Assembly: GCA_964460485.1 (NCBI GenBank) | Contig: CAYWRY010000003.1 | Span: forward strand, 1-63,882 | Reading direction: 5' to 3' | Length of the DNA stretch: 63,882 nt | Source: an uncultured Spirochaetales bacterium | Lineage (GTDB): Bacteria; Myxococcota_A; UBA9160; UBA6930 | In this document: in pieces, positions 1 through 63,882 of the stretch | How positions within the stretch are numbered: the first letter of the stretch is position 1 | Layout of the letters: every line of letters begins with the position of its first letter | Program-made: the position numbers and the translations under genes | The notes under the pieces: generated by a model | Told to the model about the DNA's origin: nothing | The model's input: the letters and a program-made list of their open reading frames with translations, nothing else | The model's database searches: none

Positions 1-932
1 ACCGCGTAGCTCTTCGTCCACTCGCGATTGCTCGCGATGATGCGCATGACCTCGTCGGAGAGGTTGCGCGACTTGGCGAAGCCCGCCACCTCGTTGTCCG
101 TCATGCGCGGGCTGCGGATCGCGGCGGTGGCGACGATTTTGTTGCGATCGCGGATGAGCAGGCCGCGCGCCTCTTTGTTGCCCATGCGCGCGAGCTTCAC
201 CTTCTGCATCACGTTCATCTTCTGGATCAGGGCCATCAGGTTGCCCTTCTCCTCGTCGCCCAGCTCGTCGCCCTCGGGCCGCTCCTCGAGCAGCTCCTTC
301 GCGAACTCGGACGCGTCGTCGCCGAGAATCGCGCGCAGCGCCGCGAGCGCGGCCTCGTCGGTGACCTCTTCGGGCTCGAGGTCGCTCGCGACGTCGCTGC
401 CCTCGCTCTCCTCCGCGGCGGGCCGCGCGAGTCCCAGGAAGGAAAGGATGCGGTCGATGGTGGCTTTGCCGGTGAGCGGGTTCTCGCCCAGCGCGTCCGC
501 GATCTGCGGCGAGCGGAGCAGGCGCGTCTGGTTGTTCGCCACGATGTCGATCACGCGCCGGTGCGGCAGCGTGGCGAGGAACGCGGCGGTGTCGTCGTCC
601 GCGTTCGCGTTCAACGCGAGCACCTCCATGCGCGCGCCGTCGTCCTTGTAGACGTGCGCGAGGAAGCTGAGGACGGCGGGATGCGCGGCGCCGCCCAGGA
701 CGGTCTTCGCGAGCGAGTCGGGCAGCTGTTCGAGGCTGCGCCGTGCGGTGTCCTTGACTTCGGCGTCCGCGTCGTTCGCGAGCACGAACAGCACGGTGAC
801 GAGCTCGATCGGCTCGAGCGGCAGCGCGCCCTTCGCGGCGAGCCGGCGCACCTCGACCGGCGCGCCCTGCTGCACGTAGCGCCCGGCCTGGGGCGAGAGC
901 GCGAGCTGGATCTTTTTCTGCGGCTGGCTCAC
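1..932 (-). CDS. Conserved hypothetical protein, 3' end runs off the window
   Basis: Manual translation from GTG at 932: MSQPQKKIQLALSPQAGRYVQQGAPVEVRRLAAKGALPL...LIQKMNVMQKVKLARMGNKEARGLLIRDRNKIVATAAIRSPRMTDNEVAGFAKSRNLSDEVMRIIASNREWTKSYA. Not in the ORF track because it has no stop inside the window. Co-oriented just downstream of the EF-G paralogue. Confidence 0.8.
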   Translation of the reverse strand, partial: MSQPQKKIQLALSPQAGRYVQQGAPVEVRRLAAKGALPLEPIELVTVLFVLANDADAEVKDTARRSLEQLPDSLAKTVLGGAAHPAVLSFLAHVYKDDGARMEVLALNANADDDTAAFLATLPHRRVIDIVANNQTRLLRSPQIADALGENPLTGKATIDRILSFLGLARPAAEESEGSDVASDLEPEEVTDEAALAALRAILGDDASEFAKELLEERPEGDELGDEEKGNLMALIQKMNVMQKVKLARMGNKEARGLLIRDRNKIVATAAIRSPRMTDNEVAGFAKSRNLSDEVMRIIASNREWTKSYA

Positions 933-936
933 AGAA

Positions 937-958
937 CCCCTCGCGCCCGGGCGAGGGG
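937..958. other. 8-bp GC hairpin between the EF-G paralogue and the downstream gene
   Basis: CCCCTCGC-gcccgg-GCGAGGGG; on the minus strand it covers the likely RBS (GAGGGG) of the gene starting at 932. Confidence 0.4.
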
Positions 959-966
959 CCCGCGAA

Positions 967-3033
967 TCACGGCTTCGCGGCGGCTCTCGCGCGGGCTTCT
1001 GCGATGACTTTGTCCCGCTGCTGAGCGGGCAGCTCGTCGTAGTGCGAAAACTCCATGTGGAATGCGCCCTTGCCCCCGGTCAGGCTGGTCAGGGCGCTGG
1101 CGTACTCCAGCATTTCGGCCATGGGCACCTCCGCCTTGACGACCAAGCCGTGGCCTCGACTTTCCGTGCCCTGCACTCGGCCGCGCCGGTGGGCGATGTC
1201 GCCCATGATGTCGCCCATCTGCTCGGGGGGTGCGGTCACGTCGACCCTCATGATCGGCTCGAGCAGGGTCGGCCGCGCCAGCTCCATGGCGGCTTTGAAG
1301 CCATACGAGCCGGCGAGCTTGAAGGCCATCTCGTTCGAGTCGACGGGGTGGAACTTCCCGTCGATGCAGCGGGCCTTCACGTCCACCACCGGGAAGCCGG
1401 CCAAGGGCCCGTGCTGGGCCGCCTCCAGGATTCCCTTCTCCACGGCTGGGATCAGATTGCGCGGGATCGCACCGCCCACGATCTCGTCCGAGAACTCGAC
1501 GCCCGAGCCGCGGGGCAGGGGCTCGAGCGTCAGGTAGGCGACCCCATACATGCCCTTGCCGCCGGTCTGCTTCTTGAGCTTCCCCTCCACGTTCTCCGCG
1601 CGGCCCTTGATTGTCTCGCGGTAGGGGACCTTCGGCGTGTGCAACTCGACGTCCACGTCGTAGAGGCGGTGGAGCTTCTGGACGGCGATGCGCACGTGCA
1701 GCTCGCCCATGCCGGTGAGCAGGAACTCGCCCGTCGCCGCGTCGCGCGACACGTGAAGGGTGGGGTCCTCCTCCGTCAGCCGATGCAGCGCGAGGAACAG
1801 CTTGTCCTCGTCGGCCTTCGACTTGGCCGAGATCGCGTAGGAGATCACACCCTGCGGGATCGGAATCTCCGGCAGGCGCAGGCCGTTCTTCTCGGCGGTG
1901 AGCGTGTTGCCCGTGTGGACGTCCTTCAGCTTGGCCACGGCGATCACGTCGCCGGGACCCGCCTCGGCGACCTCCACCAGCTCGCTGCCGTGCAGCAGCA
2001 GCAGCTTGCCGAGCCGCTCCTTCTCGCCCTTGGTGGCGTTCACGATCGTCTCGTCGTGGTGAACCGTGCCGGAGACGACGCGCATCACCGAGAGCGTTCC
2101 CGCGTAGCGGTCGATCACGGTCTTGAAGACCGCGGCGGAGAAGGGCGCGCTCGGGCTCGGCTCCACCTCGAGCTCTGTGTGATCCGCGATCCGCTCCGCG
2201 TGCCAAGCGCCGCGCTCGGCCGCGGAAGGCAGCAGGTGCGTGGTCGCCCAGAGCAAGGCCGGCACGCCCAGCTCGGTCGTCGATGCGCCGCACAGCACGG
2301 GCAGCAGCTTGCGCGCCCGCGTCGCGGCCACGAGTCCGGTCACGAGCTCGGCGTCGGTGAGCTCGCCGTGCTCGAGGTACCGCTCGGTGAGCGCGTCGTC
2401 GCACTCGGCGACGGTCTCGACCAGGCGCGCCCGCGCCGCAGCGGCCTCGGCGGCGTGGCTCGCAGGAATCGCGGTGTCCTTGCCGTTCTGCGCGCGCATC
2501 GCGACCAGGTCGATCACGCCCTTCAGCGCGGGGCCGGCGCCGATCGGAATCGCGATCGGAGCGGGGTTCGCGCCGAGCGCCCGCAGCGACTCGACGGCGG
2601 CGGTGAAGTCCGCGCGGTCCTTGTCGAGGCCGCTCACGTAGGCGACCAGCGGCACGCCCGTCGCCTCGGCGGCGCGAAGCATGCTCTCGGTTCCCACCTT
2701 CGCGCCGCCCACGGCGGAGACGACTAGGATCGCGCCGTCGAGGGCTTTCAGCGCGATCTGCGCGTCGCCCTGGAAGTTCGGATCGCCGGGCGTGTCGACG
2801 AGAGTCAAGTGGAGGCCGTTCCAGTCGAAGCCGTAGACGTGCGTGCCGAGCGTGTGGTGCCGCTCCTTCTCCTCCGGCCCGACGTCGAGGTGCGAGGTCC
2901 CCCCGTCCACCGACCCCAGCTCCTTGACCGCGCCGGTCGCGTGCAGGAGCGCCTCGCCGAGCGAGGTCTTGCCGTCTCCCGCGTGGCCGATCAGGGCGAA
3001 GTTGCGGGTGTGCGCAGCGTCGACGTTCTGCAT
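967..3033 (-). CDS. fusA: Elongation factor G paralogue (EF-G2-like)
   Basis: 688 aa; GHAGDGKTS P-loop, DTPG, GMGELH, PKVPYRETI, KKQTGGKGMYG, DGKFHPVDS, LLEPIM..V..P: full EF-G domain order. Confidence 0.9.
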   Translation of the reverse strand: MQNVDAAHTRNFALIGHAGDGKTSLGEALLHATGAVKELGSVDGGTSHLDVGPEEKERHHTLGTHVYGFDWNGLHLTLVDTPGDPNFQGDAQIALKALDGAILVVSAVGGAKVGTESMLRAAEATGVPLVAYVSGLDKDRADFTAAVESLRALGANPAPIAIPIGAGPALKGVIDLVAMRAQNGKDTAIPASHAAEAAAARARLVETVAECDDALTERYLEHGELTDAELVTGLVAATRARKLLPVLCGASTTELGVPALLWATTHLLPSAAERGAWHAERIADHTELEVEPSPSAPFSAAVFKTVIDRYAGTLSVMRVVSGTVHHDETIVNATKGEKERLGKLLLLHGSELVEVAEAGPGDVIAVAKLKDVHTGNTLTAEKNGLRLPEIPIPQGVISYAISAKSKADEDKLFLALHRLTEEDPTLHVSRDAATGEFLLTGMGELHVRIAVQKLHRLYDVDVELHTPKVPYRETIKGRAENVEGKLKKQTGGKGMYGVAYLTLEPLPRGSGVEFSDEIVGGAIPRNLIPAVEKGILEAAQHGPLAGFPVVDVKARCIDGKFHPVDSNEMAFKLAGSYGFKAAMELARPTLLEPIMRVDVTAPPEQMGDIMGDIAHRRGRVQGTESRGHGLVVKAEVPMAEMLEYASALTSLTGGKGAFHMEFSHYDELPAQQRDKVIAEARARAAAKP

Positions 3034-3041
3034 GGAGCCTC

Positions 3042-3851
3042 CTAGCTGGCGTTGGGTTTCTCCTGGGAACGATTCTTCTCGAACAAGAGGCGCAGGCCTT
3101 CGAGCGTGAGGTGGGGCTCGACGCGCTCGATCGTCTCGGTCTCGGCGGCGATTCGCTGCGCGAGACCGCCGGTGGCGATCACGCGCGTGCGCTCGCCCAG
3201 CTCGAGCTTGATGCGCCGCACCATCGCGTCCACCAGGCCGGCGTAGCCGAACAAGAGACCCGACTGGATCGACTGGGTCGTCGTGCGACCGATCACCGAG
3301 CGCGGCCTCGCGAGCTCGACGCGATGGAGCATCGAGGTGCGCTCGAACAGCGCCTCCATCGAGATCACGATGCCTGGGAAGATCGCGCCGCCGAGGTACT
3401 CGCCCTTCTCGCTGACGCAGTCCCAGGTGGTGGCGGTGCCGAAGTCCACGGCGATCACCGGGCCGCCCATCAGCTCGAAGGCGGCGACCGAGTTGACGAT
3501 GCGGTCCGCGCCCACCTCGCGCGGATTCTCGTAGCGCACGGGCATGCCGGTCTTGATGCCGGGGCCGACCACGAGCGGCGGCTTGCCGAGCAGCTTGCTG
3601 CAGACGCGCTCCCAGATCGGCAGGAGCGGCGGCACCACGCTCGAGACGATCGCATCGCGGAACGACTCCATCTTGCAGCCCGCGAGCTCGCTGAGGCCTC
3701 GCAGCGTGACCAGGATCTCGTCGCTGGTCTGCTCGCGGTGCGTGGCCATGCGCCAGTGGTGCGCGAGCACGGGCTTGGCGGGGTCGCAGAGATCGAAGAC
3801 GCCGAGCGTCACGTTGGTGTTGCCGATGTCGACGGCGAGCAGGGCGTTCAC
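3042..3851 (-). CDS. coaX: Type III pantothenate kinase
   Basis: LLAVDIGNTNVTLG, SSVVP, EVGADRIVN, VDFGTATT, GGAIFPG, IATGGLA; GTG at 3851 overlaps the birA stop. Confidence 0.93.
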   Translation of the reverse strand: MNALLAVDIGNTNVTLGVFDLCDPAKPVLAHHWRMATHREQTSDEILVTLRGLSELAGCKMESFRDAIVSSVVPPLLPIWERVCSKLLGKPPLVVGPGIKTGMPVRYENPREVGADRIVNSVAAFELMGGPVIAVDFGTATTWDCVSEKGEYLGGAIFPGIVISMEALFERTSMLHRVELARPRSVIGRTTTQSIQSGLLFGYAGLVDAMVRRIKLELGERTRVIATGGLAQRIAAETETIERVEPHLTLEGLRLLFEKNRSQEKPNAS

Positions 3852-4714
3852 GAGTGGCCTTCCTTCAGCACGGTGACGTCGCCCGCGAAGAGCCGCTCCT
3901 CGCCGTCGTACGTCCCGAGGCGCAACGATCCATCGGCGCCGACCCCGAGCACAACCCCCTCGCGCACGCGCTCGGCGGCATCCGCGACGCGCGCGCGCCG
4001 GCCCGTCATGCGGAACAGCGCCTCGAAGCGCGCGCGCAGCGCGGCGAAGCCGCCCGCCGCGTGCGCGTCGAGCGCGGCCTCGAGGGCCTCGAAGAGGCGC
4101 GCCGCGAAGCGCGCGCGATCGATCGGCCGGCCGGCGCGCTCGGAGAGGCTCGACGCGCGCGCGCGGAACTCCTCCGGGAAGAGCGCCGGGTCGACGTTCA
4201 GGTTGACGCCGATGCCGAGGATCACCGCCGCGTCGCCGCTGGCGCTCGCGCGCTCGAGCAGGATGCCCGAGACCTTCTTGCCGTCGACCAGCACGTCGTT
4301 CGGCCACTTGAGCTCCACGCGCGCCGCGTCGCGAAGCTCGCGCGCGATCGTCTCGGCGACCGCGATGCCCGCCGCGAGGGGCAGGGTGCCGAGCGTGGCC
4401 GCGCTGCCCGACGGCCGCAGCACGAAGCTCGCGTACAGGTTCGTGCGCGGCGGAGAGAAGAAGCTGCGGCCGAGCCGGCCGCGTCCCGCGGTCTGCGCCT
4501 CGGCGACCACGGCGCGCCCGTGCTCGGCGCCCTGGGCGGCGAGGGCCAGCGCGTGGCGGTTCGTGGAGTCGATCTCCTCGAACCACTCGATCTCGCGCGC
4601 GAGCCAGCGCGTGCGTGCGGCGATCGCGTCGCGGGTCAGCGCCTCCGCGGGTGCGTGCGCCGAGGCGCCAGCCTCGATCGCGCGCGGGCTCCCGTCGGAG
4701 GCGCCCGTCTTCAC
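3848..4714 (-). CDS. birA: Biotin--[acetyl-CoA carboxylase] ligase
   Basis: IDSTN, AEAQTAGRGRLGRSF, LKWPNDVLVDGKKVSGIL, GIGVNLN; GTG at 4714 (chosen) overlaps the nadC stop; no N-terminal HTH evident. Confidence 0.9.
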   Translation of the reverse strand: MKTGASDGSPRAIEAGASAHAPAEALTRDAIAARTRWLAREIEWFEEIDSTNRHALALAAQGAEHGRAVVAEAQTAGRGRLGRSFFSPPRTNLYASFVLRPSGSAATLGTLPLAAGIAVAETIARELRDAARVELKWPNDVLVDGKKVSGILLERASASGDAAVILGIGVNLNVDPALFPEEFRARASSLSERAGRPIDRARFAARLFEALEAALDAHAAGGFAALRARFEALFRMTGRRARVADAAERVREGVVLGVGADGSLRLGTYDGEERLFAGDVTVLKEGHS

Positions 4715-5577
4715 GCCACGGCTTTCCTGGCGCGCACCTCGAGCGCCACGTCCGCGGCCCCCGCCGAGTGCGTGAGCGCGCCGATCGAGATGCGCTGCAC
4801 GCCGGTCTCGGCGATGGCGCGCACGTTCGCGAGCGTGACGCCACCGCTCGCCTCGAGGGAGATGCGCTCGCCGAAGCGCGCGACGTATTCGCGCAGCTCG
4901 TCGGGCGTGCGGTTGTCGAGCAGCAGCATCTGCGCGCCGGCCTCCACCGCTTCCTCCGCCTGCGCGAGGCTCTCCACCTCCACCTGGATCGCGAGATGCG
5001 GCGCGGCGCTCGCGCGCGCGGCCTTCACCGCCGCGCCTACGCCGCCCGCCGCGGCGATGTGGTTGTCCTTGATCAGCACCGCGTCGAACAGGCCGAAGCG
5101 GTGGTTCGTGCCGCCCCCCGTAGCAACCGCGTACTTGTCGAGCGCGCGCCAGCCCGGGAGCGTCTTGCGCGTGTCGAGGATGCGCGCGCCGGTTCCCGCG
5201 ACGGCCTCCACGTAGCGGCGGGTCAGCGACGCGACGCCGCACAGTCGTCCGAGGAAATTCAGGGCGATGCGCTCGCCGGCGAAGACGGCTCGCGAGCTGC
5301 CCGCAACGCGGGCCAGCGGCGCCGGCCCCGTCAGGAACTCGCCGTCCGCCCGCAGGAAACTGAACTCGAGCTGCGGGTCGACCGCCGCGAAGCACGCCGC
5401 CGCGACCTCGAGGCCGCACACCACGAGCGGGGCGCGCGCCTCGATCTCCGCCTGCACGGCGAGCGAGGCCGGCAGGCAGGCGTTGCTCGTCACGTCGCCG
5501 CTGCCCAGGTCCTCGGCGAGCGCGCGCTCGACGAGAGGCATCCAGCTCGACCGGTGAGGGAGGCTCGCGGGGCTCAC
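4711..5577 (-). CDS. nadC: Nicotinate-nucleotide diphosphorylase (carboxylating)
   Basis: ALAEDLGSGDVTS, ERIALNFL, LDTRKTLPGWR, NHRFGLFDAVLIKDNHI, EVE, LLLDN, EASGG, ISIGALTHS. Confidence 0.95.
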   Translation of the reverse strand: MSPASLPHRSSWMPLVERALAEDLGSGDVTSNACLPASLAVQAEIEARAPLVVCGLEVAAACFAAVDPQLEFSFLRADGEFLTGPAPLARVAGSSRAVFAGERIALNFLGRLCGVASLTRRYVEAVAGTGARILDTRKTLPGWRALDKYAVATGGGTNHRFGLFDAVLIKDNHIAAAGGVGAAVKAARASAAPHLAIQVEVESLAQAEEAVEAGAQMLLLDNRTPDELREYVARFGERISLEASGGVTLANVRAIAETGVQRISIGALTHSAGAADVALEVRARKAVA

Positions 5578-5636
5578 GCGCCGAGTCTAAGGCAGCACGC
5601 CTCGCATCGGGCGATTCGCGAGCGCCGCCTGCGCAG

Positions 5637-6956
5637 CTACTGCTCGTCGCCTTCCTTCAGCTTGCGGATCTCTTCGCGGATCAGCGTCTCGGCCATCTTC
5701 GGGATGACCTCCCACGCGATCTGCTCGATGCGCTGGACCGTCTCGCGCACCACGCGGTCGGTCACGTCGCCGAAGGCCTCCCAAGCCATCTTCTCGAGCA
5801 TGTTGCGCAGCTCGTCGCGACCGGGTACGCCGGCGGCCGCGAGCGAAGCCCGCTCCGCACCGGCTTCGGACGGCGGGGCTGCTTTGGGCTCGGCCTCGGT
5901 CGTGCCGAACAGCTCCTCCGCCGACCACTCCGCCGCGCTGGTCGCCATCACGACGGTCGTGTGGGGAGTCGGCGCCGAGGCCTCGGCACCGCCTGCGAAA
6001 GCGTCCTCCGCGTCGTCCGCGAACGGGTCGCCGAGGTCGGTTGCGGAGACCTCGGTGGCCGCGCGCGCCGCGCCGCCGATCATCTCGGCGAAGGGATCCG
6101 GCGCGACGCCGGCCTCGGCGGGCGTGATCGTGCCGACGCCCGCGGCCTCGGGCTCCGCGAACAGCACGCGCGTCACCCCCAGGGGCTCCGCTTCGCCGGG
6201 AGCCGGCTCCGCCGCGTCCTGGAACAGCACCTGCGTCGCGGCGGGGGCGTCCTCGAAGACGTCGTCGTCGACGGGCGGCAGGGTCTCGGCGTTCTCGTCG
6301 TCGTCTTCGTCGAGCGGGACGACCCCGGAGTCCGCATCGGCGAGGGCGACCTGCGTCATGCCCGAGGCCTCGAACGACGCCGCGTCGAGCTCGCCGTCGG
6401 TCTCGAGCTCGCTCGCCGCACCGAAGGAGAGCGCATCCGCCGCGAGCGCACGCTCGCCGCGCGTTCCGCTCGGCTCCGTCACCTCGTCCGACATGAAGTC
6501 GAACGGCTCCTCCTCCTCGCCGAACAGCGGCGACGCGCCGACGGAGCTCTTCTCGGGGGCGGCGCTCGCCGCGGGCGGCGGCGGCGCTGCGGCAGCGAGG
6601 CGCGCGTTCACCAAGTCCACCAGCGCCTGCGCCTCGAAAGGTTTCGTGATGTGGCCGTCGGAGCCAGACTCGCGGGCGCGCACCTCGTCGAACGCTTCGA
6701 AGGTGCCCGTGAGCAGCAGCACCGGCACGTGGCGCAGCGAAGGATCGGCCTTGATCTGGCGACACACCTCGTAGCCGTTGAGCCCCGGCATCACGACGTC
6801 GGCGAGCACGATGTCCGGGCGAAGCTCCTTGGCCTTCGCGACGGCGGCGGTGCCGTTGTCCACCGTGACGAGCTGGATGTCCTCGCTGGCGAAGCTGATG
6901 CCGACGACCTTCTGGATCGTGACGCTGTCGTCCGCGAGAAGCAGGGTCTTCGGCAT
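5637..6956 (-). CDS. romR: RomR-like response regulator (receiver, acidic Pro/Ala linker, conserved C-terminal helix)
   Basis: LLLADDSVTIQKVV...LADVVMPGLNGYEVC receiver; long D/E/A/P-rich linker; C-terminus IEQIAWEVIPKMAETLIREEIRKL resembles the myxobacterial RomR tail as I recall it. Confidence 0.75.
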   Translation of the reverse strand: MPKTLLLADDSVTIQKVVGISFASEDIQLVTVDNGTAAVAKAKELRPDIVLADVVMPGLNGYEVCRQIKADPSLRHVPVLLLTGTFEAFDEVRARESGSDGHITKPFEAQALVDLVNARLAAAAPPPPAASAAPEKSSVGASPLFGEEEEPFDFMSDEVTEPSGTRGERALAADALSFGAASELETDGELDAASFEASGMTQVALADADSGVVPLDEDDDENAETLPPVDDDVFEDAPAATQVLFQDAAEPAPGEAEPLGVTRVLFAEPEAAGVGTITPAEAGVAPDPFAEMIGGAARAATEVSATDLGDPFADDAEDAFAGGAEASAPTPHTTVVMATSAAEWSAEELFGTTEAEPKAAPPSEAGAERASLAAAGVPGRDELRNMLEKMAWEAFGDVTDRVVRETVQRIEQIAWEVIPKMAETLIREEIRKLKEGDEQ

Positions 6957-7085
6957 GTCAGGTCCGTCCTTTGCGATGCCCCGGTCCTTGCGACTCTCCG
7001 CCCGGCTTCGCCTCGCTGCGCGCCGACTGCGCCGCTTGCGCGGCGCTCGTCGGCTCGAGGCTTCCCGAGCTGCGTTCGGCCGGGT

Positions 7086-7137
7086 CTTTCGGCTGTCTAT
7101 CGCTCTCTCTGTATCGACGTTGCGCGTTCGAGATTGA
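7086..7137 (-). promoter_or_regulatory. Two tandem weaker sigma28-like promoters upstream of romR
   Basis: Minus strand: TCAA(7137-7134)-N15-GTCGATAC(7118-7111) and TACAG(7113-7109)-N15-GCCGAAAG(7093-7086). Confidence 0.5.
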
Positions 7138-7202
7138 ACGCCAAGTGCTTCGCGCGCCGGAAAATCTCGGGCAACCTAGCAGCAACTCGCTCGGGGCTGC
7201 GG

Positions 7203-7230
7203 TCAAGTCGGCCGGCGCGCGGCCCGATGA
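7203..7230 (+). promoter_or_regulatory. sigma28-type promoter upstream of the PP2C phosphatase
   Basis: TCAAG-N15-CCCGATGA, ending 35 nt before ATG 7266. Confidence 0.65.
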
Positions 7231-7265
7231 AGCTCGGCAGTGCGAGCGCGGGGGACGGAGCGGCG

Positions 7266-7991
7266 ATGATTCTCAGGGCGGCGGCCCGCAGCGACGTCGG
7301 CATGCGCCGGCGCGGCAACGAGGATCGTTTCGTGCTCGTGCCGGAGCACGGTTTCTATCTCGTCGCAGACGGCATGGGCGGCCACACCGCGGGGCAGATC
7401 GCGAGCCAGCTCGCGGCCGAGGCGTCGGCGCGTGCGATCGCGGCGCTCGAGGGAGCGAACGCGACCCCCGCCGAGAAGCTGCGCATGGTGGTCGCCGCGG
7501 CGAACCGCGCGATCTACCTGGCCGCGCAGCGCCAGCCGGAGTACGCGGGCATGGGGACCACGGTCGTGGCGGTGCTCGCCGCCGGCGAGCGAGCCGCCCT
7601 GGCGCACGTGGGCGACAGCCGCGCCTACCTGGTACGCAGGAACCGCATCCGGCAGCTCACCGACGACCACTCGATCGTGGGCGAGCTGCTGCGCCGCCAG
7701 GAGATCTCCCTCGACGCCGCCAAGGAGCATCCCCATCGCCACGTGCTGACGCGAGCGCTCGGCGTTCGCGAGAGCGTCGAGCCCGACCTCGCGGAGCTGA
7801 CGCCGGCGCCGGGCGACGTGTTCGTGCTGTGCTCCGACGGCCTCACGAATCACATCGAGGATCTCGAGCTCGCGAAGCTGGTGGCCGAGACGGCCGATCT
7901 TCAGGAGGCCTGCGACGACCTGGTGGACATCGCGAACGGCCGCGGCGGCGAGGACAACGTCACCGTCGTCCTCGCGCGCGTGGAGCGTTAG
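7266..7991 (+). CDS. PP2C/PrpC-family Ser/Thr protein phosphatase
   Basis: SDVGMRRRGNED, VADGMGGHTAG, GMGTT, AHVGDSRAY, LTDDHS, RHVLTRALG, LCSDGLTN, GGEDNVTVV; GGAG RBS before ATG 7266. Confidence 0.92.
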   Translation: MILRAAARSDVGMRRRGNEDRFVLVPEHGFYLVADGMGGHTAGQIASQLAAEASARAIAALEGANATPAEKLRMVVAAANRAIYLAAQRQPEYAGMGTTVVAVLAAGERAALAHVGDSRAYLVRRNRIRQLTDDHSIVGELLRRQEISLDAAKEHPHRHVLTRALGVRESVEPDLAELTPAPGDVFVLCSDGLTNHIEDLELAKLVAETADLQEACDDLVDIANGRGGEDNVTVVLARVER

Positions 7992-8143
7992 ACGAGCGCC
8001 CGGCTACCAGCGACACGCGCAACGCGCGAACGCGGCTCGAGAATCCGCAAGCCGACCAGCGCTGCGCAGCGGCGCAGTCGCCGCTCGGCGAGGAGAAGCG
8101 ACCACCGCTCCTGGGGCGGTTGCCGCCCAGCGCCGCGCGACGA

Positions 8144-8911
8144 TCAGGCGCGCTCGATCACCGACTTCAGCTTCGAGCGCAGGCGCAGCACGGACTTGGT
8201 GTGGATCTGGCACACGCGCGACTCGGTGATGCCGAGGATGTTCCCGATCTCTTTCATGTTGAGATCTTCGTAGTAGTAGAGCGAGATCACGAGCCGCTCC
8301 TTCTCGGGCAGGGTCGCGATCGTGTCGGCGACCACGCTGCGCATCTCCTGGAGCTTCAGCGACGCGAACGGGTTCTCGGCGTTCACGTCCTCGACCACGT
8401 CCGCGTAGCTGCCGCTGCGGTCGCCGTCCTGTCCGCCGCCGCGCAGCTCTTCGAGGTTCACCAGCGAGATGCCGCGCACCTGATTGATCAGCTCGTGGAA
8501 CTTGTCGAGCTGGAGGCCGAGCGAGTCCGCGACTTCCTCCTCGTTCGCGGAGCGGCCGAGGCGTTGCTCGACGTCTCCGTAGGCGCGCTCGAGGCGGCGC
8601 CCCTTCTGCCTCACGCTGCGCGGCACCCAGTCGAGGGAGCGGAGCTGGTCGAGGATGGCACCCTTGATGCGGAACTCGGCGTACGTCTTGAACTTGCAGT
8701 TCTTGTCGGGGTCGTACTTGTCGATCGCGTCCATCAGGCCGATCACGCCGGTGTTGTGCAGATCGTCGAGGTCGATGTGCGAGGGCAGGCGGACGGCGAT
8801 GCGATTCACGATGTACCGGATCAAGGGGGCGTGCTCGAGCACGATCCGCTCCTTGAGCGCGCCCGGGATCTCGCCGAACTTGTCTTTGGCCGTCTTGAGC
8901 TGCGCTTCCAT
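8144..8911 (-). CDS. fliA: FliA/WhiG-family (sigma28) RNA polymerase sigma factor
   Basis: LPSHIDLDDLHNTGVIGLMDAIDKYD, FKTYAEFRIKGAILDQLRSLDWVPRSVRQK, LPEKERLVISLYYYEDLNMKEIGNILGITESRVCQIH; ATG 8911 chosen, GTG 8926 is an alternative. Confidence 0.92.
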   Translation of the reverse strand: MEAQLKTAKDKFGEIPGALKERIVLEHAPLIRYIVNRIAVRLPSHIDLDDLHNTGVIGLMDAIDKYDPDKNCKFKTYAEFRIKGAILDQLRSLDWVPRSVRQKGRRLERAYGDVEQRLGRSANEEEVADSLGLQLDKFHELINQVRGISLVNLEELRGGGQDGDRSGSYADVVEDVNAENPFASLKLQEMRSVVADTIATLPEKERLVISLYYYEDLNMKEIGNILGITESRVCQIHTKSVLRLRSKLKSVIERA

Positions 8912-8987
8912 CGCTTCCTCCGCCACGCGTTTGCCCTCGCTGTTCCGGGCCTTGGACCCGCACCTGCGCGAGCCGTGCGGGGGCATG

Positions 8988-9004
8988 AGCACGGCCCATG
9001 CCAA
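8988..9004 (-). promoter_or_regulatory. sigma54 -24/-12 promoter upstream of the sigma28 gene
   Basis: Minus strand TTGGCATGGGCCGTGCT = TGGCATG-N4-GTGCT, exact GG-N10-GC spacing, about 75 nt before the start codon. Confidence 0.7.
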
Positions 9005-9282
9005 GCGCTGGCCGCGTCCGCCCTGCGCGCGCTTGCACCGGCCCCGGGCGCGCCTAACTCGCGGATTTCCGAAGCGAAACCCGCTGCGCACTGCGCGCGT
9101 GCTGCACGCGCGCGGGCGCAGCCGCGGGAGGCGCGGTCGGAAGGCGCTCGGCAGAAGCGTCGGAGCGCCGACGCTTCGCGCCCGCAGGAGTTACGAATCC
9201 GTCACGCGGGCGCGCGGCGCGGACACGATCACAGCGCGCGGCTGCGTCGCTCTCCCGGCACGCGGCGCGCGCCGGTTCTCGC

Positions 9283-10674
9283 TCACTCTTCGGGCGAGAG
9301 GCCGTGCTTCTTGATCTTCTCGAGCAGCGTGGTGCGGTTCATCTCGAGCAGCTTCGCGGCCTGATTCTTGTTCCAGCCGGTCTGTTGCAGCGCCTGGCGG
9401 ATCAGCTCCGCTTCGAAGCGATCGACGGTCGCGGTGAGTGAGAGGCCGGAGGCGCCGAGGCGCGGCGCGTCGCTCGCTGCGCGCCCGGCGTCGGGGCGCA
9501 GCGAAGAGGGCAGGTCGGCGATGCCGATCGCGCCGCCGCCCTTCAGCACAACCAGCCGCTCGATGGTGTTCTCGAGCTCGCGCACGTTGCCGGGCCAGTC
9601 GTAGGCGCAGAGCTGCTCGAGGGCGTCGCGCTCGATCGAGCAGGACGCCACGCGCCGCTCCTCCTGCACTTTCTTCAAGAAGTGGCTCACGAGCAGCGGA
9701 ATGTCGTCCTTGCGCGCGCGCAGCGGTGGCGTCTCGATCGGGATCACGTTCAGGCGGTAATAGAGGTCCTCGCGGAAGCGCCGCTCGCGGATCGCCGTCT
9801 GGAGGTTCTGGTGCGTGGCGGCGATCACGCGCACGTCCACGCGCTGGGTCTGCGACGAACCGACGGGCTCGAAGGTGCGGTCCTGGAGCACGCGCAGCAG
9901 CTTCACTTGGAGGGTGGGGCTCATGTCGCCGATCTCGTCCAGGAAGATCGTGCCGCCGTGGGCGAGCGCGAAGCGTCCCTCGCGAGCCGCGACGGCGTTG
10001 GTGAAGGCGCCCCGCACGTGCCCGAACAGCTCGCTCTCCAGCAGCTCTTCGGGGATCGCGCCGCAGTTCACGGTGACGAACATCCGCTCGGCGCGTCGGC
10101 TCCCCCAGTGAATCGCGCGCGCGACCAGCTCCTTGCCCGTGCCGCTCTCGCCGGTGATCAGCACGGTCGAGTCGGTGTCCGCCACGCGCTCCACCAGCTC
10201 GAGCACCCGGCGCAGCGGGTCGCTCGTGCCCACCAGCGGACCTTCGCCGTAGCGGCTGTGGAGCTGGCGCTGCAGCAGCCGGTTCTCGCTCTTCAGGCGC
10301 CCGTGCTCGATGGCCTGGGCGGCGAGCTTGCGCAGCACGTCGTGGGAGGTCTGCTCCGAGCCCTTGTCGAGGTACCAGTAGGCGCCCGCCTGGAGCGCCT
10401 CGAGCGAAGCCTCCGCGCCGCCGTAGCCTGTGATCACGATGCAGGGCAGGTCGGCGTTTACGTCGTGCACCTGGCGCACCAGCTCGTGTCCGCTGATGCC
10501 GGGCATCTTCACGTCGCACAGCACGAGGTCGAGCGGCTGGGAGGAGACCACGCTCATCGCCTCGGCGCCGTCGCGCACCGCCGTCACGGTGTAGCCCGCG
10601 CGCGCGAGCATGCGTTCGACCGCGCTGCGGAAGAACTCGTTGTCGTCGACCACGAGCACGTGCGGCTTCCGCAC
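9283..10674 (-). CDS. sigma54-dependent response regulator (receiver-AAA+-HTH), FleQ/FlrA-like features
   Basis: VLVVDDNEF...CDVKMPG; ITGESGTGKE; GAFTNA variant; FLDEIGDMS; IAATHQNL; REDLYYRLNV; [10 protein letters not shown]; GWNKNQAAKLLEMNRTTLLEK. GTG at 10674 chosen. Confidence 0.9.
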   Translation of the reverse strand: MRKPHVLVVDDNEFFRSAVERMLARAGYTVTAVRDGAEAMSVVSSQPLDLVLCDVKMPGISGHELVRQVHDVNADLPCIVITGYGGAEASLEALQAGAYWYLDKGSEQTSHDVLRKLAAQAIEHGRLKSENRLLQRQLHSRYGEGPLVGTSDPLRRVLELVERVADTDSTVLITGESGTGKELVARAIHWGSRRAERMFVTVNCGAIPEELLESELFGHVRGAFTNAVAAREGRFALAHGGTIFLDEIGDMSPTLQVKLLRVLQDRTFEPVGSSQTQRVDVRVIAATHQNLQTAIRERRFREDLYYRLNVIPIETPPLRARKDDIPLLVSHFLKKVQEERRVASCSIERDALEQLCAYDWPGNVRELENTIERLVVLKGGGAIGIADLPSSLRPDAGRAASDAPRLGASGLSLTATVDRFEAELIRQALQQTGWNKNQAAKLLEMNRTTLLEKIKKHGLSPEE

Positions 10675-10724
10675 TCGAAACCTCGCAGGGGGGTCGGCGC
10701 AGGTTAGGCGAGTGCGCTTCCGCC

Positions 10725-10752
10725 TCAAGGGTCGTCGCGCCGGCTCCGATGA
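10725..10752 (+). promoter_or_regulatory. sigma28-type promoter upstream of the second sigma54 activator
   Basis: TCAAG-N15-TCCGATGA; -10 box ends 7 nt before ATG 10760, so the transcript may be leaderless. Confidence 0.65.
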
Positions 10753-10759
10753 ACCGCCC

Positions 10760-12199
<1,440 letters not shown>

Positions 12200-12331
12200 T
12201 GCTCCTCCGCCGGTGCCGCTCTCCCCAACAACTGCGCGCGGCGTCTAGCGATGCGAGTCGCCCTCGATAAACTGCGCGAACCCCCTCTGATCCTCTTGCG
12301 CGCCTCGCACCGCGGGGCATGAGGGGAAGCC

Positions 12332-13942
12332 GTGGCCCGCGAAGCGAACCACCTCCAGCGAGTGCTGCTGCTCGCGCCGCCGCCCGCGGCGCACGACGCG
12401 CGCGGCGCCGCAGCGGAGGCGCTGGTCGGCTTGGGCCCCGCGGTCGCGATCGAGCTGTGTCACGACGTCGCCGCCGCGCGCGCCGCGCTCGCCGGTGCCG
12501 CGATGTCGCTGGTCGTCGCGGACCTGCGCGTGCCTTCCGCGCTCGCCTGGCTCGAGGAGCTGCGCGACGCGGCGCGCGCGCCCGCCCTGGCGATCGCACG
12601 CAGCGACGCCGAGGCCGTGGCCGCCTTCCGCGCCGGCGCTGCCGAATGCGTCGGCGCACGCGAGATCGCCGAGGCGCTGGCGCCGACGGCGAGGGCGGTC
12701 GTCGCGCGCTGGCGGCGCCGGTTCGCCGGCGAGCGTCTGGAAGACGGGCTCGGCCGCGCGGCGCGCGACGTAATCGAGCACATGAACAGCGCGCTGCTCG
12801 TGCTGGACCGGCGCGGGGAAGTCACCTTCGCGAACCCAACCGCGACACAGCTGCTCGGGAGCGACGGCGAGTCGCTGGCGGGGCGGCCTTTCGGCCGGTG
12901 GTTCCCGGGCGTGCCGCGCGGGCAGCTGCTGGTGCAACGCACGCTCGAACGCGGCGAGAAGCTGCGCGGCGCGGAGACGATGGTGACTCGCGCGGACGGG
13001 CGCGCGATCCCGATCGGCCTGTCCGCCGCGCCGCTGCTCGGTGCGCACGGCGAGCCCGATGGCGCGATCGTGATATTCCAGGATCTGACGGAGATCAAGC
13101 AGCTCGAGCGCCAGCTGCTCCAGCGCGAGAAAATGGCGTCGATCGGCCAGCTCGCCGCCGGCGTCGCCCACGAGATCAACAATCCCATGGGCTTCATCCA
13201 CGCGAACCTGTCGCAGCTCGGCGAATACCTCGACGACCTGCGGCGCGTGTGGGAGAGCCTCGCGGCGCTGCGCAAGGCGGGGCTCTCGGCGAGCGGCGAG
13301 GTGCTGGCGGCGGCCGAGGCGGCGGAGGGCGTGATCGGCGAGGTCGACGCCGAGTTCCTGCTGCGCGACTTCGGCACCGCCGTGCGCGAGTCGCTGGAGG
13401 GCGCGCAGCGCATCCGCGCGATCGTGCAGGACCTGCGCTCCTTCTCGCACCGCGACAGCGAGGAGAAGGTCTACGCCGACGTGAACAAGGCGCTCGACTC
13501 GACCGCCCACATCGTGTGGACCATGATGAAGCACTCGGCGCGGCTCTCGAAGCACTACAGCGAGCTTCCGCCGGTGCTGTGCTTCCCGATGCAGCTCCAG
13601 CAGGTGTTCATGAACCTGTTGATGAACGCGTACCAGGCGATCGAGGAGCGCAAGGCGCGGGATGGTGCGCCGGGCGAGATCCGCCTGCGCACGGAGCTCG
13701 CGGGCGGCGGCATCCGCATCGTGGTCGCGGACAACGGCATCGGCATGACGCCCGAGGTGCAGCGCCGCATCTTCGATCCGTTCTTCACCACCAAGGACGT
13801 GGGGGTGGGCACCGGGCTCGGCCTCTCGACCAGCTATCAGATCGTGCGCCGCCACGGCGGTCGGCTCGCCTTCGAGAGCCAGCGCGGCGCCGGCACGACC
13901 TTCTCGGTGTGGCTGCCGCTGGACGACGAGAGCGGCGCATGA
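12332..13942 (+). CDS. Cytoplasmic PAS sensor histidine kinase with a degenerate N-terminal receiver-like domain
   Basis: Receiver-like N-terminus (LVVADL); PAS ([17 protein letters not shown]); [10 protein letters not shown]-box; [11 protein letters not shown]; DNGIGM; [19 protein letters not shown]. Confidence 0.88.
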
Positions 13943-14307
13943 CGAGCGCGCGCCCCGTCGTGCTGCTGGTGGACGACGAGGCGCACATCCTCTCCGCTCT
14001 GCGCCGCGTGTTGCGCCGCGAGCCCTACGAGCTGCTCACCGCCGGGAGCCCGCAGGAGGCGCTCGCGCTGCTCGCGGAGCGCGCCGTCGACGTGGTGGTC
14101 TCGGACCAGAAGATGCCGGGTGCGAGCGGCGTCGCTTTCCTGCGCGAGGTCGCTGCGCGCCACCCGCGCGCGAAGCGCATCCTGCTCACCGGCTGGCCCG
14201 AGGAGACGCCCCAGCGCGAGCGCGAGGGCGCGCGCCTCGACGCGGTCCTATTGAAGCCGTGGGACGAGGCGGAGCTGAAGGACACGCTGCGGCGCCTCGC
14301 GCAGTGA
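13939..14307 (+). CDS. Single-domain response regulator
   Basis: VLLVDDEAHILSAL, VVVSDQKMPG, ILLTG, LLKPW; ATGA overlap with the kinase stop. Confidence 0.88.
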   Translation: MTSARPVVLLVDDEAHILSALRRVLRREPYELLTAGSPQEALALLAERAVDVVVSDQKMPGASGVAFLREVAARHPRAKRILLTGWPEETPQREREGARLDAVLLKPWDEAELKDTLRRLAQ

Positions 14308-14371
14308 GCGCGCCGATCCCGCCACGTGCGCCGCCCGCGCTTCCGGCCGCGCGCCTTCGCGAGCGGGATCC

Positions 14372-15616
14372 TCAAGCACCCTTCGGCAGCTTGCTCAGGT
14401 AGTCGAGGTCCGCGTTCTGCGTGTTCTTGGCGCCGACCGCGAGGATGCGGAAGCGCCGCGCCGCGCCCTTCGTGTAGTAGATGCGGCCCTTGCCGGCGAA
14501 ACCGAGCTCGAAGATCGCGAGGTGTGGCGGCAGGCCGCCGACCTTGCGCCGCACCAGCGCGTTCTCCGGCTCGTCGCTGAGCTTCTTCAGCGCTTCCTCG
14601 GCGCGCAGCCGCAGGCTCTCGTCGCCGAGATCGGCGACGTCGCGCAGCGCGCGCTCGTCCACCTCGAGCTCCTTGTAGAGCGCGGCGAAGCGGCGCCCGA
14701 GCGACTCGGCGTCCTTGGCGCTGCGCGCCGCGCCCTTCGCGGCTTGCTTCACCTGCGCGCGCAGCTCCGCGATCTCGCCGTCCCTGGCCTCGAGATCGCG
14801 CAGCGCCTCGTCCAGCAGCTGCTCCAGCGCGCGCCGCTCGTCTTCCAGCTCGCCCGCCCGCGCCCCGGTGCGGCGCAGCGTGTCCTCGCGCGCCTCGAGC
14901 TCGCCGAGCCGCGCGTAGAGCACCTCGCGCTCCTCGGCCAGCGAGGCGATCTCGCGCTGCTGCGCCTCGCTCTCGGGCAGCGCGCTCGCGAGCCGCGTGC
15001 GCACGCCCGCGAGCTCGCGCTCGATGCCGGCCGCGCGCGACGCCACCTCGTCGCGCGCGGCGGTGAGCGCGCGCAGCGCGGCGAGCTCGCGGCGCGCAAG
15101 CCGCCGCGTGTGGAGCGCCAGAGTCGCCACGAGCAGGCCGGCGTAGGTGATCAGCACCGCGTTGGCGAGCAGCGAGTTGTAGGGGATCGCGACCCGCACG
15201 TCGGTGGAGGCGGGCAGCAGCACGGCGCCTTCGCCCGCGGCGGGGGGCAACGAGGGCAGGCCGACGTCGCCCGCGTACAGCAGGGTGCGCCCGTCCGCGG
15301 CGATCACGATCGGCTGCACGCGCACCTGGCCGAGACGGATCCACGGCGATCGTTCCAGGAGCGCGTGCACGCGCGCGTCCACCTGCGCGGCCACCGGGCC
15401 GCGCGTCGCGTCGACGGCCGCGGCCTCGGCGACCTCCCGCGCGAAGTGGCGCGTGAGCCCGCGCTCGAGGCCCCGCAGGCTGAATACGTAGGCCACCAGG
15501 AAGACGCAGATCGCGAGATAGGCGAAGCGGAAGCTCGCCAGGCGCTCGAGGGCCGAGGCCGCACGCTCGGCAGCCGGCCTCGCCGCCGTTTCCGTTCTGG
15601 CACTGCCATCCGCCAC
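14372..15616 (-). CDS. Membrane-anchored coiled-coil protein with a C-terminal RelE/Gp49-like domain
   Basis: Hydrophobic segments FRFAYLAICVFLVAYVFSL and LLANAVLITYAGLLVATLAL flank an extracytoplasmic loop; long A/E/R/L heptad region; C-terminus ...AIFELGFAGKGRIYY...RILAVGAKNTQNADL. Confidence 0.75.
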   Translation of the reverse strand: MADGSARTETAARPAAERAASALERLASFRFAYLAICVFLVAYVFSLRGLERGLTRHFAREVAEAAAVDATRGPVAAQVDARVHALLERSPWIRLGQVRVQPIVIAADGRTLLYAGDVGLPSLPPAAGEGAVLLPASTDVRVAIPYNSLLANAVLITYAGLLVATLALHTRRLARRELAALRALTAARDEVASRAAGIERELAGVRTRLASALPESEAQQREIASLAEEREVLYARLGELEAREDTLRRTGARAGELEDERRALEQLLDEALRDLEARDGEIAELRAQVKQAAKGAARSAKDAESLGRRFAALYKELEVDERALRDVADLGDESLRLRAEEALKKLSDEPENALVRRKVGGLPPHLAIFELGFAGKGRIYYTKGAARRFRILAVGAKNTQNADLDYLSKLPKGA

Positions 15617-15799
15617 GCGCGCGTCTGCTCCCGGGCGAGCCTCTTAGCAAAGCGCCCGCAAGGGCAGAGACACCCGCCGAGCGGCATCCCGCCGCCTGCG
15701 GGTCCCAGCCGAGAACCGTACCCGGAGGCTTGACGTCCGCCGCGCGCCCACGGACAACCTCGCCCGCGCGAGCCGGCCTCGCGCGGACGGAAGGCCAGC

Positions 15800-16576
15800 A
15801 TGCGCGTCGTCGACCTGGATCGGGACATGGCGGACGTGATTCCGACCGGGACGACGCGCGATAGCCAGTTCCTGTTCGAGCGCATGACGCGCGCGACGCT
15901 GGACGCGACGCGCCCGGCGGTCGGCACCCGCATCCTCGACGTAGCGAGCGGTTTCGGGCAGGACGCGATCGCCCTGCGCACGCGCGGCGCGGAGGTGGTG
16001 GGCGTCGAGCCCTCCGCGCGCATGACGGCCTGGGCGCGCGCCGTCTCCGCGAAGGCCGAGGGTCCGGTTCCGCACTGGGTGCGCGGCTGGTCCGATGCGT
16101 TGCCCTTCGCGGACGCGAGCTTCGACGCCGTCTACTGCAAGGGCGCGCTCGACCACTTCGACCGCCCCGCGCTCGCGATCGCCGAGATGGCGCGCGTCGC
16201 GAAGCCGTCCGGTCGCGTGGTGCTGGCGGTCGCGAACTTCGACTCGCTCGCGTGTCGCGCTGCGCGCGCGGGGGATCGCTGGCGCGAGGGCGCGCTCGGC
16301 CGCGCGCCACGCCGCGGCCGCCGCCACTACGACGTGCCCGCCGACCACTTCACGCGCTTCGAGCTGCCGCTGCTGCGCGAGCACGCGCAGCGCGTCCTCG
16401 TGCTCGAGTCGGTGACCGGCTTGTCGCTGGCCTGGGGCCTCGCGAGCTGGACGCGCTTCGTCGAGCGCGTACCCGGGTGGCTCGCGAGCGGCGCGCTCCA
16501 CGCGGCGGATGCGCTCGCTCGCCGCGCGCCCGGCCTCGCCGACGTGATCCTGCTGGTGGGGAAGCCGCGCCGCTGA
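15800..16576 (+). CDS. Class I SAM-dependent methyltransferase
   Basis: RILDVASGFG motif I, VVGVEPS, LPFADASFDAV, EMARVAKPSG. Confidence 0.85.
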   Translation: MRVVDLDRDMADVIPTGTTRDSQFLFERMTRATLDATRPAVGTRILDVASGFGQDAIALRTRGAEVVGVEPSARMTAWARAVSAKAEGPVPHWVRGWSDALPFADASFDAVYCKGALDHFDRPALAIAEMARVAKPSGRVVLAVANFDSLACRAARAGDRWREGALGRAPRRGRRHYDVPADHFTRFELPLLREHAQRVLVLESVTGLSLAWGLASWTRFVERVPGWLASGALHAADALARRAPGLADVILLVGKPRR

Positions 16577-16633
16577 CGCGCCCGGCGCCTTCGCCGCGAT
16601 ACGCTCGCTGCGCCGCGCAGCGAAGGAGCCTCG

Positions 16634-17413
16634 ATGCCTCGCCTCAGCCAGCTCTCGCGCTCGATCGCCGGCCGCGGCGCGCTCGTCACCGGCGCGGGGA
16701 GCGGCATGGGCCGGGCCACCGCGCACCTGTTCGCGGACGAGGGCGCGCAGGTCGCGGTCACCGACGTGGGCGCTGAAGGCGTGCAGCGGGTGGTCGACGA
16801 GATCCTCGAGGCTGGCGGCGCTGCGCAAGGCTGGGTGATGAACGTGGGCGACGACGCGGAGGTGGCGCGCGTCGTCCCCGAGATCGCCGCGCGCTTCGGG
16901 CGCCTCGACATCGTCGTCAACAACGCCGGCATCAGCCGCTTCGCTCCCATCGACCACGCGGACTTCGTGAAGAACTGGAACGACTCGCTGAACGTGCTGC
17001 TCACCGCGCACACGCGGGTGATCCGCGCGGCGCTGCCGTTTCTGCGCCGGAGCGACGCGGGCCGCATCGTCAACATCGCCTCCACCGAAGCGCTCGGCGC
17101 CACGAAGTACGGCGCGCCCTACACGGCCGCGAAGACTGGCGTGGTCGGCCTCACGCGCTCGCTCGCGGTCGAGCTCGGGCCCGAGGGCATCACCGTGAAC
17201 TGCATCTGCCCGGGCCCAATCCACACCGGCATGACGCAGGCGATCGCCGACGAGCACAAGCAGATCTTCGCGAAGCGCCGCACCGCGCTGCTCCGCTACG
17301 GCGACCCGGAGGAGGTCGCCCACGGCACCCTGAGCTTCTGCCTGCCCGCCTCGCGCTACATCACGGGCGCCGTGCTGCCGGTGGACGGCGGCCTCACGAT
17401 CCGGAACGCGTGA
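16634..17413 (+). CDS. SDR-family oxidoreductase (FabG-like)
   Basis: LVTGAGSGMG, DIVVNNAG, IVNIAS, YTAAKTGVVGL (YxxxK), VNCICPG, GAVLPVDGG. Confidence 0.92.
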   Translation: MPRLSQLSRSIAGRGALVTGAGSGMGRATAHLFADEGAQVAVTDVGAEGVQRVVDEILEAGGAAQGWVMNVGDDAEVARVVPEIAARFGRLDIVVNNAGISRFAPIDHADFVKNWNDSLNVLLTAHTRVIRAALPFLRRSDAGRIVNIASTEALGATKYGAPYTAAKTGVVGLTRSLAVELGPEGITVNCICPGPIHTGMTQAIADEHKQIFAKRRTALLRYGDPEEVAHGTLSFCLPASRYITGAVLPVDGGLTIRNA

Positions 17414-18528
17414 GCGCCGCCCGCTCGCAGCGCGTGACGGGAAGCCTGCGCCGAGCGGCCCGGATCGCGCGCGTGCTCTGCGCCGCGGCGCTCGTCGCTG
17501 CGCCCGCGCTCGCTGGGTCGCCCGAAGCCGACGCGCTGGTGCGCGAGGCGCGCGCCGCCCAGCTCGGGCGCGACCCCGTTCGCGCGCGCGCGCTGATGGA
17601 ACAGGCCGCCGCCAGCGGCGACGCCGAGGCGATCAACGCGCTCGCCACCTTCGTCGAGATGGGCGTCGGTGCGCCACCCGACGCGGCGCTCGCGCAGCGG
17701 CTCCTGGAGGACGCCGCGGCGCGCGGCTCGGTGGGCGCGAAGCTGAACCTCGGGCTGCGGCTCACGCACTCGCAGAGCGAGGCCGACCAGCGCCGTGCCG
17801 TGGAGCTGCTGACCGACGTGCACAACGATCCGCCCGATCCGGCCTTCGGCGAGGAGACGCGGCGCATCGCGGCGGGCGGGCTCGGCGTCGCCTTTCTGCT
17901 CGGACGCGGCGTGATGCAGGACGTGGCGCGCGGCGTCGACTACTTGGAGGAGGCCGACGCCGCCGGCGACGCCGACGAACGCACGCTGTTCGCGCTCGGG
18001 CGCGCCTATCAGCGCGGCTGGGACGTGCGCGAGCCCGATCCGGCGCGCGCGCTCGGCTACTTCCAGCGCGCAGCCGAGATGGGGCATGCGGAGTCGGCGT
18101 GGCAGGTGGGACTGGCGCACCTGCGCGGCGGGGGCGTACCGCAGAGCGACGCGCTCGCCTTCGATTGGTTCGTGCGCGCCGGCGAGGGCGGCGACCCGCG
18201 CGGCGACGTGAGCGCCGCCTACCTGCTCTCGCTCGGGCGCGGCACCGTGGAGGACGACCGCGAGGCCCGCCGCCTCTACGAGCGGGCCGCGGAGCGCGGG
18301 AATGCACACGCGCTGCGCGGGCTCGGCGAGTTGCTCTTGCGTGGCGAGGGCGGCCCGCGCGACGAGGTGCGCGGCCTCGCCTACGTGCTGCTCGCGGAGC
18401 GCGCCGGTGTGCGCGCGGCGGCGTCGGATGCGGCGCTGCCGGCGCCGAGCGCGCGCGCACGCGCGCGCGCGGAGCGCGTGGCCGCCGACTGGGAGCGCGA
18501 CCACGGGCCACTGGAGCGTGCGGACTAG
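17410..18528 (+). CDS. Secreted Sel1-repeat (TPR-like) protein
   Basis: Signal-peptide-like N-terminus; repeated A...LG..Y..G.GV..D...A..W/Y...AAE.G units; GTGA overlap with the SDR gene. Confidence 0.85.
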   Translation: MSAARSQRVTGSLRRAARIARVLCAAALVAAPALAGSPEADALVREARAAQLGRDPVRARALMEQAAASGDAEAINALATFVEMGVGAPPDAALAQRLLEDAAARGSVGAKLNLGLRLTHSQSEADQRRAVELLTDVHNDPPDPAFGEETRRIAAGGLGVAFLLGRGVMQDVARGVDYLEEADAAGDADERTLFALGRAYQRGWDVREPDPARALGYFQRAAEMGHAESAWQVGLAHLRGGGVPQSDALAFDWFVRAGEGGDPRGDVSAAYLLSLGRGTVEDDREARRLYERAAERGNAHALRGLGELLLRGEGGPRDEVRGLAYVLLAERAGVRAAASDAALPAPSARARARAERVAADWERDHGPLERAD

Positions 18529-19925
18529 GCGCCGGGAAGCGAGCTACGCGCGGGCTTCGCTTCGGCGAGCACACGCCGGTACTCGGCCACGGTGCGCGCC
18601 GCGACACTCGGCCAGCCGTACGCGGCCGCGACGCCGGAGCGCCCGCGCGCGCCGAGCTCCCGGCGGCGTTCGGGCGCCGCGAGCAGCCTCGCGATCTCGC
18701 GAGCCAGAGCGGGCGCGTCGTCTACGGGTGCGAGCACCCCGCCGCCGCCCGTGGTCACCACCTCGGGCAGCGCACCGGCGCGCGTGGCGACCACCGGTGT
18801 GCCACACGCCATCGCCTCGGCGGCCGGCAAGCCGAAGCCCTCGTAGCGCGACGGCACGACCACGAGAGCGGCGCGGCGGTAGAGCTGCACGAGCGCTGGC
18901 GTCTCCAGGCGGCCTGTGACGGTGAGGCGCTCGGCGACGCCGATCTCGCGCGCCCAGGCGAGCGCCTCGGAGCGCGCGTCGTCCACGAGCGTCAGGCCCA
19001 CGCCTCGCGGCAGCAGCGCGAGCGCCTCGAGCAGCATCCTCACGCCCTTGTTGGGGTCCGACGCGCGGGCCACGCACAACAGCTCGTTCGCGCTGCGCGC
19101 CGCGTGTGGGTCCGGCGAGAACAGCTCCGTGTCGATCCCATTCGCCACCATCGCGAGACGCCCCTCGCGCACGCCGAAGTCGGCGCGGATCTGCGCGGCG
19201 GAAGCCACGCTGCTGGTGAACACGCGCTCGAGCCTGCGGGCGACGAAGCCCTGCATCTCGACCGGGTAGAACTCCCAGGTGCCGAGCGCTTCGCGCAGCG
19301 TGCGGTCGCGCTGGAACGACATGCGGCGATCGACGCTCAGCGGGTGATGCACTGTGGTCACCACCGGCAGGCCGAGCGCGCGCATGCCCAGCAGCCCGTA
19401 GCCGAGGCACTGCACGTCGTGGACGAGGTCGTAGCGGCATCCCGCGCGGAGGCGCGCGGCCAGCTCGCGGAAGGCGCGCACGCTGAACGCGAACGGCTCC
19501 GGTAGGAAGCCGAATGCCGAGGCGCCGAACTCCCAGAAGTTGAGCGGCTCGAAGACGCGCAGAGGGCTCGGCTTCGGCAACAGGTTCTTCCAGTCGCGGA
19601 AGAACCACTTGCCCCAGAAGCGCTCGTTCGGAATCAGCGCGACGTCGCGCGCGAAGGGCATCGCGTCCGGGTAGGGCGGCCCGACCAACACGTCCACCGT
19701 GTGGCCGAGCCGAGCCAGCTCGCGCGCGAGGAACCAGAGGTAGATGCCCTGGCCCCCCGACTGCATGTTGCCCCGGTAGCAGACGAACAGGATGCGCAGC
19801 AGACGCCCGGCGTCGGCGCGCCCGCCGGCTCGCGGCGCAAACAGCGCGAGCTGGCGTTCGTGCGTCGCGTCGGACGGAGGCGCCGCGGAGCGCGCCGCCT
19901 CCCGGCCGCGCGTCCCGCGCGTCAC
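18525..19925 (-). CDS. Glycosyltransferase family 4
   Basis: RILFVCYRGNMQSGGQGIY; VANGIDTELFSP; KGV..LLEALA; VPSRYEGFGLPAAEAMACGTPVVATRAGALPEV. The start may lie further downstream than 19925. Confidence 0.9.
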   Translation of the reverse strand: MTRGTRGREAARSAAPPSDATHERQLALFAPRAGGRADAGRLLRILFVCYRGNMQSGGQGIYLWFLARELARLGHTVDVLVGPPYPDAMPFARDVALIPNERFWGKWFFRDWKNLLPKPSPLRVFEPLNFWEFGASAFGFLPEPFAFSVRAFRELAARLRAGCRYDLVHDVQCLGYGLLGMRALGLPVVTTVHHPLSVDRRMSFQRDRTLREALGTWEFYPVEMQGFVARRLERVFTSSVASAAQIRADFGVREGRLAMVANGIDTELFSPDPHAARSANELLCVARASDPNKGVRMLLEALALLPRGVGLTLVDDARSEALAWAREIGVAERLTVTGRLETPALVQLYRRAALVVVPSRYEGFGLPAAEAMACGTPVVATRAGALPEVVTTGGGGVLAPVDDAPALAREIARLLAAPERRRELGARGRSGVAAAYGWPSVAARTVAEYRRVLAEAKPARSSLPGA

Positions 19926-20626
19926 ACCGGCTTCTCCGCGTAGAGCACCACGGACTTCGGGCACACATAGTTCAGCACGTGCTTCTCGAGCTTGTCGGCG
20001 AACCTCGAGGCCGTCGCGCGGATCAGGCCGAGCCGGTACGCGCGCACCAGCCGGCTCTCGTCGGCGTGGGGCAGGCCGGCGATCGAGCGCAACGCCCAAT
20101 ATGGCGTATGGAGGCCATGGGCGAACGAGCAGCCCTCCGTGCGCAAGCCCGCAGCGCCCAGCGCGCGCGCGAGGTCCCTGGGCCTGAAGATGCGGATGTG
20201 GCCGCCGGGGCTCTCGAAATAGTCGTCGCCCAGGCGCAGGTAGAGCAGCTCGCTGGTCGCAGTCGGGATCGTCACCGCGATGCGGCCGCCCGGCTTCGTG
20301 ACGCGCGCCAGCTCGCGCGCCGCCGCGGGGTAGTCGTGCACGTGCTCCATCACCTCCGCGCAGATCACTCGGTCGAAGGTGGCGTCGCGGAAGGGCAGGC
20401 GGAACGCGTCGCCCTGGAGCATGGCGCCGAGCGAGCGCCGGGCCTTCGCGACGTGGCGCAGCGCGCCTGCGGCCTTCTTCAGCGAAGCCAGGTCGAGGTC
20501 CAGGCCCACCACCCGCGCGCCGCGCTCCAGCGCGCCGAAGCAGTGGCGGCCCTCGCCGCAGCCGGCGTCCAGCAGCAGGTCGCCGGGCGCGACCCTAAGC
20601 CGCGCGAGATCGACGGTGAGCAGCAT
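19922..20626 (-). CDS. Class I SAM-dependent methyltransferase
   Basis: LLDAGCGEGRH, GDAFRLPFRDATFDRVICAEVMEHV, ELARVTKPGG, GGHIRIF. Confidence 0.9.
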   Translation of the reverse strand: MLLTVDLARLRVAPGDLLLDAGCGEGRHCFGALERGARVVGLDLDLASLKKAAGALRHVAKARRSLGAMLQGDAFRLPFRDATFDRVICAEVMEHVHDYPAAARELARVTKPGGRIAVTIPTATSELLYLRLGDDYFESPGGHIRIFRPRDLARALGAAGLRTEGCSFAHGLHTPYWALRSIAGLPHADESRLVRAYRLGLIRATASRFADKLEKHVLNYVCPKSVVLYAEKPV

Positions 20627-30064: not shown

Positions 30065-30315
30065 CGTCCCCCCGTCTCTCGTCTGTCGATCTCGGATCGG
30101 TCGATCTAGCTTCGGCTACCGCATCTCACCGCACGCCGACGTCGGGGCGGGATGCGGAGCGGCGCGCCGTCGAGACGCCGACCAACGCCGAGGCGACCGA
30201 GAGATCGCGGAGGGGCGAGGAGGGGGCTCGCCGAGCGACGCCGAGCTCGCTCTTGTGTTGTTCTCGCTCCCGTCGCCAATAACAAGTTGCCGATCGGCTT
30301 CCGAGTCTATGCGAG

Positions 30316-30331
30316 TGGCATGGCGCGAGCA
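30316..30331 (+). promoter_or_regulatory. Possible sigma54 promoter upstream of rsmD
   Basis: TGGCATG-GCGC-GAGCA; good -24 box, poor -12 box. Confidence 0.3.
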
Positions 30332-30423
30332 ATGCGAAATCTTCGCGGGGGCGTCAGAAAAATTTCGCGTGTCGACGAAAAATCGGCTTGCGTTCCCTGC
30401 GGGAGCGAGAACGGAGCGCGCTG

Positions 30424-31008
30424 ATGCGCATCACCGGCGGAGAATTCGCTGGCCGCACGCTGCGCGTGCCGCGCGGAGCCGTGCGTCCCACCGCCGAGCG
30501 CGTGCGCGAGGCGGTGTTCTCCATGCTCGCGCATCGCGGTGCGCTCGCGGGCGCGCGCGTGCTCGACGCGTTCGCCGGAAGCGGCGCGCTCGGGCTCGAG
30601 GCGCTGTCGCGCGGCGCGGCGCACGCGCTGTTCGTGGAGAAGTCGCGCGACGCGGCAGCGGTGCTCGCGGCGAACGTCGCCGCGCTCGGTGTGGCGGGCC
30701 GGGCGCGGGCCGTCACGCGGGAGGCGACGTCGGCGCTGCGCGCGCTCGCGAGCGAAGGCGCGCGCTTCGATCTCTGCTTCGTGGATCCGCCCTACGCCTC
30801 GGGTCTCGCTGCGCGCACGCTCGGCCTTCTGGCCGAGAGCGGGCTGCTCGCGCCGCGCGCGGTGCTGGTGGCGGAGTCGGATCGCCGGCATGCTCCCGGG
30901 CCGATTGCAGGGCTCGCGCTTGCACTCGAACGCCGTTACGGCGACACACTCATCTCGCTTTACGTGCTCGCGAATTCCCCCGAAACCGCCGGAGAGTCTC
31001 CCGCATGA
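30424..31008 (+). CDS. rsmD: 16S rRNA m2G966 methyltransferase
   Basis: MRITGGEFAGR, VRPTAERVREAVF, LDAFAGSGALGLEALSRGA, FVDPPY, RRYGDT. Confidence 0.93.
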   Translation: MRITGGEFAGRTLRVPRGAVRPTAERVREAVFSMLAHRGALAGARVLDAFAGSGALGLEALSRGAAHALFVEKSRDAAAVLAANVAALGVAGRARAVTREATSALRALASEGARFDLCFVDPPYASGLAARTLGLLAESGLLAPRAVLVAESDRRHAPGPIAGLALALERRYGDTLISLYVLANSPETAGESPA

Positions 31009-31502
31009 GCCACGAGCCTGGCCTCGCGCTCTTCCCCGCCAGCTTCGACCCGCTGACGAACGGTCACCTCGACTTGGTGAAGCGCGCGAGCCGCGTCTTC
31101 CCGCGCCTCGTCGTGGCGATCGCGCACAACGTGAACAAGCGGGGCACCTTCAGCGTCGAGGAGCGCCTCGAGATGCTGCACGCGGCGCTCGGCACGATGC
31201 CCGGCGTCGAGGTGACGGAGTTTCAGGGGCTGGTCGTCGACTACGCCCAGCGGATCGGCGCGCGCACCATCGTGCGCGGCCTGCGCGCCAACGCGGATTT
31301 CGAGTACGAGTTCGAGATGGCGCTGATGAATCGCCACATGCGCCCGGAGATCGAGACGCTCTTCCTGATGACCAGCCAGGAGTACTTCTACGTCAGCTCC
31401 TCGCGCCTCAAGGAGTTGGTGAGCTTCGGAGCGGACGTCTCGGAGTGGGTGCCGCCGCTGGTCGAGTCCTACCTGAAGAAGAAGTTCGGCGCGCAGGCCT
31501 AG
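31005..31502 (+). CDS. coaD: Phosphopantetheine adenylyltransferase
   Basis: ALFPASFDPLTNGHLD, VRGLRANADFEYEFEMA, VSSSRLKE. Confidence 0.95.
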   Translation: MSHEPGLALFPASFDPLTNGHLDLVKRASRVFPRLVVAIAHNVNKRGTFSVEERLEMLHAALGTMPGVEVTEFQGLVVDYAQRIGARTIVRGLRANADFEYEFEMALMNRHMRPEIETLFLMTSQEYFYVSSSRLKELVSFGADVSEWVPPLVESYLKKKFGAQA

Positions 31503-31548
31503 CGCCGGCTCCGCGCTTTCGGGCAAGCGCCGAGGCGCGCCCGCCGAT

Positions 31549-32937
31549 GTGCGCAACATGGACGAGATCCGCTTCGGGACGAACGGCTGGCGCGGGGTGC
31601 CGGGCCGCGGATTCAGCGCGGCGGGCGCGGCGCGCTTGGCGCGGGCGCTCGCGCGCGCGCTCGCTCGCGCGGGGCGTGGCCGGCAGGTGGTGTTCGGCTT
31701 CGACACGCGCGCCGACGCCGACGCGATCGCCGAGCAGGCGGCCGGCGTGTTCTCGGGAGCCGGCGGCGACGCACTGCTCTGCGACCGAGCCCTGCCGACC
31801 CCCGTGATCGGCTTTCTGGTCCGCGCGCGGCGTGCCGCCGGCGGCTTCGTCGTGACCGCAAGCCACAACTCGCCCGAGTACCTCGGCGTGAAGATCCTCG
31901 CGGCGGGTGGCGAGGGCGCGCCGCGCCGGTTCGTGGACGCGCTCGCCGCGAGCGCGAACGCGGCCGCGCAGCGCGAGGGCGCGCCGCCCGGGCGGGCGCG
32001 CCCCCTGCGCGATCCCGCGCGCCGCTACCTCGCGCGCCTCGAGACGTTGGTCGACACGCGGGCCGTGCGCCGCGCCCGACCGCGCGTGCTGTACGACGCG
32101 ATGCACGGCACAGGCGCCGGCGTCGCCGACCGCGCGCTCGCGCTGCTGGGCGCCCGCGTCGAGGTGATGCGCTGCGAGCGCGATGTGCGCTTCGGCGGCG
32201 GCGCTCCCGACCCCGTCCGCGGCCGCCTGCACGGGCTGATGCGCGCCGTGCGTGCTGGCGGGTTCGACCTCGGCCTGGCGAGCGATGGCGACGCCGATCG
32301 CTTCGCGCTCGTCGACGCGCGCGGACGCCTGCTCAGCGAAACACAGGCGCTGGCGCTGCTGGTCGATCAGCTCGGGGCGACGCGCTCGCTGCCGCGGGGC
32401 TTTGCGCTCTCCGCTGCCACCGGCTCGCTGGCCGAGCGCGTCGCCCGGGCGCACGGCCTCGCCGTCCGGCGCGTCGGCCTCGGCTTTTCGCCCCTCGCGG
32501 CGGCGCTCCGCGAGGGCCGAGCCGACGTCGCGGGCGAGGAGAGCGGTGGCTTCGCCTGGCGTCCCATGGGATTCGATAAGGATGGGATCCTCGCGGGGGC
32601 CTTGGCGCTCGAGGCGGCCGCCAGCGAGCCACTCCACGAGCGGGTCGCACGGCTCGAGCGCGTCCACGGGCGGTCTGCCTGTGGGCGAATCGCGCTGCCC
32701 GCGAGCCCCGTCGCACGGCGGCGACTCGCACGGCTCGTCGCGGATCCGCCGGAGCGCGTGGGCGGCGCCCGGGTCTCGTCGACCGAAGTCGGTGACGGAT
32801 TGCGGGCGAGCTTCGCCGACGGCTTCCTGTATTGGCGCGCGTCGGGCACCGAGCCAGTGATCCGCGTCTACGCGGAAGCCGCGACGGCCGCCGCGCTCGC
32901 GCGACGGCTGGCCGCGGGCGCCGCGAGGCTCCGGTAG
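31549..32937 (+). CDS. Phosphoglucomutase/phosphomannomutase family protein
   Basis: FGTNGWRG, TASHNSPEY, SDGDADR, GEESGG, RASGTEPVIRVYAE. Confidence 0.9.
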   Translation: MRNMDEIRFGTNGWRGVPGRGFSAAGAARLARALARALARAGRGRQVVFGFDTRADADAIAEQAAGVFSGAGGDALLCDRALPTPVIGFLVRARRAAGGFVVTASHNSPEYLGVKILAAGGEGAPRRFVDALAASANAAAQREGAPPGRARPLRDPARRYLARLETLVDTRAVRRARPRVLYDAMHGTGAGVADRALALLGARVEVMRCERDVRFGGGAPDPVRGRLHGLMRAVRAGGFDLGLASDGDADRFALVDARGRLLSETQALALLVDQLGATRSLPRGFALSAATGSLAERVARAHGLAVRRVGLGFSPLAAALREGRADVAGEESGGFAWRPMGFDKDGILAGALALEAAASEPLHERVARLERVHGRSACGRIALPASPVARRRLARLVADPPERVGGARVSSTEVGDGLRASFADGFLYWRASGTEPVIRVYAEAATAAALARRLAAGAARLR

Positions 32938-32997
32938 CTCGGAGAGGCGATGCGGCTACCTTGGCCGGACGCGACTCCCCGCCCGAAGGATCGACCG

Positions 32998-34209
32998 ATG
33001 ACGAAGCGGCGCGTTCTTCTGGTCGTGAGCGGCGGCATCGCGGCCTACAAGGCGCCCGAGCTGGTGCGCGCGCTGGTGCGGAACGGGCACACGGTGCGCT
33101 GCGTCCTCACGCCGGCGGCCGCGCAGTTCGTCGCGCCCCTCGCCCTGCAAGCCGTGTCGGGCGAGCCGGTGCGCAGCGCGCTGTTCGACCTCGGCGAGGA
33201 GAGCCGCATCGGTCACATCGAGCTCGCCGACTGGGCAGAGCTGGTGATCGTGGCGCCTGCCACCGCGGACCTGCTCGCGAAGATGGCCCACGGCCTCGCC
33301 GACGACCTCGCCTCGACACTGCTGCTCGCGACCCGCGCGCCCGTGCTCGCTGCCCCGGCGATGAACGTGAACATGTGGAGCCACGCCGCGACGCAGGCGA
33401 ATCTGGCGACGCTTCGCGCGCGCGGCGTTCGCTTCGTGGGACCCGACGCGGGCGAGCTGGCGTGCGGCTGGGAGGGGGTCGGACGCATGAGCGAGCCCGC
33501 CGCGATCGCGGCAGAGGTGGAGCTCGCGTTCGCCACGCGGAGCCTCGCGGGCGCGCGCGTGGTGGTGACCGCGGGCGGAACGCGCGAGCCGATCGACCCC
33601 GTGCGCGCGCTGACCAATCGCAGCTCGGGGAAGATGGGCTTCGCGCTCGCAGCCGAGGCCGCCCTGCGCGGCGCCGAGAGCATCCTGATCGCGGGCCCTA
33701 CCGCGCAGCCGACGCCGCCCGGCGTGCGGCGCGTCGACGTCGAGTCCGCCCTCGACATGCGCGCGGCCGTGCTCCGCGAGCAGGCAGGCGCCGCGGTCGT
33801 GGTGATGGCGGCCGCGGTCGCCGACTTCCGGCCGGCGAATTCTTCGGCGCGCAAGATCAAGAAGGAGGAGCTGGCGGAGGGCGCCGGGATCACGCTCGAG
33901 CTCGTGCCGAACCCCGACATCCTCGCCGAGATCAGCCGCGGGCGCGGCGCGCGCATCGTGGTGGGCTTCGCGGCCGAGAGCCACGACGTGCTCAAGGCCG
34001 CGCGGCGCAAGCTCGCGCGCAAGGGCTGCGACCTGCTCGTCGCGAACGACATCTCGCGCAGCGACGCCGGTTTCGAGAGCGACGAGAACGCCGTCACACT
34101 GCTCACGCCCGACGGAGAGGTCGAGGAGCTGCCGCTGCTCTCCAAGCGCGAGGTGGCCGCGCGCATCTTCGATCGCATCGAGAAGCTGCGCGAAGGGCGC
34201 CGCGCATGA
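32998..34209 (+). CDS. coaBC: Bifunctional phosphopantothenoylcysteine decarboxylase/ligase
   Basis: SGGIAAYKA, APATADLLAK, PAMNVNMW, GELACGWEGVGRM, TAGGTREPIDPVR.LTNRSSGKMG, AAVADFRP, VGFAAES. Confidence 0.96.
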   Translation: MTKRRVLLVVSGGIAAYKAPELVRALVRNGHTVRCVLTPAAAQFVAPLALQAVSGEPVRSALFDLGEESRIGHIELADWAELVIVAPATADLLAKMAHGLADDLASTLLLATRAPVLAAPAMNVNMWSHAATQANLATLRARGVRFVGPDAGELACGWEGVGRMSEPAAIAAEVELAFATRSLAGARVVVTAGGTREPIDPVRALTNRSSGKMGFALAAEAALRGAESILIAGPTAQPTPPGVRRVDVESALDMRAAVLREQAGAAVVVMAAAVADFRPANSSARKIKKEELAEGAGITLELVPNPDILAEISRGRGARIVVGFAAESHDVLKAARRKLARKGCDLLVANDISRSDAGFESDENAVTLLTPDGEVEELPLLSKREVAARIFDRIEKLREGRRA

Positions 34210-35618
34210 AGCAAGCAGTCGCCCTCGCCTGGGCGCTCCTCCTCGCGCTCGCGGCGCCCGCGTGGGGCGAAGGGGAGGAGAGCGCGACCTCGGCGCCGCG
34301 TGCCGAGGTGGCGCTCGAGGCCGCCGCGCCCGAGGACGTGCCCGAGCGCAAGGGCGCCGTGATCGTGGTGCAGGTCGAGGGACCGATCGGGCCGCCGTCG
34401 GCCGACTACCTGGTGAGCGCCATCGACGAGGCCGCCGAGTCCCACGCCGCGCTGCTGCTGATCGAGCTCGACACGCCCGGCGGCTACCTGAACTCCACCC
34501 AGGAGATCGTGCGCGCGATGCTGCGCGCGGACGTGCCGATCGCGGTGTTCGTTCCGCGCGGCGCCTGGGCCGCCTCCGCCGGAACCTTCATCACGCTGGC
34601 CGGCCACGTCGCCGCGATGGCGCCCGGCTCGAGCATCGGCGCGGCGCACCCGATCTCGGTCGGCGGCAACAACGAGCGCCGGCCTGCGGACCCGGAGGAC
34701 GAAGCGCCCGCGCCGCCGTCCGACCTGGCGCTCGAGAAGGCGGAGAACTTCACCGCATCGTTCATCGAGTCGATCGCGCGCGAGCGCGGCCGCAACGTGG
34801 AGTGGGCGGCGAAGGCGGTGCGCGAGTCGGTCGCGATCTCGGCAGACGAGGCTGCGGAGCTCGAGGTGATCGACCTCGTCGCCGGCAGCCGCGAGGAGCT
34901 GCTCGAGGCGATTGACGGCCGCGTCGTGAAGCTCGGGCGGTCGTCGGTGCGGCTGGCCGTGCGCAACGCCGAGATCCGCGAGCGCCAGATGGGCGCGCTG
35001 GCGCGGCTGCTCCACGCCATCTCGGATCCCTCCTGGGCGTTCCTGATCCTGCTGGCGGGCGCGGCGCTCGTGTGGCTCGAGCTCAACACGCCGGGCATCG
35101 GCGTTCCCGGCGTGCTCGGCACCGTGTGCCTGATCGTGGGCGCCGTGGCGCTGCAGATGATCCCGTTCTCGTGGCTGGGCCTCGGCCTGTTCTTCGGCGG
35201 CTTCGCGCTCGTGGCCGCGGAGCTGTTCGTGGGCGCCTACGGCCTGCTGCTCGCTGCGGGGCTGGTCTGCCTGCTGGCCGGGGGCTCGATGATCTTCGAG
35301 CGACCCGACGTCTCGGACCTCGACGTGCCGTTCTGGTCGATCGTGGTGCCGGTGGTCGTCAGCTTCGCGGCCTTCGGCGCCGTGGCCAGCTTTGCGGTGG
35401 GGCGCGTGCTGCGCCGTCCGAGCCGGGTGGGCGAGGGCGAGTTGTTGGGGATGCGCGGCGTGGCCTCGACTTCGCTCGCGCCCTCGGGCACGGTTGCGCT
35501 GCGCGGCGAGCTGTGGAGCGCGGACGCGGACGGCGAGATCGCGGCGGGCGAGCCCGTCGAGGTGATCGCCGTCGACGGCATGCGGCTGCGTGTGCGGCGC
35601 TCCGCGACGCGAGGCTGA
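34206..35618 (+). CDS. nfeD: NfeD-family membrane serine protease (long form)
   Basis: Signal peptide; ELDTPGG, AASAGTFI, MAPGSSIGAAHP, DLALEKAEN; hydrophobic core; C-terminal OB-like GTVALRGELWSA. Confidence 0.9.
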   Translation: MKQAVALAWALLLALAAPAWGEGEESATSAPRAEVALEAAAPEDVPERKGAVIVVQVEGPIGPPSADYLVSAIDEAAESHAALLLIELDTPGGYLNSTQEIVRAMLRADVPIAVFVPRGAWAASAGTFITLAGHVAAMAPGSSIGAAHPISVGGNNERRPADPEDEAPAPPSDLALEKAENFTASFIESIARERGRNVEWAAKAVRESVAISADEAAELEVIDLVAGSREELLEAIDGRVVKLGRSSVRLAVRNAEIRERQMGALARLLHAISDPSWAFLILLAGAALVWLELNTPGIGVPGVLGTVCLIVGAVALQMIPFSWLGLGLFFGGFALVAAELFVGAYGLLLAAGLVCLLAGGSMIFERPDVSDLDVPFWSIVVPVVVSFAAFGAVASFAVGRVLRRPSRVGEGELLGMRGVASTSLAPSGTVALRGELWSADADGEIAAGEPVEVIAVDGMRLRVRRSATRG

Positions 35619-35648
35619 CTGACGCGGGCGGGCCCGCGTGGAGGGAAC

Positions 35649-36416
35649 ATGGCGCTGGCTCCCCTGATCGTCCTGGCAATCGCCGCAATGCTGCTCCTGA
35701 TGGGTGCGAAGGTGTTGCCCGAGTACGAGCGCGGCGTCGTGCTGCGGCTCGGCCGCCTTTCCGGCGTGAGGGGTCCGGGCTTCGTCTGGATCATTCCCTT
35801 CGTCGACTCGCTGACGCGGATCAGCCTGCGCGAGATCGTGATGGACGTGCCGCCGCAAGAGGTCATCACGCGCGACAACGTCTCGGTGAAGGTGAACGCG
35901 GTGATCTACTTCCGCGTGCTGCAGCCCGAGAAGGCGCTGCTCCAGGTGGAGAACTACCTCTACGGCACCTCGCAGCTCTCGCAGACGACGCTGCGCAGCG
36001 TGCTGGGGCAGGCGGAGCTCGACGAGCTGCTCTCGGAGCGCGAGTCCATCAACCGCCGCCTGCAGGCGATCATCGACCAGCAAACCGAGCCGTGGGGCGT
36101 GAAGGTCCGCAACGTCGAGGTGAAGCAGATCGACCTGCCGCCGGACATGCAGCGCGCGATGGCGAAGCAGGCCGAGGCGGAACGCGAGAAGCGCTCGAAG
36201 ATCATTCGCGCCGAGGGCGAGGCGCAGGCCGCGCAGCGGCTGGCGGACGCCTCGCGCACGCTCGCGCAGGAGCCCGCGGCGCTGCAGCTCCGCTACCTGC
36301 AGACGATCGCCGAGATGGCGACGATGCAGAACGCCAGCACGATCGTGTTCCCGTTGCCGATCGAGCTGCTGAAGCCCTTCCTCGAGGGCGTGCGCCAGAG
36401 GCCGCAGGCGAGCTGA
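35649..36416 (+). CDS. Stomatin/slipin (SPFH) protein
   Basis: [53 protein letters not shown]. Confidence 0.95.
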
Positions 36417-36462
36417 GGGCGAGCGGCGGCGCCATGCCTCGCCGTCGCGCGCCCTGTGCCGT

Positions 36463-37539
36463 TCACGTGCGCACGCGCGCCAGCAGGACTACGCCGAGCG
36501 CGGCGTAGGCACCGAGCGTGAGCCAGGGGAACGCGACCGCGAGATCGGGCGAGCGCGCGGCGAAGGTCGATCCCATGTCGCGCGCGAGCAAGAACGCGAC
36601 GAGCAGGGCGGCGCCTTGCAGCGCGGCGCGAGCGAGGCTGCGCCGACCCTCGCTGCGCAGCGCGAGCGGGATCGCGAGCAGCGCGAACACGACCACGACG
36701 GGCGGCCCGCTCAGCCGGTTGTGCAGCACGATGCGCGCGTCGCCGGCGTCGGTTCCGCCGGCGGTGCGCGCGGCCACGTAGCGCCGCAGCGTCGCGAGCG
36801 GGAGCCCCGCCAGCTCGTTGCGGCGCAGGTGCGGGCTGCGATCGCTCGCGAGCGCCAGCGCGGCGCGCGCCTCGCGGCGCTCGCGCGGCGCCTCGGCGCG
36901 CGCGCTCGGGTCGATCTCGCGGATGCGCGCGTCCACGAACTCCCAGCGCTGCGGCGCCAGGCGTCGCGCGCGCGCCGCGGTGATCGTGCGCACCAGCCGG
37001 CCGGCTGCGTCGCGCTCGTAGACTCGGATCTCGCGTACCAGACCGCCGCGATTCACCTCGCCCGCGGAATAGACGACGCGGCCCGCGTGATACCAGACGC
37101 CGCCCGCCCGCACGCGCACGTCGCCGCCATCCGGGCTCTCGCGCGCGGCGAGCGCGCCCGCCGCCCGCACGCTCACGCGCTCGATCGCGGCGAAGTGGAG
37201 CGCGGCGAGGCCCACTGCGAGCACGAGCAGCGGTGCGAGCGCAACGCGCGGCGAGATCCCGCCCGCGCGCAGCGCGAGGATCTCGCGGTGGAGCGTGGCG
37301 CCGCCCGCGCACCAGAAGGCGGCCACGAAGGATGCGATCGGGATCAGATACTCCGCGTAGGTCGCCGCGCTGCGCTCGAGCGAGAGGCGCAGCGCGGCGG
37401 CGAAGGAGTCGGCCTGCTCGGCGAGGCTCGCGAGATGGAGCATGGCGTCGACGGCGAACAGCAGGAGCGCCAGAATCGCGAACGACGCCAGGAAGGCGCC
37501 CCCGAAGCGCGCCGCGAAGTGCCGCCAGACCGTGAACAC
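36463..37539 (-). CDS. LptF/LptG-family LPS export permease
   Basis: Three N-terminal TM helices, EILALRAGGIS signature, periplasmic beta-region, three C-terminal TM helices. Confidence 0.8.
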   Translation of the reverse strand: MFTVWRHFAARFGGAFLASFAILALLLFAVDAMLHLASLAEQADSFAAALRLSLERSAATYAEYLIPIASFVAAFWCAGGATLHREILALRAGGISPRVALAPLLVLAVGLAALHFAAIERVSVRAAGALAARESPDGGDVRVRAGGVWYHAGRVVYSAGEVNRGGLVREIRVYERDAAGRLVRTITAARARRLAPQRWEFVDARIREIDPSARAEAPRERREARAALALASDRSPHLRRNELAGLPLATLRRYVAARTAGGTDAGDARIVLHNRLSGPPVVVVFALLAIPLALRSEGRRSLARAALQGAALLVAFLLARDMGSTFAARSPDLAVAFPWLTLGAYAALGVVLLARVRT

Positions 37540-37558
37540 GGCCTAGGAGACTAACCCG

Positions 37559-38509
37559 TTGCGAGTCGTGAGAGGCAGCGCGCAGCTCTCCGCGCCGCTC
37601 CCGTGCTGCGTGCTCACGGCCGGGAACTTCGACGGCGTGCACGTCGGGCATCAGCGCATCATGGAGACGGTGACCGCGCGCGCGCGCGCCCTGGGCGGCA
37701 CCTCGCTGGTCTACACCTTCGATCCGCATCCGCGCCGCGTGCTCACGCCCGAACGCGCGCCAAAGCTCCTGACGACGCTGGAACAAAAGCTCGAGCTGTT
37801 GGAGGCGCTCGGCGTGGACGCCGTCGTGGTGGAGCCCTTCGACCTCGCCTTCGCGCGCCAGGACGCGGAGCGTTTCGTGCGCTCGGTACTTCACGCGCGC
37901 ATGCGTCCGGTCGAGGTCTACGTCGGGTACGACTTCCACTACGGGCGGGACCGCGAGGGATCGATGCGCACGCTGACCGAGCTCGGCCCGCACCTCGGCT
38001 TCGCGGTCACGATCATTCCCGAGGTGAAGCTCGGCGAGCGCGACGTGAACTCGACCCGCGTGCGCGAGCTGCTCGCGGCCGGCGAGGTCGGGGCTGCGGC
38101 GGAACTGCTCGGCCGCAGCTATCGCGTCCGCGGCACGGTGGCGAAGGGCGACCAGCGCGGGCGCACGATCGGGTTCCCGACCCTGAACCTGGCCGCGGAG
38201 AACGAGATCCTGCCGTGCGTGGGCGTGTATGCGTGCCGCGTCCAGTTCCTCGACGCGGGCCCGCCCGGCCGCGGGCAGTGGTTCGGGGCCGTGGCGAACG
38301 TCGGCCGCCGGCCGACAGTGAAACCGAACGACCCGGTCGCGGTGGAAGCGCACCTGTTCGACTTCTCGGCCGACGCGTACGGACGGCGCATCGAGGTGAC
38401 CTTCGAGGCGCGCCTGCGCGGCGAGCAGCGTTTCCCCAGCCTGGACGCGCTGCGCGAGCAGATCGCGCGCGACTCCGAGGCGGCGCGCACCAGGCTCGCC
38501 GCGGGATGA
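37559..38509 (+). CDS. ribF: Bifunctional riboflavin kinase/FAD synthetase
   Basis: GNFDGVHVGH, TFDPHP, VGYDFHYG, NSTRVRELL, GRTIGFPTLN, NVGRRPT, EAHLFDF, LRGEQRF. Confidence 0.95.
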   Translation: MRVVRGSAQLSAPLPCCVLTAGNFDGVHVGHQRIMETVTARARALGGTSLVYTFDPHPRRVLTPERAPKLLTTLEQKLELLEALGVDAVVVEPFDLAFARQDAERFVRSVLHARMRPVEVYVGYDFHYGRDREGSMRTLTELGPHLGFAVTIIPEVKLGERDVNSTRVRELLAAGEVGAAAELLGRSYRVRGTVAKGDQRGRTIGFPTLNLAAENEILPCVGVYACRVQFLDAGPPGRGQWFGAVANVGRRPTVKPNDPVAVEAHLFDFSADAYGRRIEVTFEARLRGEQRFPSLDALREQIARDSEAARTRLAAG

Positions 38510-39513
38510 ATCCCGAGAAGGGCGGGCGCTTCATCGACCCGCGGCTGGCACTGGGCGCCGTCGTCTCCGTGGCGGCGGTTTGGTTCGCATTCCGCAACGT
38601 GCCGCTCGGTCACCTCGCGCGCACGCTGGCGGGCGCCGACCTGTGGCTGGCGATCGCGCCGTCCGCCGCGGCCTATCTCGCCTCGCTCTGGGTGCGCGCG
38701 CTGCGCTGGCGTCACCTCGCGGCCGGTGTGGGCGAGCTGCCGCTGTCCGCCGCCTACCGCGCCACGGCGATCCGCTTCATGGTGAACAACCTGTTTCCGT
38801 TTCGGCTCGGCGAGCTGGTCGGCCCCTGGGTGGTCTCGCGCGAGGTGGGCGGCTCGGCGGCCGCGTGGTTCGGCACGATCGTGCTCGAGCGCGCGTTCGA
38901 CATGGCTGCGATCATGTCCCTCGCGATCTTCCTGATCGCGGATCGCATAGAGCTGGGGGCATTCCGCGTCGTGGCGTTCGTCCCGATGTTGGGAATCGCA
39001 GCGCTGCGCCTGTGGCCGACGCCGCTGCTGCGCCTCGCGCGGGCGACGCTCACGCGCGTACTGCCTGCGCGCGCCGCGCCGCGGGCAGTCGGCCTGGTCG
39101 AGGGGATCGTGGGCGGGCTCGCGGGCATCCGCGACGCGCGCGGGCTGTGCTTCGTCATCCTGCACACGCTGCTGCTCTGGGTGGTCGTCTCGACGCTCCC
39201 GTTCTACTGCGCGCAGCGCTCGCTCGGCGTGGAGCTCGGCTCGCTTCGCGGCGACCTGGCGGGTGCCCTGATGACCATGGTGGGCGTGGGCGTGGCGGTC
39301 GCGCTGCCCCAAGCGCCAGGTTTCGTCGGCGTCTACCACGCCGCTTGCGTGGCGGTGTTGGTCGCCCTCGGCGTCCCGAAGACCGACGCCCTCGCGGTCG
39401 GGACGCTCGCCCACGCGCTGTTCTGGGTCTCGATCACCGCCTTCGGGCTGCTCGCACTGCGAGGCACGCGCTCCTCCCTCGGCGACGCGCTGCGCGGCGC
39501 GAGCGGGGGCTGA
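38506..39513 (+). CDS. Lysylphosphatidylglycerol synthase TM-domain (UPF0104, flippase-like) protein
   Basis: RALRWRHL, NNLFPFRLGE, TIVLERAFD, LPQAPGFVGVY; multiple TM helices. Confidence 0.85.
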   Translation: MNPEKGGRFIDPRLALGAVVSVAAVWFAFRNVPLGHLARTLAGADLWLAIAPSAAAYLASLWVRALRWRHLAAGVGELPLSAAYRATAIRFMVNNLFPFRLGELVGPWVVSREVGGSAAAWFGTIVLERAFDMAAIMSLAIFLIADRIELGAFRVVAFVPMLGIAALRLWPTPLLRLARATLTRVLPARAAPRAVGLVEGIVGGLAGIRDARGLCFVILHTLLLWVVVSTLPFYCAQRSLGVELGSLRGDLAGALMTMVGVGVAVALPQAPGFVGVYHAACVAVLVALGVPKTDALAVGTLAHALFWVSITAFGLLALRGTRSSLGDALRGASGG

Positions 39514-39603
39514 GCCGCCGCGGCCCGCGTCGCGGCCGGCGGCCCCTGCTGCACCGGCGACGAGCGCAGGCCCAGCCGCGAGCCGCGCCGTTCGCGAAGG
39601 GGT

Positions 39604-39631
39604 TTAAGCCGCCCTCCCTGCGCGCCGATAA
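39604..39631 (+). promoter_or_regulatory. sigma28-type promoter upstream of pilB
   Basis: TTAAG-N15-GCCGATAA; the -10 box is an exact match to the canonical FliA GCCGATAA; 90 nt before TTG 39722. Confidence 0.8.
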
Positions 39632-39721
39632 CCGGGCGGGTTGAAAGACGTTTTCGCGCTGGGGGGGCGTGCCGAGGGGCTGCGCGACCCGTGCGCGGCG
39701 GCGGCAGCGCGGAGAAGTGCA

Positions 39722-41422
<1,701 letters not shown>

Positions 41423-41450
41423 CGAGCGTCAGGAGCGAGAAAACACCCCG

Positions 41451-42548
41451 ATGGCAAACCTCCACCAGCTCCTCAAGGCGATGATCGAGAAGGGCGGCAG
41501 CGACCTGCACGTCACGACCTCGAGCCCGCCGCAGCTGCGCATCGACGGCAAGCTGCAGCCGCTCAAGATGCCGCCGCTCTCGCCGCCCGAGACGAAGCAG
41601 CTCTGTTACTCGGTGCTCACGGACGCGCAGAAGCACAAGTTCGAGGAGACCAACGAGCTCGACCTCTCGTTCGGCGTGCGCGGTCTCTCGCGCTTCCGCG
41701 CGAACATCTTCATGCAGCGCGGCGCCGTCGCCGGCGCGTTCCGCGCGATTCCGTACAAGATCAAGACCTTCGACGAGCTCGGACTGCCGAAGGTCGTCAG
41801 CGAGCTCTCCAAGAAGCCGCGCGGGCTGATTCTGGTCACCGGGCCCACCGGCTCCGGCAAGTCGACCACGCTCGCGACGATCATCGACAAGATCAACACG
41901 GAGCGACAGGAGCACATCGTCACGATCGAGGATCCGATCGAGTACCTGCATCCGCACAAGTCGTGCGTCGTGAACCAGCGCGAGGTCGGCGCCGACACGT
42001 CGAGCTTCAAGAACGCGCTGAAGTACATCCTGCGCCAAGACCCGGACGTCGTGCTGCTCGGCGAGATGCGCGACCTCGAGACGATCGAAGCCGCGCTCAC
42101 GGTGGCGGAGACCGGCCACCTCGCCTTCGCCACGCTGCACACGAACTCGTGCGTGCAGACCATCAACCGCGTGGTCGACGTGTTCCCCGCCTACCAGCAG
42201 CCGCAGGTGCGCGCGCAGCTCTCCTTCGTGCTCGAAGGCGTGCTCTCCCAGACGCTGCTGCCCCGGGCCAATGGTCCCGGCCGCGCGCTCGCGCTCGAGG
42301 TGATGGTGCCGAACGCCGCGATCCGCAACCTGATCCGCGAAGACAAGATCCACCAGATCTACTCGCAGATGCAGATCGGTCAGGACAAGTTCGGCATGCA
42401 GACCATGAACCAGTCGCTCGCGGCGCTCTACCTGAAGCGCCTGATCTCGATGGACGACGCGATCGCGCGCAGCAGCGACCCGGACGAGCTGCGCAATCTG
42501 ATCAACCAAGGCGCGCCCGCGATGAAGCGCAGCGCAGCGGCGAGCTAG
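41451..42548 (+). CDS. pilT: Type IVa pilus retraction ATPase
   Basis: SDLHV, GPTGSGKSTT, TIEDPIEY, LRQDPD, ETGHL, AIRNLIRE signature. Confidence 0.96.
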   Translation: MANLHQLLKAMIEKGGSDLHVTTSSPPQLRIDGKLQPLKMPPLSPPETKQLCYSVLTDAQKHKFEETNELDLSFGVRGLSRFRANIFMQRGAVAGAFRAIPYKIKTFDELGLPKVVSELSKKPRGLILVTGPTGSGKSTTLATIIDKINTERQEHIVTIEDPIEYLHPHKSCVVNQREVGADTSSFKNALKYILRQDPDVVLLGEMRDLETIEAALTVAETGHLAFATLHTNSCVQTINRVVDVFPAYQQPQVRAQLSFVLEGVLSQTLLPRANGPGRALALEVMVPNAAIRNLIREDKIHQIYSQMQIGQDKFGMQTMNQSLAALYLKRLISMDDAIARSSDPDELRNLINQGAPAMKRSAAAS

Positions 42549-42558
42549 GGGGGAAGAC

Positions 42559-43770
42559 ATGGCCGTCTTCACTTGGGAGGGGCGTACCCGCCAGGGCACG
42601 ACCAAGAAGGGCGTGATGGAGGCCGCCAGCGAGGCGGCCGTGATGGCGCAGCTGCGCGCGCAGGCGATCGTGCCCGTGGCGGTCAAGGCGAAGCCCAAAG
42701 ACCTGCTCGAGGGCCTCTCGTTCCTCGAGTCGAAGCCGAGCAACAAGGACGTCGTGCTGTTCACGCGCCAGTTCGCGACGATGATCGACGCCGGCCTACC
42801 GCTCGTGCAGTGCCTCGACATCCAGGCGACGCAGCAGCCCAACAAGGGCTTTCAGAAGATCCTGAAGGCGATCAAGTCGGACGTCGAGCAGGGCTCGACC
42901 TTCGCCGACGCGCTGCGCAAGCACGAGGGCACCTTCGATCAGCTCTACACGAACCTCGTCCAGGCGGGCGAGGTGGGCGGCATCCTCGACACGATCCTGA
43001 ACCGCCTCGCGCAGTACATGGAGAAGGCCGAGCAGCTGAAGCGCAAGGTGAAGGGCGCGATGGTCTACCCGGCCACGATCGTGGTCGTGTCGATCGGCGT
43101 GATCATGCTGCTGTTGGTGAAGGTGATCCCCGTCTTCAAGAAGATGTTCGAGGAGTTCGGCGGAACGCTGCCGGCCCCGACCCAGATGGTCGTCGACCTC
43201 TCCGAGTTCATGCAGAAGTGGATCGTGGTGATCCTGGCGGTGATGATCGGCTCGGTGGTCGCCTTCTTTCAGGCGCGCAAACGCTCGATCCCGTTCCGGC
43301 TCGCCACCGACGGCTTCTTCCTGAAGACGCCCGTGTTCGGCCCCCTGCTGCGCAAGGTCGCGGTGTCGCGCTTCACGCGCACGCTCAGCACGATGATCTC
43401 CTCGGGCGTGCCGATCCTCGATGCGCTGGAGATCTGCGCGAAGACCGCCGGCAACCTGGTGATCGAGAATGCGCTCTTCAAGACGCGCGCGGCGATCTCG
43501 GAGGGCCGCACGATCGCCGAGCCGCTGGAGGCGTCCAACGTCTTCCCCGGCATGGTCGTGCAGATGATCGCGGTCGGCGAAGCGACCGGTGCGATGGACA
43601 CGATGCTCGGCAAGATCGCGGACTTCTACGACGAAGAGGTCGACGCGGCGGTCGCTGCGCTCACCGCGCTGCTCGAGCCGCTCATGATGGTGTTCCTCGG
43701 CGGCACGATCGGCGGCATCCTGATGGCGATGTATCTGCCGATCTTCAAGATCGCCGAGAACGTCAAGTAG
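42559..43770 (+). CDS. pilC: Type IV pilus platform protein (T2SS F family)
   Basis: FTRQFATMIDAGLPL, GEVGGILD, KVKGAMVYP, SGVPILDAL, GEATGAMD, LLEPLMM, MYLPIF. Confidence 0.95.
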   Translation: MAVFTWEGRTRQGTTKKGVMEAASEAAVMAQLRAQAIVPVAVKAKPKDLLEGLSFLESKPSNKDVVLFTRQFATMIDAGLPLVQCLDIQATQQPNKGFQKILKAIKSDVEQGSTFADALRKHEGTFDQLYTNLVQAGEVGGILDTILNRLAQYMEKAEQLKRKVKGAMVYPATIVVVSIGVIMLLLVKVIPVFKKMFEEFGGTLPAPTQMVVDLSEFMQKWIVVILAVMIGSVVAFFQARKRSIPFRLATDGFFLKTPVFGPLLRKVAVSRFTRTLSTMISSGVPILDALEICAKTAGNLVIENALFKTRAAISEGRTIAEPLEASNVFPGMVVQMIAVGEATGAMDTMLGKIADFYDEEVDAAVAALTALLEPLMMVFLGGTIGGILMAMYLPIFKIAENVK

Positions 43771-43772
43771 AC

Positions 43773-45473
43773 GTGCCGACGCCGGCCGGAAGCTCGCCGG
43801 CCGCGGGCGCCGATCCGAAGCAACGCCTCGCGCAGCTGATGGCTGCGCGGCTGCTGCTCATGCTCGCGGTGTTCGCGCTCGCGCTGCTCTTGATCGGCGC
43901 GGGCAAGGAGGGCGCCGAGCTCGCGGAGCGCGGCCTGTACGGCACGCTCGCCTTCGCCTTCGTCTCGACCGCGGTGTGCGCCGCGCTGCTGCCGCGCGTC
44001 CGGCGCGCCCGGCGGCTGGCGGCGGCGCAGGTGCTCGCGGATCTGGTCGCGGTGACGTCGATCCTGCTCTTCACCGACGGCGCGCGCTCGGTGTTCAGCT
44101 TCCTCTATTTGCCGCTCGTGGTGTTCGCCGCGATGCAGTTCGAGCGGCGCGGCGCCTACGCGACCGCGCTGGGGGCCTCGCTGTGCATCGCCGGTCTGGT
44201 CGCGCTGGACGCCGGCGGTGCCTTCGGTCCCGACTCGCGCGCGCTGGCCTGGGAATGGCGCTTCGGCGTGTGGGGCGCGCACTCCGGCGCTCTCCTGCTC
44301 GTGGCGATGCTGGCCAGCACGCTCGCCGGCGAGACGCGCCTCGCGCACGATCGCCTCGCCAGCAGCGCGAGCGACCTCCGCGAGCTCCGTAGCCTCCACG
44401 AGCGCACCGTCGAGTCGCTGACCAGCGGTCTGCTGACGCTCGACGCCGCGGGCGTCGTCACTTCGTGCAATCCCGAGGGCGCACGCATCCTCGCGCGCCC
44501 GACGCATCGCATCGTCGGAGCGCCGCTGGAGTCGCTCGTGCCGGGCGTGACCGAGCTGGTGGAGCGAGGCGCGCCAGGCCCGAGGCGCTCGCGGCTCGAG
44601 CTCGCGCTCGCCGGCGAGGAGCCGCGCTTTCTCGGGGTCGCGGCGTCCGTGCTGCGCGATTCGGGGGGCGCGCCCGCCGGGCACGTCGTGATCTTCCAGG
44701 ACGTGACACAGGTGGTCTCGCTCGAACGCGCGCTCGTCCAGCGCGAGCGCCTCGCGGCGGTGGGCGAGCTCGCCGCGGCCGTCGCCCACGAGGTGCGCAA
44801 TCCGCTGGCGGCGATCTCGGGCTGCATCGAGATGCTGCGCGGTCTGAACCGCGAGCGCAGCGGCGAGCTCGAGCAGGAACGCTTGATGAGCATCGTGCTG
44901 CGCGAGATCGAGCGCCTCGACGCGCTGATCGCCGACTTCCTCCAGTTCGCGCGGCCGGCGCCGCCAAAGCCCGAGCCCGTCGCGGTGGACGCGGCGCTCG
45001 CCGAGGTGGCCGAGATGTGCCGCGCAGCGTGCCCCAGCGGCGTTCGGGTGCGCGTCGTCGCGCCGGAGGGGTTGCGCGTGCTCGTCGACCCGACCCAGCT
45101 CCGGCAGGTGCTGTGGAACCTCGTGCGCAACGCGGTCCAGGCAGTGGGCGAGCGGGGCACGATCGCGCTCTCGGCGGCCCGCGCGCCCGGCGCGGCGCCT
45201 CAAGCGGACGCTGCTTCGCTCCGAAGCGGAGCGGCGGACGAGGGGGGAGCGGTGGAGATCGTGGTGGCCGACGACGGCCCGGGCATCGAGCCCGAGGTCC
45301 TCGAGCGGATCTTCGATCCGTTCTTCACGACCAAGCCCTCGGGCACCGGGCTCGGCCTCGCCACCGTGCATCGCATCGTGACCGCGCATGGCGGCAGCAT
45401 CGACGTGCAGAGCGCGAGAGGGGTCGGTGCCCGCTTCCGCGTGCGACTCGCGGAAGCGGCGGGCGCGCGATGA
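43773..45473 (+). CDS. pilS: Sensor histidine kinase, PilS-like
   Basis: Six TM helices, PAS region, [44 protein letters not shown]; follows pilC. Start chosen. Confidence 0.85.
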   Translation: MPTPAGSSPAAGADPKQRLAQLMAARLLLMLAVFALALLLIGAGKEGAELAERGLYGTLAFAFVSTAVCAALLPRVRRARRLAAAQVLADLVAVTSILLFTDGARSVFSFLYLPLVVFAAMQFERRGAYATALGASLCIAGLVALDAGGAFGPDSRALAWEWRFGVWGAHSGALLLVAMLASTLAGETRLAHDRLASSASDLRELRSLHERTVESLTSGLLTLDAAGVVTSCNPEGARILARPTHRIVGAPLESLVPGVTELVERGAPGPRRSRLELALAGEEPRFLGVAASVLRDSGGAPAGHVVIFQDVTQVVSLERALVQRERLAAVGELAAAVAHEVRNPLAAISGCIEMLRGLNRERSGELEQERLMSIVLREIERLDALIADFLQFARPAPPKPEPVAVDAALAEVAEMCRAACPSGVRVRVVAPEGLRVLVDPTQLRQVLWNLVRNAVQAVGERGTIALSAARAPGAAPQADAASLRSGAADEGGAVEIVVADDGPGIEPEVLERIFDPFFTTKPSGTGLGLATVHRIVTAHGGSIDVQSARGVGARFRVRLAEAAGAR

Positions 45474-46864
45474 ATCGGGCGCCCCGCGTGCTGGTGGTCG
45501 ACGACGAGCGCGGCATGCGCGACTTCCTAGAGATCTTCTTTCGCCGCGAGGGCATGGAGGTCACCACGGCCACGAGCCTGGCCGAAGCGCGCGCGCTGCT
45601 CGAGGCGGACGATTTCGACCTGGTGATGACCGACGTGCAGATGCCCGGCGGCAGCGGCATCGAGCTGCTGCGCTCGGTGAAGGAGGCCGCGCCCGAGACG
45701 GTGGTGATCGTGATGACCGCGTTCGCGACCACCGAGACCGCGATCGAGGCGATGAAGGAAGGCGCCTACGACTATCTGACCAAGCCGTTCAAGATCGACG
45801 AGGTCCGCCTCGTCGTGAGCAAGGCGCTCGAGAAGAAGCTGCTCAGCGTGGAGAACAAGCGGCTGCGCAGCGAGCTGCGCACGCAGGCGCGGCGGCGGCT
45901 GTTGATCGGCACCAGCCCGGCGATGCAGCGCGTCTACGACTTGATGGCGCAGGTCGCCGCTACGCGCACGAGCGTGCTGGTGTGCGGCGAGAGCGGCACC
46001 GGCAAGGAGCTCGTGGCGCGCGGCATCCACGAGCTGTCCGACCGGCGCGACAAGCCCTTCGTCGCCGTCAACTGCGGTGCGATTCCGGAGAACTTGCTCG
46101 AGTCCGAGCTGTTCGGGCACACGAAGGGCGCGTTCACCGGGGCGGTGAGCAACAAGCCGGGCCTGTTCGAGGTCGCGCACGGGGGCACGCTGTTCCTCGA
46201 CGAGGTGGGCGAGCTGCCGCCGACGCTCCAGGTGAAGCTGCTGCGCGCGCTGCAGGAGAAGCAGGTTCGGCGCGTCGGCGGGAACGCAGACACCGCCGTC
46301 GACGTCCGCATCGTCGCCGCGACCAACCGCGATCTCCATGCCGACGCGCAGGTCGGCCGCTTCCGCGAGGATCTCTACTACCGCCTGAACGTCATCCAGC
46401 TCACGCTCCCGCCGCTGCGCGAGCGCATGGAGGACGTCCCGCTGCTGGCGCAGCACTTCCTCGACAAGTTCGCGCGCGAGCAGGGCCGGCCGGCCTGCCG
46501 GCTCTCGGACGGCGCGCTCGCCCGCATCCTCGCCTACGACTTCCCGGGCAACGTGCGCGAGCTCGAGAACACCATCGAGCGCGCCGTCGCGCTGTGCCGC
46601 GGCGACCTGATCGAGCCCGAGCTCCTCCCGGCGGCATTGCTCGCGCCGCGGCTTCCCACGGCGCTCGCGCCGCAGCTGCCGTCAAACGGTGCCAGCCTCG
46701 ACGACCTGATGAACGCCTTCGAGCGCGATCTCCTGCTGGCTGCGCTCGCCAAGAGCGGCGGCGTGAAGAAGCGCGCCGCGCAGCTGCTTGGCATCACCTT
46801 CCGCTCCTTTCGGTATCGGCTCGAGAAGCTCGGCCTCGACGGCGGCTCCGACGACGGGGAGTGA
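45470..46864 (+). CDS. pilR: sigma54-dependent response regulator, PilR-like
   Basis: [63 protein letters not shown]. Confidence 0.87.
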   Translation: MNRAPRVLVVDDERGMRDFLEIFFRREGMEVTTATSLAEARALLEADDFDLVMTDVQMPGGSGIELLRSVKEAAPETVVIVMTAFATTETAIEAMKEGAYDYLTKPFKIDEVRLVVSKALEKKLLSVENKRLRSELRTQARRRLLIGTSPAMQRVYDLMAQVAATRTSVLVCGESGTGKELVARGIHELSDRRDKPFVAVNCGAIPENLLESELFGHTKGAFTGAVSNKPGLFEVAHGGTLFLDEVGELPPTLQVKLLRALQEKQVRRVGGNADTAVDVRIVAATNRDLHADAQVGRFREDLYYRLNVIQLTLPPLRERMEDVPLLAQHFLDKFAREQGRPACRLSDGALARILAYDFPGNVRELENTIERAVALCRGDLIEPELLPAALLAPRLPTALAPQLPSNGASLDDLMNAFERDLLLAALAKSGGVKKRAAQLLGITFRSFRYRLEKLGLDGGSDDGE

Positions 46865-48405
46865 GGGCGGTGCGCGAGCCTCTCGCCGCTCGCGGTCCGC
46901 TCGCTCGCCGATTCCGGACGAGCGTGCGCGTCGAGGTGATGGCGAGCCTCGGCGTGGTGATGGCGCTGGCGCTGCTGGTGCTCGTGGCGGCGGCCTATCG
47001 GAACCACGAGAACACGCTGCGCCAGACGCTCGGGCCCGCATTGCTCGCCGAGGCGCGCGACGCCGCCCGCTTCGCCGCGCGCTTCGACTCCGACACGCAA
47101 TGGTGGCGCGTGGACGCGGCCGGCGTGGCCGCGCCGGTCGGGATCGCGCGCAGCGCGGCCGACGAACGCCTGCTCGCCATCGCCCGGGAGGCGAAGGCAC
47201 GCGGCGCCGCGCTGCTCGACTTCGGCGCGCTGTGGAGCCCGATCGTGTTCGCGAGCCCGCCCGGAAGCTCGGGCGAGGTGATGGTGGGCCGCCTCTCGGA
47301 GGCGCAGTCGCGGCGCCTGCGCGCGCGCCCCGCCGCGGTCTTCGCGGGCCTCGCGATCGCAGACGCGCTCGTGTTCGGCGCGTTCGGCATCGTGCTGCTG
47401 CAGCGCCGCGTGGTCGCCCCGCTCGAGGCGCTCGCGCAGGTGGTGCGCGAGATCGGCGAGTCGGGCGAGCCGGTGCACGCGAGCGTGTCGGGACCGCCGG
47501 AGGCGCGCGCCATCGCAGAGGCTCTCTCCGAGATGAGCGTCGCGCTCGCACGGCGCGCGAAGGAGCTGGAAGCGGCGGTGGTCGAGTTGCGCGAGGCGAA
47601 CGCGCGGCTCCAGCAGACCCATGCGGGCCTCGCGCGGGCCGAGCGGCTCGCCTCCGTGGGGCGCCTCGCGGCCGGCGTCGCCCACGAAGTGGGGAATCCG
47701 CTCGGCGCCATCCTCGCGCTCGCGGAGCTGGTTGCGCGCGACCCGGGCGTCTCCGAGAGCTCGCGCGCGCAGCTCGAGCGCTTGCTGCGCGAGGGCGAAC
47801 GCGTGCGGCGGATCCTGCGCCAACTGCTGGACCTCGCGCGGCCGGTGCGAATGGAGCGCCGCCCGTTCGACCTCGCGCAGGCGGCGCGCGACGCCGTCGT
47901 GCTGATCGCGGCGCAGCGCCGCTACCGGGAGATCGCCTTCGAGGTGCACGCTGCCGAAGGCCTGCCGCACGCGCTCGGCGACGAGAACGCCGCTCAGCAA
48001 GTGCTCGGCAACCTGCTGCTCAACGCGGCGGAGGCGGTGTGCGGCCGGCAGGCGCCGCGGGTTCGCATCGAGCTCACCATGGGCGCGCTCCGGCGCCGCG
48101 CGGGCGACACGCCGGGGGCCGCGCGCGAACGCGCCACCTTCGACGCTCTCGCGTGTCGCGTGCTCGACAACGGCTGCGGCATCGCGGACGAGGATCGCGA
48201 ACGCGTCTTCGATCCGTTCTTCTCCACGCGCGCGCAAGGCGAGGGGACGGGACTCGGACTGCCGAATGCGTTGCGCATGGTGGAAGAGCAGGGCGGCGCG
48301 CTCGAGCTGGAGGAGGCTCCGCCGGGGTTTCGCACCGCCTTTGCGTTCCGGCTGCCGGCGGCGCCCGCTGCGGCCGCGGCGCACGAGGGCGTGCGCTCGG
48401 CGTGA
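46861..48405 (+). CDS. Second membrane sensor histidine kinase (PilS2-like)
   Basis: Two TM helices, HAMP, coiled coil, GVAHEVGNPL, QQVLGNLLLNA, DNGCG, FDPFFSTRAQGEGTGLGL; GTGA overlap with the pilR stop. Confidence 0.85.
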   Translation: MRAVREPLAARGPLARRFRTSVRVEVMASLGVVMALALLVLVAAAYRNHENTLRQTLGPALLAEARDAARFAARFDSDTQWWRVDAAGVAAPVGIARSAADERLLAIAREAKARGAALLDFGALWSPIVFASPPGSSGEVMVGRLSEAQSRRLRARPAAVFAGLAIADALVFGAFGIVLLQRRVVAPLEALAQVVREIGESGEPVHASVSGPPEARAIAEALSEMSVALARRAKELEAAVVELREANARLQQTHAGLARAERLASVGRLAAGVAHEVGNPLGAILALAELVARDPGVSESSRAQLERLLREGERVRRILRQLLDLARPVRMERRPFDLAQAARDAVVLIAAQRRYREIAFEVHAAEGLPHALGDENAAQQVLGNLLLNAAEAVCGRQAPRVRIELTMGALRRRAGDTPGAARERATFDALACRVLDNGCGIADEDRERVFDPFFSTRAQGEGTGLGLPNALRMVEEQGGALELEEAPPGFRTAFAFRLPAAPAAAAAHEGVRSA

Positions 48406-48408
48406 GAG

Positions 48409-48438
48409 CGCTGCGCAAGCGCGTGCGCAGCGCGCAAT
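48409..48438. promoter_or_regulatory. Palindromic candidate enhancer (UAS), copy 1
   Basis: CGCTGCGCA-agcgcg-TGCGCAGCG followed by CGCAAT; about 90 bp upstream of a sigma54 site. Confidence 0.45.
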
Positions 48439-48475
48439 CGGTTGCGGAGCGAGAGCGCGCCGCGTGCCGCGAGGC

Positions 48476-48503
48476 TCAAGCGCACGCACTTCCCGCCCGA
48501 TAC
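48476..48503 (+). promoter_or_regulatory. sigma28-type promoter upstream of the minor pilin operon
   Basis: TCAAG-N15-CCCGATAC. Confidence 0.7.
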
Positions 48504-48509
48504 GGCCGG

Positions 48510-48525
48510 GGGCACGTGCCTTGCT
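48510..48525 (+). promoter_or_regulatory. sigma54 promoter upstream of the minor pilin operon
   Basis: GGGCACG-TGCC-TTGCT; exact GG-N10-GC spacing with a TTGC -12 box. Confidence 0.75.
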
Positions 48526-48550
48526 AGGGCAGGCTCACGAGGGAGTGCGC

Positions 48551-49228
48551 GTGCGCAGCCGAACGCACACAGGCTTCACGATCGTCGAGATGATGCTCGT
48601 GGTCGCGGTCGCGGCCGTGATGGTTGCGCTCGCCTACCCGAGCTGGCGGCGCGTGAACGACAACATCCGGCTGCGCGCCGCTGCGCGCGCGGCACAGGAC
48701 AGCTTCACTTACGCGCGCGAGCAGGCGGTGCGCACCGGCCGCCGGCATCTCGTGCTCTCGCAGACCGGCCTCGGCCTCGACGCCTGCGGCGCGGCGATCC
48801 CGAGTCCGCTGCTCGTGCTCGACGACACCGACCAGGACTGCTGCGTCGATGCGGGCGAGCCGACCTGGTCGCCGGAGGAGCTCGCGGACGCCGGCGTCCA
48901 GCAGACTGCGTTCTGGGGCGTGACGAACGCCGCGGCTCAGGTTCCCGAGGACGGCGGGACCGGCGCGATGACGACCGGCTCGACCTTCACGCGGCTCGGC
49001 GGAGGCGCCTCCGTCGGCGTCGCCTTCCGCGGCGACGGCGTCCCCGTGGCCTTCTCGGCTGCGTGCAACCTCGGCAACGTCGGCAGCGGGGCCGGCGCTT
49101 ACTACTTCACGAACGGCCGGCCCGGACTGTCCGCCGCGGAGCGCCGCGACCTCGCGGTCGTGCTGAGCGCCGTGGGCACCGCGAAGGCGTTCTCCTGGGA
49201 AGTCTCGGTCGGGAGGTGGACGCAATGA
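48551..49228 (+). CDS. fimU: Minor pilin, FimU/FimT-like
   Basis: Class III leader MRSRTHTG|FTIVEMMLVVAVAAVMVALAYP; A...A..EAVRTG pattern; GAGGGAG RBS. Confidence 0.75.
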   Translation: MRSRTHTGFTIVEMMLVVAVAAVMVALAYPSWRRVNDNIRLRAAARAAQDSFTYAREQAVRTGRRHLVLSQTGLGLDACGAAIPSPLLVLDDTDQDCCVDAGEPTWSPEELADAGVQQTAFWGVTNAAAQVPEDGGTGAMTTGSTFTRLGGGASVGVAFRGDGVPVAFSAACNLGNVGSGAGAYYFTNGRPGLSAAERRDLAVVLSAVGTAKAFSWEVSVGRWTQ

Positions 49229-49680
49229 CCCCCGCGCGCGCACGGCGCTCGCGAGCCGGCCTCAGCCTGATCGAGGTGATGATCGCCCTCACGATCCTCG
49301 CGATCGGGCTGGTCGGCACGCTCTCGATGCAGGTGCGGGCGCTCAGCTCGACCGCCACCGGCCGTCACGTCACCGACGCGAAGCGCATCGGCGAAGATCA
49401 GATGGAGGCGCTCAAGTATCAGGGCTGGGCGGCCACGCCGGTCACGGCGTGGACCGTGCCGGTCGTCGTCACGGGCCCCGAGTCGATCGCCGTCCGCGCC
49501 GGCGAGACGCCGCAGACCTACAACGTGAGCTGGCGCATCCAGGCCGTCGGTGGCCTCACCCAAGTGCGGCAGATCGACGTGCGCGTCACCTGGCGCGAGC
49601 CCGGCGACACGCCCGCGATGCCGGTTCGCCGCTACGCGATCTCCAGTTACAAGTTCAACGGCGCGGGGACGCCGCCGTGA
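49225..49680 (+). CDS. pilV: Minor pilin, PilV-like
   Basis: RRSRAG|LSLIEVMIALTILAIGLVG; ATGA overlap. Confidence 0.75.
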   Translation: MTPARARRSRAGLSLIEVMIALTILAIGLVGTLSMQVRALSSTATGRHVTDAKRIGEDQMEALKYQGWAATPVTAWTVPVVVTGPESIAVRAGETPQTYNVSWRIQAVGGLTQVRQIDVRVTWREPGDTPAMPVRRYAISSYKFNGAGTPP

Positions 49681-50834
49681 CCCGCGCAACCTCGCGACGC
49701 GCGGGCTTCACGATGATCGAGATGATGATCTCGATTGCGGTGCTGGCGATCATCACCGTCTACATGACCGGCCTGCTCGTGCAGCAGTCGCGCGGCTACG
49801 AGGTGGTCGAGGACGTCTCCGGCGCGCAGCAGATCGAGCGCGCCGTCGGCGACCTGCTCGAGCGCGACGTGCTCGCCACGGGCATGCTCGTGCGCGCCAG
49901 CGGCGTGGTGAGCGGCGTCGACAACGCGGGGCCCGAGGCCACCGACGTGCTCTGCGTGACCGACCCCGACGCGGTGCTCGACCCGACCACCGCGGGCGAG
50001 GGTCTGTTCGGCGTTCGCATCACGAGCGGCTACGCGGGCACGGGCAGCGACACGCTGAACCTCGCGGTGCCGACGCTCGAGCAGCGCGACGACCCCTTCG
50101 CGACCCCGATCGCCACGTACGACAACAGCGGCCCCGCCGACGGCGCGCCAGATTCCGACTTCCTGTTCGCGCCCGGCACGCCTCAGCGCGGCGGCGTGAT
50201 CGTGGCCGACGCGGCGAACACCGCGAGCGGCAGCCAGTGCGGCCTGATCACGAACGTGACGAACGGGCCGACGCGCGTGACCGTGGACTGGCGCATCACC
50301 GTCGACGGCAACCCGCTGGTCGCCGCGCCCGCGAGCCTGCCCAACCCGCCGGGCAGCAACATGATCGCGATTCCGGCGCACATCTACTACGTGCGCCCGG
50401 CGCGCGCCGCGGCGCCGCCGCAGCCGGCGCAGGCGCCGCAGCTGCTGCGCGACGGCATGCTGCTCGCGGACGACGTGGAGGACCTCCAGGTCGCCTACTT
50501 CCACGACGCCGATCGCGACGGCGCATGCGATGCGAACGAGTGGAGCGGTGGCGACTGCCCGAACCCGGGCGTCCAGGGCTTCGCGGGCTACGTGGCGCGC
50601 AACGCCGACAACTGCTTCCTGCGCGCAGTGCGCTTCAACTTCGTGGTGCGCACGTCGAATCAGGACGTCGGGGCCGCCACCAACGCCGCGTTCGCGAACA
50701 GCGCGTTCATCCAGACCGAGAACGCGCCAGCGCGCGCGGGTCTCGACGGTTTCCGCCGCCGCGTGTTCTCGCGCACGGTGCTGCCGCGGAACTCGCCGGT
50801 CAACGCGGGCTCGAGCCCGAGAGGATGCAGCTGA
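49677..50834 (+). CDS. pilW: Minor pilin, PilW-like
   Basis: SRRAG|FTMIEMMISIAVLAII; LADDVEDLQVAY..D.D.DG, RAVRFNFVVRT, FRRRVFSRTV..RN. Confidence 0.75.
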   Translation: MTRATSRRAGFTMIEMMISIAVLAIITVYMTGLLVQQSRGYEVVEDVSGAQQIERAVGDLLERDVLATGMLVRASGVVSGVDNAGPEATDVLCVTDPDAVLDPTTAGEGLFGVRITSGYAGTGSDTLNLAVPTLEQRDDPFATPIATYDNSGPADGAPDSDFLFAPGTPQRGGVIVADAANTASGSQCGLITNVTNGPTRVTVDWRITVDGNPLVAAPASLPNPPGSNMIAIPAHIYYVRPARAAAPPQPAQAPQLLRDGMLLADDVEDLQVAYFHDADRDGACDANEWSGGDCPNPGVQGFAGYVARNADNCFLRAVRFNFVVRTSNQDVGAATNAAFANSAFIQTENAPARAGLDGFRRRVFSRTVLPRNSPVNAGSSPRGCS

Positions 50835-51370
50835 TGGCGCAACTCGACCGCAGCGATCACCGGAGCGAACGCGGCGCGGCGATGTTCGTCGCCGTGCTGC
50901 TGTTGATCCTGATGGGCGCGCTCGGCCTCGTGGCGCTCGACACGGCCAGCGAGGATCGCCGCATCGCCGGCTTCCAGAATCGCTCGACCAGTGCGTTCGC
51001 GGCGGCGGAGGCGGGCGTCGCGCATGCCGCGGAGCTCGCCAAGCAAAATCAGACCACGGTCCCGCTGCAGAACCTGAGCGACGCGACGGTGTACGACCGC
51101 GAGGGCGCGCTGCCGAGCTACCGCGCGGATCCGAATCCGCTGCCGGTGGGCACGAACCCGACCGGCATCACGAGCGCCGGCTTCGGCGCGGCGGAGGGCG
51201 TCGCGCCCGAGGCGGGCGGCGGCTGGAAGACGGGCAAGTGGCGCATCAACGTCGAGGGCCGCAGCCCGAATCCCGCCGGCGGCAGCATGGACGGCCGCAT
51301 GTCGACTGCGCGCATCGAGATGATGTGGGGCGAGCCGACGAACGCCGGCAGCGACTACGAGGGGCAATAG
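50834..51370 (+). CDS. pilX: Minor pilin, PilX-like
   Basis: RSERG|AAMFVAVLLLILMGALGLVAL (no Glu5, typical of PilX), AFAAAEAGV. Confidence 0.75.
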   Translation: MAQLDRSDHRSERGAAMFVAVLLLILMGALGLVALDTASEDRRIAGFQNRSTSAFAAAEAGVAHAAELAKQNQTTVPLQNLSDATVYDREGALPSYRADPNPLPVGTNPTGITSAGFGAAEGVAPEAGGGWKTGKWRINVEGRSPNPAGGSMDGRMSTARIEMMWGEPTNAGSDYEGQ

Positions 51371-51402
51371 CGGCCCGCTCGGCCGCTTCGAGGGGAGGGG
51401 CG

Positions 51403-52413
51403 ATGGCAAAGCATCTCGCGCGGGCGTTGGCGTTCGCCGGCGTGGTCGCGTTCGCACTCGCGTGCGGCGGCGAAGCGGTTGATCCGGACCCCTCGCGCTC
51501 GCTCGCGGCCGGAGGCGCGCGCGCGAACGCGGGCGCCGCGGACGCGCAGCCGGCGCCCGCCGGCAACCGCGCGCCCGTCATCGAGAGCGTCTCGCTCTCG
51601 CCGCCGAGTCCCGTCTCAGAGGGCCGCATGGAGGCCCGCGTCCAGGCGAGCGATCCCGACGGGGGCCTCGTGCAGTTCCTGCTGACCTGGAAGCTGAACG
51701 GGCACGTGATCGAAGAGGGCGCTCGCACGGCGATCCAGCTTCCCGCGCTCGACCGCGGCGACCGCCTCGAGCTCGTGGTGCGCGCCAACGACGGCACGCT
51801 CGAGAGCGAGCCGCGCACGGTGTCGGCGCGCTTCGAGAACCGCGCGCCGACGATCACGTTCCTCTACGTGACGCCCCAGAACAAGCGCATTCGCCGCGGC
51901 GACGTGCTGACCGCCGTGCCCGAAGCCAGCGATCCCGACAACGACCATCTCGAGTACGCCTACCGCTGGCGGGTGAACGGCGTCGACGCGGGCGAAGAGC
52001 GCCAGTTCGACACGAAGGCCCTGCGCCGGGGCGACCAGGTCAGCGTGGAGGTCACGGCGAACGACGGCTCGGCCACGAGCTCGCCGCGCGCGATCGGGCC
52101 GATCGTGCTGGAGAACTCGGCGCCCGTCATCAAGCGGCTCCCCGTGCTCGAGCATCAGGGCGAGACGCTCACCTATCAGTTCGAGGCCGAAGACGCGGAG
52201 GGAGACCGCAACCTGCGGTTCTTCTTGAAGGACGCTCCCGACGGCATGGAGATCGACGCCCTCACCGGCACGCTCACTTGGCGCCCGTCGCCCGACCAGG
52301 CCGGCAAGCACCTCGTCAAGGTCGGCGTCAAGGACAGCGAGGGCGACGCATCGCTGTTCGAGTGGGAAGTGTCCGTGAACGCCGCGACTCCGCCGGCCGC
52401 GCGCGCGGAGTAG
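51403..52413 (+). CDS. Lipoprotein with tandem Ig-like/cadherin-like repeats
   Basis: Lipobox FALAC; three repeats starting NRAPVIES / NRAPTITF / NSAPVIKR with A.DPD.D..Y.W motifs; last repeat PDGMEIDALTGTLTWRP (putative Ig type). Confidence 0.8.
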   Translation: MAKHLARALAFAGVVAFALACGGEAVDPDPSRSLAAGGARANAGAADAQPAPAGNRAPVIESVSLSPPSPVSEGRMEARVQASDPDGGLVQFLLTWKLNGHVIEEGARTAIQLPALDRGDRLELVVRANDGTLESEPRTVSARFENRAPTITFLYVTPQNKRIRRGDVLTAVPEASDPDNDHLEYAYRWRVNGVDAGEERQFDTKALRRGDQVSVEVTANDGSATSSPRAIGPIVLENSAPVIKRLPVLEHQGETLTYQFEAEDAEGDRNLRFFLKDAPDGMEIDALTGTLTWRPSPDQAGKHLVKVGVKDSEGDASLFEWEVSVNAATPPAARAE

Positions 52414-52423
52414 CCCGCAAGGG

Positions 52424-52454
52424 ATTGCGCGGCTGCGCAATTCAGTGCGCAGCC
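52424..52454. promoter_or_regulatory. Palindromic candidate enhancer (UAS), copy 2
   Basis: ATTGCGC then GGCTGCGCA-attcag-TGCGCAGCC; an inverted near-copy of the element at 48409-48438. Confidence 0.45.
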
Positions 52455-52501
52455 CGTCCATCCGAAGACGCACGCGAGCGCGTTTCGCACCGCCTCGCAC
52501 T

Positions 52502-52517
52502 GGGCATGCCGATTGCT
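52502..52517 (+). promoter_or_regulatory. sigma54 promoter upstream of pilY1
   Basis: GGGCATG-CCGA-TTGCT; exact spacing, 39 nt before ATG 52557. Confidence 0.75.
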
Positions 52518-52556
52518 CACTAGGGTGGCGGCTCGACTCGCCAGGAGGCAAGCATC

Positions 52557-55500
52557 ATGGCCCGCAAACTCGCCCGCTGGACCTGCGCGTTCCTGTGCGC
52601 CGGCATTCTCGCCGCGCCTTCGCTCTCGCAGACGGTGAACGACACCGCACTCTTCACTGCGGTGGTCCCGCCCAACGTGATGCTGCTGGTCGACAACTCG
52701 GGCTCGATGAACAGTGTCGTCTGGTATCCAGGCTACGACCCCACGGCGCCGAACGGCTGCAACTTCTTCAACAACAACGCCGACTACTTCGTCGATGACG
52801 CCGACGGCGACACCTCGCTCAGCGGCGCCAGTGATACGCAGTTCCGCTCGGGCAGCTACACGATTTCCGGAGGGTCGGGCTGTGTGACCAGCGCGCGTGA
52901 GATCTTCGACGATCCGGCGCTCAAGGTGGGCGACTACACGCGCTGGAGCGGTCATTACCTCAACTGGTACTACAGCACGGCCAATGCGGCGTTCGTTCCG
53001 AACATCGTCGCGACTTCGAACGGGACTCTGTCTGCATGCCTCGGGGGCGGGACCTACTCGCGGTATCGCCGCGCCCGCGTGACGGCGGCGAAGACGGTGC
53101 TGCGCGAGGTGATCTGCCAGGTCAACGCCGCGGGCGCGGTTCGCTTCGGCCTCGCGCAATTCCGGCGCGTCGGTTCGGGGAGCGACCCGAACGGTGGGTT
53201 CGTAGCGGTGCCGATCAACGACTACCTGGTCGGCGGTGTACCCAACTCCTACTCGCTGAACGGAACGACCCGCACGCACGGCCAGCATCTCGACTACGTC
53301 ATCGCCGACCTCACCGGTGAGACTTGGACGCCGCTCGCAGAGTCGCTCTTTCAGATCTACACGTACTTTCATGGGCGCGGTACGACCCAGCGCCCGGCTC
53401 CGGCAGTCTCGGGCACGTTCCCGAAGTATTCCTACGACACGTCGCTCAGCACGAGCTCGACCGCCGTCGGCGGCCTCTACAGCACCGCGAGTGCCCCCAC
53501 CGTGCCCGACAGTCCCGTCCAGTGGGACTGTCAGAAGAACTTCGTCGTGATCATCACGGACGGCGAGTCCACTCAAGACAACTTTCTTTCCATCACTCCG
53601 ACGGACACTGCTCTCGGCTTCGCCAACTTCCTGACGCTGATCGGCGACTACAACGTCGACGGTGAGGTCGAGACCGGACAGCCGAGCAACGGGACCCTCT
53701 ACCTCGACGACATCGCGAAGTTCATGCACGAGGTCGATTTTCGGCCGGACCTCGCCAATCCAAACGGCGTTGCCCAGACGATCGACGTCTACACCGTCGG
53801 GTTTACGACCAGTCCCGTCGCGAATGCGGCGCTCGCAAAGACCGCGGCGGTGGGCGGTGGCCAGTTCTACACGAGCAACGACCCGGATCAGCTCGCGAAC
53901 GACATCGTGTCCGCCGTCAGCGACATCGTGCGCAAGTCGCAGTCGTTCACCGCGGCGACGGTGCCAGCGGCGCGCACCTCCTCGGGCGGCATGTTCTACA
54001 CCAGCCGCTTCGTGCCCTCGAACCAGGACGGCTTCTGGGAGGGCCACCTCGAGGCCTGGAAGATCGACGTCCAGGGTCACATCCTCGACAGCAGCGGCGC
54101 CTGCGCGCTGAACGACCCCGAGGCCCCGGCCGAGTGCTCCGCCGGCTCGTTCAAGTCCTCGGCGATTCCCTACTGGGACGCGGGCAACCAGCTGCGCCTC
54201 ACCAGCGAGGCCAGCCGCAAGCTGTGGACCAGCCTCGTCGACCCGACGCTCTTGAAGAGCGAGAAGGTCGAGTGGTTCCGCCCGAACCTGGTGCCGGGAG
54301 ACCTCGCGATCACCGCGGCGGATCTCGGCACTTACAACTACGGGCCGCACGCGCCGGCCACGACCGTGGACGAGCTGCGCGACGACATCGTCGCGGTGGT
54401 GCGCGGCTGCGAGCTCGGCACCGAGTTCGCGACCTGCGTCGACCGGCCGTGGAAGCTCGGCGACCTGTTCCACTCGGATCCGGTCGTCGTGCCCGGGCCG
54501 CCGTCGCCGCTCGCCGGCGCCGGCAACCCGCAGTACCGGATCAACTTCAAGACGCGTCCCCGCCGCATCCTGGTGGGCTCGAACGACGGCTTCCTGCACG
54601 CCTTCGACGCCGGCACCTGGGACACCTCGGCGGTGCCGCCGGCCTACACCACGGGCTCGGGCAACGAGGTGTTCGGCTTCATGCCGTACACCGCGCGCAC
54701 GAAGGTGAAGGAGCTCCCGCGCGACTCGGGCGTGCGCGACTTCTACTTCACCGACGGCTCGCCGCGCGTGTCCGACGCGTGGTTCTACACGAGCCCGACC
54801 GTCAACACGCAGCTCACCGACGGCTCGGAGTGGCGCACGGTGCTGGTGTCCGGCATGCGCCAGGGCGGCAAACAGCTCTTCGCCCTCGACATCACCAACC
54901 CGCTCGCCACGAGCACCACTACTTGCCCGAACTCCCGCAGCCCCTCGGACACCGGGTACCCCTGTTATCTGTGGGAGTTCCCGCGCGAGAACGCCTCGGC
55001 GGGAGAGAAGGCGATCATGGGCGAGACCTGGTCGGAGCCCATCGTCACCAAGATCAAGGTGCGCGTGAACTCCAACGACAACGCCGGCGCGGGCTTCGAG
55101 CGCTGGGTGGCGATCTTCGGCGGCGGCTACGACCCGTCCAGCAACCCGAACGACAAGGCGAGCTACAGCGCCCTGTCGCTCGCCGGGCGCGCGCTGTTCG
55201 TGGTCGACCTCCAGACCGGCGAGGTGATCGCCAAGAAGGAGTTCGACGCCTCGGGCACCGCGAGCGCGGCGACCGATCCGTCCACGGTCGCCTACGACGC
55301 GTCGAATCCCGAGCGCAGCATGCACTACGCGTTCGCGGCGACGCCGGCCGTCTACGACCTCGACTTCGACGGCTACGCAGACGTCGTGTACGCGGCGGAT
55401 CTGGGCGGCCAGATTTGGAAGTGGGTGATCGAGGACATCGCCCACGACTCCGTGAACAGCTCGACGAGGGACTACGACCAGAACTCGAACTGGGACTTCA

Positions 55501-56246
55501 GCCTCTTCTTCAAGGCGCCCACGTACTACAACGCGCTCACGCTGCAGCGCTGGTGGAAGAGCTTCTTCTACCCGCCCACGGCAGTCCTGAAGAACAACAA
55601 GCTGTGGGTGGCGATCGGCTCGGGCGAGCGGGCGAACCTCGGCTGGACGAGCAGCAGCGCGACCACGCTCGACAACAACCGCTTCTACTCGGTGCTCGAC
55701 AACGATCCGCTGAACGCCTCGAGCATCGCGGCGCCGCTGGTGGAGACGGACCTCGCGGACATCACGTCACTGACGGGCTGCCCGGTGATCTCTCCGTCGA
55801 AGGGCTTCTTCTTCGTCACGGCCGAGGGCGAGAAGTTCGTCACGCCGCCGGAGACGTTCAACTACTTCGTGCTCACGGCCTCCTACATCCCGACCGGCGC
55901 CGCGACGCCGTGCACGTCCGGCGGCGACGCGAGGATCTACGGCTTCAAGATCACCTGCGGCGAGGGCCTGTTCACCGGCCCCTCGGCGTTGGCCTCCGCC
56001 AACGACCGCAGCGTCGACATCGGGTCGGGCCTGCCGACCTCGCCGCAGATCACGATCACGACGGACCCGAACGGCCAGAGCTCGATCGTGGTGAACAACC
56101 AGAACGGCGACCTGATCGACCCGAGCCGACCGCAGTGCACGACGGCCCCGTGTCCGCCGGCCTGCAATCCGGCCACGGACCCGAACTGCGTACCGGGCGG
56201 CGGCGCGAAGGGCGGGACGCTCTACTGGCGAGAGATCTCGAACTGA
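52557..56246 (+). CDS. pilY1: PilY1 pilus-tip adhesin (vWA-like N-domain and beta-propeller)
   Basis: Signal peptide; PPNVMLLVDNSGSM (MIDAS DxSxS), TPLAESL, CQKNFVVIITDG; LGDLFHSDPVVV, GSNDGFLHAFD, DGSP, MGETWSEP, DLDFDGYADVVYAADLGG (Ca-binding), IGSG. Confidence 0.92.
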   Translation: MARKLARWTCAFLCAGILAAPSLSQTVNDTALFTAVVPPNVMLLVDNSGSMNSVVWYPGYDPTAPNGCNFFNNNADYFVDDADGDTSLSGASDTQFRSGSYTISGGSGCVTSAREIFDDPALKVGDYTRWSGHYLNWYYSTANAAFVPNIVATSNGTLSACLGGGTYSRYRRARVTAAKTVLREVICQVNAAGAVRFGLAQFRRVGSGSDPNGGFVAVPINDYLVGGVPNSYSLNGTTRTHGQHLDYVIADLTGETWTPLAESLFQIYTYFHGRGTTQRPAPAVSGTFPKYSYDTSLSTSSTAVGGLYSTASAPTVPDSPVQWDCQKNFVVIITDGESTQDNFLSITPTDTALGFANFLTLIGDYNVDGEVETGQPSNGTLYLDDIAKFMHEVDFRPDLANPNGVAQTIDVYTVGFTTSPVANAALAKTAAVGGGQFYTSNDPDQLANDIVSAVSDIVRKSQSFTAATVPAARTSSGGMFYTSRFVPSNQDGFWEGHLEAWKIDVQGHILDSSGACALNDPEAPAECSAGSFKSSAIPYWDAGNQLRLTSEASRKLWTSLVDPTLLKSEKVEWFRPNLVPGDLAITAADLGTYNYGPHAPATTVDELRDDIVAVVRGCELGTEFATCVDRPWKLGDLFHSDPVVVPGPPSPLAGAGNPQYRINFKTRPRRILVGSNDGFLHAFDAGTWDTSAVPPAYTTGSGNEVFGFMPYTARTKVKELPRDSGVRDFYFTDGSPRVSDAWFYTSPTVNTQLTDGSEWRTVLVSGMRQGGKQLFALDITNPLATSTTTCPNSRSPSDTGYPCYLWEFPRENASAGEKAIMGETWSEPIVTKIKVRVNSNDNAGAGFERWVAIFGGGYDPSSNPNDKASYSALSLAGRALFVVDLQTGEVIAKKEFDASGTASAATDPSTVAYDASNPERSMHYAFAATPAVYDLDFDGYADVVYAADLGGQIWKWVIEDIAHDSVNSSTRDYDQNSNWDFSLFFKAPTYYNALTLQRWWKSFFYPPTAVLKNNKLWVAIGSGERANLGWTSSSATTLDNNRFYSVLDNDPLNASSIAAPLVETDLADITSLTGCPVISPSKGFFFVTAEGEKFVTPPETFNYFVLTASYIPTGAATPCTSGGDARIYGFKITCGEGLFTGPSALASANDRSVDIGSGLPTSPQITITTDPNGQSSIVVNNQNGDLIDPSRPQCTTAPCPPACNPATDPNCVPGGGAKGGTLYWREISN

Positions 56247-56289
56247 GAGCGACTGCGCGAGAAGGCGCGGCCACGTAGTCGGCGCGCGC

Positions 56290-56322
56290 ACGGCCCCGCA
56301 GGTCATCGGCCTGCGGGGCCGT
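56290..56322 (+). terminator. 13-bp GC hairpin downstream of pilY1
   Basis: ACGGCCCCGCAGG-tcatcgg-CCTGCGGGGCCGT; only a weak U-tract follows. Confidence 0.5.
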
Positions 56323-56379
56323 TGCACTTCAGTTGCCGCGAAGTGAGTGCAGAGCGCTCCGTGACGTAGGTGAAACGAC

Positions 56380-56407
56380 TCAAGGGTTCACCCGCCGAGG
56401 CCGACAA
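56380..56407 (+). promoter_or_regulatory. sigma28-type promoter upstream of the PEP-CTERM-like gene
   Basis: TCAAG-N15-GCCGACAA, 35 nt before ATG 56443. Confidence 0.7.
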
Positions 56408-56442
56408 GTGATCGCGGGCACGGAGCCCGCACTGGTCAGGAG

Positions 56443-57351
56443 ATGGCCGCCATGAAGAGTCTCACCCCCCTGCGCGCCCTCGCGGCCGCCGCACTGCTCG
56501 GCGCGGCGACCTCGGCATCGGCGCTCAACATGAGCTACGGCGACGTCGCGGTGCAGAATCTCGGTAGCTTCGGCTTCACGGCGACCAACAGTCAGTTCAT
56601 GACGGACTGGAACGGCGCCACCGGCACTGACCAGCTCTATCAGATGTACGCCTACATCGGCACCGCGAGCGGCATGACGGCGGTGAACTCCGCCTCCTTT
56701 CGCACGGGCTGCAACGCCGGCATCTGCGGCAGCGCGATCGCGCAGACCGGCGCCAACACGGCGCAGTCGCGCATCGTGCTCAACCAGAACGTGGGCAGCG
56801 GCGCGACGCAACTGGCGCGCAACGCGCTCACGCTCACCTACGACTTCACGTTGGTGGACGACACGTCTGCCGCAGACGCCGACTACTTCGCCTGGGACAT
56901 CAGCTTCACGAACAACACCACGAGTACGCTCAGCTTCGTCTTCTACACGTACCTCGACCTCGACCTGGCAGGTACGCCTGGCAACGACCTGGTTACGGTG
57001 ACGAGCGGCAACCAGGGGATCGTGGTCTCGGACTCCGTCAACACGACCGCGCGGCCCTTCGGCTGGACCGCGCTCAACGGCGCGTCGACGAACTATCAGG
57101 TGGGCGCGTATCCCGGCCTGCAGAACACGCTCAACGGCATGACGAGCGCGCAGAACCTCTCGAACACGAACACGCTCGCGAGCACGCCGGGTGACGTGAC
57201 GGCCGCGTTCCAGTATTCGATCACGCTGCTGCCCGGACAGACGCTCGTCATGCAGTCCGCGGTCGCGGAGCCGCAGACCGCGGCGATGCTGGCGCTCGGC
57301 CTCGGCGGCCTCGCGTTCTACTCGCGGCCGCGCCGCCGCGCGCGCAGCTGA
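56443..57351 (+). CDS. Secreted Ser/Thr/Asn-rich protein with a PEP-CTERM-like sorting signal
   Basis: Signal peptide ...AALLGAATSASA; C-terminus VAEPQTAAMLALGLGGLAFYSRPRRRARS (xEP motif, TM helix, basic tail). Confidence 0.8.
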   Translation: MAAMKSLTPLRALAAAALLGAATSASALNMSYGDVAVQNLGSFGFTATNSQFMTDWNGATGTDQLYQMYAYIGTASGMTAVNSASFRTGCNAGICGSAIAQTGANTAQSRIVLNQNVGSGATQLARNALTLTYDFTLVDDTSAADADYFAWDISFTNNTTSTLSFVFYTYLDLDLAGTPGNDLVTVTSGNQGIVVSDSVNTTARPFGWTALNGASTNYQVGAYPGLQNTLNGMTSAQNLSNTNTLASTPGDVTAAFQYSITLLPGQTLVMQSAVAEPQTAAMLALGLGGLAFYSRPRRRARS

Positions 57352-57387
57352 ATGAGCCGCCTCGCGCGCTGTCGCGCCGCAGCGGCC

Positions 57388-58755
<1,368 letters not shown>

Positions 58756-58774
58756 CGCCCCCCTCCGCGAGGCC

Positions 58775-58803
58775 CTATCGGCCGCCGCGGGGTCCCGCCT
58801 TGA
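58775..58803 (-). promoter_or_regulatory. sigma28-type promoter upstream of the PilR2-like gene
   Basis: Minus strand TCAAG-N16-GCCGATAG, 19 nt before GTG 58755. Confidence 0.7.
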
Positions 58804-58875
58804 CTCGCAGCCCCCGCGAAACGCCGCCGCAAGTGGCGTGTGATCTGCCGCACCTCGCGAATGCCGCTGCCTGCC

Positions 58876-58903
58876 TCAAGTCCGCGGAAGCGAAGGCCGA
58901 AAG
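58876..58903 (+). promoter_or_regulatory. sigma28-type promoter upstream of HTH-pilMNOPQ
   Basis: TCAAG-N15-GCCGAAAG, 50 nt before GTG 58954. Confidence 0.7.
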
Positions 58904-58953
58904 GTGTCGCGATCACAGCGGGGTGCCCGCGGTGACCTCCGGCGGAGGGGATC

Positions 58954-59208
58954 GTGCCGAGGAACAACGTACAGCGCTTTCGCGAGGCGCTGATGATGAG
59001 CAAGGCGGAGCTCGCTCGGAAGGCGGGGCTCTCGACGCTCACGGTGGACCGCATCGAGGCCGGACGGCCGTGCCGCCTCGACACGAAGCGGAAGGTGCTG
59101 GCTGCGCTCGGTCTCAAGGTGTCCGATCGCGAGAGGGTGTTCGAGGCCGGCGAGGGCGCATTCGCCCCGCTGGCCCTCGTTCCGAGCGACCGCGCCGAGC
59201 GGTCCTAG
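58954..59208 (+). CDS. Small XRE-family HTH protein heading the pilM operon
   Basis: REALMMSKAELARKAGLSTLTVDRIEAG...TKRKVL.ALG; 9 nt upstream of pilM. Confidence 0.8.
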   Translation: MPRNNVQRFREALMMSKAELARKAGLSTLTVDRIEAGRPCRLDTKRKVLAALGLKVSDRERVFEAGEGAFAPLALVPSDRAERS

Positions 59209-59217
59209 GAGGGACGC

Positions 59218-60285
59218 GTGCTGTTCTCGTTCGGAAAATCGAAGTCGATCGTCGGGCTCGACATCGGCGGCTCGTCGGTGAAGGCCGTCGAGTGCGCGGT
59301 GAAGAGCAAGGGCATCGAGCTGGTGAAGGTCGGCGTCGCCAAGCTGCCGCCCGAGGCCATCGTGCAGGGCGCCTTCCTCAACTCGGGCGCGGTGGTGAGC
59401 GCCATCCAGGAGGCGGTGGCGAGCGCGGGCATCAAGTCGAAGCACGTCGCGACCGCCGTCTCGGGCCACTCGGTGATCGTGAAGAAGATCAGCCTGCCCG
59501 CGATGTCGCGGCAGGAGCTCGACGAGTCGATTCGCTGGGAGGCCGAGCAGTACATCCCCTTCGACATCAACGAGGTGAACCTCGACTTCCAGATCGTCGA
59601 GGGCAGCGAGGCCGAAGGGCAGATGGACGTGCTGCTCGTGGCCGCGAAGAAGGATCTGATCGACGACTACACCCAGGTGATCGCGGACGCCGGCCTCACG
59701 CCCGCGGTGATCGACGTCGCGGCGTTCGCGGTGGAGAACGCGTTCCACGCGAACTACGAGAGCTCGCCCGACGACGTGGTCGCGCTGGTCAACATCGGGT
59801 CGCAGGTCGTCAACATCAACATCGTGTCGCACGGCGCGCCGGCCTTCACGCGCGACATCTCGACCGGCGGCAACGCCTACACGGAGGAGATCCAGAAGGC
59901 GCTCTCGGTGAGTTGGGAAGAGGCCGAGCGCATGAAGATCGGCGGCTCCCGCCACGAGGAGAGCCAGGACGTCGTCCCCCAGGAGGTGGAGGACTCGATC
60001 CGCCAGGTCACCGACACGGTGCTCGGCGAAATCAGCCGCTCGCTCGACTTCTTCGCGGCGACAGCGGCCGAGAGCCGCATCAGCCGCGTCTACCTGTCGG
60101 GCGGCGGCGCTCAGGTCTCCGGGCTCGAGAGCGCGTTCCAGGGCAAGACCAACCTGCCGGTGGAGCGCCTCAACCCGCTCGCACGGATCGTGCCGGGCGG
60201 TGACCTCGACGCCCGAATGCTCGAGGACATGGGGCCGGCGCTCGCCGTCGCCACCGGTCTCGCGCTGCGAAGGATGAACGACTGA
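59218..60285 (+). CDS. pilM: Type IV pilus assembly protein PilM
   Basis: VGLDIGGSSVK, AVSGHSVIVKKI, WEAEQYIPF, LLVAAKK, FTRDISTGG, LSGGGA, ATGLALR. Confidence 0.95.
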   Translation: MLFSFGKSKSIVGLDIGGSSVKAVECAVKSKGIELVKVGVAKLPPEAIVQGAFLNSGAVVSAIQEAVASAGIKSKHVATAVSGHSVIVKKISLPAMSRQELDESIRWEAEQYIPFDINEVNLDFQIVEGSEAEGQMDVLLVAAKKDLIDDYTQVIADAGLTPAVIDVAAFAVENAFHANYESSPDDVVALVNIGSQVVNINIVSHGAPAFTRDISTGGNAYTEEIQKALSVSWEEAERMKIGGSRHEESQDVVPQEVEDSIRQVTDTVLGEISRSLDFFAATAAESRISRVYLSGGGAQVSGLESAFQGKTNLPVERLNPLARIVPGGDLDARMLEDMGPALAVATGLALRRMND

Positions 60286-60899
60286 TGATCACCATCAATC
60301 TACTCCCGGTTCGCGAGGAGCGGCGCAAGGCGTCTGCGCGCCAGTTCCTGCTGCTGCTCGGCGCCGCCGTTGCCGCCTCGATCGCGCTCTCCGCGGCGCA
60401 TCACTGGTGGTACCGGAGCGAGGTGTCGGAAGCGAAGCAGGCCGCGTCGCGCATCCAGTCCGAGATCGACGGCTTCGCGCCGCAGCTCGCGCAGGTCGAA
60501 AAGTTCCGCGCGGCGAAGGCGGACATCGAGAAGAAGCTCGCGGTGATCGACGACCTGTCGGTCGCGCGCAGCGGGCCGGTGCGGCTGTTCGACGAGATCG
60601 CCACGCACCTGCCCGAGCGCATGTGGCTGACGAAGATGACCGTCGAGGGTCAGAACCTGAACATCGAGGGCGTCAGCCTCGACAACGAGTTGGTCGCACT
60701 GTTCCTGACCGCGATGAACGCGTCGCCCTTCTTCGAAAACGTCGAGCTGCTGGAGACGAAGGCGAGCGACGTCGAGGGCTACAAGCTCAACGCGTTCGAG
60801 ATGTCCGCGACGCTCGAGGGCAACGCGAACGCGCAGGGCGAGAACCCGAACCCGCAGAGCCCGGCCGGCGCCGGCGCGCCTGCCGTCGCGGCGCGGTAG
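60285..60899 (+). CDS. pilN: Type IV pilus assembly protein PilN
   Basis: MITINLLP motif, TM helix, coiled coil, LPERMWLTKM. Confidence 0.92.
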   Translation: MITINLLPVREERRKASARQFLLLLGAAVAASIALSAAHHWWYRSEVSEAKQAASRIQSEIDGFAPQLAQVEKFRAAKADIEKKLAVIDDLSVARSGPVRLFDEIATHLPERMWLTKMTVEGQNLNIEGVSLDNELVALFLTAMNASPFFENVELLETKASDVEGYKLNAFEMSATLEGNANAQGENPNPQSPAGAGAPAVAAR

Positions 60900-60908
60900 G
60901 AGGCGGCC

Positions 60909-61574
60909 ATGGAGCTCGGTCTCGAGAAGTATCAGGCGCAGCTCGACAAGCTCGGGAAGCTGCCGCGCGGCGTGCGCATGGGCCTCGCGCCCGCGCTGTG
61001 CGCGATCGTGTTCGGCCTCTACGGGTATCTCTTCTTCATGCCCGCTCGCACCGAGCGCAACGCGGCGCGCGAGCAGCAGCTGCAACTCCAGCGCCGCCTC
61101 GCCGAAGTGCGCGCGGTGGCCGGCAACGAGGCGCAGGTGAAGGAAGAGATCGCCGCCCTCGACCGCAAGCTGAAGGAGGCGTTGCGGCAGCTCCCGAACG
61201 ACAAGGAGCTGCCCGGCCTGCTCACGGACGTGTCGAGCCTCGGCAAGAACGCGGGACTCGACTTCAAGTCGTTCAAGCCCGGCGAAGAGATCCGGAAGGA
61301 ATTCTACGCCGAGGTCCCGATTCAGCTCGAGTTCACCGGCCAGTACCACGACATCGCGCGTTTCTTCGACGACATCTCGCGGCTGCCGCGCATCGTGAAC
61401 ATGGGCGAGATGGAGGTCACGATCGCGCGCGAGGCCGACGACCGCACGCTGCTGAAGGTGGCGGGCCGCGCGACGACGTTCCGCTTCGTCGAGAGCGGGC
61501 CCGCCGCGGCCCAGCCGGACCCGGCCAGCGCGGCTCCGAATGCTGCTGGCAACGCGAAGGGGGGCCAGGGATGA
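60909..61574 (+). CDS. pilO: Type IV pilus assembly protein PilO
   Basis: TM helix, coiled coil, QLPNDKELPGLL, FYAEVPI, GQYHDIARF, LPRIVN. Confidence 0.92.
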   Translation: MELGLEKYQAQLDKLGKLPRGVRMGLAPALCAIVFGLYGYLFFMPARTERNAAREQQLQLQRRLAEVRAVAGNEAQVKEEIAALDRKLKEALRQLPNDKELPGLLTDVSSLGKNAGLDFKSFKPGEEIRKEFYAEVPIQLEFTGQYHDIARFFDDISRLPRIVNMGEMEVTIAREADDRTLLKVAGRATTFRFVESGPAAAQPDPASAAPNAAGNAKGGQG

Positions 61575-62134
61575 AGAAGACCGCGACCATCGCGGCGCTG
61601 ATTGCGCTGTTCGCGCTCGCCGGCTGCGAAGAGCAGGGCCCGACCGTGTCGACGGCGGACTACGAGAAGGCGCGCGCCGCCGCCGCCGCGCGCGGCCCCG
61701 CCGCGGCGCCGCAGGCGACGGCCGCCGATCCCGGCAAGCTGGCGGCCGACGCCGGCACGCGAACGAACTACGGCGCGAGCTCCGCGGGCTACCGCTACGA
61801 CCCGACGGGCAAGCGCGATCCGTTCCGCTCGTTCGTGCGGGACAAGCTGCGCGAGGACATCGCCGACGTCGAGAGCCCGCTCGAACAGTTCGAGCTCGGT
61901 CAGCTCACGATCTCCGGCGTCGTGTGGCAAGCCGACCGGCGCCGGGCGCTGGTGCTGGATCCGTCCGGCCAGGCCTACGTCGTGAAGACTGGCGACCGGA
62001 TCGGCAAGAACGACGGCGTCGTCACCGAGATCGGCGACTCGGCGCTGGTGGTGCTCGAGTCCTACGTCGACTTCCACGGCGACAAGACCGAGAAAGAGAT
62101 CGAGATGCGCATTCGGCAGAGCACGGGAGGGTGA
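61571..62134 (+). CDS. pilP: Type IV pilus lipoprotein PilP
   Basis: Lipobox FALAGC; YDPTGKRDPF, SPLEQFELGQL, ALVLDPSG, GDRIGKNDG. Confidence 0.92.
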   Translation: MKKTATIAALIALFALAGCEEQGPTVSTADYEKARAAAAARGPAAAPQATAADPGKLAADAGTRTNYGASSAGYRYDPTGKRDPFRSFVRDKLREDIADVESPLEQFELGQLTISGVVWQADRRRALVLDPSGQAYVVKTGDRIGKNDGVVTEIGDSALVVLESYVDFHGDKTEKEIEMRIRQSTGG

Positions 62135-62139
62135 GTCCG

Positions 62140-63882
62140 ATGTCCGCACTGCACGACTACCTGAAGAGCGGGGTCCTCACCCGCGCGGCCGCATCGCTGG
62201 CGTTCGCGTTGGCGCTCGGCTGTGCCTCGGCGCCTTCGCCGACGGCCTCGGAGGACGAGGCTTCGTCCGACGAGATCGGCCTCGCCGCGGGCGAGGGCGA
62301 GTCCGGGGCACAGGATCCCTGGGCGCAGGGCGCGAGCGCGGCGAACGACGCCGCGCAGAGCGCAGCGGAGGCGGCGGCTGCCGCCTCGCCCGCGACGAAG
62401 CTCACCGGCGTCTCCGCGCGCGAGGCCGACGGCGGCGTCGTCGTCGAGCTGGCGGCGGACGGGCGCATCGAGGGCGCCGAGGTGTTCACGGTGGAGGATC
62501 CGCTCCGCCTCGTGATCGACCTGCCCGGTCTGAAGAGCGAGGGCGTGCCCGCCAAGAGCGACGTCGCCGGAGCGCTGATCTCGAAGATCCGCGTGGCGCA
62601 GCACGACGCCAAGGTGCGCGTCGTCGTCGACGCCGCGCAGGGCGTGACAAGCTTCCCCGCGCAGACTTCTCAGGCGCTGGCCGGCGGCATGTCGATCGCG
62701 CTCGGCGAGACGATCGCGGCGCCGGCGGAGGAGCCGACGGCCGTCGCCGAGGCGAGCGCGCCGGAGGCCGGGGCTGGGGCGGAGACCGCCGCCGTGCCGG
62801 CCGCGATGCCCGAGGAAGAAGCCGCCGCGCAGCCTGCGCTCCAGACCGTGCTCGGGGTGCAGTTCGACGCCGGCGTGGACCGCGATCGCGTGGTGATCGT
62901 GAGCGATGGAGCCGCGAACTACAGCTCGTGGGAGCCGGACGCGGAGACCTTCGTCGTGCGCATCAGCGACGCCACCATCGACGAGTCCGCGCAGGTGCGG
63001 GTCGCGCCGGAGAACCCCGGCTCGGTCTCGCTGGTGACGGCCTTCGCGCAGCCCGATCTGGCTCGACCCGAGGTGCGCGTGGTGATCACGCGCGCGGCGG
63101 GCTTGAAGCCGAGCGTCTCGCAAGAGGGCACGATGATCGTGATCGACTTCGCCAACACGGCGAAGGCCGAAGCCGTGCCGGTGGCGACGCAGAAGCCGAG
63201 CGAGGAGATCGTCGCGGACGCGGCGAAGGACTCGGGCGCGGCGAGCAGCGACGGCGCCGCAGCGGCGACGTCCAGCGCTGCTCCGGCTCCGGCGATCGCC
63301 ACGGACGCTGCTCCGCTCCAGGCGCCGGCCTCGATCGGGGGCGGCGCGATCGACGAGCTCGAAGAGGGCGGCCTCACGAACGGCAAGGTCTACAACGGCC
63401 GGCGCATCTCGCTCGACTTCAAGGACGTGGAAGTCGACGACGTGCTGCGCCTGATCGCCGAGGTGTCCGAGCTGAACGTGATCGCCGGCGACGAGGTGAA
63501 CGGCCAGGTGACGATTCGCCTCGTGGACGTGCCCTGGGACCAGGCGCTCGACGTGATCCTCTTGACCAAGGGCCTCGGCTTCGTGCGCGTCGGCAACGTG
63601 CTGCGCATCGCGCCGACGGACGTGCTCAAGGCGGAGGAGGAGGCGCGCCTGCAGGAGCGCCGCGCCAAGGAGAAGCTCGAGGACCTCGTCGTCAAGCTCC
63701 AGCCCGTGAACTACGCCGACGTGGAGGAGGTCGCGAAGCTCGTGAAGAAGCTGCTGTCGGCGCGCGGCACGGTCGACGTCGACGAGCGCACGAACACGGT
63801 GATCCTGAAGGACATCGCGTCGGTGATCGACGAGGCGACCGCGCTCATCAAGGCGATCGACACGCAGACGCCGCAGGTGATG
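62140..63882 (+). CDS. pilQ: Type IV pilus secretin PilQ (3' truncated by the window end)
   Basis: Possible lipobox ALALGC; AMIN-like repeats (PLRLVIDLPG, KIRVAQHD..VRVVVD); YNGRRISLDFKDVEV, VTIRLVDVPWDQALDVIL, LQPVNYA, GTVDVDERTNTVILKD. Confidence 0.93.
   Translation, partial: MSALHDYLKSGVLTRAAASLAFALALGCASAPSPTASEDEASSDEIGLAAGEGESGAQDPWAQGASAANDAAQSAAEAAAAASPATKLTGVSAREADGGVVVELAADGRIEGAEVFTVEDPLRLVIDLPGLKSEGVPAKSDVAGALISKIRVAQHDAKVRVVVDAAQGVTSFPAQTSQALAGGMSIALGETIAAPAEEPTAVAEASAPEAGAGAETAAVPAAMPEEEAAAQPALQTVLGVQFDAGVDRDRVVIVSDGAANYSSWEPDAETFVVRISDATIDESAQVRVAPENPGSVSLVTAFAQPDLARPEVRVVITRAAGLKPSVSQEGTMIVIDFANTAKAEAVPVATQKPSEEIVADAAKDSGAASSDGAAAATSSAAPAPAIATDAAPLQAPASIGGGAIDELEEGGLTNGKVYNGRRISLDFKDVEVDDVLRLIAEVSELNVIAGDEVNGQVTIRLVDVPWDQALDVILLTKGLGFVRVGNVLRIAPTDVLKAEEEARLQERRAKEKLEDLVVKLQPVNYADVEEVAKLVKKLLSARGTVDVDERTNTVILKDIASVIDEATALIKAIDTQTPQVM

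What the first reader, a model, noticed from the sequence alone, without database searches (positions are those of the whole stretch)
14372..15616. Membrane-tethered coiled coil ending in a RelE/Gp49-like toxin fold, with no antitoxin
Seen: two TM segments, an extracytoplasmic loop, about 170 aa of coiled coil, then ...ALRDVADL...AEEALKKLSDEP..VRRKVGG...IFELGFAGKGRIYY...RILAVGAKNTQNADLDYL. Known: Gp49/DUF891-type HigB/RelE toxins end in ELR...GYRVYF...LL.GGDKSTQ..DI. Inference: a RelE-superfamily domain held at the membrane on a long stalk, possibly an envelope-sensing mRNase, an abortive-infection effector or a domesticated ribosome-binding module. No small antitoxin ORF flanks it.
Basis: partly seen in the sequence, partly recalled or inferred. 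Interest (0 to 1): 0.65.

Follow-up and report, generated by a model that had tools for sequence, protein, structure and literature searches.

The report
Membrane-tethered RelE-fold protein, no antitoxin
This gene encodes a conserved, unnamed inner-membrane protein whose cytoplasmic end is a distant relative of the RelE/HigB toxins that cut mRNA on the ribosome, yet it has no antitoxin and is inherited like a core gene, so a toxin fold seems to have been reused as the output of an envelope-linked regulator.

Summary
ORF 14372-15616 (-) encodes 414 aa: two TM helices (29-47, 149-168), a 100-aa periplasmic domain, about 145 aa of cytoplasmic helices, then a C-terminal domain (314-410).

[quoted passage not shown] Its Foldseek matches are almost all RelE/YoeB/YafQ/ParE/HigB toxins (best E 4.5e-4, TM 0.72). 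HMM searches stay below threshold, but 6 of 22 family members weakly hit Pfam Gp49, and no other Pfam family is hit by more than one member.

Counterparts of HigB catalytic residues E66, R77, K95 and Q98 are invariant (E370, R378, K397, Q400). Those of R68 and F93 are lost.

It does not behave like a toxin-antitoxin gene:
- No antitoxin ORF flanks it.
- It is single copy, and found in 40 of 48 sampled genomes of its order.
- Synteny is rigid, beside two-component, sigma-54 activator and FliA genes.
- Relatives at 25-30% identity occur in 65 of 151 Desulfobacterales genomes, usually between a PrsT-like TPR gene and an ExeA-like ATPase gene.

Best reading: a signal-controlled, membrane-tethered effector directed at RNA or the ribosome. 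Activity is untested. The closest published relatives (ToxM, HEC-07, Cami1) differ in architecture.

The parts
14372..15616 (-). Whole gene X: 414 aa, GTG start at 15616, stop codon at 14372-14374
   Evidence: full-length homologues
15476..15532 (-). TM1 (residues 29-47)
   Evidence: hydropathy; part of helix 15-65 in the model
15173..15475 (-). Periplasmic domain (residues 48-148): small alpha/beta domain with three strands. It matches no Pfam family and no solved fold.
15113..15172 (-). TM2 (residues 149-168), followed by the basic stretch TRRLARR on the cytoplasmic side
14678..15112 (-). Cytoplasmic helical stalk (residues 169-313; helices 149-211, 217-250, 254-313). It is acidic (family median pI 5.2) and carries the near-invariant E260, L264, E265 and L285.
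   Evidence: the only database hits are coiled-coil noise
14387..14677 (-). RelE/ParE-fold domain of Gp49/HigB type (residues 314-410): b1 317-319, a1 321-328, a2 333-348, b2 369-373, b3 377-383, b4 389-396, a3 397-408. Invariant residues are Y314, E340, R357, K358, E370, R378, Y380, G395, K397 and Q400. It is basic (family median pI 9.25) and is the best-conserved region of the protein.
13939..14307 (+). Convergent single-domain response regulator, a conserved neighbour
12332..13942 (+). PAS histidine kinase, a conserved neighbour
10760..12199 (+). Sigma-54-dependent response regulator (NtrC/PrsR-like), a conserved neighbour
9283..10659 (-). Second sigma-54-dependent response regulator, a conserved neighbour
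8144..8926 (-). FliA/WhiG-family sigma factor (above the TIGR02479 cut-off), a conserved neighbour
15800..16576 (+). Divergent class I methyltransferase, a conserved neighbour. In 9 of 23 related loci a PilZ segment lies between this gene and X.

Best explanation
X is a bitopic-loop inner-membrane protein with both ends in the cytoplasm and a periplasmic domain of about 100 aa. Its cytoplasmic output, at the end of an acidic helical stalk of about 145 aa, is a divergent Gp49/HigB-type member of the RelE/ParE (BECR) fold.

Shown here: the architecture, the fold, the strong purifying selection on that domain, the lack of any antitoxin gene, and vertical single-copy inheritance in a fixed regulatory neighbourhood.

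Inferred: the domain still acts on RNA or the ribosome, most simply by ribosome-dependent mRNA cleavage or by A-site binding close to the membrane. It keeps invariant counterparts of the HigB residues E66, R77, K95 and Q98, and it is basic. Its activity would be gated in cis by the periplasmic domain, TM2 and the stalk rather than by a separate antitoxin. The acidic stalk may play the antitoxin's masking role.

The biological role would be control of envelope, exopolysaccharide or motility functions (sigma-54/FliA two-component circuit; PrsT-like TPR, ExeA-like ATPase and PilZ partners). It would not be plasmid addiction or phage defence.
For: Fold:
- AF2 model of residues 305-414: pLDDT 87.3, pTM 0.82, topology b-a-a-b-b-b-a.
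- Foldseek against the PDB: 17 top hits all RelE/YoeB/YafQ/ParE/HigB/Cami1. The best is 2khe, a Thermus thermophilus RelE, with E 4.5e-4, probability 1.00 and TM 0.72 normalised to the target.
- The full-length model gives the same hits. The best BFVD hit is a 'cytotoxic translational repressor', E 1.7e-4.

Subfamily:
- 6 of 22 C-domains hit PF05973 Gp49 (best E 0.0018). No other Pfam family is hit by more than one member.
- hhalign against canonical Gp49 proteins from relatives, and against S. pneumoniae HigB, places FE on ELR, GRIY on (D)RILF and KNTQ on K(K/R)TQ.

Residues:
- Invariant across 132 sequences spanning two phyla: R357, K358, E370, R378, Y380, G395, K397, Q400.
- PMC9098466 reports that HigB(TAC) K58, E66, R68, N73, R77, K95, Q98 and K99 surround the mRNA, and that K95A abolishes toxicity.
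- By the register above, K95-N-Q-Q98 corresponds to K397-N-T-Q400, R77 to R378 and E66 to E370.

Selection and charge: the RelE-like domain has the highest mean pairwise identity of any region (0.74 in Myxococcota, 0.52 in Desulfobacterales, against 0.14-0.55 for the stalk). Its median pI is 9.25, against 5.2 for the stalk.

Not toxin-antitoxin-like:
- Single copy in its own genome.
- Present in 31 of 41 relatives, while canonical Gp49 occurs sporadically in 15 of 41.
- Present in 40 of 48 sampled genomes of its order and 0 of 253 elsewhere in the phylum.
- Conserved gene order in 23 loci.
- Housekeeping genes nearby: EF-G, CoaX, BirA, NadC.

Envelope link:
- In Desulfobacterales the gene follows a PrsT-like TPR gene in 54 of 66 loci with enough flank. 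The tested representative scores above the TIGR02917 cut-off.
- An AAA_22+OmpA ATPase follows it in 32 of 67 loci, then often a PilZ gene.
Against: - No HMM or profile search reaches significance for any RelE-family model (hhalign E 0.3-0.4). Homology therefore rests on a predicted structure plus weak recurrent hits.
- The counterparts of two functionally important HigB/RelE positions are lost. R68 (RelE K54, a proposed acid-base partner) is G372, or V/I in relatives. F93 (VcHigB2 Y82) is an invariant glycine (G395). There is also no family-wide His or Tyr on helix a3. Catalysis may have been lost.
- No expression data, RNA data or experimental data exist for any member.
- The neighbours in Myxococcota are convergent or divergent, not co-transcribed, so the functional link to them is only by conserved synteny.
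Confidence: 0.5

Rival explanations
1. Catalytically dead scaffold. The RelE fold is kept only as a binding module, for the ribosome, an RNA or a partner protein such as a regulator. It tethers that partner to the membrane and no RNA is cleaved.
For: The counterparts of HigB R68/RelE K54 and of F93/Y82 are lost (G372, G395), and there is no conserved His/Tyr general acid on helix a3. PMC9098466 notes that inactive HigB variants and the non-toxic HigB2/HigB3 still interfere with translation at high dose, so binding without cleavage has a precedent. An antitoxin-free core gene is easiest to tolerate if it is harmless.
Against: Seven polar residues on the putative active face stay invariant across two phyla. 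They include the Lys equivalent to the essential K95 and the KN-Q motif. That is more than a scaffold would need, although a conserved RNA-binding surface could also explain it.
Confidence: 0.3
2. A genuine single-gene toxin or abortive-infection/defence protein. It would be neutralised in cis and triggered at the membrane, for example by phage DNA entry or envelope damage, as proposed for ToxM or shown for HEC-07.
For: Multidomain RelE-fold proteins exist in defence contexts: HEC-07, and ToxM, PtuZ and Cami1. The acidic stalk next to a basic toxin-like domain resembles antitoxin/toxin charge pairing.
Against: There are no PADLOC hits beyond coiled-coil noise. The gene is not in a defence island or mobile element, and its neighbours are housekeeping and regulatory genes. 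It is single copy, near-universal in its order and rigidly syntenic, unlike the sporadic canonical Gp49 genes in the same genomes.
Confidence: 0.1
3. A ParE-like DNA gyrase inhibitor domain rather than an RNA-directed one.
For: ParE toxins share the fold and appear among the Foldseek hits (5cw7, 5czf, 7r5a, 8c24).
Against: RelE, YoeB and YafQ rank above the ParE entries. The only recurrent Pfam signal is Gp49, a family of ribosome-dependent mRNases. The E/R/K/Q motif matches HigB catalytic positions.
Confidence: 0.04
4. The resemblance is a modelling artefact, and the C-terminal domain is an unrelated small alpha/beta domain.
For: All sequence-based searches are non-significant. The structural evidence rests on predicted models only.
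Against: Two independent models, one from 16 sequences and one from 132, give the same topology with pLDDT 87 or more over the domain. The structure hits are almost exclusively one superfamily, in two libraries. Weak Pfam hits converge on the same family.
Confidence: 0.04

Closest known systems
Gp49/HigB-type type II toxins (Pfam PF05973), e.g. M. tuberculosis HigB(TAC) (7awk/7nbu) and S. pneumoniae HigB (6af3); more broadly RelE/YoeB/YafQ
   Same: Same b-a-a-b-b-b-a fold with a long C-terminal helix. The E-L (b2), G-R-h-Y/F (b3) and K-N/K-T-Q (b4-a3) motifs fall in the same order and register. The domain is basic.
   Different: - It is fused to the end of a 310-aa membrane and stalk region.
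- It has no antitoxin gene.
- It is a core, syntenic, single-copy gene.
- It scores below every HMM threshold.
- The Arg of the ELR motif and the aromatic residue before the catalytic Lys are replaced (G372, G395).
ToxM/ToxR (Gerdes 2025, mBio, PMC11980606): transmembrane BECR-fold toxin
   Same: A RelE/ParE-fold domain on the cytoplasmic side of an inner-membrane protein that also has a periplasmic domain.
   Different: ToxM has the opposite order: an N-terminal BECR domain, one central TM, then a disordered periplasmic region with a C-terminal domain. It is co-transcribed with an RHH/HTH antitoxin, ToxR. X has two TM helices, a coiled-coil stalk, a C-terminal BECR domain and no antitoxin. 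That study explicitly set aside multidomain BECR proteins without an identifiable antitoxin.
HEC-07 (Payne et al., bioRxiv 10.1101/2024.01.29.577857)
   Same: A single polypeptide with a C-terminal RelE-like domain and no separate antitoxin.
   Different: HEC-07 is soluble, with AdoMetDC-like and thioredoxin-like N-terminal domains and a conserved catalytic His (H543). It sits inside Hma defence systems. X has none of these features.
Cami1 (CARF-RelE CRISPR ancillary ribosome-dependent RNase, 8phj)
   Same: A RelE domain used as the regulated output of a sensor domain. It appears among the structural hits (rank 10).
   Different: In Cami1 the sensor is a cytoplasmic CARF domain that binds cA4, and the protein is CRISPR-associated. 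X has a membrane and periplasmic sensor-like part and no CRISPR context.
Ire1 (eukaryotic ER transmembrane sensor with a cytosolic RNase): analogy of logic only
   Same: A lumenal or periplasmic sensor, a membrane span and a cytoplasmic RNase-type output.
   Different: No homology. Ire1 uses a kinase/KEN RNase domain. For X, activity and signal are unknown.

Membership tests
RelE/ParE (BECR) superfamily | b-a-a-b-b-b-a topology: a compact antiparallel sheet packed against an N-terminal helical hairpin | tested here: met
   DSSP of the models. Foldseek against the PDB gives TM 0.66-0.74 normalised to the target, probability 1.00, to RelE, YoeB and YafQ. The BFVD search agrees.
RelE/ParE (BECR) superfamily | Significant sequence or profile match to a family model | tested here: not met
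   The window protein gives no Pfam, NCBIfam or PDB hit. hhalign gives E 0.3-0.4.
Pfam PF05973 (Gp49/HigB-like) | Score above the gathering threshold (23.9 bits) | tested here: not met
   No hit for the window's own domain, and a six-frame genome search finds none in this genome. Six of 22 relatives give sub-threshold hits, best E 0.0018.
Ribosome-dependent mRNase (RelE/HigB type) | Catalytic and mRNA-contact residues (HigB-TAC K58, E66, R68, N73, R77, K95, Q98, K99; RelE K52/K54/R61/R81/Y87) | tested here: inconclusive
   Counterparts of K58, E66, R77, K95 and Q98 are invariant (K358, E370, R378, K397, Q400). K99 is N401 here and K in most relatives. R68 is replaced by G372 and F93 by G395. 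N73 cannot be aligned. The mapping is by sequence register only.
Ribosome-dependent mRNase (RelE/HigB type) | A-site binding and mRNA cleavage | not testable with these tools
   This needs biochemistry.
Type II toxin-antitoxin module | Adjacent, co-transcribed small antitoxin gene | tested here: not met
   The gaps are 64 nt and 183 nt, to convergent and divergent genes. No antitoxin gene is present in L001, L002, L108 or 20 further loci. In Desulfobacterales the upstream gene is a 760-aa TPR protein.
Type II toxin-antitoxin module | Patchy, multi-copy, mobile distribution | tested here: not met
   Single copy. Present in 40 of 48 sampled genomes of the order, with fixed synteny. Canonical Gp49 is sporadic in the same genomes.
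ToxM (transmembrane BECR toxin) | N-terminal BECR domain, central TM, periplasmic C-terminal domain, upstream toxR | tested here: not met
   The domain order is reversed and there is no RHH/HTH gene.
HEC-07 | AdoMetDC-like and thioredoxin-like N-terminal domains; conserved His in the RelE domain; embedded in Hma systems | tested here: not met
   The N-terminus is two TM helices, a small periplasmic domain and a coiled coil. There is no family-wide His. There is no defence context.
Known anti-phage systems (PADLOC-DB 2.0) | Match to any defence protein model | tested here: not met
   Only coiled-coil noise to JetC, PbeC and LmuB at E of 0.0035 or weaker. The C-domain alone gives 0 hits.

The most novel reading that the evidence does not exclude
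X is an active, antitoxin-free RelE-type ribosome-dependent RNase permanently anchored to the inner membrane. It would work as a bacterial analogue of Ire1-type regulated mRNA decay. A periplasmic signal about exopolysaccharide, secretin or envelope assembly would be read by the 100-aa periplasmic domain, possibly together with the PrsT-like TPR protein and the ExeA-like ATPase. The signal would pass through TM2 and the acidic stalk and unmask the domain. The unmasked domain would then cleave mRNAs being translated at the membrane, tuning envelope, motility and biofilm programmes alongside the sigma-54/FliA/c-di-GMP circuit.
Probability: 0.2. Interest if true: 0.85.

Novelty: new variant of a known kind. 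Interest (0 to 1): 0.6.

Why it matters
RelE/ParE-fold proteins are known almost only as toxins that need a dedicated antitoxin, or as effectors in defence systems. This family is well conserved: more than 800 homologues were retrieved, it occurs in one order of Myxococcota, and it occurs in about 40% of sampled Desulfobacterales, including cultured Desulfosarcina and Desulfonema (complete genomes) and a Desulforapulum autotrophicum genome assembled from a metagenome.

In this family the fold is the best-conserved part of a core membrane protein with no antitoxin. If the domain is active, it would be the first membrane-anchored, signal-gated mRNA interferase used for normal physiology. It would also show how a cell can carry such a nuclease safely without an antitoxin. 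If the domain is inactive, it is a clear case of a toxin fold domesticated as a ribosome- or RNA-binding module.

Either way the family escapes current Pfam, NCBIfam and PADLOC models and deserves a family definition. The cultured hosts make it testable.

Tried and rejected
- Sequence and profile searches of the full protein, the C-domain and two C-domain alignments against Pfam, NCBIfam, PADLOC and PDB gave only coiled-coil noise or nothing.
- hhalign against 12 canonical Gp49 proteins taken from related genomes, and against HigB fragments printed by the PDB search, was not significant (E 0.3-0.4). I used it only for register.
- Foldseek of the full-length model found no match for the periplasmic domain. 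A cystatin-like hit at probability 0.3 was disregarded.
- A first attempt to scan genome contigs with the broad alignment failed because no stretch was conserved enough. It succeeded with a Desulfobacterales-only alignment.
- I looked for PrsT-like and ExeA-like partners near X in the window's genome. ExeA-like ATPases exist on other contigs only, and the TPR hits are generic.
- I tested a link to flagella. FlhA is present in only about half of the relatives and does not track X.
- The simple sigma-70 promoter and terminator scan around the gene found nothing.
- I rejected membership of HEC-07, ToxM and Cami1 after reading the papers.
- Model coordinates are not exposed, so I could not test contacts between the stalk and the RelE domain, or make a 3D superposition of the active site.
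Full report
OBSERVATION

Hydropathy gives two transmembrane segments, about 29-47 and 149-168. The stretch after TM2, TRRLARRELAALRAL, carries 5 K+R. That places the 48-148 loop in the periplasm and everything after residue 169 in the cytoplasm.

In a window of about 73% GC, long spurious ORFs are common, but this one is a real gene. A word-indexed search found more than 800 full-length homologues at 50-95% identity. An exhaustive search of the 50%-identity cluster representatives found 259 hits, including low-GC proteins of about 380 aa at 25-35% identity with the same layout.

THE FOLD OF THE C-TERMINUS

Direct HMM searches fail. Pfam, NCBIfam and PADLOC return only coiled-coil noise for the full protein and nothing for the last 116 aa. 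Sequence and profile searches of the PDB also find nothing.

An AlphaFold2 model of residues 305-414, built on a 16-sequence alignment, has pLDDT 87.3 and pTM 0.82. [quoted passage not shown] That is the RelE topology as described in PMC11980606.

Foldseek against the PDB returns RelE, YoeB, YafQ, ParE, HigB and the CARF-RelE fusion Cami1 in the 17 top places. After those the only repeated outsider is TrmO. The best hit is Thermus thermophilus RelE (2khe): E 4.5e-4, probability 1.00, TM 0.72 normalised to the target.

A second, full-length model from 132 sequences (pLDDT 86.9) reproduces the domain and the same hits. In the viral structure library the top hit is a 'cytotoxic translational repressor', E 1.7e-4.

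At the sequence level, 6 of 22 diverse C-domains give weak hits to Pfam Gp49 (PF05973), best E 0.0018. No other Pfam family is hit by more than one member.

Profile alignments to 12 canonical Gp49 toxins taken from related genomes, and to S. pneumoniae HigB, are not significant (E 0.3-0.4). They do agree on one register:
- IFEL on IWELR
- GRIYY on DRILF
- AKNTQ on MKRTQ

I conclude that the domain is a very divergent Gp49/HigB-like member of the RelE/ParE superfamily.

ARE THE CATALYTIC RESIDUES KEPT?

Across 132 sequences from two phyla, the invariant residues in the domain are Y314, E340, R357, K358, E370, R378, Y380, G395, K397 and Q400.

For M. tuberculosis HigB(TAC), a Gp49-family toxin, PMC9098466 reports two things:
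- K58, E66, R68, N73, R77, Q98 and K99 lie within 4 A of the A-site codon.
- K95A abolishes toxicity.

That paper equates R68/R77/K95 with RelE K54/R61/R81 and with S. pneumoniae HigB R68/R73/K92.

By the shared register, the mapping to X is:
- E66 = E370
- R77 = R378
- K95-N96-Q97-Q98 = K397-N398-T399-Q400
- K58 probably = K358
- K99 = N401 here, but Lys in most relatives
- R68 = G372 (V or I in Desulfobacterales)
- F93 (VcHigB2 Y82; PMC5416850) = the invariant G395

The core of the site is therefore retained, including the essential lysine. One proposed acid-base partner and the aromatic positioning residue are gone. Activity is plausible but unproven.

The domain is the best-conserved region in both clades. 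Mean pairwise identity is 0.74 and 0.52, against 0.14-0.55 for the stalk. It is basic (median pI 9.25), while the stalk is acidic (median pI 5.2).

IT DOES NOT BEHAVE LIKE A TOXIN-ANTITOXIN GENE

No antitoxin:
- 64 nt separate the stop codon from a convergent receiver gene.
- 183 nt separate the start from a divergent methyltransferase gene.
- No small partner appears in any related locus.

Copy number and distribution:
- The gene is single copy in its own genome.
- It is found in 31 of 41 relatives, and in 20 of 24 high-quality ones.
- In an even sample of 301 genomes of the phylum it is found in 40 of 48 genomes of its own order and in 0 of 253 outside that order.
- Canonical Gp49 genes in the same relatives are sporadic (15 of 41, none in this genome).

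Synteny. Gene order is nearly fixed in 23 loci spanning 12 families:
- AnmK
- GT4-MT-GT4
- a divergent methyltransferase
- X
- convergent receiver, PAS kinase and sigma-54 activator
- a second sigma-54 activator
- a FliA-type sigma factor
- PP2C

Beyond these lie EF-G, pantothenate kinase, BirA and NadC. A 35%-identity lineage keeps X next to the two sigma-54 activators, FliA and FlgM.

THE SECOND CLADE AND ITS OPERON

A scan of species-representative genomes found 286 relatives. Those kept are named Desulfobacterales or unclassified delta-type MAGs. They include Desulfosarcina variabilis, D. widdelii, D. alkanivorans, Desulfonema magnum and Desulforapulum autotrophicum. In that order the gene is found in 65 of 151 sampled genomes, mostly single copy.

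There X lies directly downstream, on the same strand, of a TPR protein of about 760 aa. This holds in 54 of 66 loci with enough flank. The TPR protein of the tested representative (D. variabilis) scores above the TIGR02917 PrsT cut-off, 411 against 312 bits.

In 32 of 67 loci X is followed by an AAA_22+OmpA ATPase. The tested one (Desulforapulum) resembles the XrtA/PEP-CTERM-associated ATPase but scores below its cut-off. A small PilZ protein often comes next.

In D. variabilis a PEP-CTERM protein lies upstream, and a convergent sigma-54 response regulator with its kinase lies downstream.

A PilZ segment also lies between X and the divergent methyltransferase in 9 of the 23 Myxococcota loci.

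The recurrent company is therefore envelope and exopolysaccharide machinery, sigma-54 two-component regulators and c-di-GMP receptors.

INTERPRETATION

Shown:
- the architecture
- the fold
- the absence of an antitoxin gene
- core-gene inheritance
- strongest constraint on the RelE-like domain

Inferred: X is an envelope-linked signalling protein whose output is a RelE-type module directed at RNA or the ribosome and controlled in cis. The acidic stalk next to the basic domain suggests intramolecular masking, but I could not test this.

Two rivals cannot be separated computationally: an active mRNase (my preferred reading) and a catalytically dead binding module. A defence or abortive-infection role is unlikely given the distribution and context. 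A ParE-like gyrase inhibitor or a modelling artefact is very unlikely.

COMPARISON WITH THE LITERATURE

- Gerdes (2025, PMC11980606) described ToxM as possibly the first membrane-associated type II toxin-antitoxin complex. ToxM has an N-terminal BECR domain, one TM, a periplasmic C-domain and an upstream antitoxin, ToxR. That survey started from Pfam families and set aside multidomain BECR proteins without an identifiable antitoxin. A family like this one, which no Pfam BECR model detects, would probably not have been picked up.
- HEC-07 is a soluble AdoMetDC-like/thioredoxin-like/RelE fusion with a catalytic His, found inside defence systems.
- Cami1 couples a CARF sensor to a RelE domain.

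X shares the idea of a RelE fold used as a regulated output, but none of these architectures. I file it as a new variant of a known kind.

EARLIER NOTES OF THIS SCAN

Notes on orthologues in other genomes reached similar conclusions. They are unchecked AI notes. I reached my reading before opening them, and I re-derived every point here from tool results.

LIMITS

- There are no model coordinates, no multimer modelling and no experimental data on any family member.

Noticed in passing
L026, L028, L104 and other Desulfobacterales loci, around positions 5600-11500: A conserved operon: a PrsT-like TPR protein of about 760 aa, then X, then an AAA_22+OmpA (ExeA-like) ATPase, then a small PilZ protein. 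The TPR gene is present in 54 of 66 loci with enough flank, and the ATPase gene in 32 of 67. The PilZ gene was found in 14 of 80 loci by tblastn.
   Followed up: partly
L002 7418-7867; also L114, L116, L118, L120, L121, L123, L126, L127, next to X: A PilZ-like segment lies between X and the divergent methyltransferase in 9 of 23 Myxococcota loci. In L002 it is fused to the methyltransferase. It is absent from the window itself. Together with the Desulfobacterales PilZ gene, this hints at a link to c-di-GMP.
   Followed up: partly
window 7227-14307: A regulatory block kept in order across the order: PP2C phosphatase, FliA/WhiG sigma factor, two divergent sigma-54 response regulators, PAS kinase and a lone receiver. 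FlhA is found in only about half of the relatives, so the block is not strictly flagellar.
   Followed up: partly
window 16634-18528: The SDR and Sel1-repeat genes between the methyltransferase and the GT4-MT-GT4 cluster had no tblastn match in any of the 23 related loci from other genera. They look like an insertion specific to this genus.
   Followed up: no
L113 (G015:C12): In this locus X is inverted relative to all its conserved neighbours. That is consistent with X being its own transcription unit.
   Followed up: no
G326:C1:5502892-5503029 (Desulfosarcina widdelii): A second, isolated match of 46 aa to the extreme C-terminus of the family (E 9.9e-12) lies in a 55-aa open frame. It may be a gene remnant or a stand-alone fragment.
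   Followed up: no
P0140, P0144, P0152, P0164 (cluster representatives): Several high-GC homologues have C-termini that read out of frame relative to the family. These are probably frameshifts from assembly errors rather than real variants.
   Followed up: no
P0002-P0110 (JGI names): JGI names many members 'predicted nucleic acid-binding Zn-ribbon protein' or 'predicted nuclease with TOPRIM domain'. No such domain is present. The names probably come from coiled-coil matches.
   Followed up: no
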